Part shown: piece after piece, positions 1 through 64,000 of the stretch
Layout: each line of letters starts with the position of its first letter
Position numbering within the stretch: position 1 is the stretch's first letter
NCBI GenBank assembly: GCA_964247055.1
Contig: OZ176054.1
Coordinates: 7,378,001-7,442,000, forward strand
Reading direction: 5' to 3'
Source: Paragordius varius
Taxonomy: Eukaryota > Animalia > Nematomorpha
Length of the DNA: 64,000 nucleotides
Notes under the pieces: generated by a model
The model's input: the letters and a program-made list of their open reading frames with translations, nothing else
Database searches by the model: none
Told to the model about the DNA's origin: nothing
Program-made: the position numbers and the translations under genes

Positions 1-679
1 TATAGTTAGAATAATCTCCATTCAAAAGCTTCACTAACATTTTAGCAACCTTTATTTATATTTATTGATTATATCAGCTGTTTACTACAATTGATTGTTA
101 TCCCAAATTTGGACTCTCGAAGTATAAAAACTGCTTAAAAATATAAGCTTTTTTATGGAACCCTTTGAAACAGTAGTTTATTTACAAGTCTAAGCTCTGG
201 GCTATACAAAAATTATAATAAAGTGTTTAATACATCTATAAATTTAAGTTGGATTACTTCCACACGTGAAATTAATCACAGTTCCAACTCTAGACATGCC
301 TCGGCTTTATATAAATTTTGATTATGCATCATAACTAAATATAATTTAATATAATTTTGAACTGATTATGAAAGAAAACCTTCAAATAATTTGTTTGACT
401 AACACATATTAATATTGCATTAAGAATTAAAACCGATACCGCTTTCGGTTTCGTTAAGTAAAATTTATTGCCCATTTTTTTCCAATTTTATGACAAAAAA
501 GGCTTTGATCAAATCGTTTCAGTACCATTTTTCTAAAATAATGTATTTTCATTAATCCAGATATAATTATTTGCAATAAAATATATTTTAACAAAGTATA
601 CATATGATAAATGCAAAAATGTAAAACTTTTAAACAAAATAAAATACCATACTGCCTTTTTTAAGTTTACCTTCTACAG

Positions 680-819
680 GCCCAGCATGATTGTTTTCTC
701 CACTTTGTTATTGCGGATGACACGATAGTCACAAAAAAAGGAAAGGTTAAATTAAGTATTTTTATTGTATCAAGGACCATGCACCATATAATACTGACAA
801 ATACTGCATGGCTGGTTGA
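680..819 (+). CDS. Possible 3' exons of a gene entering from the left edge, product unknown
   Basis: ctacag|680-745 reads AQHDCFLHFVIADDTIVTKKGK|gt. A 29-nt gt..ag gap (746-774) follows, then 775-819 reads DHAPYNTDKYCMAG*. A further exon-like block lies at 899-958. No family recognised. Confidence 0.3.
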
Positions 820-2979
820 TAAATATATGCATATACATACCTTAAATGAGTTTATATAAAAATAAGTGATTAACTCTGGCTTAATAGAGTATTTTTAGGG
901 CAGCGGTGCGACTACCACCGGTAGAGGTTTTGACAAGATCGAAAAATCCTCACATTAGGTAAAAATAAATATTTTGGTTGAATCTAAATGATTCATTTAA
1001 GTTATTTGTCATTACATTATATACTAAAAGCATAACTGTAAGTATTAGTTTTGTATATCAGCTTTAAGAGTCACTTTAAATCCGTCAATATGGGCGAGTT
1101 TCCTAAAATGAAAAACGTAAGAAAGCCGAATGCATACTCTTATTTTGGTATATACCCTTTATTTTATATACGACCATTACAATATTCATTTCTTATAAAA
1201 TGAATTAGCATATTCTAGAAACCTACCGACAGTGTAAAATTTCATTTAATAATGAAAAATCTGCACACGGTGTTAGAAAACATCTATCACCTCTTATTTA
1301 TTTTATTCAACTAAATTTCTATGGAATCGTATATTTTCCTGCTCATTGCAGACATATTTTGGAATTCAAAGGGTTTCATCAAAAATTCTAGGGTTTATAG
1401 CGTATTCTATGATGCACAAATAAATGACGACACAATATCTATTTTCAAAAATGCAAAGTAGCCTTTTTTCCGTAAAACGAGTAGCCTTAGTCTAATATAA
1501 TAAAAAATATTGCCTTAGCATGTATGAGACTCTATTCTCACTGTTTTCACTGATCCTCCCATCTAAAAGTTTTTAAAATTAGCTATCAAAAGGTATACAT
1601 ATTCGAACAGGTCTTAATAATGGATACCAAACTTAGGCCAAATAAGTTCTAACATGATGAGTTTGCTAATATCAACCAATAATTTGCTGTAACTTTCCTA
1701 AATGAAGCGTGAAAACACTCTATCTTAAGAATCTTGATATATTTTACTATCTAAATACATGTATTCTCTCATAAATATATAGGTAGGACTGATTTCGTAT
1801 ATTGTAGAGACATAAAGTATTTTGATTAAAATAATTTGAATTAAAAAAAATCCATTCTAAGCCCTTATAAAAAAATAAAATCTTGATAACTAATTATAAT
1901 CTCAAACATTAATGCACCATTTTTTTCAATTTTTATTATTAAATTTAAAAAATATATTTTATGGTGGGAAGCAGGATTGTTTCTGGCGATATTTTGTACG
2001 ATCCACTTAAAATTTGTAAAATTACCATATAAAAAATACACAAAAATTGCTATTCATAAATAATCTAAGCAATTGATATTTCTTAAACGATTTATGAATA
2101 AAGATATCCAAATGCCACCAACTAGCATAATTTGATGATATAAATATTTTTTATATTGTGTTAGTACTTTCTATAAAAATGTTTTACACCATTTACAACA
2201 TAAAAAACTATTTATTTCACAAATTTTGCTAGTTCGTTGCCAAAATTTGGATATCTTTATTAATATTGTTAAGATTTTTTATGAATCAATATTTTTGCGA
2301 AGTATCTATTTTTATTTGGCAATTTTACAAATCTTTTAATGGCCGCATGAAATATCTCGGAAAGCAGCAGTCACCTCTGTTTCACACCATAAAAATTTAT
2401 TTGACAGTTTAATTGTGATAAAAAAATTAAAAAAATATGGCTAAAGGTTTGAGACATTTAACGTTTTGTACGCGATGTCATTTTAGAGTAATTTTCTACC
2501 GCAGAGGTTAAAGCAGTAATCAAACTACTGTTTTGAAAGTTGTTTTGGTTAAAAAATTATCAAGCCCTTTTCTTCTGTATCAGATAAAAACTTAAAATTT
2601 TACAGTTTTTAACTTGTTAGACTCCCTAATTCAGATCGCTTCAAAAAACGATTGAAACTAAGATTTGATATTAAAATGAATAAATATCAATAATCGCAAG
2701 TAAATTGTAATTTAAAAGCTTTCCTTCCCGTGTTAATTATTTATATTTTTTAACCATAATATACATTTAATGGCCTGTTATTCAGCGATTTATAGAAAAA
2801 AATTATATTCGGGTATAGGTGAGTGGTACTTAACAGAAAAATTAAAGTGCGTCTTTTTTTATCTCAGGTCCATATGGGTAAAAATTTCATAGCTGTTTGA
2901 CACGTTGCCGATATTTACTTCAAATTAGTTTTAGATACACTAGTGACTATATCCAATTACAACTCAAGTAAACAAGTAA

Positions 2980-4250
2980 AGGGTGTAGCGTCGGAAGATC
3001 GTCGGCCACCTGCAGTCAAGGCAATCCCTACCCACCCGTAGCGCATTGAGCTTTAGAGCGGGGAGACTCATCGGAGGTTGGTATTGACGTTAGTATCTAC
3101 ATACATAAATGAATGCCTTTATGTTAGATGTGTTAATGTGAGTTAATATAGTTAATAAGCTATATATATATATCAAAAGAGATGTTATCGCCTTGTTAGG
3201 TAGGTAAAAGCAATATGTGAGTTTAAATAACCGTACACAAGGGTTTGATCCTTACTCCAAAAAGTAATGTCAAAGGTCTATGTCGGGTCAAATGTAGAGT
3301 TTATTTCAAGCTCTTATCTTTGGTGTGGAAGGGATTTTCTTCTGTTTCTAAATGAGTGTGGCCTTTTAGGTAGACCAATTTTGGAGATATTAGACATTAC
3401 AAGCGTCAACGTTACCCCTTCGTGCGATTATGTTTCAGTTGTACCTTCAAGCTAACCCGGGATAAAAGGTCGTTGACCTTGCTCTGAGCTAAGTCTCAAC
3501 TCCGACCAACAGAGATGTCGGAGATTGGTAACCAGCCCTGCTCAAATATCAGCGGCTCCGACATTGCTTCCCAGGATGTGGTCTCACAATGATTGGCTAC
3601 TAGTCTCGTCAGAGTCGCGTCTTGCATAATTTAGGCTTTCAGTAGTACATTTTGTTCGTGGGATATCTGTGGGAAGTAGTCCATATTATTAGCTAATTGT
3701 AATATAGGTGTTTACCATTAACAAATTTAGCTGTAAATACATCAATAACTGACTTTAACAGAGCGTTTAAAATAAAAGTTTATACCTTATCCAATGGGAA
3801 TTGACCTTAAAATACTACCAATTTCGCAATAGTACCATTCTATCTGGAGCAAAGTATCCGGTTCATATAAAAAGTTGAAGATTGATAATCAGCCCTCAAA
3901 TATCAGCGGTTCCGATGTCAGCGCCATATAGCAGGGAGTGAGTTTTGTGTTGGCCTCCAACGGGATAGGATTAGTAACTTTGGTGCGTTTCCTCGTTGTC
4001 AGGAGCTTAAAAGTGTTCGAGGCTTTCAGGGTATAATCCATATCGCGTTCATCAGTTCAGCTTCAAGAGCCTAGTTGGTCAGAGTAATTGAAGTTCTTTC
4101 GGTAAGTTTTAAGGATCGGAGTCATTGTTCGATTCTATCCTGGATAGAATTTCGCCATTGTTGTGTCAGCCGGTGCCACACATCAACGAAAAAATCCGGG
4201 TAGAATCACTTCACAAATAAATGATTATTGTTTAATATAATATTTACAAA
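2980..4250. mobile_element. GC-richer, stop-ridden island, probably a decayed retroelement or foreign coding fragment
   Basis: Visibly higher GC than the flanks. Broken coding-like frames on both strands: + strand LWCGRDFL..LLGRPILEIL is reminiscent of a retroelement protease C-terminus; - strand gives QDATLTRL..SEPLIFEQGW. No RT or integrase motif seen. Confidence 0.3.
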
Positions 4251-5412
4251 CAATCCATCAAACCCACTTGTTTTATATTTATAATAGTTTTTACCCAGTA
4301 TTTTTTCATTTTCCTTCAATTATTTTTTACCGGTTTTTCAAACTCTATATACCAGTTCGATATAACTTACCACTGTCAAGATCTCACTAATACGATCGAA
4401 ATATAAGTTATGAAAAATTTATTTGTTAATTATTAAAAATACGTCTGCCAATTTTTTTTTATTATTCTGAATCATTACGGAATCATTAAAAACTTCAATT
4501 AAGTACATCAATTTTTTTATAAATAAATCAGGGCTCTAAAAAGCACCTCTAGGGCCCTATGTTGCCCAAGCTGTTTTATCACTGTCTTAGAGTGGTCTTA
4601 TACCGTTTTCAGCAGGCAAAACACCATTAAACAAGGGCTATTAAGATTCTAAAATTTAAACAATTTTGCACTTTGCATTAATATTTTTTATCTCATAATC
4701 TATCATTTATTAAAAATCTAATCGGATATCGCATTCGTGCGTTTATTTGAACAAAATATCCCAGAAGGTAAAAATCTGAGATTTCGGAGCTCACATGTGA
4801 AATATAACTTAAAATATTATTTTGCTTTTACGTTGTGATTTAGTGATATTTTTGGAGTTAAATGCCAAAGCCAAAAGCACCATGAGAACACTTTTAATGA
4901 TTAGAATATATATTTAATCAATAAATATTTTCTTTCGTGCATTGCATAAAAAGTAAATTTAGTATATTTCTAAAAACTTTATCTACAGTCCTTCAATATT
5001 ATTTTTTTATAACTACTCAGTATTATGTAACGTTTGAATAAACAATAATCTGAAATATAAAAAATCAAGAACATCTTAACAATATGTTTAAGGATGAATA
5101 AGAGTTTTAAAAGATCAATAAATATCTAATAGTGTGTGCTTTTATATATGCACGGGTCGCGCTTTTTCTGAAAGTTTCATTAACAACAATTCAATTTAAA
5201 TCTTTTTATTATCAATCTTTATCGTTAAAACAGGTAGGCAAATTATCTTAACAAAAAGAGCCTTTTGACCCTAAGAAGACAATATAGATAAAAATATATT
5301 GTATTATTTATTGTTATAACAGTAGTTTATTAGATCACAATAATGGTCACAAAGGAGTGTAATTGAAATCATTAAGAATATAATTTTAATGAGATGTGGA
5401 TGGAACCGTAGT

Positions 5413-7399
5413 TCACTCTATGGATAGAGAATGTTGAATATATGAGGATAATAATATTAATAATAAAAACATTGCAAATAATACATTTTTATATATATAA
5501 ATAGTAAAATATATATAATGATATATAAATGCGTGCTTTTCCCTCCAATGTCCATTCAATGGAACTCCAAATCTAAAATAGAAGATTGAATGAAACGATG
5601 ATAGTATAAGGTTTATGTAGTAAAAATTATATGTCACTTAATATAATATTTATTAGTATGATCTTTTAAGCTTTATATATAATAAAATTTTATAAATAAC
5701 AATAAGGTATTACTTTTGTCAATGGCTTCCCCAATCGCATCGTTGTGCCAGCATCTACGCGTCAAAATAAAAAATTTCTTAAAATAATTTGGCTTATTAT
5801 TTCGAGGAATCGCATTAATTTGGGTATCCGGTTTTTTTGTGTTGTTGAATTTCACTTTTTCTGGGACTGGGTTGATTTCATTTATTCCTTCAAACACATT
5901 CTGATTTTCATCTCTGTTTGCTTTTGAAAGATTATATTTACCGGTTTGACACTTCAGTTTAGGCCAATGTAGGATTGGTTGAGTCCGTAAAATTGTAGGT
6001 TTAATCATTATTTCCGAAATATTATCTTCATGATGGATTAAACTCACTTTTTTCAGGAATACACAAGAATTGTTTTCCATTATTCCATCAAGGGTATTCT
6101 GACTTTCACCTCTGTTTGCTTTTGTAAGACTATATTTACCGGTTTTACACTTCAGTTTAGGCCAATGTAGGATTGGTTGAGTCCGTAAAATTGTAGGTTT
6201 AATTATTATTTCCGAAATATTATCTTCATGATGGATTAAACTCACTTTTTTCAGGAATACACAAGAATTGTTTTCCATTATTCCATCAAGGGTATTCTGA
6301 CTTTCACCTCTGTTTGCTTTTGTAAGACTATATTTACCGGTTTTACACTTCAGTTTAGGCCAATGTAGGATTGGTTGAGTCCGTAAAATTGTAGGTTTAA
6401 TTATTATTTCCGAAATATTATCTTCATGATGGATTAAACTCACTTTTTTCAGGAATACACAAGAATTGTTTTCCATTATTCCATCAAGGGTATTCTGACT
6501 TTCACCTCTGTTTGCTTTTGTAAGACTATATTTACCGGTTTTACACTTCAGTTTAGGCCAATGTAGGATTGGTTGAGTCCGTAAAATTGTAGGTTTAATT
6601 ATTATTTCCGAAATATTATCTTCATGATGGATTAAACTCACTTTTTTCAGGAATACACAAGAATTGTTTTCCATTATTCCATCAAGGGTATTCTGACTTT
6701 CACCTCTGTTTGCTTTTGTAAGACTATATTTACCGGTTTTACACTTCAGTTTAGGCCAATGTAGGATTGGTTGAGTCCGTAAAATTGTAGGTTTAATCAT
6801 TATTTCCGAAATATTATCTTCATGATGGATTAAACTCACTTTTTTCAGGAATACACAAGAATTGTTTTCCATTATTCCATCAAGGGTATTCTGACTTTCA
6901 CCTCTGTTTGCTTTTGTAAGACTATATTTACCGGTTTTACACTTCAGTTTAGGCCAATGTAGGATTGGTTGAGTCCGTAAAATTGTAGGTTTAATCCTTG
7001 TTTCCGAAATATTATCTTCATGATGGATTAAACCCACTTTTTTGAGGACTACATTAGGGTTATTTTCGTTTCTAGCAGACGAACATTTAGCAAACAAATC
7101 ACCATCCTTTTTCTCAAATTGGCAATCTAAATTATAGTTTATGAGTTAAGACATGCAATATATAATTCGAGAGTTTTTTTAAACATATTTTAAATTTAAA
7201 ATCTGTTACAATGACAGTTTATAAAGTTTTTTAATCATTAACTTTTCTAAACGTTTTTAATCCAAATAGAAAAAAAATATTAAAAGTCATTTATTTGGGA
7301 ATCTTTTAATCATTATTTACTTTTTTGAGGGGTTTCCTTTCCCTTCTTACACCCAACATTTTTCCCAAAGTCTCCAACGAAAAATAGTATATTTAGCAT
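5413..7399 (-). CDS. Tandem-repeat protein (6 x 66 aa) with hydrophobic C-terminus, about 571 aa, 3 exons
   Basis: Exons 7399-7321 (ATG, MLNILFFVG...), 7126-5714 and 5636-5413, joined by phase-1 GT-AG introns (7320-7127, 5713-5637). The model links track ORFs 5673-7097 and 5413-5637 in frame. Exon 1 is the least certain. Confidence 0.7.
5900..7050 (-). repeat. 198-bp coding tandem repeat, about 6 copies
   Basis: ccggttt(t/g)acacttcagtttaggcc recurs at 5941, 6139, 6337, 6535, 6733 and 6931. Internal copies differ by only a few bases. Confidence 0.97.
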
Positions 7400-7691
7400 A
7401 TTAACGATGACAATATGTGTAGAATGTAAAATATTTTGAAAAATTTATAAACTATGTTATATTTTGATTGTTGCATTTATACTCTATGTTTATATAATTA
7501 AACATCAAACTTGTGCTTTTAAAATATTACAACCTGATTTTAGACTCTTATAGATTTTTTGTGAGAATGTAAATATGGTTTAATTTTATAAATATAAGAT
7601 ACTGTTAACCCCAATATTTCCCTAAGAATGAAAAAATTTTTTGATTAAAGTTGAGTCTTGCAAACTATTTAGGTGCGAGCGATCAGGCATT

Positions 7692-10600
7692 ATGGATCTG
7701 TTTTATGAGTCTTTTAAGTAAAATATTTACACTTTTATGCTAATTTGCCATACACATTATTTACATGAAATTTTGATGCGCTTCAAAAAATATCAATGCC
7801 TACTGATTAAATATGATAGATTAATGCACTGATGAGTGAATGAATCACAGCTTTGTTAATAATCAACTTTTTGCTGGACTTCATGGACAAATCTTCTGTA
7901 GGCTAATCTGTCTGAATATTGATCCGATTGGAGATTATAAGGTGGATGTCATTCGATTGTTTTGACTCTTTTTCTGATTTTAAAACTTGCATATGCCTAT
8001 TTATCTATAAAAAAGTGAAATTAAAAATATTTTTTATTGAAAACCTCTCGGTCCCGAGATTCCGGTTTTTAAAATGGGACCAAAAACGTTTTTGGATTTT
8101 TGAGGTTCTGCGGCCTAAATAACAGCTAGTGGTTGGCTTTTAATCCTTAATGCAATCTAGATATTTTTTATTATATTAATGCATACGTTGTTTTAATATT
8201 TAATATAGTTTCGGTCCATATATTAAGTTTTTAATTTTAAACAAACTTAATCATTATCTCTGCTTAAAGTGAAACATTCTTTATAATTGAGTGTAGTATA
8301 ACAAATTACCAATAATTTTTCTTTAAAGTTTGAAGAAATGGTTTTTAATGATAATTGCCTAACCTATTTTTATTAACCACATGGTTAATTTTGCGGAATG
8401 CTCTAAGAATCATCTGTTAAAAATTTATGAATCAAAAGACCAATGAAAAAACGATTTCTAGAACCAGGGACCAAAATTATAATTTATTTAAAGTTTATTA
8501 TATTATAATTTAAAGAAAGTATGGGAGTCGGCACAAAAAATTTTACATGAAAACCCTAAAGCTTATATTATATCACCACATAACTTGGAATCGTTATTAA
8601 AATTTTTGAAAGCCATCTCAGTTTTGTTGGTATATGAATAAATATTTTTTTAGGAAGATTCAGCACAGTACAAAGATGACCCAAACGATCCTTTTTTCGA
8701 TTTTTTCTTAACACATGATATTTTACACACGTTATTTGCATGGGCCCTTGATAGCGGTCAAAATTTTGAACTCCTAAAGATCGCACAGCTTAAAATTTAC
8801 CAAATATTATTGGTGACATATCATCAAGTATAATTATTTTTATATGGCAAGAAAATTCTGATACATAAACCTATTCTTAGGCCTTTGCTGAAACTCATAA
8901 AGGCATGTAATAAGTATGGAATTAATAAAGAAGAAAATGGTTATATCTCATTATCGGCTGCTAAAAAGCTGGTTTTCATATTGAATGAGATTAGCGGCAT
9001 TTTTCATAGGGAACGGGGTTTATGGGATTTTTATGTGGCAATATCTAGCGAATCTTACAAATACCTTTTTGTTTCAACCCTAGTTAATTTGATTCAGGGT
9101 GAAAATGAAATTGGTATCTTATAATTATTTTTTAAGTAATTAAAGTATTTTTTAACTCAATTTTACTATTTTTATATTAACTTTTTCCAGGTCAATTGGC
9201 CAGAAATGCTTTATTGTTTTATACATGCCAATCTCAAGTAAATGAGGATCTAGCAAGATATTTAGAATTCGAATCCAATTTTAGCGCGGTAATCTTCATA
9301 ATAATTATATTAATATTTATATCAGATATAATTGTTTCAAACAGTTTCAAAAAATATTAAAATCTCTATCATTTAAATTAAATGCAATTATCTTAACTAA
9401 GATTGTTGCCTGTTTTATTAGATTTAGAATTTTTCAAAGTAACAAACATAAAAAATTTTTACCATGTTGCTAAAAATTGGGACAGATTTATAACAATGGA
9501 ATTATAATTATAATATATTTTTCAAAAAACAATGGAACTTAAATTAATTTTTAGGGGTGAAATACTCTTTGAAACCGAAATTATTTTGTTTGGAACCTTT
9601 TATAAAAATATAGGTGAGAACGGGAATTAGGTACAAAAATTAAAAACGGTTTTAGCTTTAATCTATGTATAAACCAATCTTATTAAATTTGATTTGCTGT
9701 TTACTTATTATGATAGATACAATATTACACGATCTTATAAATTTTTTATTCCGTGAAATACAGTAAAAATTGTTTTTATACGGACAAAACAGAAAAATAT
9801 AGAGGCAAATATTTTTTTAATAATACAAATATATTTTTAAACCGTTAGTATTCCCATATAAATTATTTGACTACAATAGTAGAATATGTGATTAATTATG
9901 TTAATACACAACTTCATTTATTACTTTGCCATTAATAATGATTCATATTAAATCAAGATTTGTAAAGTATGGTTGTCTTTTGAAAAAAAATATTTGCCTT
10001 TATATTAATACGTCTTGTCCGTATAATTTCGATTTTTACCGTAATCTTCATATTTATGCAATTTCGCATTTAGGTATCAACGACATCTTTGGCCTGTTTG
10101 TTTGCCAATTTACCGCGTGATTTGGGTTGGGGACCAGATCATCCTCACAGAATCTCAAAAGAAGCTCTTTTAGATATACCGGGATTGTTGGATTTACTCA
10201 ACTTTTTGCAGTTTTTGGATGTCGTTTTACAAGTTTTTAATGCCCTAAATAAAATTTTATTTTAAGTAGACATATTGTGATATAGTTGAAAAAAATAGTA
10301 TTCTTCGGCTATCAGCGATATTAATTTTTATTAAAACCTTTAAAGCCAAAAAAACTCGCTTTAATCACTTTGATGTTCATGTGCACAGGCTTAGCTTGCA
10401 TTATGGCGCCCCTCTCCCCCTTCATGCGACACCTTGCTTTTTTTAAAATCATCAAATTCAAACCGTGGTCTTGACCATTCTTAAGTGGGTGATTTTTTAT
10501 GTAGTATTTAAAATAATAATTTTAAAATATTTATTTTTTTGAAATAAAATTAAATTTTTTTAAAATTGGCTCCCCTTTAACTATGTCGCCCGGTGCATCA

Positions 10601-13600
10601 GACCACCCCCTTTTCCCCCTCTAGCTATGCCTCTGCTCATGCGTCAATAATTAATGAGAAAAGTCTATTTTTTCTCCTTGATATAATGATGACACAGACA
10701 AGTAAAGAAAATAAAATATATTATCTTACGAAACTTAGCCGAAAAATTGAATTTAACAATATCTTATGTTCAAATATTTTTAAATAGCGTATAAATCCTT
10801 CCATCGGTTCTCAATTAACAACTATGCTGTTTGATGGATTTCTCTCACCAGTCGTTTATCAACAACTCTTACAGGTTTGTCCTTTTAAATAATTTTGATG
10901 CTATTTGAAAATTATGTTTTACATATATAGCTATTTATTTTCAATTATAATAGCATAAACAATAATTTTATATTATATCTGATAATTATACTTAAAGCAT
11001 GGAATTTAAAATGATTTAATTTTTGGTTGTTTGTTTTTAGAAAGTTTTGTGAAAACTAAGCGCTATAAAGCACTAAAACCACTATTGAAAGCTCAATTAC
11101 TGAAACCGGTTTATATAGTTACACTTATATTTTTAGAATGTAATAAAATATAATTTCCAATATAGTAAAATGTTATGTATTTTTTCATCTTATAAATTGG
11201 ATAATATTATATTTTGCCATCACTTTAACCTTATATCAATTTTCTTATGTGGGATAGTGAACCCAAAAAATTAAAACAAAATTTTAAAATAGGGAATGAT
11301 TTTACGCTCTAATTTAAAGTATACTATATTTAAATAATTTTTCGCCCAATACTCTATTATCTGTCTTTATATTATTTTTATTAATATTATGAGAATTTAT
11401 ATCTGACCTCTACATAAATTTGTAGGATGTTCAAAATGCTTTGGGAGAGGTAATTACTAGCACTGCCTATCTTGAAATTATGATTCGACATATTCGACAT
11501 CCTGATATGGTCAAAACGTTTCTACAAATGCTAATGACTGGTATTGATTTAGTTTTATTTGCAGTTTTTTTTTAAATTATACAAAAATATTTTATTAAGA
11601 TGGCCGAAATCTCTAAATTATATTTTACATTTTTTCCGTAGGAGCCAATAAGCTGATTTTATTGTTTGTTTTTACGGTTATAAATGATAAAAAAAATATT
11701 TTTTCTTTTTATAAAAAAATGCATTAAGATAACCAGGTAAAAAATTATGAATATACGAGATTTTTCAGAGATTATAAGAATTTAATAATAATATATACGA
11801 ACAAAACATGATTTTTTTGAAGGATGTTTTTTTATAATAGGTCAATTTTTAACATAATTTATTTAATGTTTTTATATATTATTAAGGCTCACCATGTCTT
11901 TTGGATATCATGATTGGGCGATTAGACACAAATCTTGGAGGAGAACAGGTATATCTTTACCCTTATTTTATATTTAAATTCGGATTTTTTTATCCTTTAA
12001 TTTAATAATTTTTATTTCTTTTATCATTTACAGCTGGCTATGGCAAATCTCCAATGTTTACACACATTAGTAGATTTGAACTGTGAAGATATAATGATGT
12101 ATTTATGCTTCAGGTAAATTTTTTATAAAATTTATATTTATAAATAGTTTAATACAATTTTTTTAAAAAAAGAACCAAGTAATTATCAATTTTGTATAAA
12201 TATAGGCCTATAAAATTATATTTATAAAATATCCGCTTTTTCCTCGTAGAGAACTATAGAAAAATATTTTTTATGCATTTGGTAATTGTTTGTTAAATTC
12301 ACAAATTATTGAGTTGACAAATTTTATCTTAGAATCTGATTGATTTTTACCTTAATAAATTTTTTGAACGCTTAGATAAATTATTTCATTTATTTTTTAT
12401 TTTTTCCCTATATGAAAGAAAAAATGGCCACGAAATAGAATCAAACCTTTTTTTCGCATATGGCCATCAAAAAACGGAAAAGTTATTTTGATTGGAGAAA
12501 TATTACTTTATAATATAAATGCAAAAAAATTTACGACAAAGTTTATTATAATAATAGAAATAGGAAAAATATGTGTTTATTTTCAAAATAAATTTTTTAA
12601 ATATACATTAATAATTTCAATTTAATTTTTATTTTACATGCTTTTGAATACAAATAAAATTTTTAAACGGATCAAACTAAAGTTAGAACAAACTATTGAA
12701 AGTAGAAGATTTTATTTGTCTTGATGAATGAAAATATTTAAATTGTTTCTTTATTGTTAAATGGTAATGCTCTCAAATAATTGTTATGGCCACTTTATAA
12801 AGATGATAGAGCAAAAATCCAATTACCCTTTGAGAGTGTGATAGGAAATTTCAAAATCGAGAAAATTTCTCTATTATTTAATACTATTGAAAAACGGTCG
12901 CACTCTATATATGTTGTGTTTAAATAACCAATGAATTTTTTAAACAAAACAACACTTTATTTTTATATTGGTTTAAAGAGGAAGCACTGTGTGTAATAAA
13001 AACTAAAAAATGCCACTAAATATTCATACATCTTGATGATGACAGAGTAGTTTGAAAATTAAAATATTAATTTTTATAAAATTTTAACGTTACATTTTTT
13101 TTGAAAACAGATATTTGATACCATGCAATCACCTTCAAACTCCATTTATCACCACCGATATTGATATGCTAAGAAATGATGGATCTGATGCCAAATCCTT
13201 TTTATTATTATCTAATAAACTTTTGCACGGTGTCACCGCTTGTAAGGAAGAAAATGTTGATATAAATTATGTAATTAATCTTTTTTTTCTTTGATACTGC
13301 TGTTAGCCTGTAATAATTTTTTAACATTTATTAGTGATAAGGGGCAAAATATAATGAATGTTAATTTTATTTGTTAAATTTCCCTTATTTTTATGTAAGC
13401 CCAGATTAGGGTTGTTTTATGTGTTCAATTCTATGTCAATTTTTACAACCCATTCCAAAGATGTTGTCTTTATGTATTAAGAAAATAGTTGTCCTCTGTA
13501 AAGTCTTTTGAATATTTTAATTTTTTAATTGCGACTCATTTAAAAACTTATCGATTTTTACGTTTACCATAACAATTGCATATATTTTTTAAAATATAAA

Positions 13601-16600
13601 ACTTTTAGAATGTATTTTACTTTTAAACCTTAGAATTTAATTTATATATAGCTTTTTAATTTTATACGTTTTATAGAAATCTAAATCGATAGAAAAACTT
13701 ACACCCGATAACTCAAGCAATGCAAGTCATAATCTCATAGCTTATGGGATTGATTCTCATAAAATTGTTTTTGCCTGTTTGAAAGCATGTACACCCAGGA
13801 CATGTGAACCCAGGAAACATTTACGAAAATTAAAAATAACTTTTAATAATAATAAAAATAATAATAATTCGTCGAATCTCAACAATCAATCGACATCTTT
13901 TGACGAATCTATCAGTATACACATTTATAATTTAATATCTAAAATAAAAAAATATTAATGCATTTTTTTTTCATCCAAAATGAGACTTTTTTTACTATAT
14001 GGATTGGTGTTATAAGCGAAATAGATTTGAAAAAATTAACAAAATTTTTTCAAGTGTTTTTATTTGAAAATATAAATTTCGTTGTAGGCTACTTTTCTCT
14101 GATTTTGATTTTTTTTAGACATAAGTGTTATTTTTGGATAAAAATATATGTTGTTATTATATAAATATTGCCATTGATTGTAAAAACAATATATAATGAA
14201 GATTATGACAAAAAATCATAGGTCGTTCTTTCTCCAGCAATTGCTAAGAACGTAACTTGCGATCGAGACATTCCTTTGGTTTAAGTTCGTTTTTGAGCCT
14301 ATATTTTTAATTAAAATTTATTAATAGATCTTGAAATAAAATGTTAGCTTTTAGACTGAATTAAAAATTAAGGCGTAAAAAATTTTAACCAATATAATTG
14401 GGTAGGGTTGAATATTTATCAGTAAATTAGTTTAAATTATTTTTGAATTTTATTTGTTTTTCAAGGCTCACAATCTTCAGTTCATCTTGCGCCAACTCAC
14501 CATCATAACCAAAACAAAACTCAGGGACGGGCTAAATGGCTTTATCCATATACTGTGCAAAATCCAGGATTCAAATACCAATATAAATCGACGCAATATT
14601 CAACACATATGAATCATGTAAATGTCCATAAGGAAAAACCTAACAATGATATATCAAGTATTTTTGATTTTAACTCTTTATGCAATTTCATATAATACTG
14701 TGTGTTTTAGATCAAATTTACTTTCATTATTATTAGAAGCACAAAATAATTTTGGTAAAATAAAAAAAAATGAAGGACATTTTAGAGTTTGTGCTAATCC
14801 ACAAAAATTTATCAAAAAAATAATGGTTTCGTATGTTTTTGAATATAGTATAAATAGCCTAGTTTGAAAGAGGAACAGATTTTAACCACCTTCCTTATGG
14901 GAAATTATTATTTTATTGAAATGTTACCAGCAAAAGTATGAAAACTTGAGCTCAAAGATAGAAATTAAGAATCATTAAAATAGAATAGTTTGTTATTATT
15001 TAAATCATGCTACCATGTTGCAGATGAGCGCAGAAATTTTACAAGATTTTTACTGTATAAGATATATATAAATATTTAACAAATTGGATTTTAACTAGGT
15101 TTATATTATTATAAAAATATTTACGTATCGTTTTTGCTGTAATGGGTAGCCAGTGTATCCGTATAGAAGCTGCCTATAATATTTGCGTCCCTCTCAGGCG
15201 TTACATCGATGTTGGCAAGACTTTAAGTCATTAGCTATTGTTTTCTCAGCCAAAGGTTGGTCTCCTACTACGGTTGTTGCCTCCAGGATGTAGGGATAAA
15301 ATTTTATTCTTTTAAGTATTATATTTAAGGGTTTAATTTGATAGAGTTGATGGTTTGAATATGAGCGATTGAGGGCGAATCTACATACCATTATTTTAAC
15401 TTGACAAAATTTACCAAATATAAAGGTGTAACTTGGAAATTTTTTAAATAAGTATTTAAAATCATTTTTTGAACTGAGACATATGAATTCATTTTATAAG
15501 CTATATTTTATTTATTGATAATTATAGGTGATGGTGACTCTCAAAACACAACGAATACATTTGAGTCCAATCAGGATATGATCAATTTAAACGACTTCAA
15601 TATCGAAAATTTAACATCGTTTATGAATCAAAGTAACCATTTTATCACGAAATACTAATTATTTTTATTAAAATCTGTAAAAAAAATTCTTACTTAGTTA
15701 AGATATGTGACAATTATTTCATCTTTGAGTTTTGAAATATATTATATTTATAGATAAAATAATTATTTTTAATTTAGATACACCTCTTATAAGTCATCAT
15801 AATGGTGAAAATACCATTGCAATAACACCTTGTAATATTTTAAGTGCAATTGATACGGAATATACAGAGTATTTACAACACAACCAAAAATCAAATCAAA
15901 ATAATATGAAAATTAAAAACAATGACACTTTAAATAAAGGTACTATATATTTTTATATGATTATGTTAGGGGTTAAATAATTTTTTATAAAGTTAAAATT
16001 CAAAATTATTACTAATTTTAGGTCCACATATGGAGGAACCCATGCAAATCAATGATGTCCCAAATCATGAATTACCCAATCTCGGTATTTTTTAATATAT
16101 TCACCAATTTTTTCAATCAAAATGAACGAAATTTATTAAGTCATGGTTTAAAAGTTATATACTCTACCCGTTGTTTATGACGCCTATTGTGTAAAAAATA
16201 ATTTTTTTAATCCGTATCACTAAAGTATATCATATAAGTAATAAATAACCTTTATTACCCTTTTTTGATTAATATAATATCGTTTAGCATATTGAAAAGG
16301 AACAAATTGCAAATTTATTATTTTGACTCAAATTGGAAACTATTTGATTTTAATAACATTTTACGCAATTTTATCTATTTTTAAGTGCAAGATGATATAC
16401 AGGGATTAATTATTTTACCGGATTATTTTACCATATATTCTAAACTACTCAAATTAAATATGTTATTGTAATTGAATTAGGTAGTTAAAGTTTTTATATA
16501 AAATTATGTTATTATATTAATTAAATGTTGCGTCAAATTTTGACTTCTTTCCTGATTTTATGCTATTAAGTGTTTCTGCTTTTAATATATGGCAGTATTG

Positions 16601-19600
16601 TAGGCGAAATCAGAGTTTATTATACTCTTAATTAAAAGTCTACCAAATTAATTTGGTTCATCTTAAAAATTCAAGATAGGTATTAAGGTAAGCCCAAGTT
16701 TAATTGTCAAAAAATAAGTCATGATCTTTACATATCCCATTAAAGTACTTTGTATGGGCTAAATCTGGAAAAAAATTGAATGAATCTATTTATTATTTTT
16801 GCGATGATTTATATCTAATATAGTGGTGTTTAAATTTTTGTATAGGACCATTCCTTACGACAATCTTAACACTTGTGGATCGGATACCATGGAATAGTTT
16901 ATACTTTAATTTAGCGCTCACTAGATTAGTTTCTAGACTGTGTGCTTTCCCATGTCCCTTGCTACAAAGTATATTGTTAAATACCCAGGCGTCAGTTAAA
17001 CCCGAAGTTTTTACACTCTATAAGGTATATATTTAGTGAACACTTTTTAAGCTTCTGAAAAAAATTATCTAATCAAAAGATATATGAAAATATATTGTAT
17101 TATACTAAACCAACACAGATACTTGAACGCGTTGTAAAACGGTTGTTGGAATTTCAACTTACCCAAGATTTTTATCGCTCTTCTGCACACATTGCGGGCT
17201 CATACCCTACCATGCAGTCTGAAAAATCAGATCCAAATCCTAACCTAAAACATCCAACGAAAGCACATACAAACTTTGAAACAGGCAATAGCAAAACCAC
17301 CGAAAATGCTCAAAACTTTTTATCCAGTCCTCATGGTTCAAAATGTGCTCAATCCCTACAACAGCTAGTTTGTAAGGCCGAAACTTTCTTGGATGCAAAA
17401 GAACGAATTTATGCTAAACGTCTAGCATATTCAAGGTATGGACCTACTGGACTACGTGCCCCTAAACAATGTAAAGATGCAAAAACTAAAAACCAAACTA
17501 ATGAAAATGCGCATTACTCAGAAATTTCTAACCACCTTAAATATAATTACCCCATGTATAATAATAACAACGAAAAATCGACCTTTTTTATTGATGATAC
17601 GTCGAATGAGGATTTCCTACGTGCACAAACGATATATAATTCTCACGGTGACAACAATCGAGCCCTGTCATTTATGTCAAGCGAGTTTAATCCTTGCGAT
17701 ATTTATCAATGTATATATTTTTTTAAGATCATTTTATAGCTAGCAGTAATGATTAAACAGGAGTAAACGGGCCGCATGCGGCCCTCCTAGCTAAAAATAA
17801 AATATCAAATTTTATAATTAAATAATTGTATTAATAAAATATGGGCAAAATTGATATTTTTTGAACAAATTTTCTGAATAATTTTTCCAAATTTTGGCAG
17901 GAAATAAAAAAATGGTAATAATATTGGATTTAGCTTTATATGTTTGAAAAAATCAATAAATATTTAATGGCGATGTATTTTTAGAATGCAGCCCGCTGAA
18001 TTTTTTGAATCAAAAAGTCGGTCCACGAAGCTGTTTGTGGACAATTAAACTAAAAGTTTAGTGAAATATTATTATGTGCTTATTAATAACTCGGTTCTTA
18101 TTTCAATCTTTTGGTAAACTTTACATATAAATTCCTTTTTACTTAGAACCTTTCTGTATATTTATGTTAAAAATGTAGCTCACGATTACGCCCAGGTGTT
18201 TGGAAATGTTAAAAATATTCATGATATAAATGAATCGAAAAATGCAAATTTAATTGAGCACAAAAGTATAGTTACGGGTCAACAGGATGTAATTCACGAA
18301 AAGGAATCATCATTGTCCAAAATGTCTGGATTACTTTTTCGGTTTCTCTATATTATTTTTTATAAATTTCACTGGACAACAAATTTTTCTGCCACTCAAG
18401 TTTTTTGCATTTTCTGATATTTAGTATCATTTTAACAGTAAATCTGAAATAAAAATTATAACTCGATGGAAGAATTTTGTATAATTTGATTTTTTTGATT
18501 ATGCGCCCTCTTTATCAAAATTTTACTAAAAAATGTTTTACTTTGAAAATATACAAGTAATGCCCATTTGTAATATATCATTCGAAAGAGTAATAAAAAC
18601 TCTATAAATTGCATACTAATATGTATTACATCGACAGTTAATATTGGACACAAAGAGTGACAAACGCGCGAAGCGAGAGCATTTTTTTTAATTAATATAT
18701 TTTTAAAACTCATGGATGAAAATAGCTCAAACCTTGTTTAGATGGTGATGAATGTCCAAAAAAGATAACACAAGAAAGTTTTTTTGATTAAAACATTTTT
18801 TATTGATTTTATGTCACTAAAACAGCCGTTTTTTTTTATTTTTAAAAATTACCATCTCATCAATTTAATTTATTTTCTTTACGAGGCTGTAATTTCGAAA
18901 TTTTAAAGATAAAAACAAAGTTTAAGGTATTTTTGATCTTCTATAGCCATTATGTAATAAATTTACAGTTATAACTATGCATTTTAGTATCCACTAGGTA
19001 AAATATTTATGAGAATAATAATTTTATTAAAAAAGCAAACCAAAAGCTTTTTCAAACATTTTTTTTAAATTAAATACTAATATAACCCTAATAATTATAT
19101 TAAAATAATTTATATGATTTTCAAATTAGTTTGTCTGTGAAATTCTTGACTCATTTAAGGATGAAAATTTCGACCATTTATATCCAAATAACTTTTACAT
19201 TTGATTGATTTAAATGACTTACTACCATTTAAAAGATGCAGTTTTTTTCGCTCTTTCGAATGATATAAAATACATGGCTTCATATCTAAAATTTTTGATT
19301 TTCGAAATTTCGAGTTTAATGTTAAATCGGGGCCAAAAATTATCGATAAACTCTAATATAAAAAAATTCTTGCATGCTAGACCAATTCTCTTTTCAGATA
19401 TACTAATTATGTACTTTAATGAAATAAATTTAAAATTTACAAGAATAGCAGTTAAAAAAAGTTAAAATTTGTTGTCTAGTGTTATGTAAAATAGTGGGGT
19501 CGTAAACTCAAATACGATTTTTATTGACAAAGCGTTTGAAATATATTTGTGTGTTAGGTTTACTAACTAAAAAGGTTTATTTATCTTAAACCTTCAATAA

Positions 19601-20145
19601 ACATCGATACAAAACTATTAATTGCATTCCTTACATATAATATATTTTTTAACTTTAAATCCTTAAAATATGCCTAATTGATTCCAGATTTAAGCTATTC
19701 TATTTTATACATTTTACAACAACATTTTTACGGTATGTATAATAGGTTTGGTAAAAAGGCAGTTCCATTAACATCTCCTATTAGTAAGGATATGAATTAC
19801 AAAAATTTACAAGATTTAAGTGCTCTGACACAGGCAAATGACCAAAATTTAACACTGTCAAACACTCACACCCCTTTTTCTATACCACAATCAAGCGTCT
19901 CTCAAACCAAAATTGAGATTGAAGAAAAAAACACTCATGCATTTCTTTCGTTTCCGGCTAAAAATGCAGCTTATGCCACCATTGTCCTTAGTGAATGGTG
20001 TAAGGAATTGTCAACTTTGGCTTCGGAAATGTCGATAGCACTTTTGATAATTTTACAGAGTACTGCCACAGCGAATATCATCCCTTTTCCCCTCAACAAC
20101 AGATTGGAAAGGGTTTCGCTTAAGGACGATGGCAAATCGCTGTAA
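7692..20145 (+). CDS. FHIP1: FTS and Hook-interacting protein FHIP1 (FAM160A-like), multi-exon
   Basis: Phase-consistent exons: 7692-7717 and 7942-8014 (tentative), 8516-8629, 8654-8827, 8852-9113, 9191-9288, 10074-10232, 10788-10874, 11426-11540, 11887-11948, 12034-12113, 13111-13270, 13677-13914, 14466-14657, 15528-15632, 15778-15939, 16022-16084, 16846-17024, 17119-~17684, 18147-18341, 19746-20145. Motifs match FAM160A as I recall it: QLKIYQILL..HKPILRPLL, GQLARNALL, TSTAYLE, LVDLNCEDIM..RYLIPCNH, GPFLTTIL..FPCPLLQSILLN, KNAAYATIVLSEWCKEL. Confidence 0.92.
10384..10635. mobile_element. Small MITE-like element in an FHIP intron
   Basis: Imperfect terminal inverted repeats cacaggcttagcttg / ctagctatgcctctg, with GC-rich subterminal gcgccc motifs around an AT-rich core. 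Confidence 0.45.
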
Positions 20146-21095
20146 AAATTATATCAATTTTACGAAGAAATTACATGGTAATTAAAAGATTATAGCTGCT
20201 TTTGAATATTATTTTGTATTAAAATTTTAATTTTTATTTATGTTTATTTTTGTTAACTTTACCATTATACTACGGAAATTTAAGAGTTACACAAAATTTA
20301 ATTAAAGATGGTTTTAAATTTATTTTTGTTAATAAGACATATTTTTAAATAGATCATTATTTTTTCATAATATGTAATGTTTTAATTTTAGTTTAAGTAT
20401 TATGATAAAATTTAGGAAATTTCATATAACATCGCCGAAATATTAAAAAAATAGATATTGAGTGTCTGACAAAAAAATAAATTTATTTTTTAAATATTCG
20501 TAAAATTACAAATCCCCATTTTATCTGCAATCATTTCAGATTTGTGAAGATATGAAGATCATGTGTTTGAAGCGTTTAATTTGACCCACACCTGATATTT
20601 CACCAAAAAAAGATTGGATGAAAAAATTCAAAAAATTTGCTAACATCAAGAAAAATGGTTAATAATGTTGGTTTATTATATGTTATGTTTTTTTATTTTT
20701 TAAAGACGTATATAATCTTCTTGCACCTTGCCATATCAACTTATGCAATCACAATTTATTTATATTGATAATTATTTATTATTATTGATATTATTCCAAG
20801 CAATAATTAGTAGGCATATATTTCTTATTATATGGCATTTGACGAAATTATACTCGCTGTAGTGTATAATGTTTATTGTACAAGACAAAATAAATTTATA
20901 TTTTATTCTAATCAAATATTTTATTAATTACAACTAATTTTATCAAGTTTTAATATACATCGGTCGTTTTTTATAATGGCTGCTGTGATTAAGCCGACAT
21001 TGATTTAACTTGAGTTTATTAAATTTTCAATATTAAAAATAGAAAATGTTTGCAAACGTATTATGGATGATTATTATAGTGCACTGTAAGCAAAC

Positions 21096-21379
21096 ATAAT
21101 ATTAATTGTAATAACAGTTGTTAAAATCCGTAATATAACGATAAAAAATCGATATGTGAAAACCCCAAGTCAAATAATTGTGTCGTACTGATGAGTGCTA
21201 ACAAGCACGAAACTAGTCTGCGATTACTATTGACGAAGGGTTTCACATATCGTTTATAATTTCTATTTATAATTTCATTTAATTATATTTAATTATCCTT
21301 TATCGTTATATTACGGATTTTAACAACTGTTATTACAAAACATAACCAATCCGTTAATTACCATTATAATATTAATTGT
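21096..21379 (+). mobile_element. 270-bp inverted-repeat insertion with 14-bp target-site duplication, containing a hammerhead ribozyme (Penelope-like/retrozyme-type remnant)
   Basis: Direct repeat ataatattaattgt at 21096-21109 and 21366-21379. Perfect 38-bp inverted repeat at 21107-21144 / 21300-21337. The paralogous site near 35770 has one copy of the target and no insert. Confidence 0.85.
21183..21223 (+). ncRNA. Minimal type I hammerhead ribozyme
   Basis: TCGTA (stem I 5') - CTGATGA (21188-21194) - GTGCT aaca AGCAC (stem II) - GAAA - C TA GT (palindromic ACTAGT mini stem III) - C21218 (GUC cleavage triplet) - TGCGA (stem I 3'). Stem I extends outward via gtcaa/ttgac and cgatatgtgaaaaccc/gggtttcacatatcg. 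Confidence 0.88.
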
Positions 21380-21406
21380 CATTGATTAAAAAGATAAGGT
21401 CCAATA

Positions 21407-22053
21407 TATACCATTTGTACTTCAAGAGTGTCCTTGAACACTTCAAGTTGGTCTTTGAACATTTCAAGTTGGTCCTTGAACAATTCAAGTTGGTCCTTGA
21501 ACAGTTCAAGTTGGTCCTTGAACAATTCAAGCTGGTCCTTGAACATTTCAAGTTTGTCCTTGAACACCTTAAGTTGGTCCTTTGACTTTTTTGTTTTGTT
21601 TTTAATTTTTATCAATCAAATCGTAAAAAATTCATGTATTTTATTGTTTTTAACCTATTTTCTATCATTTACATAGATTTTAAATCGATATCAACTTTTA
21701 ATCTTTGAGAAACCGTATATCTTTATTGATTTCTTAAAATAATTTTGGATATTTATAAGATTTTAACACGAAATGAAAAATATAAAAGTTTTTTGGGTTA
21801 TTAATTAAAATTTTTCATTGAAAACATTTAAAAGTCAATAATTTTGTTCAATTGAAAAAAAATAGTTTGAAACAAAAAAGTGGTTTTTCAATAAAAAAAT
21901 TTATTTTTAAATGAATAAATATATAATAAATAAAAAAAATTAGGTTAATAAATAATAAAATTAAAAAATAAATGCAAAAATTATGGTTAAATCAAAATTT
22001 TTAAATTTTAAGGACCAACTTGAAATGTTCAAGGACACTTTTGAAGTGCAAAT

Positions 22054-22059
<6 letters not shown>
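21407..22059. mobile_element. MITE/foldback-like element, family 1, with 21-bp subterminal tandem repeats
   Basis: ~34-bp terminal inverted repeat tataccatttg(c/t)acttcaagagtgtccttgaaca. About 8 copies of ttcaagttggtccttgaaca(a/c/t) in the left arm. TA at both ends. Absent from copy B. Confidence 0.85.
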
Positions 22060-22090
<31 letters not shown>

Positions 22091-22259
22091 TGAGTAAGTA
22101 TACATTGCTAGAAAGTTTTTAATTATTGCCAAAATGTAAAGAAAACAAAGGGCAGTATCGCTTATAGTTATTTTTTTCATTTATTATTATTAGCCAATTA
22201 TACTGCCTTTTTGTTTTTTTGTGGCAATAATTAACATTCTAGCAATGTATACTTATTCA
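22091..22259. mobile_element. 169-bp palindromic MITE with TA flanks
   Basis: Arms tgagtaagtatacattgctagaa..aattattgcca and tggcaataattaacattctagcaatgtatacttattca. TA on both sides. Absent from copy B. Confidence 0.75.
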
Positions 22260-22399
22260 TAATGTATATTACAAACATTGACCTTGCTAGATGAAGGAAG
22301 CAAAACATTCATATTATTAGCCAAAAATCTTCTTTTCGTTTAATTTGAAAAGCTATATTATTTTTTTAGAAGACTCTAGTTTTAATTCATAAATGTATT

Positions 22400-23091
22400 T
22401 TTTATTTAAGAAGAACCATAATATTCTGGCCAGCGTCAATAATTTCTTTCATTGTTAAATGTTGGAGCATGGCTGATGTTTATAGTTTTGTTATTAGTTA
22501 TAATTATCGTTAATAATTTTAACACTAGAGATTCGTTTATAGACATCGTCATAATATCATGCTTTAAGATTTACCAGGTGACCGAAAACGAATAAATAAG
22601 GTCAGGATCTGAAAGTTTCCATATCCTTTGATTTTTTGCCAAGATTTGTATTCATAAAAACGCGATTTTTGCGTTAAGATTTTATTTAGTTACCTGTTGT
22701 GACATGAATTTCAATTGATGACCTGACTATAATCGCGCATTCAAATACCGTATTAAATTTTAATATGGCTATAAGAGTCTTAAAAAAATTATTTGGTAAT
22801 CATCATTTTTTGGGGGGGACTATCCAAGAGCAAATTTAAAAAAGCGCTCAATTATGATATATACCTTAATGCAAATAAGGCTCAACGGGGCTAAATCAAA
22901 ATATGTGTTGACTATTTGACGCTTTCATGAATGAAAAATAATTCAAAAACATCATATTAAAAGAGTTGAATATAAATAATACCCTTTAAATGTCTTGTCT
23001 GTTCATTCAATGAACATTGTAAAGTAGACGTTAGATTGGGGAAAATTAGCCAGATAAAGATTAGCTTTAAAACACCAATTTTAATATCCAT
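22400..23091 (-). CDS. Putative small secreted-protein gene (5' exons), disabled in copy B
   Basis: ATG 23091 reads MDIKIGVLKLIFIWLIFPNLTSTLQC...HLK with a phase-1 donor at 22982. Phase-1 exons follow near 22768-22693, 22626-22575 and from about 22466. Copy B lacks the ATG and donor and has frameshifts. Confidence 0.35.
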
Positions 23092-23759
23092 ATATGTAGA
23101 CAAGGAGATAAATAATCAATGGCATAAACTCCTAATAAATAAAATTAAATCTTTCTGTGCAATAATATTGATGAATTATTTTTATATTCTATTATTTATC
23201 TGTCTAAATCAGGGATATGTCAACCCAGGCAGCATTTCCCACTCTAAGAATTCGGCGCGCATTCGAAAAATCAAGATGATTAGTAATATAAATATTTTTT
23301 AGATTCCAAACATAAGATCAAGTTAAAAATTATGCAAAAATACAACTATTATTTTTTAAACATTTTACTCAAAAGTATGATCAATTTTACAGCATATTTT
23401 TTGCAAAATTTGGTATTTATTTAGTTAATAATTTTCCAAAATTATTGCTGGCCGCATACAATATGTCGGATGGTCGCATGTAACCCGCATGTTGGTCACC
23501 CTGGCCTAAATATTGGACGAAATAACTGTAAAACTCAATACGACTAGGAAGCGACCTTCATTTTAAAAAATTCAACTAGAGGTTCCATTTTTTCTGTCAA
23601 AAATGCAAACTCATTCTGCCTCAAAAAATAAATCATAATCTTTATATAAAATAAATTTATTTTACAAAAACATAAAATTCATACAATGTATATAATATAA
23701 AAATCATTAACATACATAACTTTAGAAATCATTAGATAATATAATTACAAATAATGATA

Positions 23760-25380
23760 TGCGTGGGTAAAACATGGTGTGCATGATAGGTTGAATGGCA
23801 CACGTTGTAAGGGAGAAGGGAAGGTATAGTAAAATTAAAGGTGAGAGTGATCATTTTTAGGCAAAAATAAAAAATAGATCCAAATATATAGGAGATGTTA
23901 TGGAGTTTAGGATGTATATATGTAAGGTGAGGTGTGGTGAGAGGTGATGATAGGTATGTAATATCGTAAGGATAGAGAATGTATGTGTTGATGTAATGTA
24001 AAAATATGTTGGGATATAATTTAATATAAAATTAAAAAAATAATCATCAAATAATAAAATATCCAAAAATAAGGAAATGTAATAAGTGAGTGAGGATGTC
24101 GTTTTGTAAGGTTAGGAGGTGAGATAGATGATTTTGTAATGATGGTGAATGGAAGATATGTATTGATGTTGTTCAAAGGAATATAATGTATAAAAAATCA
24201 ATTATAAAATAAAAATTCAAAAATAAGGCGATGTAATAAGTGTGAGACGATGTTTTTGTAAAGTGAGGAGATATGATGAGAGTAAATGGTAGGGTCTTTT
24301 GTAACGTATAGTATATGCAAATAAAAAATATATCAATAAAATAAAAAAGATCCCAAAAAATAGATATAATAATGTCCAAAAGTAAATAAAAGATGTGATG
24401 ATGCGATGTGTATGTAAGGTGAGATGGGTTAAAGTGTAAGTGTAATAAATGGTAATGGAGGATATGTGTTGATGGAATGTAAAAAATTAGAAAAGTATCC
24501 AAAATATAAGTAGGAGATGAGAAGTGTATGAGTGTGTTTATGTAATGTAAGGTGTTTGGTGATAAAAATAAATGGTAGGTGATTTGTAGGTATATGTGTT
24601 GGTGTAATGTAAAGTAATATAGTTAAATAAAAAATGTCAAAAATAAATAGGATATGTAAATAGTTCAAAAACTATTCTATATGTAAGGTGATGACTGATA
24701 AAAAAATTTAATGGTCGATGATTGCTAAGTAAAGTTTATGGACCTTTGTGTTGATGTAATTGTTAAGGAATATAATTGAGTCAAATAATAGATGTGATGA
24801 TTTATATGTAAAGTGGGTGAGGTGTGATGGTAATTAATGGATGATTTCGTAAGGATAATAAATGGAAGATATGTCTTGATGTAAAGTAATATGAAAATAT
24901 AATTTAAATAAAATAAAAAATATCCAAAACTAAATAAGAGTATCCAAAAAAATAAGTTGATGTAAGGTAAAGTGAGATAAAGGTTAGGTGATTTTGTAAG
25001 GATAATAAAGTAAGATGATTCATGTTGATGTAGTGTAAAGGAATATAGTTTAATAAAATAAAAAATAGTGTAGAAAAAATGTATAGGAGATGTGGTGGTG
25101 TAAATGTTAGGTGAAGTGAGGTTGATAAAATGGTATGTGATTTGGTAAGGATAAAGAATTTATCCAAAAAGTTTGATGTAATGAGTATAATGTGTGTGTA
25201 TGTGTATGTGTGTGTTAGATGTGTTGAGATGAGATGAAGTAAGATGTAAGGGAATTATTTGGGCAAAAGTAGAATATGAATGAAAGTAAAAATAATATAT
25301 AAAATAAATTACGATTGTAGAATATGCATATATAATTATAATAAAATGTATATAAAATGGAATATGTGTTGATAGTTTTG
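23760..25380. repeat. Degenerate ~140-bp G-rich/C-poor satellite, copy A
   Basis: Recurring gatgtaatgtaaag, tatccaaaaataa and gtaaggtgaggtg modules at about 130-180-bp spacing. Extreme G-over-C skew on the + strand. Confidence 0.85.
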
Positions 25381-25410
25381 AATTCGATTGGGCAACCCAT
25401 ACAACCAACA

Positions 25411-28400
25411 TCAAACACGGGTTTCCCAATAAAAGAACCCTATATCGAACAATGTTTGAAAGAAAATAGTTGTAAAACGAAAATAAAAGGATGGATTATG
25501 TTAAATTTTTTCATTAATTATCTTATATTAATAAAAAATATATATTTAATCTTGAGACTTACGATATGTTTCTATCAATAAACAATCAGTCCCCTCAACT
25601 TCATAATCACATGTATGACCCTTGCACTCCACCAAATCCAATCCTGGTAAGCCTGAATCACAAGACGGTTTATCGTTTGTTGATGGTGTCAATGAAAAAC
25701 TCTCAGATTCCCCATTAAATATATCGTTTTTCGGAACAATTTGTTCTATATTTAATATGAAAAAACTTGTAGTGAATAATTTGATAAAGTTTATAAAACT
25801 ATAATGTTACCGCATGAATCAGGCAAAATTATTTCTTTCTCGGTTAAATTTTCGCTCTCTACCGCATTTATTTCTGGCAAATTAGGATTTGGATTAGAAC
25901 GTATACCAATAGGGGAAGTTGGATTAAAATTAAAGTACTGATTTTCATCATTGAAAGCGACTCTTTTAGGGGCAATCGGTTCTAATAATAGATTATTTGA
26001 ATAATATGATGTTGATATTTACAAATTTAATTGGTATAATTTACGAACAAACTCAATTAATATATCTTAGCGTGTTGTTTTATAGTTTTTAACATCTACA
26101 AAATAGCAATTATTTTAATTAAAAATTAATAAAATACCATCTCTGGATCCGTTTTTGCCCTTGAGATTGGATTTCTTTGGAATCAAGTCCTCAGGCTTAC
26201 CAGGCGGATTCACAACTAAAATGCATATTAAAATTAGAATTATAGTTAGACAAATAACATTAATTAAATTAGTTTAAAAATTGTCCAGTTATATTAATTT
26301 TTGTGTCTAATTTAAAGTACCAGAATATTTAAAAGAATACAATGTATTGAAGTAATAATTTTTATACAATACTAGCGTGAATCTCGTGCTGCTACGGAGC
26401 CCGAGGAAGTCCTTCGGACTTCTGGGGGGGGGGGGGGGGGTTCGAGGTTTGGATTTGAATGGGTCTACCGTTTTTCCTGTAGATCACAAAGCCAGCATTT
26501 TCCATTTTTATAAATATATAGATTACCATAAATAATGTTTTAATATCCATATATCTTTTAACATGCTATACATATGATAGATACTCCTTACTCAGCATCT
26601 ATCATCAAAGAAACGCTTGACTAAAATTTTTGCCTTTTAATCGGGAATACGTGGAATCTTTATTGAATTTTTAAGGTCTCATACCTAGGACGAAAAATCG
26701 ATTTAAAAAATTATTTTTGTGGACTTTGTTTTTTGAAAAAAATGGCATTTTACGGGGGGAGCGGGTAAAAAGAGGGCCTAAATCAAAAAAGTGACTCGAC
26801 TATGTTCGGCGCAATCGAAAATAAGTAAACAAAAATCATATTTGAAATTGAATGGTCCAACACGTTCTCCGGAAAATTGTCTCAAAAACACGATTTTGTG
26901 GACTTCTGTTTACAAAAAAAACCCGTTTTTCATACGGGGTGGGTCCGAACTGGGGGCCTATTTCAAAAAAAGGGCGAAGCTATTGTCGGGACATTTATTA
27001 ATGATTATATTTTTTCGATATTTGGATTTGATTGGGTCTACCGGTTTTCCTGTACCAGATCACAAAGCCCATTTTCCATTTTTATAAATATATAGATTAA
27101 AATGCATATTAATTTGATTGCAATATAACCGAAAATTTAAACACATAATTAACCATCTCAAATTATATTATGTTGCTAAAATTCTCTTGTTTTAATATAA
27201 ATGTTTAGCAAATCACATCGTTTTTCATATTTTTTGCCATTTTTGCGTAACATAAGGAAAAGCTTTCAATTATAACATAACAATTTGCCTTTTATTAACG
27301 TGTTTTACAAAATTTTGAAATATTTTAATGGTTTTTTAAGCGAGTATTCTTTATTAAAAAAATTTCTGATTAACTAAATAAAATTGAATTTATCACGTAT
27401 GTTTACCAAAAACGATTAATTACTAACCAATTCAGCACTAATTATTTGTATATATTTTTAAGTAAGAAAAACAAAAGTCTAGTTTATTTTAAAACAAAAT
27501 ATACCATCTACGCTTCAAATTCACCCTTTAACAATTAAAATTCACCCTTGAACAATACAAATTCACGCTTAAACGAAAAATTCAAATTCACCCTTAAACA
27601 AACAATTCAAATCCACCCTAAAATAAATCATGTGTTTTTTAAGATTAAAATTCACCTCTTTTTTATATTAAAAAATGAAATTTCGTTCAATAATACTGAA
27701 AAAAGCTATGCCATAAATATATTTTTAGGGTGCATTTGGATTGTTCGAGGGTGAATTCGAATTGTTCAAGGGTGAATTTGATTCATAAATGTATTGTCAC
27801 TAAAATGTTAATAGTTTACCCTTTAAAGCGTCTTGCTTTTTCACCATTCCAAAACAAGAACATACCCGATTCCACCACTTCTTGGAATCTAAAAAAACGC
27901 AAACATTTTTCAAACTTACAGAAAAGGTCCACATTATTTAAAGTAACTTACATAGTTTGATAATAAAAATATACCAAAATTAAATTTATTCTAAATATGA
28001 AAAGTTTATTAAAATTTGTTTCCAATCGTCATACAATAATATGGTAAAACCTAGTAAAATAATTCTGAATTTAAATGTTTAGTTTTTGGCTCTACTGATT
28101 TTATAATGTGAGTACAATATCTATATCTGCAGACACATTGTCAAACGGTTTCCTTTTTATTCAACAATACGATTCCAACGTCCCCTAAAATATACTTCTG
28201 AACTATAAATTATTTATAAAATTTAAAAATTTAAACATATAAACCTTGTCTAATGACCTTTCTTTCATTATTTTTATTCTTTTTAATACAATTGACGGCA
28301 AAAATGTTTTTCATTAGATGGAGATACAAATGTTAATTACAAGATAAAATATTTAAATTTGATTGTTGCATTCTATAATGTTAACCATTTAAACTATTAA

Positions 28401-28950
28401 AAATTACTGTAGCAAACATATATATATATATATATATATTAGGGTTTAATAAGTAAAAAACTTTTTTAAAATAAATTCTTTTCCATAGGGTTATTGGGCA
28501 ATTCTACAATCATAGTTTTAGTTTTTTACGCATAAAATAATTATCTATACACAAAAGGAAAATGAATTAAAAACACTATATATGGTTAAAAATATTATAA
28601 AAGAGACAAATTAATCTGATTTATATTTTGTCAATTTTTATTTTGTTGGTAATTTGATTTAAATTTTGCAATACAACTCTTTTCATTTTTAAAAGTTTTG
28701 ATATTAGCTTTTAAAAACTATACAATGACAACATATAAGCTTGCTTCTCAAATTGATCTAGTATTAAGATCAAAACTGTACAACAATTTAAGTAACCAAA
28801 TATATATATAAATACATATTTTTCAATTAAAAATAGAAACAGCTTTTCTATGGTTTTTTTTAAATATTAAAAAGTATGTTATAAATGTAAATAACCTTTT
28901 CCCATCGCGTTCCTTTCGCCATTTCGCTTCTTTCTAATCCAGAAAGTCAT
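25411..28950 (-). CDS. Uncharacterised 194-aa protein with RVxF-type PP1-docking motif, paralog A
   Basis: Exons 28950-28896, 27888-27820, 26215-26138, 25981-25811, 25745-25563 and 25439-25411; all GT-AG, all phase 1; 585 nt open. MTFWIRKK...KKSNLK...KRVAFNDENQYF...YWETRV*. Confidence 0.78.
26372..27096 (-). mobile_element. Non-autonomous Helitron-like element with a duplicated 5' end
   Basis: The minus strand begins A|TC(tatatatttataaaatgg) at 27096 and ends with an imperfect hairpin (cgtagcagcacg) plus CTAG|T at 26372. A second copy of the ~70-bp 5' terminus ends at 26522. Absent from copy B. Confidence 0.65.
27500..27795. mobile_element. MITE family 2 copy (intronic)
   Basis: tataccat start; ~20-bp repeats ttgaacaattcaaattcaccc on the left and their reverse complement on the right. 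Confidence 0.75.
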
Positions 28951-29469
28951 AATAAAAGTTTTTTATGAAAAAAATTTAGTGATGTTTGAAAGAATTTAGA
29001 TTTTTAATTATAAGGAAGGTTTATAAAATGATTGTTGGCTTAATCATATTAAATAAAGAAAATAATTAAATAATTTATTATAGATGGAAATGGGCTATAT
29101 ATATTTGAAACAAAATGGTTTTTATTATTATTAGTTTAACTGTTTTTTACTAAACAATAATTTTCTGCCATTCAGGTTTTAGCAGAAGTTGGAATCGAAT
29201 TTGGTTAAAGATCCAATCCGTTTTTCTAAAAGGGTTTGGTTAAATAGTTTCGGCAGGAAATTTTTTGAATGCCACCGTTCCATTTTTTCAGTCAAATGGT
29301 GCAAATTTCGTTTGCATTTGAAAAAAGTTTATTGGTTTCTGTTACAATTAACACTTCGATTCAAATTGGAGTATCTAAATACTTCATACTATATTTAAGT
29401 AAAATTTTTAAAAAACTATTGAAATAAACGGTCCCAATTTAAATTTATGCTCCTATCCTAATCTATATG

Positions 29470-29915
29470 AATAGGTCGAAATATTTAAATAAAATTTGGT
29501 TTTGAAAAAAAAAAGCTGCATATCAAACTACTTCGACGCCATTTTTATTTTACAACATTTTTCTAAAATATCGTGTTTATTTAGTTTTAAAGCTAATAGA
29601 AAAGCTAATGTTTCATTTAAATCTCATCTAACATTTATAATAACAGAAAAAGTGGTTTATTTTGTATTATTTCCAAATTTAGCTAATGCACACATGTCAT
29701 GTTGACTAAATTTTACCTTTCGGTTTTAGCTTAAAATAAGTAATATTAAGTGTTTTTGAATAAAAAAATTTATATATTTCGGTTTATTAATATTGTCTAA
29801 GTGCAATATTTGCCATGGTTTTGATTCCTTCCATATTTTTAAAAGAATTTAATTTTAAACAGGCCTAGGGTATTTAACTACCCCATTTTGAATTGAAGGA
29901 CTAAGATGAATGTGT
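29470..29915 (+). repeat. Dispersed repeat, homologous to 61125-61740
   Basis: Shared blocks aaataaaatttggttttgaaaaa, tacttcgacgccattt, tgtcatgttgact and ttttaaacaggcct, in the same order. Confidence 0.75.
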
Positions 29916-29922
29916 TGTATCT

Positions 29923-30550
29923 AGGGTTGTGCATTTGACTGCTTTTTCAAAAAAGTCCGGTCAGACCATGGTCATGACCACGGTCATGGTCACTTTTTTT
30001 AAGTACATATCACGCGATATTGGATTGTGAAAATAAACTTTAAACGACTTGAGTTTATGTTTTTCTTAAAATTTGTATTATACATTTTTTTGATATTTAT
30101 TATTTAAAAATATTTATATTTAAATTTAATCAAAAATTTTGTTTCCAAATAAATTCACATGTTTGTGACCTTCTGTTCAAATACATAGCTTTAAATACTG
30201 GATATTACAAATATTTACCTAATTTGTTTTACACTTTCTTTCATCATTGAAATATCCAATTATAAAATGTTTACTCATTTTATTGGTTCACAATCACATA
30301 TATGGAATAAGTGCATATTTTGCAAAGTGCCTTATTGTTTTGTGAAATAACTGGATATGCATAAATGCTAATGTTATAAGGATGCATATTCAACAATTTT
30401 ATATTGTTAAATAATCATATTAAAATATTTTAATATTTTTTAGAATATTAAAAAACAATAAAATCTTACTATCTCTCTTCCAAATAATGTATCAGCATTT
30501 TTCAAAAAACAGCCGTTTTTTTAAAATGACCATGGTCAGCACAACTCTCG
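29923..30550. mobile_element. MITE-like insertion specific to copy A
   Basis: Inverted ends agggttgtgc..tgac / gtca gcacaactct with subterminal gaccatggtca repeats. Not in copy B. Confidence 0.5.
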
Positions 30551-30669
30551 TTGTATCCAGTGTAATAAAATCTCGCAAAAAACCATGAGAAAAAAAATAA
30601 TTTAAAATTAAAATTAGAAAATTTTGAAAAATTAAAATTTTGGGAAGTATATTATTTGTATCCAAAATT

Positions 30670-31790
30670 ACAATAAAGATGATGGCTCCGGTTCTAATCC
30701 CCGATTTTAATTTTCTAATATCAATGTAACATCTACAAATCAGGTAAATGATACCTATACAAGGAAATTAGTTTGGTTCCCCATGCCAGAAAGTCAACTA
30801 ATAACCCTATACATGCGGTTAAAAGGTTGATTGAAAAACACAGTGAAAGAGGAAGAGCTATACGTGGTTTTAATTGACAGAAAATGCGCTTGACATAATT
30901 CCAAGAGAAATATGGTGTAGCTTCCGTCGTAAAAATATGCCCAAATGTTATATAAAATTGTAACAAATAATGTATGAATCCCCCTCTTAAAACTCCCCAA
31001 TTATCAGATTGCTTTGCAAAGCATGACGTCTACCAAGCTCATCGCTTAGTCCGTTGTTGTTTATAATATGTATGGATTAGGTACCAAAGTTGTTTCAGGT
31101 TGTTATTTCATGTATGCGGATGACATAATCATTATGTCTGAGAGCTGAGTTAGAGAATGGGTCAAACTGAATGAACACGGTCTAAAAGTCAAAATATCAA
31201 ATATTGAATTTATTAGCTCTAGTAATCAGCAACATGAATTGTGATGCGGATTGGGTTTTGAAGGGTAAACAAAGGTGCAAATATTTAGGGACAATTTAAA
31301 ATTTAGATGGCTCAGAATGATATTAATTTAAATTAAGAAAAGTTGGGTAAATTGGAAGAAAATTTCGAGCGTTAGAGTGAAAAGTAAGATATACAGTTCA
31401 GTTTAAACCCACAATGATGCAAAAAATCCGAAGAAAGACATTTTAACGTTACTTAAATGAAAATGATTAGAATGATGTGTGGGGTAACAAGAAAGGACAT
31501 TTAGGAATATATCTAATCGTGTGAGCGCGGATGTTAAACCGATATCGGAAGGAAAGACAAAAGAGTTACGTTGGTTTGGGCTCATTGAAAGGAGAAACTT
31601 TCATTATATTGCAAAAAAAATTAGAGAGTCATAAAGTTGAAACGAGGACATGGGACCCTTAAAACGAGATGAATGGTTGGACACAATAAAGCAAGCAAAA
31701 TACAAGTAAAATCAGAAGACGCAATAGATAGAGTTCTATGGCGAGACAGACTTCTTACATGGCAGCTCCCACGAGTGAAAACATGTAAAG
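30670..31790 (+). mobile_element. Decayed RTE-clade non-LTR retrotransposon (RT and 3' region), copy A
   Basis: Frameshifted RT motifs (HAVKRLIEKH..VVLID), YADD at 31113-31124, and the RTE-like tail RWFGLIERR..W(L)DTIK..DAIDRVLWR. Confidence 0.85.
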
Positions 31791-32869
31791 TGATAATAAT
31801 AAATGTAACATTATATCAGATAAAAGTTAAGAAATATTCAATATTTCCTCTGTTAACATAATTTAAAAAAGAAAAATTTTTCTTCGAGAAAAATATTTGA
31901 CGTTATTATGTTCGTAAAATTTAGGATTTTTTGTTCGTGATTGATTTTGACGTTCAATAGGCCTAAAAAGGTTGCTAAAAATTATATGGATACCACCTAT
32001 AAGGTAATGTTCCTGTCAAAGTATCAAAAATCTTTATAATTTTTCTAATGATTTAACAAATTTGGCATTTTTCCAAGAATACAATCCGGTTTTTGGCTGG
32101 AAGATTGATTTCGGTTTAACTTTCCTGGATTTTAGTTTTGAAAAATATATTGTGTCTTTATGCGCATTGAATCCATATTCTAAAGGCTAATGGTCCTCTA
32201 GAGGAAATTTGGGACTATTAGACAAAGATACCTGTATTTATGGGGGTCTTTATTTTAATTATATTTTACAAGCAATTAAAATTAATTTTTGGGCACTTAA
32301 ACATGTATTAATTTATAAAAACTCATTTTTTTATATTTGTTATTATATACCGATGTTATTTTTTTAATGTAATGTTAGATTTACGTTAATCATACCCATT
32401 TAATATTGTACTTTTAATTGTAGTTTTGATGATTTAAGGCAGGTGCATTCGGGCCAAAAATATAAATTTATTTATTATTCATACGGAGGTTTACATGTTA
32501 ATAAATAGTTTTTCAATAAACTAATGGCTCACAGAAACTAATACCTGGGTACTGTTTGACCATTTTAGTATCATAAATAATTTTATATAAAAATATAACT
32601 TATCAATCAAAATGCATCCTAAGAACACAGTTTGTGGCCACGGTTGACAAAAGAGGGCCCTTTTTGACTTCTAAAACATCAAACTTTATGATGTGTCAGA
32701 GACAGCGGAGTTTTTAATAGATAAAAATAAAACAGTATGGATATATTACATCTATACAATATGTATTGTGCCAAAAGAAATCTAGATACATCCAATTATT
32801 TTCTACGGTATTTTGTCATTGAATATCCTTCCTTATTACATCATCTAATATGATCAGATAATCAAAACT

Positions 32870-34792
32870 CTTTCCCATGTCCCTTGATTTCTATTAAATA
32901 CCCAGACGTCAGTAAAACCCAAAGTTCTTTCACTCTATAAGGTATATATTTTGAGAAGATTTTTTAAGCTTCTGAAAAAAATTTATCTAGTCAATTATTG
33001 AAATATTGAGTAGATATTTGAAGGCGTTGTAAAACGGTTGTTGGAATTTTAACTTACCCAAGATTTTTATCGCTCTTCTGCACACATTACGGGCTCCTAC
33101 CCTACCATGCAGTCTGAAAAATCAGATCCAAATCCTAACATAAAACATTCAACGAAAGCACATACAAACTTTGAAACGGGCGATAGCGAAACCACTGAAA
33201 ATGCTCAAAACTTTTTATCCCTCCCTAGTGGTTCAAAATGTGCTCAATCCCTACAACAGCTAGTTTGTAAGGCCGAAACTTTCTTGGATGCAAAAGAACG
33301 AATTTATGCTAAACGTCTAGCATATTCAAGGTATGGACTTACTGGACTACGTGCCCCTAAACAATGTAAGGATGCAAAAACCAAACACCAAAGTAGCGTG
33401 CACGAACGATATATAATTCTCACGGTGACAACAATCGAGCCTTGTCATTTATATCACGCGAGTTTAATCCTTGTGACATTTATCAATGTACACATATTTT
33501 TTTGAGTTCATTTTATAGCTAGCAGTAATGATTAAACAATGGTATCTCCTAGAATTTATGTAAGGCGCGCTAAAAATAAAATATCAAATTTTATAATTAA
33601 ATAATTTTATTAATAAAATATAGGCTAAATTGATATTTTTTGAACAAATTGAATATTTTTTGCAAATTTTGGCAAGAAGCTAAAAATGGTAAAGATAATA
33701 TTGGATTTAGCTTTATATGTTTGAAATCAAAAAATATTTAATGGCAATATATTTTTAGAATGCAGCCCGCTGAATTTTTTGAATCAAAAAGTCGGTCCGA
33801 GAAGCTGTTTGTAGACAATTAAACTAAAAGTTTAGTGAAATATTGTTATGTGCTTAACTTGGTTTTTTTAAATCTTTTGGTAAACTTTACTTATAAATTC
33901 CTTTTTACTCGAAACCTTTCTGTATATTTATGTTAAAAATGTAGCTCACGATTACGCCCAGGTGTTTGGAAATATTAAAAATATTTATGATATGAATGAA
34001 TCGAAAAATGCAAATTTAATTGAGCACAAAAGTATGGTTACGGGTCAACAGGATGGAATTCACGAAAAGGAATCATCATTGTCCAAAATGTCTGGATTAC
34101 TTTTTCGGTTTTTCTATAATATTTTGTATAAATTATGTATAGTGGGGTCGTAAACTCAAATACTATTTTTATTGACAAAGCGTTTGAAATATATTTGTGT
34201 GTAAAGTTTACTAACTAAAAAGGTTTATATATATCAAACCTTCAATAAACATCGATACAAACTATTGATTGCGTCCTTACATATAATATATTTTTTAACT
34301 TTAAATTCTTAAAATTGCATAATTGAGTCCAGATTTAAGATTCACTTTTTCCACAACATTTTTCAACAACATTTTTACGGTATGTATAATAGGTTTGGTA
34401 AAAAGGCAGTTCCACCACCATCTCCTATTAGTAAGGATATGAATTACAAAAATTTACAAGATTTAACTGCCCTGACACAGGCAAATGACCAAAATTTAAC
34501 ACTGTCAAACATTCACACCCCTTTTTCTATGCCACAATCAAGCGTCTCTCAAACCAAAATTGAGATTGAAGAAAAAAATACTCATGCATTTCTATCATTT
34601 CCGGCTAAAAATGCGGCTTATGCCACCATTGTCCTTAGCGAATGGTGTAAGGAATTGTCAACTTTGGCTTCGGAAATGTCGATAGCACTTTTGATAATTT
34701 TACAGAGTACTGCCACAGCGAATATCATCCCTTTTCCCCTCAACAACAGATTGGAAAGGGTTTCTCTTAAGGACGATGGCAAATCGCTGTAA
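32870..34792 (+). pseudogene. 5'-truncated FHIP1 duplicate (3' exons only)
   Basis: Starts in the middle of the exon that spans 16846-17024 in the intact gene. Small deletion in that exon, a frameshifting deletion near 33390, and loss of ~1.1 kb of intron. The last exon (to 34792) is still open and nearly identical to 19746-20145. Confidence 0.88.
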
Positions 34793-36446
34793 AAATTATT
34801 TCAATTTTACGAAGAAGGACAATGTCACATATGCTTTTTTATTACATGGTAATTAAAAGATTATACTGCTTTTGAATATTATTTTGTATTAAAATTTTAA
34901 TTTTTATTTCTGTTTGTTTTTGTTAACTTTACCATTATATTACGGAAATTTAAGAGTCACACGAAATTTAATTAAAGATGGTTTTAAATTTATTTTTGGA
35001 AAATAGTTAATATTTTTAAACGGATCATTATTTTTTTTATATAATGTTTTAATTTTAGTTTAATAAATTAAGCCATAACGATAAAATTTAGGAAATTCCA
35101 TATAATATCGCCGAAATATTAAAAAAATATTGGACGTATGACAAAAAAATAAATTTATTATTTTTAAATATTTTTCGTAAAATTAAGAAAACCCCATTTT
35201 ATCTGCAATAATTTCAGATTTATGAAGATATGAAGATCATGTGTTTGAAGCGTTTAATTTGACCCAGGACTAATATTTTACCAAAAGAGATTGGATAAAA
35301 AATTCGGAAAAAAATTTCTACATCAAGAAAAATGGTTGAATAATGTTGGTTTATGTTATGTTTTTTTTATTTTTTAAAGACGTATATAATCTTCTTGCAC
35401 CTTGCCATATCAACTTATGCAATCACAATTTATTTATATTAATAATTATTTATTATAATTATTATTGATATTTATTCCAAGCAATAATTAGTAAGCATAT
35501 ATTTCTGATTATATGGCATTTGACAAAATTTTACTCGCTGTACTGTATAATGTGTATTGTACAAGACAAAATAAATTTATATTTTATTCACAACATATTT
35601 AATTAATTACAACTAATTTTATCAAGTTTTAATATACATTGGTCGTTTTTTATAATGGCTGCTGTGATTAAGCCCACTATGATTTAACTTGAGTTTTTTG
35701 AATTTTTGAATATTAAAATAAAAAAATTTGCAAACGTATTATGGATGATTATGGTGCACTGTGAGCAAACAAAATATTTATTGTCATTGATTAAAAAGAT
35801 AAGTTATAATATATTCACTGAGAGTATCTTTCAAAGCGTGAATTTTATATTCAAACATATGGAATAGGTATAGTGACGACAGTTGAAATTTTTACAGATT
35901 TTACGCATTCTTCACTAACTATCAGTGAGCCTTATTTTTATGATTAGCGATTTAACTATATTTCTACACAGATAAGATTTCGGGGATGACCCATATTTTT
36001 GTAGCCATCTTTATAGGGTGGAGCTAAACAGAGAGTTTATTTAAAAAGTAGGGAGAACGGAAAAATCCCCCAAAGACACGATTTTGGGGACTTAAATTTT
36101 TTACGAGCGAGAAACTTAGTGGTTAATCAAAAGTTCGATTAACTTCGGCGCACACATACACAAGTATGCATAGCCAAATAAAATGGACATACGCATTTTC
36201 GCAAAATTGCTTGAAAAAGATGATTTTACTCTTTTAACTACTCTTCGAAGGAAAGGGGATAAATTTTTGTTTTCATATCAACCCAATTATGGCCCTTAAG
36301 TTGGGAACTATATATTGTACTTATATGAACATTGATTTTGCCCGATAAAGGAAGCAAAAAATTTATATTATAACTTTAGCCAAAAATCTTGTTTTCATTT
36401 ATTTAATTTGAAAAGCAATATTAATTTATTTTTTTAAAAACTCTAG

Positions 36447-36482
<36 letters not shown>

Positions 36483-37849
36483 GGACCCATAATATTTTGG
36501 TCAGTCTCAGTGGTTTATTATTAAATTTTGGAGCATGCCTGATATTTATAGTTCGGTTACTAGTTAGAATTCTCGTAAAGAAATTTAACACTAGATATTC
36601 GTATATAACATCACTACTTTGTTTATTTAATCAATATCATACTTAAGATTTACCATGACCGAAAACGAATAAATAAGAGTTGGATCTGAAAGTTTTTATG
36701 GACTTTGATTTTTTGCAAAAATGAAGGCTTTTTTCATATTTTTTATGCCAAGATTTATGTTCATAAAAACGCGATTTTCGCGTTAAGATCTTATTAGTTA
36801 CCTGTGACATGAATTTTAAATTGTATCCCTGACTATGATCGTGCATTCATAAAAAAATGTAAATACCGTATTAAATATTAGGGCTATAAGAATCTCAAAA
36901 AATACTTAGTAATCACGATTTTTTGGGATGGGTGTATTCCAGAGCAAATTCCAAGCGCATTATGATATTTATCTTATGAAAAATAAGGCTCAACGAGTCT
37001 AAATCAAAATATATGTCGACTATTTTGACGCTTTCATGAATGAAAAATAATTCAAAAACATCATATTAAAAGGATTGAATTTAAAAATATCCTTTAAAAG
37101 TCTTGTCTGCCCATTCATTGAACATTGTAAAGTAGACATTAGATTGGAGAAAATTAGCCAGATAAAGATTAGCTTTAAAACTTACACTTTAATATCCAAA
37201 ATTATTGGAGAAGGAGAAAATAAATAATCAATGGTATAATCTAATAATAAAATTTAATCTTTCTGAGCAATAATATTGATGAATTTTTTTATATTTTATA
37301 TCTGTCTAAATCAAAAATTTCCAACACAAATATCTTAGGCAGCATTTCGACTCAAATAATCCGACGCGCATTTGATCAAGATGATTAATAATAAATATTT
37401 TTTAGAATTCAAACATAAATAACTGTTAAAAATAATGCAAAAAATATAATTACTATTTTTTTTACAAATTAAGTATCAATTTTACAGCATATTTTTGCAA
37501 AATTTGGTATTTATTTGGTTAAATTTTCCAAAATTTTTGCTGGCCGCATACAATGTGTCGCATGGTCGCATGTAACCCGCATGTTGGTCACCCTGGTCTA
37601 AATATTGGAATGAAACAACTATAAAACTAAATACGATTAGGTAGCTACCTTCATTTTAAAAATTGCAACTAATAGAAGTTCCATTTTTTAGACAAAAACC
37701 CAAACTCATTCTGCCTGAAAATAAATCATAATCTTTATATAAAATAAATTTATTTTATAAAAACATAAAATTCATACAATGTATATAATATAAAAATCAT
37801 TAACATACATAACTTTAGAAATCATTATAATATAATTACAAATAATGAT

Positions 37850-40470
37850 ATGTGTGGGTAAAAGATGGTGTGTTTGAGAGGTAGAATGGCTCAAGTTGTA
37901 AGGAAGAAGGGAAGGTATAGTAAAATAAAGGTGAGAGTGATCATTTTTAGGGCAAAAATAAAAAATAGATCCAAATATATAGGAGTGATGGGATTTAGGA
38001 TGTATATATGTAAGGTGAGGTGTGGTGAGAGGTGATGATAGGTATGTGATATCGAAAGGATAGAGAATGTATGTGTTGATGTGTAATGTAAAAATATGTA
38101 GGGATATGATTTAATATAAAATTAAAAAAAATAATTATCAAATAATAAAGTATCCAAAAATAAGGAGATGTAAAAAGTGAGTGAGGATGTCGTTTTGTAA
38201 GGTTAGGAGGTATGATGAGAAGATAGATAGGTGATTTTGTAAGAATGGTGAATGTAAGATATGTGTTGATGTTGTTCAAAGGAATATAATGTATATAAAA
38301 TCAATTATAAAATAAAAATTCAAAAATAAGGAGATATAATAAGTGTGAGACGATGTTTTTGAAAAGTGAGGAGATATGATGAGAGTAAATGGTAGGGGCT
38401 TTTGTAAAGATATGATTTGTTTTGTAATGTATAGTATATGGAAATTACAAATATATCAATAAAATAAAAAAGATCCCAAAAAATAGATATAATAATGTCC
38501 AAAAAATAAAAAGATGTATGATGAGATGTGTATGTAAGGTAAGATGAATTGAGGTCTAAGAAAATGGTAATAAAGGATATGTGTTGTTGTAAGGAAAAGA
38601 TCAAAAAAAGTATCCAAAACATAAGTGGGGTGTATGTTTATGTAATGTAAGGTGATGCGTGATAAAAATAAATGGTAGGTGATTTGTTAGCATAAAGATT
38701 TGAATTGATGTATAGAATTAGAGGAATGTAATTTAAATATAAATAAAAAATAGCGTATTAAATACAAAAAGAAGATGTGATGCAATGATGTAAGGTGAGG
38801 TGGGATGTAAATAAAAGTTAGGTGAATTAGTAACGATAGTAAAGTATTGAGATATATATTGATGTAATGTAAGGAGTATATATATATATTTCAAATATGT
38901 AAAAAATTATTGTCAAAATAATAATTCCAAAAAATAAAGATCTGTGATGATGGGTTGATGTTCGGTGAGGTGTGAAGAGAATAGTACGTGGTTTATGTAA
39001 GGATAGAGCGATATATATATCGATGTAAGGTAAAGAATATAGTAGTTAATAAAATATTACAAGTGTAAATATTAAGAAAGATGTGATGGGTATGAGTTGT
39101 GTAAGTAAGGTGAGGAGTGATGAAGGTTTAAAGATGATTTTGGAAGGATAATGAATGGAAGATATGTATGATGTAATTAATGTAAAATGGAATATAAAAA
39201 TAATTTAATTTAAATAAAAAGTATCCAATAATTAATAAAGGCTCCAAAAAATAAATAAAAGATATGATGATGAGATGTGTATGTAAGGTTAGGTGGCAAG
39301 TATATGATGATTTTGGAAGGAAGATGGAATAAATAAGTTGATGTAAGGTGAAGGAATATAGTTTAATAAAATAGAAAAATGTATAAAGGATTAGTGTTGT
39401 AAATGTTAGGTGAAGTGAGGTTGATAAAATGGTAGGTGATTTGGTAAGGATAAAGAATTTATTCAAAAAGTTTTATGTATGAGTATAAAGTGTGTGTATG
39501 TGTGTGTTAGATGTGATGATGAGATGAGTTAAGGTGTGAGTGGAATAAATGATAATGGAGGATATGTGTTGATGTAATGTAAAAGATTAGAAAAGTATCC
39601 ATAATATAAGTGTGAGGTATGTGTATGTAATGTAAGGTGTTCGGTGATAAAAATAAATGGTAGGTGATTTGTAGGTATATGTGTTGGTGTAATGTAAGGT
39701 AATATAGTTAAATAAAAAATGTCGAAAAAATAAATAGGATATGTGTGTGAATAGTTCAAAGATTTATTCTATATGTAAGGTGATGGGTCATAAAAAGTTA
39801 ATGGTCGATGATTCCTAAGTAAGGTTTATGGAGATTTGTGTTGATGTAATTGTAAAGGAATATAATTGTGTCAAATAATAGATGTGATGATTTATATGTA
39901 AGGTAGGTGAGGTGTGTTGGTAATTAATGGATGATTTCGTAAGGATAAAAAATGGAAGATATGTCTTGATGTAATCCAAAGTAATATGAAAATATAATTT
40001 AAATAAAATAAAAAATATCCAAAAATAAATAAGATTATCCAAAAAAATAAGTTGATGTAAGGTAAGGTGAGATAAAGGTTAGATGATTTTGTAAGGATAA
40101 TAAAGTAAGGAGATTCATGTTGATGTATAGTAAAGGAATATAGTTTAATAAAAAAGTAGTGTAGAAAAAATGTATAGGAGATGTGATGTTGTGAATGTTA
40201 GGTGAAGTGAGGTTGATAAAATGGTATGTGATTTGGTAAGGATAAAGAGTTTATCCAAAAAGTTTGATGTAATGAGTATAAAATGTGTGTATGTGTATGT
40301 GTGTGTTAGATGTGTTGATGAGATGTAGTAATGTAAAGGAATTAATTTGGGAAAAAGTAGAATATGAATGCAAGTAAAAATATATATATGTAGAAATATA
40401 TATAGTGAATGTGCATATATAATTATATTAATAAAATGTATATAAAATGGAATATATGTTTTTTATAGTT
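37850..40470. repeat. Degenerate ~140-bp G-rich/C-poor satellite, copy B (about 1 kb longer than A)
   Basis: Same modules as 23760-25380. Extra block at about 38620-39590, and an internal higher-order match between 39340-39510 and 40120-40330. Confidence 0.85.
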
Positions 40471-40505
40471 TTGATTTCGATTGGGCAACCCACATACAAC
40501 CAACA

Positions 40506-43076
40506 TCAAACACGGGTTTCCCAATAATAGAACCCTATTTCGAATAATGTTTGAAAAAAATAGTTGTAATACGAAAATAAAATAGGGGTTTATGTTAAAT
40601 TTTTCCATTAATTATCTTATATAATTAATAAAAAATATATATTTAATCTTGAGACTTACGATATGTTTCTATCAAGAAACAATCAGTCCCCTCAACTTCA
40701 TAATCACATGTACGACCCTTGCACTCCACCAAATCTAATCCTGATAAACCTGAATCACAAGACGGTTTATCGTATGTTGATGATGTCAATGAAAAACTCT
40801 CAGATTCCCCATTAAATATATCGTTTTTCGGAACGATTTGTTCTATATTTAACATGAAAAAAATTGTAGTGAATAATTTGATAAAGCTTATAAAATTCAA
40901 ATGTTACCGCATGAATCAGTCAAAATTATTTCTTTTTCGGATGGTTTTTCGCTCTCTACCGTATTCATATCTGGCAAATTAGGATTTGGATTAGAACGTA
41001 TACCAATAGGGGAAGTTGGATTAAAATTAAAATACTCAATTTCATCATTGAAAACGACTCTTTTGGGGTCAATCGGTTCTAATAATAAATTATTTGAATG
41101 ATATGATGTTGTTATTATCAAATTTAATTGGTATAATTTACGAACAAACTCAATTAATATAACTTAGCGTGTTGTTTTATAGTTTTTAACATCTACAAAA
41201 TAGCAATTATTTTAATTAAAAATTAATAAATTACCATCTTTGGATCCGTTTTTCCCCTTGAGATTGGATTTCTTTGGAATCAAGTCCTCAGGCCTACCAG
41301 GCGGATTCACAACTAAAATGCATATTAAAATTAGAATTATAGTTAGAAAAATAACATATAAATTAGTTTAAAAATTGTCCAGTTATATTAATTTTTCTAA
41401 TTTAAAGTAGTATTATATTGATTTAAACGAAATTTCCTTTTTCAAAAATATAATTTAGGTAATTTTAAATCTTAAAAAACACATAATTTATTTTAGGGTG
41501 TATTTGAATTGTTCAAGGGTGAATTTGAATTGTTTAAGGGTAAATTTGAACTGTAAGCGGTTTATTCTTTGCTTTTAAAATAAAATTGACTTTTGTTTTT
41601 CTTACTTAAAAATATATACAAATTATCACTGCTGAATTGGTTAATGATTATTTTTGTAAAACATATGTGAAAAATTCGATTTTCTTCATTCATATATCAG
41701 AAATTTTTTTGATAAAGAATAATAAAATCTCTTATAAAAGCTTGATAACCTATTATAATTATTATGTTATAATTGAAAGCTTTTCCCATGTTTCGCAAAA
41801 ATAGTACAATATTAAAACATCAGAATTTTATCAATATTATATAATTTGAATTGCTTAATTGTGTATTTTTCGGTTGTACTGCAATCAAATTAATATGCAG
41901 TTTAATATCGTATAAAAATTACTTTAATACATTGAATATATATATATATATATATATGAAAAACGCATTGTCACTAAAATGTTAATAGTTTGTTTACCCT
42001 TTAAAGCGTCTTGCTTTTTCACCATTCCAAAACAAGAAAATACTCGATTCCACCACTTCTTGGAATCTATAAAAATGCAAATTTATTTTAAACTTACAAA
42101 AAAGCTGTTCCACATTATTTAAAGTTACTTACATAGTTTATAATAAAAAGATACCAAAATGAAATTTACTCTCAATATAAAAAGTTTATTAAAAATTTTT
42201 TTCCAATCGTCATATATAAATCTAAATTTAAATGCTTAGTTGTTGGTTTTACTGATTTTATAAATATCTATATCTGCATCGTCAAACGGTTTCCTTTTTA
42301 TTCAATAATACCATTCCAACGTCCCTTAAAACAACTTCTGAACTATAAATTATTTATAAAATTTAAAAATTTAAACATATAAACCTTGTCTAATGACCTT
42401 TCTTTCATTATTTTTATTCTTTTTAATACAATTGACAGCAAAAATGTTTTTCATTAGATGGGGATATAAATGTTAGTTACAAGATAAAATAATTTAAATT
42501 TGATTGTTGCATTCTATAATGTTAATTATTTAAACTATTAATTATTACTGTAGCAAAAATATAATATATATTAGGGTTTAGTAAGTAAAAAAATTTTTTA
42601 TAATTAATTCTTTTCTATAGGTTTTGGGCAATTCTACAATCATAGTTTTAGTTTTTTAAACGTTTAAAATAATTATTTATAGCCAAATGGAAACACATGA
42701 ATTACAAACATTATATATGATTAAAATTATTATAAAACAGACAAATTAAGGCTGTTTTTTAACTTGTCAATTCATATTGTGGTAATTTGAATTTAAAATT
42801 TTAGGCCAACTCTTTTCATTTTTGAAAGTTTTGAAACTAGCTTTTAACTATTCAATGAAATATATCAGCTTGATCGGAATTTTCTCAAATAAGATCTAGT
42901 ATTGAAATCAAAATTACCCATCAATTTAAGTAGCCAAATATGTATAAATATTTTTGATTAAAAATAGAAACAGCTTTTCTATAGTTTTGTTAATATTGAA
43001 AAGTATGTTATAGCATTTAACCTTTTCCCATCGCCTTCCTTTCGCCATTTCTCTTCTTTCTGATCCAGAAAGTCAT
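40506..43076 (-). CDS. Uncharacterised 194-aa protein with RVxF-type PP1-docking motif, paralog B
   Basis: Exons 43076-43022, 42066-41998, 41312-41235, 41078-40908, 40842-40660 and 40534-40506. Exon lengths are identical to paralog A (55/69/78/171/183/29), with no indels or stops. KRVVFNDEIEYF, ends YWETRV*. Confidence 0.78.
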
Positions 43077-43609
43077 GGTAAAAGTTTTTTATGAAAAAAA
43101 TTTAGTAATGTTAGAATGAATTTAGATTTTTAATAAGAAAGGTTTATAAAATGATTGTTGGCTTAATCACATTAAATTATGATAATAATTAAATAATTTA
43201 TTATAGATGGTAATAGGTTATATGTATTTGAAACAAAATGGTTTTTATTATTATTAGTTTAACTGTTTTTTACTAAACAATATTTTTAGCCATTCAGGTT
43301 TTAGCAGAAGTTGGAATCGAAAACTTTTTTGGTTAAAGATCCAATCCGTTTTTCTAAAAGGGTTTGATTAAATAGTTTCGGCAGGAAATTTTTTGAATGC
43401 CACCGTTCCATTTTTTCAGTCAAATGGTGCTAATTTCATTTGCATTTGAAAAAAGTTTATTGGTTTCTGTTACAATTAAAATAAAATCTCTCAAAAAACC
43501 ATATATAACAATTTTCTCGGTTGTTTTTTTCTGAAAAACAAATAATTTAAAATAAAAATTAGAAAAATCTTAAAAAATAAAAATTTTGGAAAATATATTT
43601 GATAAAATT

Positions 43610-44730
43610 GCTATAAAGATGATGGCATCGGTTCTAATCCCCGGTCTTCAATTTTCTAATTTCAATGTAACATCTACAAATCAGGAAAATGATATCTAGA
43701 GAAGGAAATCAATTTGGTTTCACATGCCAGAAAGTCAACTAATAACCCTATATATGCGGTTAGGAGGTTGATTGAAAAACACAGTAAAAAGAGGAAGAGG
43801 TATAAGTGGTTTTAATTGACAGAAAAGACGTTTGACAGAATTCCAAGAGAATCTATTTGGTGGAGCCTCCGTCGTAAAAATGTGCCTAAATGTTATATAA
43901 AATTATAACAAATAATCTAACACCTTTAGGATTAAAAACTCCCCAAGGATTGTAGGATCACTTTGCAAAGCATGACGTCTACCAAGGTTCATCGCTTAGT
44001 CCCTTGTTGTTTATAATTTGTATGGATGAGGTAGCCAAAGTTGTTAATCAAAGGTCAGGTTGGTATTTCATATATGCGGATGACAAAATCCTTTTGTCCG
44101 ATTTACTGGCTGAGTTAAAGGGTAAACAAATGGGTCATCAAACTGAATGAACGCGGTTTAAAAGTTAAAAAATCAAAAAATGAATTTATTAGCTCGTAAT
44201 CAGCAACATAAATGGATGTGTTGTGGATTGGGCTTTGAAGGGTAAACAAAGGAGCAAATATTTGGGGGCAATTTTAAATTCAGATGGATAGATTAGTTGG
44301 GTAAATTGGAAGAAAATTTCGAGGTTAGAGTGAAAAGTAAGATATCAGTGCAGTTTACACCCACAATGATGCAAAAAATCCGAAGAAAGACATTGTAACG
44401 TTACTTAAATAAATGTATTGAATGATGTGTGGGGTAATAAGAAAGGACAGTTAAAAATATATCTAATCGTGGGAGCGCGGATGTTAAACCGATATCGGAA
44501 GGAAAGACAAAAGAGTTACGTTGGTTTGGGCACATTGAAAGGAGAAATTCTCATTATGTTGCAAAACAATTAGAGAGTCATAAAGTTGAAACGAGGACAT
44601 GGGCCCCTTAAAAGGAGATGAATGGTTGGACACAATAAAGCAAGCAAAATACAAGTAAAATCAGAAGACGCAATAGATAGAGTTTTATGGCGAGACAGTA
44701 CATAACAGCTCCCACGAGTGCAAACATGTA
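43610..44730 (+). mobile_element. Decayed RTE-clade non-LTR retrotransposon, copy B
   Basis: NQFGF..YAVRRLIEKH..DRIPRESIWWSLRRKNVPKCYIK; YADD at 44073-44084; WFGHIERR. Confidence 0.85.
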
Positions 44731-45871
44731 AAGTGATAATAATAAATGTAACATTAAATCAGATAAAAGTTAAGAAATATTAAATATTTCGTCTGTAGAA
44801 TTTATCGATTACCTTAATTATAAATATATTAATATAAAAATTAAATAAATTTTTCGTTAAAAATATTTGACGTTATTATGTTAGGGAAATTTAGGATATT
44901 TGTTCGTAATTGATTTTGACGTTCAATAAGCCTAAAATGTTGCTAAATTTATATGCACATTTAGCACCTATATTGTATTTTCCGGTCTAATTAGCAAAAT
45001 TTTTTATAAATTTTCTATTGATATAAAGTGCCAAAAGTACGATCTGGTCCTTTATTTTTTAATAATAAAGACCCGTATAACAAATTTGGCATTTTTCCGA
45101 GAATGCAATCCGATTTTTGACTGGGATACCCATTTCGAACTTTCCTAGATTTTAGCTTTGAAACATATATTATATCTTCATGAACATTAAATCCTTAATT
45201 TAAAGGCAAATGGTCCTCTAGAGGTAAAAAATTGTGATAATTAGACAAACATGCCTGTATTTGGGAAAATTAATTTTTGGGCACTTACAGATGTTTTAAT
45301 TTTATAAAGACTATTTTTAATAAGAATCGACGTTAATTTTTAATTGTGGTCTTGATGATTTAAGGCAGGTGCATTCGGGCCAAAAATATAAATCTATATC
45401 CTATATTCCTACGGTAGTTTTATAAATAAGTAGTTTTCAATAAACGAATGGCGCACAGTAACCATTACTTGGGTACAGTTTGACCATTTTAGGATCATTA
45501 ATTTTAAATAAATTTTAATAAAACTTAACAATCAAAACGCATCCCAAGAATACAGCAGACCTAGGTAGCTACGGTTGACTAAGAGGGCTCTTTTGTGTTC
45601 TTTAACATCAAACTATATGATGTGTCAGAGACAGCCAAGTTTTTAATATATAGAAATAAATCAGTATAGATCTATTACATCTATACAATATATATTGTGC
45701 CAAAAGATTTTAATCTAGATAAGAATAGAAAAATCCAATTATTTTTTACGGTATTTTATCATTTTTGAAATAACATATTACATCAAAAATCACCAGATTA
45801 TCGAAGCTCTTTTCTATTGATTAACTAAAAAACTTTCATTGATCGATATATTGTTAACTATCTCTAATTGT

Positions 45872-48800
45872 ATGTTAAATATGGATAAGGTGGATTCGTC
45901 TCCCGTGTATCCAAATAATTATGCCAGGAAAAGACATTTTTCTCTAGCAAGTGAAGAGGATCTCAATTTCGATAAATTTAAAAACGGAACCGACCAATTA
46001 AACAGTTATCAGGCAGATTTCCCCGACAATATATTGAAACCAATTCAAACAGATAAAACTTTAGACTTGGAACTTTCTAAGGCAGCAAATAACGAAAAAT
46101 CTGCACAAAGCTGCAAAATGCCCAAACAAATGAGCTTTAATGGACACTCGAAAAGAATGGCTAAAATCAACGATGCCAATAACTCTGGTAGAAAAACTAA
46201 AAAAGTGGAATTCTTTGATTTCGCTAATCACGAAACAAAGAAAAAGGGCCTAAACCCAAGTGCTACTAACAATTTTAAAAATAGGACGACAGAAAAGCCA
46301 ATAATTTCATCTTATGCAGAAACATACAAAAGGGCTAGAGACTCTCTTATTTCACTTCGGGATAATATAAAGATAAGAACTATCCCTTGTTGGAACACAT
46401 CAAAATTCAAACAATATGTTTCATTATCATTTTCTCAACACAGATATTTAATGGCTGCAAGAATAGTCCAAATAATTCTGTCTGCTATAATTACTTTATC
46501 CAGTATTCAATTTTTATGGAATAGATGTGACATGTTTCGTAAAATTATATCATCGATACTACGACGTGCAATGATAAAGGTAATTTATGATTAATTTGAC
46601 ACTTTTTGACAAATCAATAAAATAATTATAATTTTATAAAAAGGGATTGAAAGTGTGGGATTGGAGATATTTGTATTATGCGAATTGTCTTATCAAAAAC
46701 CCATATTACGTCCCATCCGGTTTATCTGAAGGAGATTGTCAAGTATTTAAATATCCAAGATTTATTTTGATTTATAATTTAATATGTGGTGTAAGTATTA
46801 TTAAAATATATAATTTTGTGCCAATATTGTAAGCCAAACCATTCAAATTAGACTTGTGTTTAAAATTGTATAATTATATTTATACTAGGTGAGTCCGTCA
46901 TAACTTAGCGATGAAGGTGAGTTGATAAAATATTTTTTCAAAGGTATAAACTATGGTGCAAATACAAAAAAATATTTTAGCAATAGCGCTTCTCTCGTTA
47001 ATGAAATTTTTTACCATTATACTAAACTGCTCATGCTAAAATGTCCCAATTAAATTTATTTATATTCAATATCAAAAGCCTTTAAACAAGTTTAAAATAA
47101 TCTTTTCGACAAAAAGTGGGGCTGACCTTAGGGGCAAATTAATAACATGGCTTCACCATGAGAAGTCCATTTGTAATTGCATTGTAAATGACCAATATTG
47201 TATTAAATGAACCTACACTTTCCTGGAAAATTTGTAGTAAACAGACGACTATATGGATTCGTTTGAATGAAAAACCTACTTTTAAAAGCGATTAATCCAA
47301 AGCATAGTTAGTTACTTGTATATAATCCGCAAATTCATAATATACCATTTGCACTTCAAGAGTGTCCTTGAACAATTCAAGTTGATCCTTGATATTTCAA
47401 GGTCCTTGATCACTTCAAGTTCCTTAAATGTTGAACCATAATTTTTGCATGTATTTTTTAATTTTATTATTTTTTAACCTAATTTTTTTTATTTATTATA
47501 TATTTTTTCATTTAAAATTAAATATTTTTAATCAAAAACCACCTTTTTGTTTCTAACTAATATTTTTCCAATTTAACAAATTATTAACTTTTAAAGTTTT
47601 TACAGAAAAATTGCAAATAATAACCCAGAAAACTTATATATTTTTTAATTAAGTGTTAAAATCTTTTAAAAGTGCAAAATAATTTCAATAAATTAATAAT
47701 GATATACGGTTTTTGAATGATTAAATTAAAAGTTGATATTGATTTAAAATTTATCTTAAATAATAGAAAGGTTTAAACCATAAAATAGATGAATGATATA
47801 CGATTTGATTGACAGTTAAAAACAAAACCAAAATGTCAAAGGACCTTGAAATGTTCAAGGACCAACTTGTGTTCAAGGACCAATTTGAAGTGTTCAAGGA
47901 CACTCTTGAAGTGCAAATGGTATAAAACATAAGCACACATTAAATTTTAATGTGACGACGACATGTTCAGAAAACTCCATCTCAAAAATATTTAAATTAT
48001 ATGAAGTAAATAACTTATTACATTTTGTTATAGAATTGTTTGGAAGTCAATTCAATTCTAAAAATTATGACTTTAAAATCGTGTTCCATAGCACAATTAG
48101 CCGACCACAATCAAGAATTACAATCCTTAATAAAATCGGAACAGCCATTTATAGTATCTGATGGATGTATGCGTGAATGGCCAATATATAAATACAAAAT
48201 ACCACTTATTCAAGACATTGATAAGGCAACAACTTATTTATTTTATGACATAACATATCTATATTTTTTATGAGTTATATGTCCAAAATTAAGCGTTTTC
48301 TACATTAGATTTTAAGGTAAAAGATATTGGTTGATAATTTAACAAAACAATAAAAATAAAGTTTTTGGAATTGAAAACGATAATTAATATTTTTACGTTT
48401 GACAAAGATTACTTGTGGTAATCGAAATATTATATTATAATAAATTATATAATTTTTGCTGAATGATTCCATATATAATAATTTATTATTATTATTTATA
48501 CGCATTTCGCCACAAAAAACTTTCCTAATATTTAGCGCGGAAGCACTTTTTTACATTTAATACAAAAATTGGAGTTATACGGACAAAACGTATAAATAAT
48601 ATAAAGACAAATATTTTTTTTCAAAAGACAACCATACTTTTTTAACCCTTAATTTTTTCATATAAATTATATAATCTCAATTGTAAAATATATAATTGAT
48701 TGTGTCACAAATCTAAATCTATATTTGATACTTTGCAATTTTAAACAATAATATATATTTAAAAAAATCAAGATTCAAAAAGTATGGTCGTTTTTTAAAA

Positions 48801-49987
48801 AAAATATTTGTCTTTTGTCCGTATTATTTCAATTTTTACTGTAATTGATCTAACGTTTATTTTGTTTTAAATCTAACTTCAAAAATCAAATCAGATTCAT
48901 TTGGAAAGTAACGATTTGGATAAATCGTACCCATGTTCGATACATTCAAGCCATTCATTTAGGGGACAAAGCAGTCGCACCAAGCGAACTAATCTTTTGA
49001 CAAACAAAGTTGATCGTTTTTACGCTTTATGGTAATATTAATATCACTCTTTGCATGTTGCAGATTAACTAAATTTCTTCATAATATTTCCAAGTTAAAA
49101 ACTTAAATTGTCAACGTTCGATAACCGACAAATATTTATTTGTTTCTTTTAAGGGAGAACTGTGAAAAGATTGCTGCAAAAGCTTTCAGAAAATCAAGTT
49201 ATAACCGACCTATTTGGATTCCACCCATGATTGAAATGGACACCACGAACTGGATTTTCATATCCAAAAAATTTATTCCAATCAATTTATTAAAGGTTAT
49301 TTTCATAAACAAACATAAACTCACTAAAAAATGGAATATGTTTAAATGAAAATATTATATATTTAAACACATCCCTAGATTCCAATAACTGGAACAAGCG
49401 TTTGGATGTCAATGATTACAGGGAGTGTAGAGATAATTCTAAAACCCAAATATCCGTGTAATCAAACAAACATTTGTAAAACTATTAATGCAACCTTGAC
49501 ACCTCGAGATAACAGTAATATACCATTTACAGCTCAAATTCACCCTTGAACAATCAAAATCACCATTGAACAATTCAAATTCACCCTAATGTGTTTTACT
49601 AATATAACTCATTATTAATATAAAATATATCGTTATGGCATATTTAATTATTTTTTTTATATTATTTTAATGTTAAACAAAATTTTTATTTTTTTAAAAT
49701 ATATAAAATAGGTTATCAATAATCTTATAAAACATATATTTTATTTGAGGGTAAATTTGAATTGTTCGAGGGTAAATTTGAATTATTTAAGGGTGAATTT
49801 AAATTGTTAATGGTATATATACATTTGATAAAATTTATTTATTTTTAAATCATATTTAGTATTTTACAACACCAAATTATGGCAAGGATATTACACGCCT
49901 ACAAATTATAAAGTTTTACAACAAATGTACAATGGATTAGATGAAACAATTGCCATTGGATCTGGATTATATTGGAATAGAAACTAA
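45872..49987 (+). CDS. C6orf89-like / degenerate cupin (JmjC-like) single-pass membrane protein, about 513 aa
   Basis: Exons 45872-46579, 46644-46742, 48034-48225 (GC donor), 48895-49031, 49154-49295, 49379-49514 and 49860-49987, all phase-consistent. Hydrophobic segment IVQIILSAIITLSSIQFLW, then CLIKNP..DCQNCLEV..QPFIVSDG..WP..WENC..RPIWIPP..WIFI..W..I.G..IAIGS. The family call is from recalled motifs. Confidence 0.72.
47341..47924. mobile_element. MITE family 1 copy (intronic)
   Basis: Perfect 34-bp terminal inverted repeat tataccatttgcacttcaagagtgtccttgaaca; same ends as 21407-22059. Confidence 0.88.
49519..49817. mobile_element. MITE family 2 copy (intronic, 4 nt after a splice donor)
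   Basis: tataccattt...aatggtata ends; aaattcacccttgaac / gggtgaattt subterminal repeats. Confidence 0.8.
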
Positions 49988-50469
49988 AAGGAATGTTAAA
50001 CAGCTTTTCATTCATTAGATCTTATCTTTTTCCCAATAATTTGTAGAAAAATTAATCATACAAACTTTGACATCTAGATATAACAGAGTGTTAGAAAATT
50101 GTTGTATAAGCATAAATATGATCAAAATATACTTAATATTATGTAAATGTGATGTATGGAAATTTTTTATTATATGTATTTCTTAGAACCTAAATTGATA
50201 CTATATGGATAGTAGTGGGAGAAACATATGAAACAGATTATGATTTCAACCAAAAAATAATATCTATTTAACAATATAAAATCAAAATTCATTATATAGT
50301 ATCCCAATCAAAAACTTCCAATTAATTTATTTATGAACTCGGTACCAAAATTACTTATAATAACAGTAAACAAAATTTTATCATTTAACCCATATATATA
50401 TATATATATATATTTCGATAAAAATAAATTATAAAATTCATTTATTTTTATGCATATATGTATATATAA

Positions 50470-54678
<4,209 letters not shown>

Positions 54679-56639
54679 ACCTGACTTGCATATAATTGTT
54701 AAAATAATGTAAAAAACCTGTAAGCATGTGTAGCATAATAATTACTGTATATTGATCGAATAAAATTATTTGCTATACAATATGCGATAATAAATGAAAC
54801 CGTATAGATTTATATTTACACAGTAAATTATCAGTTTACGGATTAAAAATTTATAACTCTATCTTAAGGGCATCACTGATTGAGCCGTTTTTTTTGAATT
54901 CAGGTGACAAGGGTTTGAAAAAAATTCCCTAAATTAAAATTTAAGTACACTTCCAAAAATCTTCAGGGCTTAATTTTTACAAAGCCGAAGGTGACAGAAT
55001 CTTTTGTAAATTTACCTCTCGAACCCTACCATCCTGCTTTTATATGCATTGATGCCTTTAAAACAATTTTCCAGTATTAGAGGCATATTTAATCACTATT
55101 TTAAAATAGCACCTAAGTTCAGACTCACCGTCCAAAAAAGGGATTATTACACAATGGAATTTGAAGCAATTTTTTTGAAAAATTGCGCCGGGAGTTTTTA
55201 AATTATTGGCCCCTCAGCCTAGCTCTTCAGTAGAAGCACTTATAAAAAATAATTTCTCTTCAATTTTTTGGAACACTTGTAGTTCTCAGTTCTAATAAAG
55301 ACACTGAGTGGGTGGACCGTGTTCTGAATTGTTAGTGCAGGAACAAAAAATGTTTTTGAACAAACATTGTTTTAGCGTTTTTCTGGAACGCTTATTCAAG
55401 TTTACTTTGAGTTTAAACACTTCATTCCCTTTTCATTTTTTCCTAGTGTGCATTTTGAGGTAGTTTTATAACATAGAGATCAATTTTGTAAATAAAGTAC
55501 AGTTTTAAAAGGTATTTTGGTTACAACTTAATTAACGAACATTGTTTCCATATATTAGATAAAAAAGCTTATATTTTTTACATTTTGTGACTTTTAGAGT
55601 CTAAAATTGGGACAGCTCGAAAACATGATTAAAATGGACAGCTGATATTGAATAAAATATATCTTTGGCCTGAAATTTTTTAAAATTTATTATTTACATT
55701 CCTACCATATTATACATCTATTTGCCTGTTGCATTAGCGATTAGAAAAAATTATAGAAAAATGGCGGCAAAAAATTTCAGGTGAGGATTTTTTTTACAAT
55801 TGTAAAATTATTAAATTTTTTGTATAATGTGCCTAAAAGTCTAAAAAAGCAAAGTTTTAAATAGGATTAGTACCTTAAATACTTTTTATTAAAATTACAA
55901 ATCGTTCTGGGATACAAAACTATTCCAAAAATAATGAGTGTTTACGACGTAGCCGTGGTAAAAGGAGTCATTTTTTAAAATTAGGCTCTTATAGAAAAAT
56001 GTATTCTACGCAATTTTTCGGGACACGTAAAGACCCATTCGAATAACTTGTTATTTCATCTTTATATACGAACCGAGAGTCACAGAGCCATTTTTGAAAT
56101 AGTAACTTAATTCAACCCCACCCCTTAAAAAAAGAAATTACTTAAAATACTGGAGTCCTAATATAATTTGGATTTTATATTTAAATGGCGAGAAGAGAGT
56201 ACTTTTTTTAAATTCTGCCCTTGATCCCCACCCTGTTTTTATATAGGTTTTATAAAAATAAATAAGTTTGAAGTATTCCAAAAAAAGATTTAGGTCCATT
56301 CACTTTTAATAATTGATTTTTATTTTGTGAAGAACTAGACTTTTGAATCAACTCCTCACTTTTGACCCACCCTCTTAAATAGATTGATTTGGCAATTATT
56401 GTTCAAAGCTATTTACGGAAAAGTAGCCTTATTTAAAATTTACTAGGTTTTTAAATAATCGAGGGCGACAGAGCCATTTTGTAGAATTAGCCGTAATGCT
56501 AGGCCTACTGAAAAATGAGACTCTTAATAAAATATTGATTTTAAAGCAATTTTCAGGAAAGCGCATGACCCTATAAAGCTAATGTGAAAATTTTAGATTA
56601 TTTATAAATTCCTCAAGGGACTAAACGATCATTTACTTT

Positions 56640-57040
56640 TTCGCATCCGGTTAGGTTTTGGTAAAAAATGTACATGACTGTGCAGTCAACAAGGATCTGC
56701 AACTCAATATAAGCGCATAAGAAATCAGAAGAAAACATTTTCAATATACTGGAATGAAGATGCTTAGATTAATTTGCGGTGCAACAAGGAAAGCCAAAAT
56801 TAAGAATTTGTATAGTAGAGGAAATACTAAAGTATCGATAACACAAAAGATTATGTGAATACTTTGATGGTTTGGACACATAGAAGGGAGAAATGGTAAC
56901 TATATCGGTAAAAAGATTTATGAATAAATTGCCAATGGTTAGAGAGGAGGAACCAATAAAACGCGACGGATACGGTTAAAAAGAAATGACAAAACTAAAC
57001 CTGAAACACGAAGAAGCTTAGATAGGGCTCTATGACGCAA
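56640..57040 (+). mobile_element. 3' fragment of an RTE-clade LINE
   Basis: MKMLRLICGATRKAKIKN..RGNTKV..WFGHIEGR..YIGKK with stops; a typical RTE C-terminal region. Confidence 0.75.
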
Positions 57041-58478
57041 TAGTCTACGAATAAACCGCTCAAATATCATATAATATATTTATTTTATCATAGTTGAAGC
57101 AATTTCTTAGAAAATGTATAGGCCCATTCAAATGTAAGCTTGATTTTTTTAATTTTACTCGGAATATGACCGAGTGATTTTTTTGAATTAGCCTCTCAGT
57201 TAAAATCCATCCTCATGCAAGTTTTCTTGAAAAATGTTGCCCTTGGCAATTTTTCAAAAAGGTAGGGTTTTAATATTTTTTTAATTACGAATGCTCCGGG
57301 GGTAGAGCCATTTTTTGAATAGCCCCTTAGCACTACCCCTGATTTTTTTGAAAATATAGTGGCTTTAAGGCAATATTAATGTCTGGCCCTATACAAATTT
57401 AATAATTACATTTTGTAATTTTAGCGGGCTAATTTAAAAATAACCACTTTTTATATAACCCATCTATTAAGGCGGCAGTAAAATCCTTGCAAAGATTTAG
57501 TGTTACAAAAATTTTTGAGGCAATTTTTCGATAAACGTTATGGTCCTACTTACTTGTCTTCAAAATTAAAGGGATTATAGATCGCTCTTTTCATAGCAGC
57601 TGGGCTGAGGCCTCTGTAAAATAAGCATTAAAGAATTTTTATGCCTATGATACTATAATAATTATAATGGTCGGCTATTTTGTGTTAATAGGGTAAGAGC
57701 TAATTTAAAGCTGTTGGTTTAAATTTTTGCGTCTATACGAGGATTGACGCGAACCATTTTTATTTTACAAAGGTTTTTTCCAAAATATAGCATCAAAAAA
57801 CGTGATTATATGGCGAAAGCAATTAACGGGCAGAATAAATTGGCGCCTTCAGAATAGAGTAAAAAATCCGCTTTTAAATTGGGCCTATACATTTTCCAGA
57901 AAATTGATTCAAAACCATTTTTCTACATTATTAAATATATAGATATATCTATGGAAAAAATTTAATCCTTATAATGGAGATTACAGTATATCAATCCAAA
58001 TATATGCTTTTCGATCCCTAACAAATCCACCCTTTGGGTCGATTTTGGAGAAGGGCAGGCTTTCGTAGCGATTAATATTAGCAATATAAGTATGTATTTA
58101 CTGGAGGTAATACAACAGTAACACATGCATTTTGGAAGCCAAATTGAATGTATTACAGTACTCTTAATAGTGAGGAAGATGGGCAGCAATATTTTTTATA
58201 GTAAGGAAATAAACATGTAAGAGCATCAAAGAATGCTGAAGAAACCGGAAATTTAATGATAAATAGGGAAAATTTATTTTTAAGTCAAAAGTTAAAAATA
58301 TTTTGCATTTTTAAGAATAAAACCTTGCAGCACTAAATATTTATCAATATATTAACAGTAACCGTATATTTTCTCATTTTTCCAAAAAAATGTTTATATA
58401 ATATTAATGAAAATAAGTATCTATAATTAATATTTAACGAGAAATTTATATTAATGAAATGTGATAGCCATTGTATAT

Positions 58479-58516
<38 letters not shown>

Positions 58517-58668
58517 CGCCTTTTTTTATTAACTTTATTTTATTACTTTTATACATGTGCTCAAATCTAAGGTAAATTTTTTATCTTAAACCGTCAATCG
58601 CTTTATTAATTTTTTCAATATACAATTAAATTGTTATCAAATCAAAGATTTGTCTTATAAATATTTTT

Positions 58669-60354
58669 ATGGAAAATTCAATTTTAACTGTAAATTCAAC
58701 AAAGGCCAATACTACCCTTTTGAAGGAAAGCACTTTAACAATATCTCAAATTCGTTCTGAAACTGATTACATATTTAACGTGTATATACTGTTTGTTTTA
58801 GCCCTCAACGGTTTAATTTGTAATAGTATTGGTATATACGTGTTAAATTCTCTAAGAAGACAGACCAAAGCGTTGGCTTATCATTATGTGGAATTTATAG
58901 CTATCTGTGACCTTTTAGTATCGATACAACAACTCCTCCGATCAATATTCGCCATTGGGCGCTACAATGAAGTAAGTTGGGCCATGAGTTACCCCGTTAA
59001 TTGGATCACGATCAAAATTCTGTTTGTAGGAATAAATTATGGTATGAAATGTAGTGTATGGCTTGTTATGTTACTTAGCATAGATCGATACATTGTTATT
59101 TGTCACGTTTTACATTACAAGGCTTGGTGTACGACTCGGAGATGTTATATAGCAATTGCCACAGTATTTATCCTATTATTTGCGTTTATGTGCCCTTTGG
59201 GTGTGAAATATAAGATTCAACGCATCCCTTGCCCGCACCATTTAACATCATTTGCGTATGCGGGAAAGCTTAATTTTACCGTAAAACGTGATTGGAATGT
59301 AACAGAAAATGGATTTCGTCCTAGAGAACCCGTTTGCTTTGGATATCAATTAAATAATTTAAGTGATGCCTACAAACTATATGACATTATTCGGGAAATT
59401 ATTTTGACCTATTTCTCCCTATGTTTTTTACTTGTCATTAAAATTCGTGTCCTAGCTGCATATAAAAGAGTTTTAACTCAAAGACCACCTAGCAATATAT
59501 TTTCTATAAGTACTCATGACAACGGTAAAATAATTCACAATGATGTTAATAAATGTGATAATTACAGTTTCAACTCTACCACTAAAACTATACCAAAACA
59601 CAACTATAAAAATCAGAATAATAATATAAAAAACCAGAATTTAGAAAATTCAAAGGACATTAATAAAAATTACGGACATTCCTATACACATTCAAACAAA
59701 TTAAATATTAATGAAGCCGTTCTGATAGAAACAGAAAGAAGAGGAGGGAAACAACCAAATGATAGTTGTGTGCCACAGTTAAACGTAGGAATGGCTAACC
59801 AAAAGGATGAAAGAATATTAAACAATTCAAACAAACCACATCCATCGTTATCAAGAGAGTTAATAATAATGGATTCGGTGCCAACCAAAAATTCTTACCA
59901 TATAAAACCTAAAATCTTGTCTCTATTTTGTCGATTGCGTCATCCAAAACAAATTTTCTCTTCTAAACATTTTGCAGATCATTCTACAATGCATAACCAA
60001 GTGAAAAATTCTATTATTTTAGGGACTCGACAACAGAAAAGCTTACATACTATTTTAAGAAGGATGGACAAAACTACAACACGCAAATATAAATGGAGAG
60101 ATCAACGTGCTTTGAATGTTATGACTTTGGCCATACTTGCCAGTTTAATCGTTTTAACGACACCTGCTTCCCTTCAACTTATCCTGGATTCCTTGTTAGG
60201 AAATGGCTGGAGAACGAAAAATAATTTGTACACGCTGATAAGTAATACGTTGGAGTTGTTAAATTATGTCATAAATTTTTACATTTACTGTTTAAGTAAT
60301 GCATGTTTTCGCGTCCATCTTATCAAAATAATTACCGTTTGTCCACGCACTTAA
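58669..60354 (+). CDS. Intronless class A (rhodopsin-like) GPCR, FMRFamide/peptide-receptor-like, 561 aa
   Basis: Seven hydrophobic segments; TM2 IAICD, TM3 SIDRYIVICH, TM7 NYVINFYIYCL; N-terminal NxS/T sequons; very long third intracellular loop. Confidence 0.93.
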   Translation: MENSILTVNSTKANTTLLKESTLTISQIRSETDYIFNVYILFVLALNGLICNSIGIYVLNSLRRQTKALAYHYVEFIAICDLLVSIQQLLRSIFAIGRYNEVSWAMSYPVNWITIKILFVGINYGMKCSVWLVMLLSIDRYIVICHVLHYKAWCTTRRCYIAIATVFILLFAFMCPLGVKYKIQRIPCPHHLTSFAYAGKLNFTVKRDWNVTENGFRPREPVCFGYQLNNLSDAYKLYDIIREIILTYFSLCFLLVIKIRVLAAYKRVLTQRPPSNIFSISTHDNGKIIHNDVNKCDNYSFNSTTKTIPKHNYKNQNNNIKNQNLENSKDINKNYGHSYTHSNKLNINEAVLIETERRGGKQPNDSCVPQLNVGMANQKDERILNNSNKPHPSLSRELIIMDSVPTKNSYHIKPKILSLFCRLRHPKQIFSSKHFADHSTMHNQVKNSIILGTRQQKSLHTILRRMDKTTTRKYKWRDQRALNVMTLAILASLIVLTTPASLQLILDSLLGNGWRTKNNLYTLISNTLELLNYVINFYIYCLSNACFRVHLIKIITVCPRT

Positions 60355-60396
60355 AAGTTGTTGTTTTAAATCCATTTCTATATGTATGAAGAAAAA

Positions 60397-60401
<5 letters not shown>

Positions 60402-60438
<37 letters not shown>
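60402..60438. repeat. (TA)n microsatellite
   Basis: Direct read. Similar tracts at about 22056, 28417, 36452, 41936, 50392, 58483 and 63034. Confidence 0.9.
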
Positions 60439-60442
<4 letters not shown>

Positions 60443-61124
60443 TAATTCCAAAAAATTTCAAAATTGTTGCCTGGATTTGGCACAGCATCATAAATGAACA
60501 ACTGTTTTGTATTAATTGTGATTTATAGTGCAAATATTATAGAATTATTATTTTATAGTAAAATAAAACTCTATGAACCAAACCATCCATATTTTTTACG
60601 ATTTGTTGACAATGAATGACTTTTATTTTTTTGACGAAACATTTAATGGCTCTCTGTGCCTATGCCTACCAATATCTGTTGTAAATTATTTATAGATTTT
60701 TTTAATTACATATAGATAGTTTTCTATAAATTTTATTATCTGCTGTAAAGAAGTGGTTTAATTTTTGGTTATAACATATAAATATAAAATAATTAAATCA
60801 TATATAAATATATATTTTATATCTATGCATACAAATGGAAAAAACTTAAAACCTGTCCAAATATCAATTAAAAAGTAGTAAGAAATTTTTCTCAACATTT
60901 TTGAATATAGACACCTACATTAAACAGGTAATAGCTCAGTATCTTATAGTATAGGTCTTTGTAAAGATGTATGTAAATGTCTTATGCAAACTTTTCTATT
61001 CAAATTGGGGTAGCTAGGGACCAGAGACTATATTTAAGTTGATAATTTTAAAAAACTACTAAAAGAAAGGGTTTAAATATAATTTATGTGTTGAACCTTT
61101 TAAATATTATATAAATAAGCCAAA

Positions 61125-61740
61125 ATATAAATAAAATTTGGTTTTGAAAAAAAATTCTATCAAATTACTTCGACGCCATTTATATTTTACAATATTCTTG
61201 AAAATATCTTGTTTATTTGATTTTAACGCTAAAATAAAGATAATTTTTATTGAATCGCATCTAACATTAATATAAACTGCATTATTTTTAAGTTTAGCAA
61301 TGTCATGTTGACTACATTCCTTAATATTTTTCCAAGAAATAAGTATTATTAAGTTTTTTTAATTAAAATTTTTTATGTTTCGGTTCATCAATGTTATATA
61401 CAGTCATGTATCTTTTATATCAAAAATTTATTTTTTCGTTAAATGAGTAAAAATATTTGGTAATTAATGGAAAAAACAAGAGTTCTATGGTAATTCTTAC
61501 ACTTTTTAATGAATATGATATTGTTAATACATAGAGCTTTTGTTTTTTCTATTATTTACCATATTTATACCCATTCGAAAGAAAATAAATTTTTAATAAA
61601 ATAAAGGATATATGACTGTAAAATTACAAACTTTTGCAACCTCAACTCATTCCATATTTTTAAAAATATTTGATTTTAAACAGGCCTGTGGTCGCCAAAG
61701 ACCCAATTTGAATCGGATGACAGATATTAATGTGGTGGGG
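61125..61740 (+). repeat. Dispersed repeat, homologous to 29470-29915
   Basis: Same shared blocks as 29470-29915, with an internal insertion. Confidence 0.7.
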
Positions 61741-63029
61741 ACAAGTGTTAACTAAAATTATAAATTAAAGGATGATGGTATTTTAATACACATTTGTTTT
61801 TAAAATTCTAAAAATGCTTAAATTATATGTGACTTTTTGGGGTTAAAAGCCATTTCAGATTTTACTATTTAATCTCTGAAATCAATGGGACTCACACCGC
61901 GGCCCACGGATTTTATAAACAGTTGTATACTTGATCAGATAGCTTTATTTACAAAATAATTAATATCTCAATCTCGGATTTCTAATTTTGAAAACCAAAA
62001 TTTATATTTTGTCTAAATCAATCGGTGTTTTCTGATTCAGGGGTCACATCCCCCTCTCTAAAATAAAACCATTTATTGGTTATAAAGATTTTCTTTGATT
62101 TTTCTGAAATGTCCAAATCATAGTAAAAACAATACAATAAAACAAAAATTTCCTAAATAACTGGAAATCGTTTTCGAAATTACGCCTTTGTATCTGCAAA
62201 ACATTTAAAAGCTTTTTAAGGTGGTTTTACATGGTTTAATTTTATCTCGATTCTATATATTTAGTTTTATATTTTATATACGCTAACTGTTGATAATGGT
62301 TAGTAAAGGAAAGGTCATGTTATTTATATATTTTAATTGATTGTGTCAAGTATTTAATTATGAAGACATTAAGAGAATTTCATGATAAGACGTGCTTTAT
62401 CAAATATGAATAAGCTGTAACTGGTTTTAAGGATAGAGCAGTGGTACTTAAACCGCGGCACACTGGCCGCATGCGGCCGTCAAAATGTCTTTTTAGTGGC
62501 CCTAAATTATTTATTAATTTTAATAAACTTATTTTGAGGAAAAATATCCGCAAATGTGTCAAACAACTATGAAATATTTATCAGTATTGGATGGTGTAGG
62601 GACCTTCAAATTTTGTTGGGTACAAGTGTGATCTAATATTTTCTGGGCAATAATATGACCTTGAGACGGAATAAAGATTGCGGGAAAAAAAACCGGTGGG
62701 ACACTCTTATAATCCAATATTAGTATCTGGTTTGAATCATTTAGCATTCTTAAAAGTTTTACATGGGACAAATTAATCATTTTAACAATACAAGGTGCAA
62801 GCTGACCAATTTTTTTATGAGTATACGAAATCACCGCATAGTATTTATTTTCCACCAATATTTATATGTGCGACATTATCGGTTATCATATGTCATAGGA
62901 AATCTAACTTTTGGGCTGTTAAGTTTTCATTAGTTCGATTACTTTTGTATTAATAAATCCAGGCTAAAATGATTTAGCAAGTAATTTTGGCATCTTATAG
63001 ATATGGTATATGATGTTTAATTGGTTAAA

Positions 63030-63064
<35 letters not shown>

Positions 63065-64000
63065 CAAATTATTATTGTTTACTCAGCAAACAAATAAACA
63101 TAAGACATGTATATAGGGGGTTACCACCTACATACCTTTAAATATTTTCTTAATATGATCAACTTGTGCCCAAAAATTTTGTTGATAACGTTGCCATTTT
63201 TATTCCAATATTTTGTTGGATTTATTCGATGCAAGAGTAATAATTATTTAAATATAATAATAATCGTAAATTAACTAGTTGAAAAAAATAACTATTTCCT
63301 TTAGCAAAGGAGGGATCAGATTCCGAAAGGTTTGAATAAAATCGGATCGAGAACCATCAGCGTTTTTAAAAAGCCGTTTTGGAAAATGGAGAAAAAATTA
63401 ATTTTAGATATCTTATACAAATTATTCGTTTTAATGTTGTTTTTTTTTAAAATTTATCTTAGAATGTCATATATTTTTGGCTTTTATACGAAATATTCCT
63501 GCCAATTTATATAGTTTTTGTGGGTTCTTTTCACACTTTATTATAATATTTTGGCTATTTGTTAATTGTAAAAAAATGGGCTGAAACAATCTGTGTATTG
63601 ATTAAATTTGTGTTTAGTTATTTATTCCAATTATCTGCATAAAATTTTATAACTGTTTTAAAAGTTGCAAAAACCGATTGCGGAATTACTCCATCGCGGC
63701 TTTTTTACATCGTGATAATTCAATTTTAGTCCAGCCTTTATACTTTTAAAATTTATTATCAACCTATTACTCAATATTGTATATAAAAAATTCTCTAGTT
63801 TATATTTCATAGAAGAGCGGGTTAATTTAAAATAGGCGGATTTAAAGATTGGTCAATCGTAAAAAACTACTAAATACATCAATAATATGTTTTTTTAAAT
63901 TACTGCGCATCTTTACAGTATGCATTTTAATTGTTGCTTATTTCACACTATAGTTTGGTAATTCGCAACACAGTAGTTTATGAAAACCACAATAAAATAT

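Follow-up and report, generated by a model that had tools for sequence, protein, structure and literature searches.

The window analyzed here, a 64,000-nt stretch of the Paragordius varius genome, contains at positions 21096-21379 a hammerhead ribozyme that is carried by a long hairpin, is bordered by direct repeats and lies downstream of an FHIP-type gene. Such an arrangement could be read as an RNA rod native to the element, as a foldback DNA transposon, as a processing signal that the host has taken over, or as the copy of a retroelement. The question is which of these readings accounts for the locus and, if a mobile element is involved, what machinery copied it.

The insertion, its empty site and its ribozyme

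The 14-mer ATAATATTAATTGT occurs at window 21096-21109 and again at 21366-21379, at a spacing of 270 nt, and a preliminary description of this DNA, which took the pair for a target-site duplication around a mobile insertion, was right in this respect. It had also fixed the boundaries by an empty paralogous site near 35770, and these boundaries stand: when the 270-bp insert is excised, the locus aligns without gaps to its paralog across the insertion point (90% identity over 216 nt), and the paralog holds a single 14-mer. The empty site is supplied by a local duplication of ~90% identity (window 20925-21420 versus 35600-35815), the homology of which stops ~20-35 nt past the insertion point. The features of the locus, as they emerge from the comparisons presented below, are the following.

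Window 21096-21109, no strand: left copy of the 14-bp target-site duplication (direct-repeat search; mock-boundary control)
Window 21110-21145, minus strand: short inverted 5'-truncated arm of 36 nt, reverse complement of 21299-21334, with complementarity that extends 4 nt into the duplication
Window 21146-21365, plus strand: main arm of 220 nt, the 5'-truncated 3' half (block A) of a ~444-nt unit, without the ~217-nt block X; identity to other copies 94-98%
Window 21147-21255, plus strand: hairpin native to the element, bearing the ribozyme at its tip (arms 21147-21164 and 21238-21255), found in all block A copies
Window 21178-21227, plus strand: type I hammerhead ribozyme (Rfam HH9 match, two-family model, covariation with a second family)
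Window 21339-21365, plus strand: 3' tail of ~27 nt, carried by the main arm but not by the inverted one (arm comparison)
Window 21366-21379, no strand: right copy of the target-site duplication, the first ~7 nt of which also match the element's own continuation (microhomology)
Window 35771-35784, no strand: empty paralogous target site, a single 14-mer identical to the duplication at 12 of 14 positions (alignment)

The 284-nt stretch folds as a rod of -98.6 kcal/mol (z = -13 against shuffled sequences), in agreement with the earlier statement that most of the 270-bp insert forms one such structure. Two nested inverted repeats had been noted, one of 15-16 bp and a perfect one of 38 bp; both exist, although their lengths had to be corrected, the inner repeat measuring 18 nt at 89% complementarity (window 21147-21164 with 21238-21255) and the outer one 40 nt at 100% (window 21106-21145 with 21299-21338), with the outer 4 nt lying within the duplication.

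The catalytic core is complete, as had been described, with CUGAUGA at window 21188-21194, GAAA at 21209-21212 and GUC ending at C21218. Helix II (21195-21199 with 21204-21208, loop AACA) has the 5 bp initially assigned to both stems, but helix I (21182-21187 with 21219-21224) has 6 bp, including two G-U pairs. In the place of helix III stands the palindrome ACUAGU (21212-21217), already recognized as a mini stem III. Given the order of the core elements, namely CUGAUGA, helix II, GAAA, ACUAGU and C, the predicted cut falls after C21218. Beyond helix I, a small internal loop is followed by a distal helix and then by the 18-nt inverted repeat.

An Rfam scan, one of the checks initially proposed, returned a single hammerhead match, HH9 (RF02275), which lies at the ribozyme (window 21178-21227; E=0.004) but whose 24.6 bits are well under the gathering score of 52; other copies of the family described below score 21-27 bits against the same threshold. 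The core, helix II, the 6-bp helix I and the sequence UAC 3' of helix I are common to HH9 and the window ribozyme, whereas helix III of the latter is 5 nt shorter. The alignment accordingly shows a 5-nt gap at the position of the HH9 helix III, and it is mainly this missing helix that accounts for the shortfall in score. HH9 itself is a conserved single-copy motif of amniotes and not a repeat. A model built from the two hammerhead families of this genome gives 95.2 bits at window 21166-21240, a match by construction. The assignment of the ribozyme to the animal hammerheads with minimal helix III that act as dimers is upheld: the canonical animal type I form combines a 6-bp helix I with a helix II of 4 bp and, as helix III, 1-2 bp plus a small palindromic loop (PMC4209133; PMC7229834).

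A dispersed non-coding family

The host genome of the window (110.6 Mb in 44 contigs) contains 111 matches to the insert, at 92-98% identity, out of 458 first-look candidates, and at least 127 ribozyme-bearing copies, so the unit is not the solitary one it had been thought to be. The exact ribozyme pattern matches 127 times and a looser version 174 times; the reversed control patterns match 0 times in both cases, which rules out a chance motif. The further copies and tandem arrays for which a genome search had been recommended were thus found, in the form of dispersed copies and of tandem and head-to-head loci.

Most copies match block A only (window 21146-21372, 227 nt) and begin at insert query position 37 or 51. 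The complete family unit is ~444 nt long and consists of block A, which bears the ribozyme, and block X of ~217 nt; in three tandem loci (L028, L013 and L021), successive A blocks lie ~444 nt apart with block X between them, and head-to-head pairs are common among the family loci. The unit has 26% GC and no stop-free stretch longer than 61 codons, and nothing beyond it is common to the flanks of the compared family loci, which together identify a short non-coding repeat and not a part of a coding element. An autonomous Penelope-like element has a single ORF with reverse transcriptase (RT) and GIY-YIG domains, and the unit has none; having no ORF, and with nothing shared beyond its ends, the element can only be non-autonomous.

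When the unit was mapped onto 28 family loci (numbered so that u1 is window 21146), the main arms proved to start at variable positions and to end at u213-233, that is, with a variable 5' end and a near-fixed 3' end. An inverted arm, 23 to ~690 nt long, adjoins the 5' end of the main arm in about half of these loci. The outer ends of the inverted arms fall mostly at u171-193, ~30 nt short of the end of the main arm, so the tail is present on the main arm alone. Direct repeats of 13-16 bp flank 14 of the 28 loci; in a mock-boundary control, the same direct-repeat search did not reach 13 nt in any of 600 trials. At the remaining loci, roughly a dozen and mostly without an inverted arm, no convincing duplication was found except at L007 and possibly L029. 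L007 arose by an independent insertion: its duplication, of 16 bp, is a different one, and its 23-nt inverted arm ends at the same unit position as that of the window copy. The 5' ends show no enrichment at the cleavage site among the 28 mapped loci; the DNA copies therefore give no sign of 5' ends set by the ribozyme. Taken as a whole, these loci represent a retroelement family that is dispersed, duplicates its target site on insertion and carries a structurally supported hammerhead.

These layouts bear directly on the shape of the window copy. The preliminary description spoke of a long hairpin insertion, but comparison with other loci shows that the element does not natively have this shape: most copies are devoid of the left arm, and the 40-nt arm corresponds to a short inverted 5'-truncated copy, as in Penelope-like insertions. 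Because the window copy fits the layout of arm, tail and duplication seen throughout the family, the long hairpin is a scar of insertion and not a designed RNA rod; the extended helix I and the inner 18-nt repeat alone form part of the element's own structure. The unit-length RNA, from cut site to cut site, has a moderate fold (z = -4.5). The same comparison leaves a negligible chance that the locus is a miniature inverted-repeat (MITE) or foldback DNA transposon merely carrying a hammerhead-like sequence, for which the perfect 40-nt, terminal-looking inverted repeats, the flanking direct repeat and the rod fold (z = -13) would otherwise speak. Terminal inverted repeats at both ends are not a feature of the family, the left arm being altogether missing in most copies and ranging widely in length where it is present, and the ends are asymmetrical since the right one runs ~27 nt past the repeat. 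Furthermore, duplications of 13-16 bp are, to our knowledge, longer than those of known cut-and-paste families. Judged by sequence identity, the insertion happened recently: the two copies of the duplication do not differ, the arms match at 100%, and the identity to other copies is as high as 98%.

Ribozyme covariation, predicted dimer cleavage and the host gene

The genome also contains a second non-coding hammerhead family, whose ribozyme differs in its helices: GUGUGA/UCACAC in helix I, GUCC/GGAC in helix II and ACGCGU in helix III. Three of its copies, located by a pattern scan, are given here.

L045:3578-3653 (C5 3.207 Mb): second-family copy
L046:4174-4249 (C2 14.441 Mb): second-family copy
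L047:4104-4179 (C1 3.529 Mb): second-family copy

The second family is more heterogeneous than the first; a general pattern yields ~47 genome matches beyond family 1, mostly to the second family, and head-to-head arms occur here as well (for example, L046 3484-4361, 97% self-inverted). A differing hammerhead-like pattern with a longer helix III region appeared once in a loose scan, at C1:12267181-12267217 (plus strand), and may be a chance occurrence or a third type.

In an alignment of the two families, 96.7% of cells pair, compared with 20-45% when the partners are slid. Both sides have changed in 5 of 14 pairs, across all three helices, the covariation amounting to effectively one event per pair because there are only two families. 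At the center of helix III, UA in one family is replaced by GC in the other, a compensatory change that keeps the palindrome, as the dimer cleavage model predicts. This pattern of covariation indicates that the hammerhead of the window is a real ribozyme. Copies of family 1 vary less in the ribozyme region than elsewhere in the unit (1.2% versus 2.9%; p=1e-6), which is suggestive only as a sign of a real ribozyme.

In animal type I hammerheads whose helix III consists of 1-2 bp and a palindromic loop, cleavage is poor in the monomer and efficient in the dimer (PMC4209133; PMC7229834). When two copies of the ribozyme are cofolded, the intermolecular ACUAGU helix is used (-6.2 kcal/mol for the duplex alone), so by this modeling a dimer helix III is feasible for the ACUAGU ribozyme. 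In multimeric transcripts of the family, two ribozymes would pair through the ACUAGU palindrome to form a 6-bp helix III and, so paired, would cut after GUC, releasing a 444-nt unit RNA with 5'-OH and 2',3'-cyclic phosphate ends. A tRNA ligase may then circularize the unit RNA, by analogy with other animal retrozymes in which this has been shown.

The position of the window copy, as previously noted, is ~1 kb downstream of FHIP1 on the same strand, more precisely ~950 nt past an FHIP-family last exon (ORF 19678-20145, with a KELAA motif). On its other side, a 21-nt tandem repeat of about nine copies spans window 21400-21600, the minus strand of which encodes KDQLE(L/M)F heptad-like repeats (ORF 21379-21615); the stop of this ORF abuts the right duplication, which places the insert immediately after the end of what may be a coiled-coil gene on the minus strand. 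Location on the strand of the FHIP-type gene and an intact ribozyme core might be taken to mean that the host has co-opted the insertion as a self-cleaving signal in the FHIP1 3' region. We regard this as very improbable, given the youth of the insertion argued above, the absence of the insert from the paralogous site, the dispersal of the family over loci whose flanks share no sequence, and the near inactivity reported for a lone ribozyme with such a helix III (PMC7229834; PMC4209133). Trimming of FHIP1 read-through RNA, in particular, is unlikely for a lone ribozyme whose helix III needs a second copy. Nothing suggests a host function of the window copy. It comprises half a unit with a single ribozyme and is most likely a relic of little or no activity, not a signal for FHIP1 processing.

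Penelope-like elements and known retrozymes

The genome encodes proteins of the kind that could copy such an element. ORFs that join an RT to a C-terminal GIY-YIG domain, the defining layout of endonuclease-bearing Penelope-like elements, gave at least 59 matches, belong to several families and reach 788 aa. The three listed here include intact frames of up to that length.

L041:5349-7712, minus strand: Penelope-like RT + GIY-YIG ORF
L042:7044-9317, plus strand: Penelope-like RT + GIY-YIG ORF
L043:5592-7046, plus strand: Penelope-like RT + GIY-YIG ORF

Three copies of one family are head-to-head pairs whose arms share 98-99.8% identity; only one arm bears a 30-nt tail, and the duplications measure 12-15 bp. 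The other Penelope-like families in the genome are 31-67% identical. Intact ORFs in pairs up to 99.8% identical point to recent activity. In the inspected Penelope-like copies, which represent one family, no hammerhead was found by Rfam at E<=1, by a minimal-hammerhead descriptor that recovers both hammerhead families as controls, or by the model built from these two families. Penelope-like elements whose endonuclease is C-terminal do not usually lack a hammerhead. Comparison of the unit and its tail with the one inspected Penelope-like family, 3' end included, likewise gave no significant similarity. The search for a GIY-YIG/RT partner, as initially advised, thus had a divided outcome: RT + GIY-YIG elements are present in the genome, but the family inspected neither carries a hammerhead nor resembles the unit.

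When ribozyme pattern and ORF coordinates were compared by eye, a ribozyme was found next to a Penelope ORF in a single case, L005 (1493-2312 and 2554-3174), where ~240 nt separate a family-1 insertion, flanked by a 13-bp duplication of its own, from a fragment of a decayed Penelope-like RT. The separate duplication and the decayed state of the neighbor rule out a pseudo-LTR at this locus. Elsewhere, at L044:1038-4838 (plus strand), a 1267-aa open Ty3/gypsy-type pol ORF (protease, RT, RNase H and integrase) adjoins a decayed Penelope-like fragment.

According to Craig et al. (2021, PMC8557442), Penelope-like insertions are strongly 5'-truncated, form partial tandems, adjoin an inverted copy that is itself 5'-truncated and bear a tail of 30-40 bp at one of their ends; the hammerhead family shows all four traits. 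Since scar and dimensions are the same as those of the Penelope-like copies, we infer that a Penelope-like enzyme copies the family in trans, architecture being the only basis of this link. It is unlikely that the retrozyme was moved instead by a LINE or by rolling-circle reverse transcription of circular RNA. Rolling-circle copying would fit tandem multimers, for instance L028, where an inverted arm accompanies ~2.4 units, the unit has no sequence in common with the inspected Penelope-like family, and the first description of animal retrozymes named them 'non-LTR' (PMC7229834); on the other hand, the 3' end has neither poly(A) nor a microsatellite, and both tail and duplication agree in length with their counterparts in the Penelope-like copies of the same genome. 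In addition, the inverted arm repeats content of the main arm, unlike the non-overlapping products of LINE twin priming, which is ruled out as the source of the inverted arm by this overlap.

According to the mechanism that we favor, the RT + GIY-YIG enzyme of a Penelope-like element would copy the hammerhead element in trans. The enzyme would make a staggered break of ~14 bp, both ends of which would prime cDNA synthesis near the 3' end of the RNA, and the two truncated cDNAs would be joined head to head; in the window, this joining would have given a 36-nt arm and a 220-nt arm, and hence the long hairpin. Thus, the feature in the window is, very probably, a truncated copy of a non-coding hammerhead retroelement that was copied in trans by a Penelope-like enzyme, the best explanation of the evidence as a whole. 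A more specific proposal is tentative and, in our estimate, rather unlikely to be correct: that a retrozyme with a canonical type I hammerhead is copied by a Penelope-like family with a C-terminal endonuclease that has lost, or never had, a hammerhead, and that the insertions record Penelope integration, with both ends of a ~14-bp break priming ~30 nt apart, which would produce the inverted arm and the tail on one side. If this were so, the numerous small and young insertions would preserve a natural trace of the Penelope integration step, for which there is as yet no explanation.

The preliminary description suggested that the element may represent an undescribed short family. Its kind has already been described, as animal non-LTR retrozymes or non-autonomous Penelope-like derivatives (PMC7229834; bioRxiv 10.64898/2026.07.22.740005); the window copy by itself is an ordinary repeat copy, and the family is of modest value. 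Hammerheads in Penelope pseudo-LTRs were described in 2014 (Cervera & de la Pena, PMC4209133) and animal non-LTR retrozymes in 2020 (Cervera & de la Pena, PMC7229834). The present family resembles the latter in having a type I hammerhead (helix I of 6 bp, helix II of 4-5 bp, helix III of 1-2 bp with a palindromic loop), in being short (150-450 bp), AT-rich, non-coding and often tandemly repeated, in making target-site duplications of more than 4 bp, and in having a ribozyme for which dimeric action is predicted, as for those of newt and axolotl (PMC7229834). Its 444-nt period and 26% GC place it within this size and composition, the window copy being half a unit. In contrast to those retrozymes, the family, which is known from DNA alone, occurs mostly as small dispersed insertions of 0.5-3 units and not as long arrays; inverted arms, a tail and a 3' end that hardly varies set it apart as well.

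With Penelope-like elements (PMC4209133; PMC8557442), the family shares 5' truncation, partial tandems, the adjacent inverted truncated copy and the ~30-nt one-end tail, as well as paired hammerheads on opposite strands 100-700 bp apart and a palindromic helix III. It differs from them in having no RT or endonuclease ORF. Moreover, the hammerheads of Penelope pseudo-LTRs are of the 'min-HHR' form, in which helix II is long and helix I short, whereas the form found here is the canonical animal one, and the RT + GIY-YIG copies inspected here are without any hammerhead. The palindromic helix III is retained in both ribozyme families of this genome, as expected under dimer cleavage.

The closest parallel as regards mobilization is offered by vertebrate retrozymes, which Li, Clavereau & Pollet (2026) consider non-autonomous Penelope derivatives, arguing from homology in Xenopus, with non-vertebrates outside their study (bioRxiv 10.64898/2026.07.22.740005). 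In both cases dependence on Penelope-like enzymes is proposed, and retrozymes and Penelope-like elements co-occur in one genome; the host here differs in having an AT-rich genome of 110 Mb. The vertebrate case is based on homology between retrozyme and pseudo-LTR, whereas here no such homology was found and the basis is a common insertion scar, comprising tail, inverted arm and duplication length. The link between retrozymes and Penelope-like elements, so far argued from vertebrate sequence homology, would thereby be extended to a non-vertebrate host and would gain an independent kind of evidence, namely identical insertion scars in the non-coding and coding elements of one genome.

Follow-up and report, generated by a model that had tools for sequence, protein, structure and literature searches.

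What do the two similar genes in this stretch of Paragordius varius DNA encode? The window, by which we mean the whole 64,000-nt stretch of contig OZ176054.1 that was analyzed, had been given a first-pass annotation that placed in it two copies of a gene for an unrecognised 194-aa protein, a candidate PP1 regulator with a PDZ-type tail. We examined the gene structures, their relatives in the same genome and the conservation of the proposed motifs.

Two intact tandem copies of a six-exon gene

Self-BLAST revealed a tandem duplication in the window with a unit of ~9 kb, in which colinear pieces share 84-91% identity (Table 1). Each block carries one minus-strand gene, with the start at 28950 and the stop at 25411 in copy A, and at 43076 and 40506 in copy B. 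Re-modelling of both copies bore out the annotated structure of six equal-length exons (55/69/78/171/183/29 nt), every exon having predicted AG...GT splice sites and all introns being GT-AG and phase 1, which together give a 585-nt CDS (194 aa) with no stop or indel in either copy. The copies differ at 32 nucleotides and 21 amino acids. Changes in exon 1 are mostly synonymous, as had been noted (ATT/ATC and CGA/AGA, with N14K as the single replacement), and the reported intron rearrangement was found in intron 2, where 27096-27695 matches 41906-41416 as an inverted and rearranged stretch.

Table 1. Positions of features in the window
Feature	Position	Strand	Remarks
Duplication block, copy A	22893..32778	.	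self-BLAST match to 37001-45707
Duplication block, copy B	37001..45707	.	possible start upstream of 37001
Copy A exon 1a	28896..28950	-	ATG; MTFWIRKKRNGERNAMGK + 1 nt; donor G/GT, phase 1
Copy A alternative first exon 1b	28245..28314	-	ATG; MKNIFAVNCIKKNKNNERKVIRQ + 1 nt; phase-1 G/GT donor
Copy A exon 2	27820..27888	-	basic, KKWWNRVCSCFG; Cys30 family-invariant
Copy A exon 3	26138..26215	-	PPGKPEDLIPKKSNLKGKNG
Copy A exon 4, repeat 1	25811..25981	-	KRVAF 25953-25967; YF 25932-25937
Copy A exon 5, repeat 2	25563..25745	-	docking motif degenerate (PKNDIF); Cys-rich end, weakly predicted beta-hairpin
Copy A exon 6	25411..25439	-	FFYWETRV + stop
Copy A G-depleted tract	23800..25410	-	directly after stop codon; 1-7% G, sense strand
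Copy B exon 1a	43022..43076	-	
Copy B alternative first exon 1b	42385..42454	-	
Copy B exon 2	41998..42066	-	FSCF
Copy B exon 3	41235..41312	-	
Copy B exon 4, repeat 1	40908..41078	-	KRVVF 41050-41064
Copy B exon 5, repeat 2	40660..40842	-	
Copy B exon 6	40506..40534	-	FYYWETRV + stop
Copy B G-depleted tract	37900..40505	-	after stop codon; ~2.6 kb, internal duplication

The window pair belongs to a larger family

The locus had been read as a two-copy pair and is instead part of a family. This genome holds at least 12 such genes, namely the window pair, eight genes in cluster C3 and a pair in cluster C4, plus a distant cluster of six. All 12 paralogs have six exons and GT-AG introns in phase 1. 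Ten models are complete, with intact frames of 187-194 aa; the other two (L013 and L015) are partial models in which exon 1a was not recovered, and neither contains a break. Exon 1a has a homologous exon in eight other paralogs. Exon 1b, a conserved alternative first exon inside intron 1, encodes the same peptide in copies A and B with one synonymous change, and also has a homologue in C3 copies. Judged by their sequences, both window copies are genuine, unbroken genes that belong to a lineage-restricted family, and they are young tandem duplicates.

The proteins share one layout. The N-terminus is basic and carries a single invariant Cys (KWW.R...CF); after a short linker (PPGKP..KKSN[ILM]K) come two repeats of ~57 aa in tandem, and the 9-residue final exon closes with Y[WL]E[TI][RD]V. 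The internal repeat shows in the alignment of exon 5 with exon 4, and each of these phase-1 exons encodes one copy of it. The distant six-gene cluster shares only the N-terminus, which there has CCISSCC, and the docking block described below (KKSVTF..YH.WTPVSP). AlphaFold2 modelling, which covered the repeat 2 unit alone, gave a mean pLDDT of 53.7, with values <50 over the motif region of that unit and strands at residues 44-50 and 53-59. The family proteins are small and, as predicted by this modelling, probably mostly disordered.

A conserved block resembles an RVxF docking string

At the start of each repeat stands PK[KR].V.F; acidic residues, a hydrophobic pair and WTPxSP come next. We scored the motif against three published RVxF definitions, [RK]x(0,1)[VI]{P}[FW], [KRL][KRSTAMVHNQ][VI]{FIMYDP}[FW] and [HKR][ACHKMNQRSTV]V[CHKNQRST][FW], which come with a preference for a basic N-terminal and an acidic C-terminal flank (PMC3792071). 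In repeat 1, 12/12 genes have KRV[VA]F and then [YF]F without exception, so that the annotated KRVAF/KRVVF with YF five residues later proved both present and conserved. The hydrophobic pair stands at +6/+7 relative to the motif, close to its place in Ki-67 and RepoMan (+7/+8; PMC5005033) and within the range of 5-8 residues downstream set for a PhiPhi motif. KRV[VA]F agrees with the first two definitions in every one of the 12 genes and departs from the strictest because of the V or A at position 4. The ten other paralogs have a second copy of the motif in repeat 2 (K[KR]TVRF or KRVTF), which fits all three. This copy is lost in the window pair (PKNDIF, of which KNDIF fits 0/3), where the conserved W and T are also replaced (FNFNP). 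Of all branches of the family, that of the window pair is the most derived, and it has kept only the first putative docking string.

Residues ahead of the motif are basic and those behind it acidic (PK-R..F-N-[DE]-[DE]), and the conserved block of ~30 residues includes an invariant T-P and an invariant S-P. No part of the protein is better conserved among the 12 paralogs and the distant six than the RVxF motif with its hydrophobic pair. In shuffles of the same protein, a loose RVxF motif arose in 29% and a stricter version in 9%; when a hydrophobic pair was required besides the stricter version, the figure was 2%. The motif by itself is thus weak evidence, and such weight as this candidate string carries comes from its conservation across 12 paralogs.

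Two neighbouring elements of the first-pass annotation fared less well. A SILK motif must stand N-terminal to RVxF (PMC3792071), and KSNLK is present in the right order; it is unlike [GS]IL[KR], however, and is not a true SILK. The same holds across the family, in which a Lys-rich S-x-[ILM]-K precedes the RVxF-like motif by ~15 residues, in the order seen in KNL1, Inhibitor-2 and RIF1, whereas KSNLK/KSNIK/KSNMK does not fit the SILK pattern of these regulators; in the distant subfamily EILK is just 5 residues from the motif. The proposed downstream Arg is not conserved among the paralogs, and the family has no conserved Arg motif or KiR-type extension.

PP1 and other possible partners of the block

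PP1 owes its specificity to docking proteins, which number in the hundreds, are unrelated to one another and in many cases occur in a single lineage; this genome has at least four PP1-type catalytic loci. From its motifs, docking to PP1 would be the best reading of the conserved block, and we hold it tentatively, at a little short of an even chance. The repeat could then fold its RVxF and hydrophobic-pair (PhiPhi) string onto the PP1 catalytic subunit, and phosphorylation at the invariant TP/SP sites could govern binding or inhibition. Like NIPP1, spinophilin/neurabin, PNUTS and Ki-67/RepoMan, the family combines [KR][KR]V.F, basic/acidic flanks, a hydrophobic pair 6-7 residues downstream and predicted disorder, and its conserved stretch of ~30 residues has the size that folds onto PP1 in NIPP1/spinophilin/PNUTS/Ki-67-type complexes. 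Unlike these proteins, with which it has no sequence homology, the family has its docking string tandemly duplicated in a small protein.

Because the conserved block reaches ~30 residues, far beyond a 5-residue motif, another partner could explain it equally well. It is a serious possibility, although a minority one, that the family is real and selected while the PKRVVF..YF.WTP.SP block binds something other than PP1, such as a proline-directed kinase or a peptide-binding domain reading the invariant TP/SP, or forms a fold-on-binding domain of unknown function. The RVxF match would then be coincidental, as the frequency of such strings in shuffles (9-29%) allows. The searches for homology to PP1 regulators are in line with a non-PP1 partner. 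Pfam gave no match to the six exon peptides and 24 repeat units, among which PF10488 was absent at E up to 10; PF10488 also had no match in the whole genome, a weak test in which the controls were silent too; and a PDB profile search returned chance matches only (E >= 0.6) and no PP1-binding chain.

Several observations argue for PP1 nonetheless. The motif flanks and the spacing of the hydrophobic pair are right for PP1 docking, the motif occurs twice per protein in ten genes, and the docking block is, with the N-terminus, what the distant subfamily shares. Weaker support comes from the nearest ESM-Atlas clusters, which carry PF10488 PP1c_bdg (scores 0.83 and 0.81), a lead only. This likeness to PPP1R15/GADD34/ICP34.5/DP71L lies in language-model features, whereas the PF10488 profile matches no exon peptide or genome locus. 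We take the family's K[KR]V.F.E.V..[YF][YF] to resemble the start of the PF10488 domain, the rest of which (GPWE, ARDR.RF) is presumably absent. The family is a motif-based candidate for a PP1 regulator, not a discovery.

The description of the protein as unrecognised held in every database searched, with queries made from parts of the 194-aa model; the joined CDS served for translation, alignment and dN/dS. A repeat-profile hmmsearch of 1.84 billion representatives yielded no accepted relative; 22 matches at E < 0.001 were rejected, all of them sums of tiny matches. The 12 inspected were either translations of repeat arrays from bacteria (FNP[RL]SPCGER) or an 11-residue unit recurring within a single large repetitive protein, and the remaining ten were not counted as relatives because they show the same multi-stretch pattern. 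A protein homologue search with the 155-aa read-through of L014 (exon 4 + intron + exon 5) found nothing, and a metagenome contig scan with the family alignment gave 305 pattern matches and no relative.

Selection on the family and on the window pair

Within-cluster dN/dS is 0.15-0.66 in C3 and 0.27 in the C4 pair. That of the window pair, put forward in the first-pass annotation as a check, is 0.51, below 1 but only marginally so (one-sided binomial P = 0.045). Different paralogs use different synonymous codons for R, V, F, P and G residues that are themselves invariant; since such changes occur at the invariant R, V and F, selection acts on the residues themselves.

The marginal value would also suit a functional family in which the two window copies form a side branch that decays or neofunctionalises under relaxed constraint and whose motifs are uninformative on function. 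A rough three-point estimate of dN/dS points the same way, with ~0.9 for the branch from which the pair stems compared with ~0.3 for C3 and ~0.45 for C4, as do the loss of the second motif together with W and T, and the similarity of some non-coding flanks between the copies, which equals that of the exons. We consider such a side branch unlikely, as both copies retain 12/12 splice sites and an open frame, along with exon 1b, the first motif and the tail ETRV, whereas a neutral AT-rich 585-nt frame at a dS of ~0.5 from C3 would, by a rough estimate, be expected to contain stops or indels.

Contigs from the sequencing runs that cover the locus read through the introns, which marks these runs as DNA; the single possible-RNA run compared with the locus gave no match, and four others share next to none of its words. 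Although all covering runs are DNA and database searches found no homologues outside this genome, it is barely credible that the open frames and splice-like sites are chance features of a duplicated non-coding segment, given ten complete intact models with the same exon phases in three chromosomal clusters, the unbroken L013 and L015, dN/dS well below 1 and synonymous variation at invariant residues. We infer that the genes are expressed.

Protein termini and a G-depleted 3' tract

The annotated PDZ-type tail stands for most of the family. ETRV, encoded on its own small exon, ends 10/12 genes (the window pair and all eight of C3) and agrees with the [ST]-x-hydrophobic-COOH pattern of class I PDZ ligands. 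The C4 pair departs from it, ending in EIDV with a hydrophobic residue at -2, and the distant subfamily ends in RNEAD. The E and V of the tail and the preceding Y are invariant in the 12 genes. Class I PDZ ligands of the form E-[ST]-x-V are known from channel and receptor tails bound by PSD-95/Dlg, and the present proteins could use their tail to anchor the complex at a PDZ scaffold. At the other end, the annotated WW..CSCF is present in copy A, and only the Cys of CF is invariant; the first Cys of CSCF is found in copy A alone, copy B having FSCF. S-acylated peripheral membrane proteins lack a transmembrane segment and have a Cys cluster beside basic or hydrophobic residues near the N-terminus; the invariant Cys could be acylated.

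Every family gene is followed by a tract of 1-2.6 kb with only ~3.5% G on the sense strand. Rfam found nothing over 20000-48000. The tract is maintained despite sequence divergence, which could reflect an unusual RNA-level constraint on the family, for example an unstructured C/U-rich regulatory 3'UTR. It is tempting to combine these features into a clade-specific acylated adaptor with two tandem PP1-docking modules, a PDZ tail and an RNA-constrained G-poor 3' tract, a composite that is quite improbable as a whole. Such an adaptor might bring two PP1 molecules to a membrane scaffold, or alternate between them there. If the family does bind PP1, this little-studied animal lineage would have a new, expanded docking set (12 + 6 genes), whose tandem modules would make a compact natural system for seeing how two RVxF strings behave within a single small protein. 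The G-depleted tract on every member is a separate oddity in RNA biology.

Gene structure and family members

Exon models of the two minus-strand genes were built by anchoring reading-frame pieces and then mapping them onto the second copy (see table). Copies A and B have exons of the same six lengths (55/69/78/171/183/29 nt), all predicted acceptors are AG, all donors are GT and all introns are phase 1. Each coding sequence is 585 nt long (194 aa) without indels or stops, as the first-pass annotation had described; both synonymous changes it reported in exon 1 and all the motifs it listed are present in the sequence. The predicted alternative first exon 1b supplies a separate ATG and a phase-1 donor. 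Copies A and B encode the same 1b peptide (MKNIFAVNCIKKNKNNERKVIRQ) and differ there by a single synonymous change. Exon 1b is also found in the C3 genes and is similar to exon 1 of the C4 pair.

Six-frame genome searches with exons 5, 4 and 3 identified 12 family loci: the window pair itself, a group of eight on C3 (1.61-1.94 Mb) and a further two on C4 (11.13-11.14 Mb). The observation of a gene pair is confirmed and extended. Phase-1 AG/GT sites lie at homologous positions throughout the family models, 10 of which have complete intact frames of 187-194 aa; the models of loci L013 and L015 are incomplete, exon 1a being outside the fetched piece or not found. At L013 (G000:C3:1821800-1828800), exons 2 and 3 are separated by a 3.8-kb intron, and a 179-aa open frame within it looks like transposon debris.

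A profile search of the genome revealed six more distant loci on C4 (3.386-3.459 Mb). This distant subfamily has in common with the family exon 1 (MKFF.RIF..KTTNGGE.QEKGKG, with a phase-1 donor), exon 2 (WRRYLCCISSCCFKK..., with CCISSCC in the subfamily) and one exon, PKKSVTFSEVNQYHSWTPVSPVSSPS, with the pattern PKKSVTF..YH.WTPVSP. Downstream of the common exons it carries acidic DxF[PS]EVEEIY repeats and a different end, RNEAD.

Sequencing runs that contain the locus are of DNA, because their contigs cross introns. Nothing maps to the locus from one small 'RNA?' run compared with it, and other small 'RNA?' runs labelled as the same species contain almost none of the locus words.

Coordinates of the predicted exons and other features (window positions unless a contig is named)
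Feature	Position	Strand	Remark
Copy A exons 1-6	28896-28950, 27820-27888, 26138-26215, 25811-25981, 25563-25745, 25411-25439	minus	
Copy B exons 1-6	43022-43076, 41998-42066, 41235-41312, 40908-41078, 40660-40842, 40506-40534	minus	
Alternative first exon 1b	28245-28314 (A), 42385-42454 (B)	minus	in intron 1
G-depleted tracts	~23800-25410, 37900-40505	minus	strong GC skew
Distant six-relative cluster	G000:C4:3386488-3458663		loci L019-L022
Tandem duplication	22893-32778 vs 37001-45707		colinear pieces, 84-91% identity
Rearranged piece of the duplication	27096-27695 vs 41906-41416		inverted
Very high-copy repeat	26342-27100, 27458-27830		copy A intron 2
14-G run	~26427-26440		part of the high-copy repeat
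21-nt unit arrays	27514-27623, 27727-27781, 41495-41554		intron 2, both orientations
136-aa ORF	34382-34792	plus	between the gene copies
132-aa ORF	33107-33505		adjacent to the 136-aa ORF

A repeated unit with a conserved block

Exons 4 and 5 encode two copies (repeats 1 and 2) of one unit of ~57 aa. Exon 4 peptides match exon 5 of paralogs in the genome search, and MAFFT stacked all 24 repeat units in register. Five positions of the unit (P, K, F, F and S) never vary and six more (N, T, P, P, E and E) hardly do; the unit starts with PK[KR].V.F-N-[DE]-[DE]-x-x-[YF]-F-x-W-T-P-x-S-P. All 12 family genes carry KRV[VA]F in repeat 1. The corresponding motif of repeat 2 is K[KR]TVRF in C3, KRVTF in C4 and PKNDIF in the window pair, where the second motif has therefore been lost. 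KW, R and C-F are invariant at the N-terminus; the double Cys of CSCF is not conserved, copy A alone having the first of the two. Nine residues come from the last exon, among which Y, E and the final V are invariant; the PDZ-type ETRV tail is kept in 10/12 genes, and the C4 pair ends with EIDV.

The AlphaFold2 model of repeat 2, based on the 24-unit alignment, has a mean pLDDT of 53.7, and its only predicted secondary structure is a weak hairpin at the Cys-rich end. Such a result fits a disordered protein.

Searches were made exon by exon, and the joined coding sequence served for translation, alignment and dN/dS. Pfam gave no match to the exon peptides or the 24 repeat units, and a natural 155-aa read-through of L014 (exon 4, intron and exon 5) retrieved no homologous protein of 85-271 aa. 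The repeat profile found artefacts only among 1.84 billion representatives and no relative among solved PDB chains; no relative was found in metagenome contigs. The nearest ESM-Atlas clusters carry PF10488 (PP1c_bdg; scores 0.83 and 0.81), which is a lead only. PF10488 had no match in the animal's own genome, in a weak search whose controls were silent too.

Putative docking of PP1

The conserved block matches published RVxF definitions (PMC3792071), and its flanks are basic upstream and acidic downstream, a preference noted for residues before and after RVxF (PMC3792071). It carries a hydrophobic pair at +6/+7, whereas that of Ki-67 and RepoMan lies at +7/+8 (PMC5005033). The block is predicted to sit in a disordered context, and the genome contains at least four PP1-type catalytic loci. 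Against docking, RVxF-like strings occur in 9-29% of shuffles, and repeat 1 departs from the strictest RVxF definition. The block is also long enough that it could serve a partner other than PP1.

Compared with the first-pass annotation, the case for PP1 has gained from family-wide conservation and has lost the double Cys, the SILK-like motif (the SILK pattern does not fit) and the downstream Arg, which varies across the family; it is still drawn from motifs. Docking of PP1 is our leading candidate for the role of the family proteins, proposed tentatively and at slightly less than an even chance.

We then propose a model for such docking. Repeat 1 would dock PP1 in all the proteins, joined by repeat 2 in most paralogs, and the invariant TP/SP sites could tune this putative interaction. 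A PDZ scaffold could be the partner of the C-terminal tail, and acylation could occur at the N-terminal Cys.

Selection on the coding sequence

Copies A and B differ at 32 nucleotides and 21 amino acids, with dN of 0.048, dS of 0.095 and dN/dS of 0.51 by NG86 (0.54-0.68 with other estimators). The ratio, suggested earlier as a check on the pair, is below 1, but with 11 of the 32 changes synonymous (118 synonymous and 464 non-synonymous sites) the one-sided binomial P is only 0.045, and several non-coding stretches of the duplication equal the exons in similarity between the copies. The window pair alone says little about selection.

Within C3, pairwise dN/dS is 0.15-0.66, with most values at 0.25-0.4. 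The two C4 genes give 0.27, C3 versus C4 gives 0.37-0.44, and the window pair versus other family genes gives 0.46-0.72. Rough three-point branch values, drawn from pairwise distances at a divergence where NG86 is unreliable, are ~0.9 for the branch leading to the window pair, 0.3 for C3 and 0.45 for C4. Change within the family has been fastest in the window pair. Invariant residues use varied synonymous codons (R, AGA/AGG; V, GTC/GTG; F, TTT/TTC; P and G, three codons each), and therefore selection acts on the amino acids.

A G-depleted tract downstream of the genes

Directly 3' of the stop codon, every family member and also the distant subfamily have a tract of 1.0-2.6 kb with 1-7% G per 200 nt on the sense strand (pooled composition over 13.8 kb: A 31, C 24, G 3.5 and T 41.5%). 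Bins with strong GC skew in the window are confined to its two tracts; outside it, tracts were noted downstream of the genes at L009, L012, L016, L017, L019 and L021. The 8-mers CCTTACAT and TTTTGGAT are enriched. Similarity between clusters is only 65-72% and patchy: composition is kept while the sequence has drifted. The tract could be a 3'UTR under constraint, or it could come from a strand-specific mutation process. A dispersed repeat is ruled out, because the genome search gave matches on C5 and C3 only, all of them at family loci, 3' of the gene and on its strand.

The tandem duplication

The window (C5:7378001-7442000 of a 110.5-Mb assembly) is AT-rich, with ~27% GC across its length. 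Self-comparison resolved the tandem duplication into colinear pieces and one inverted, rearranged piece. Intron 2 measures 1604 nt in copy A versus 685 nt in copy B. In copy A it contains a very high-copy repeat, including a 14-G run, at which the summed contig depth in three DNA runs is thousands of times that of neighbouring bins. Arrays of the 21-nt unit TTCAAATTCACCCTTAAACAA lie at the inverted, rearranged stretch between the copies. Between the genes, the 132-aa ORF gave no match, and the 136-aa ORF scores 31 bits against Pfam PF19311 (KELAA motif), above the cut-off of that family (23.4).
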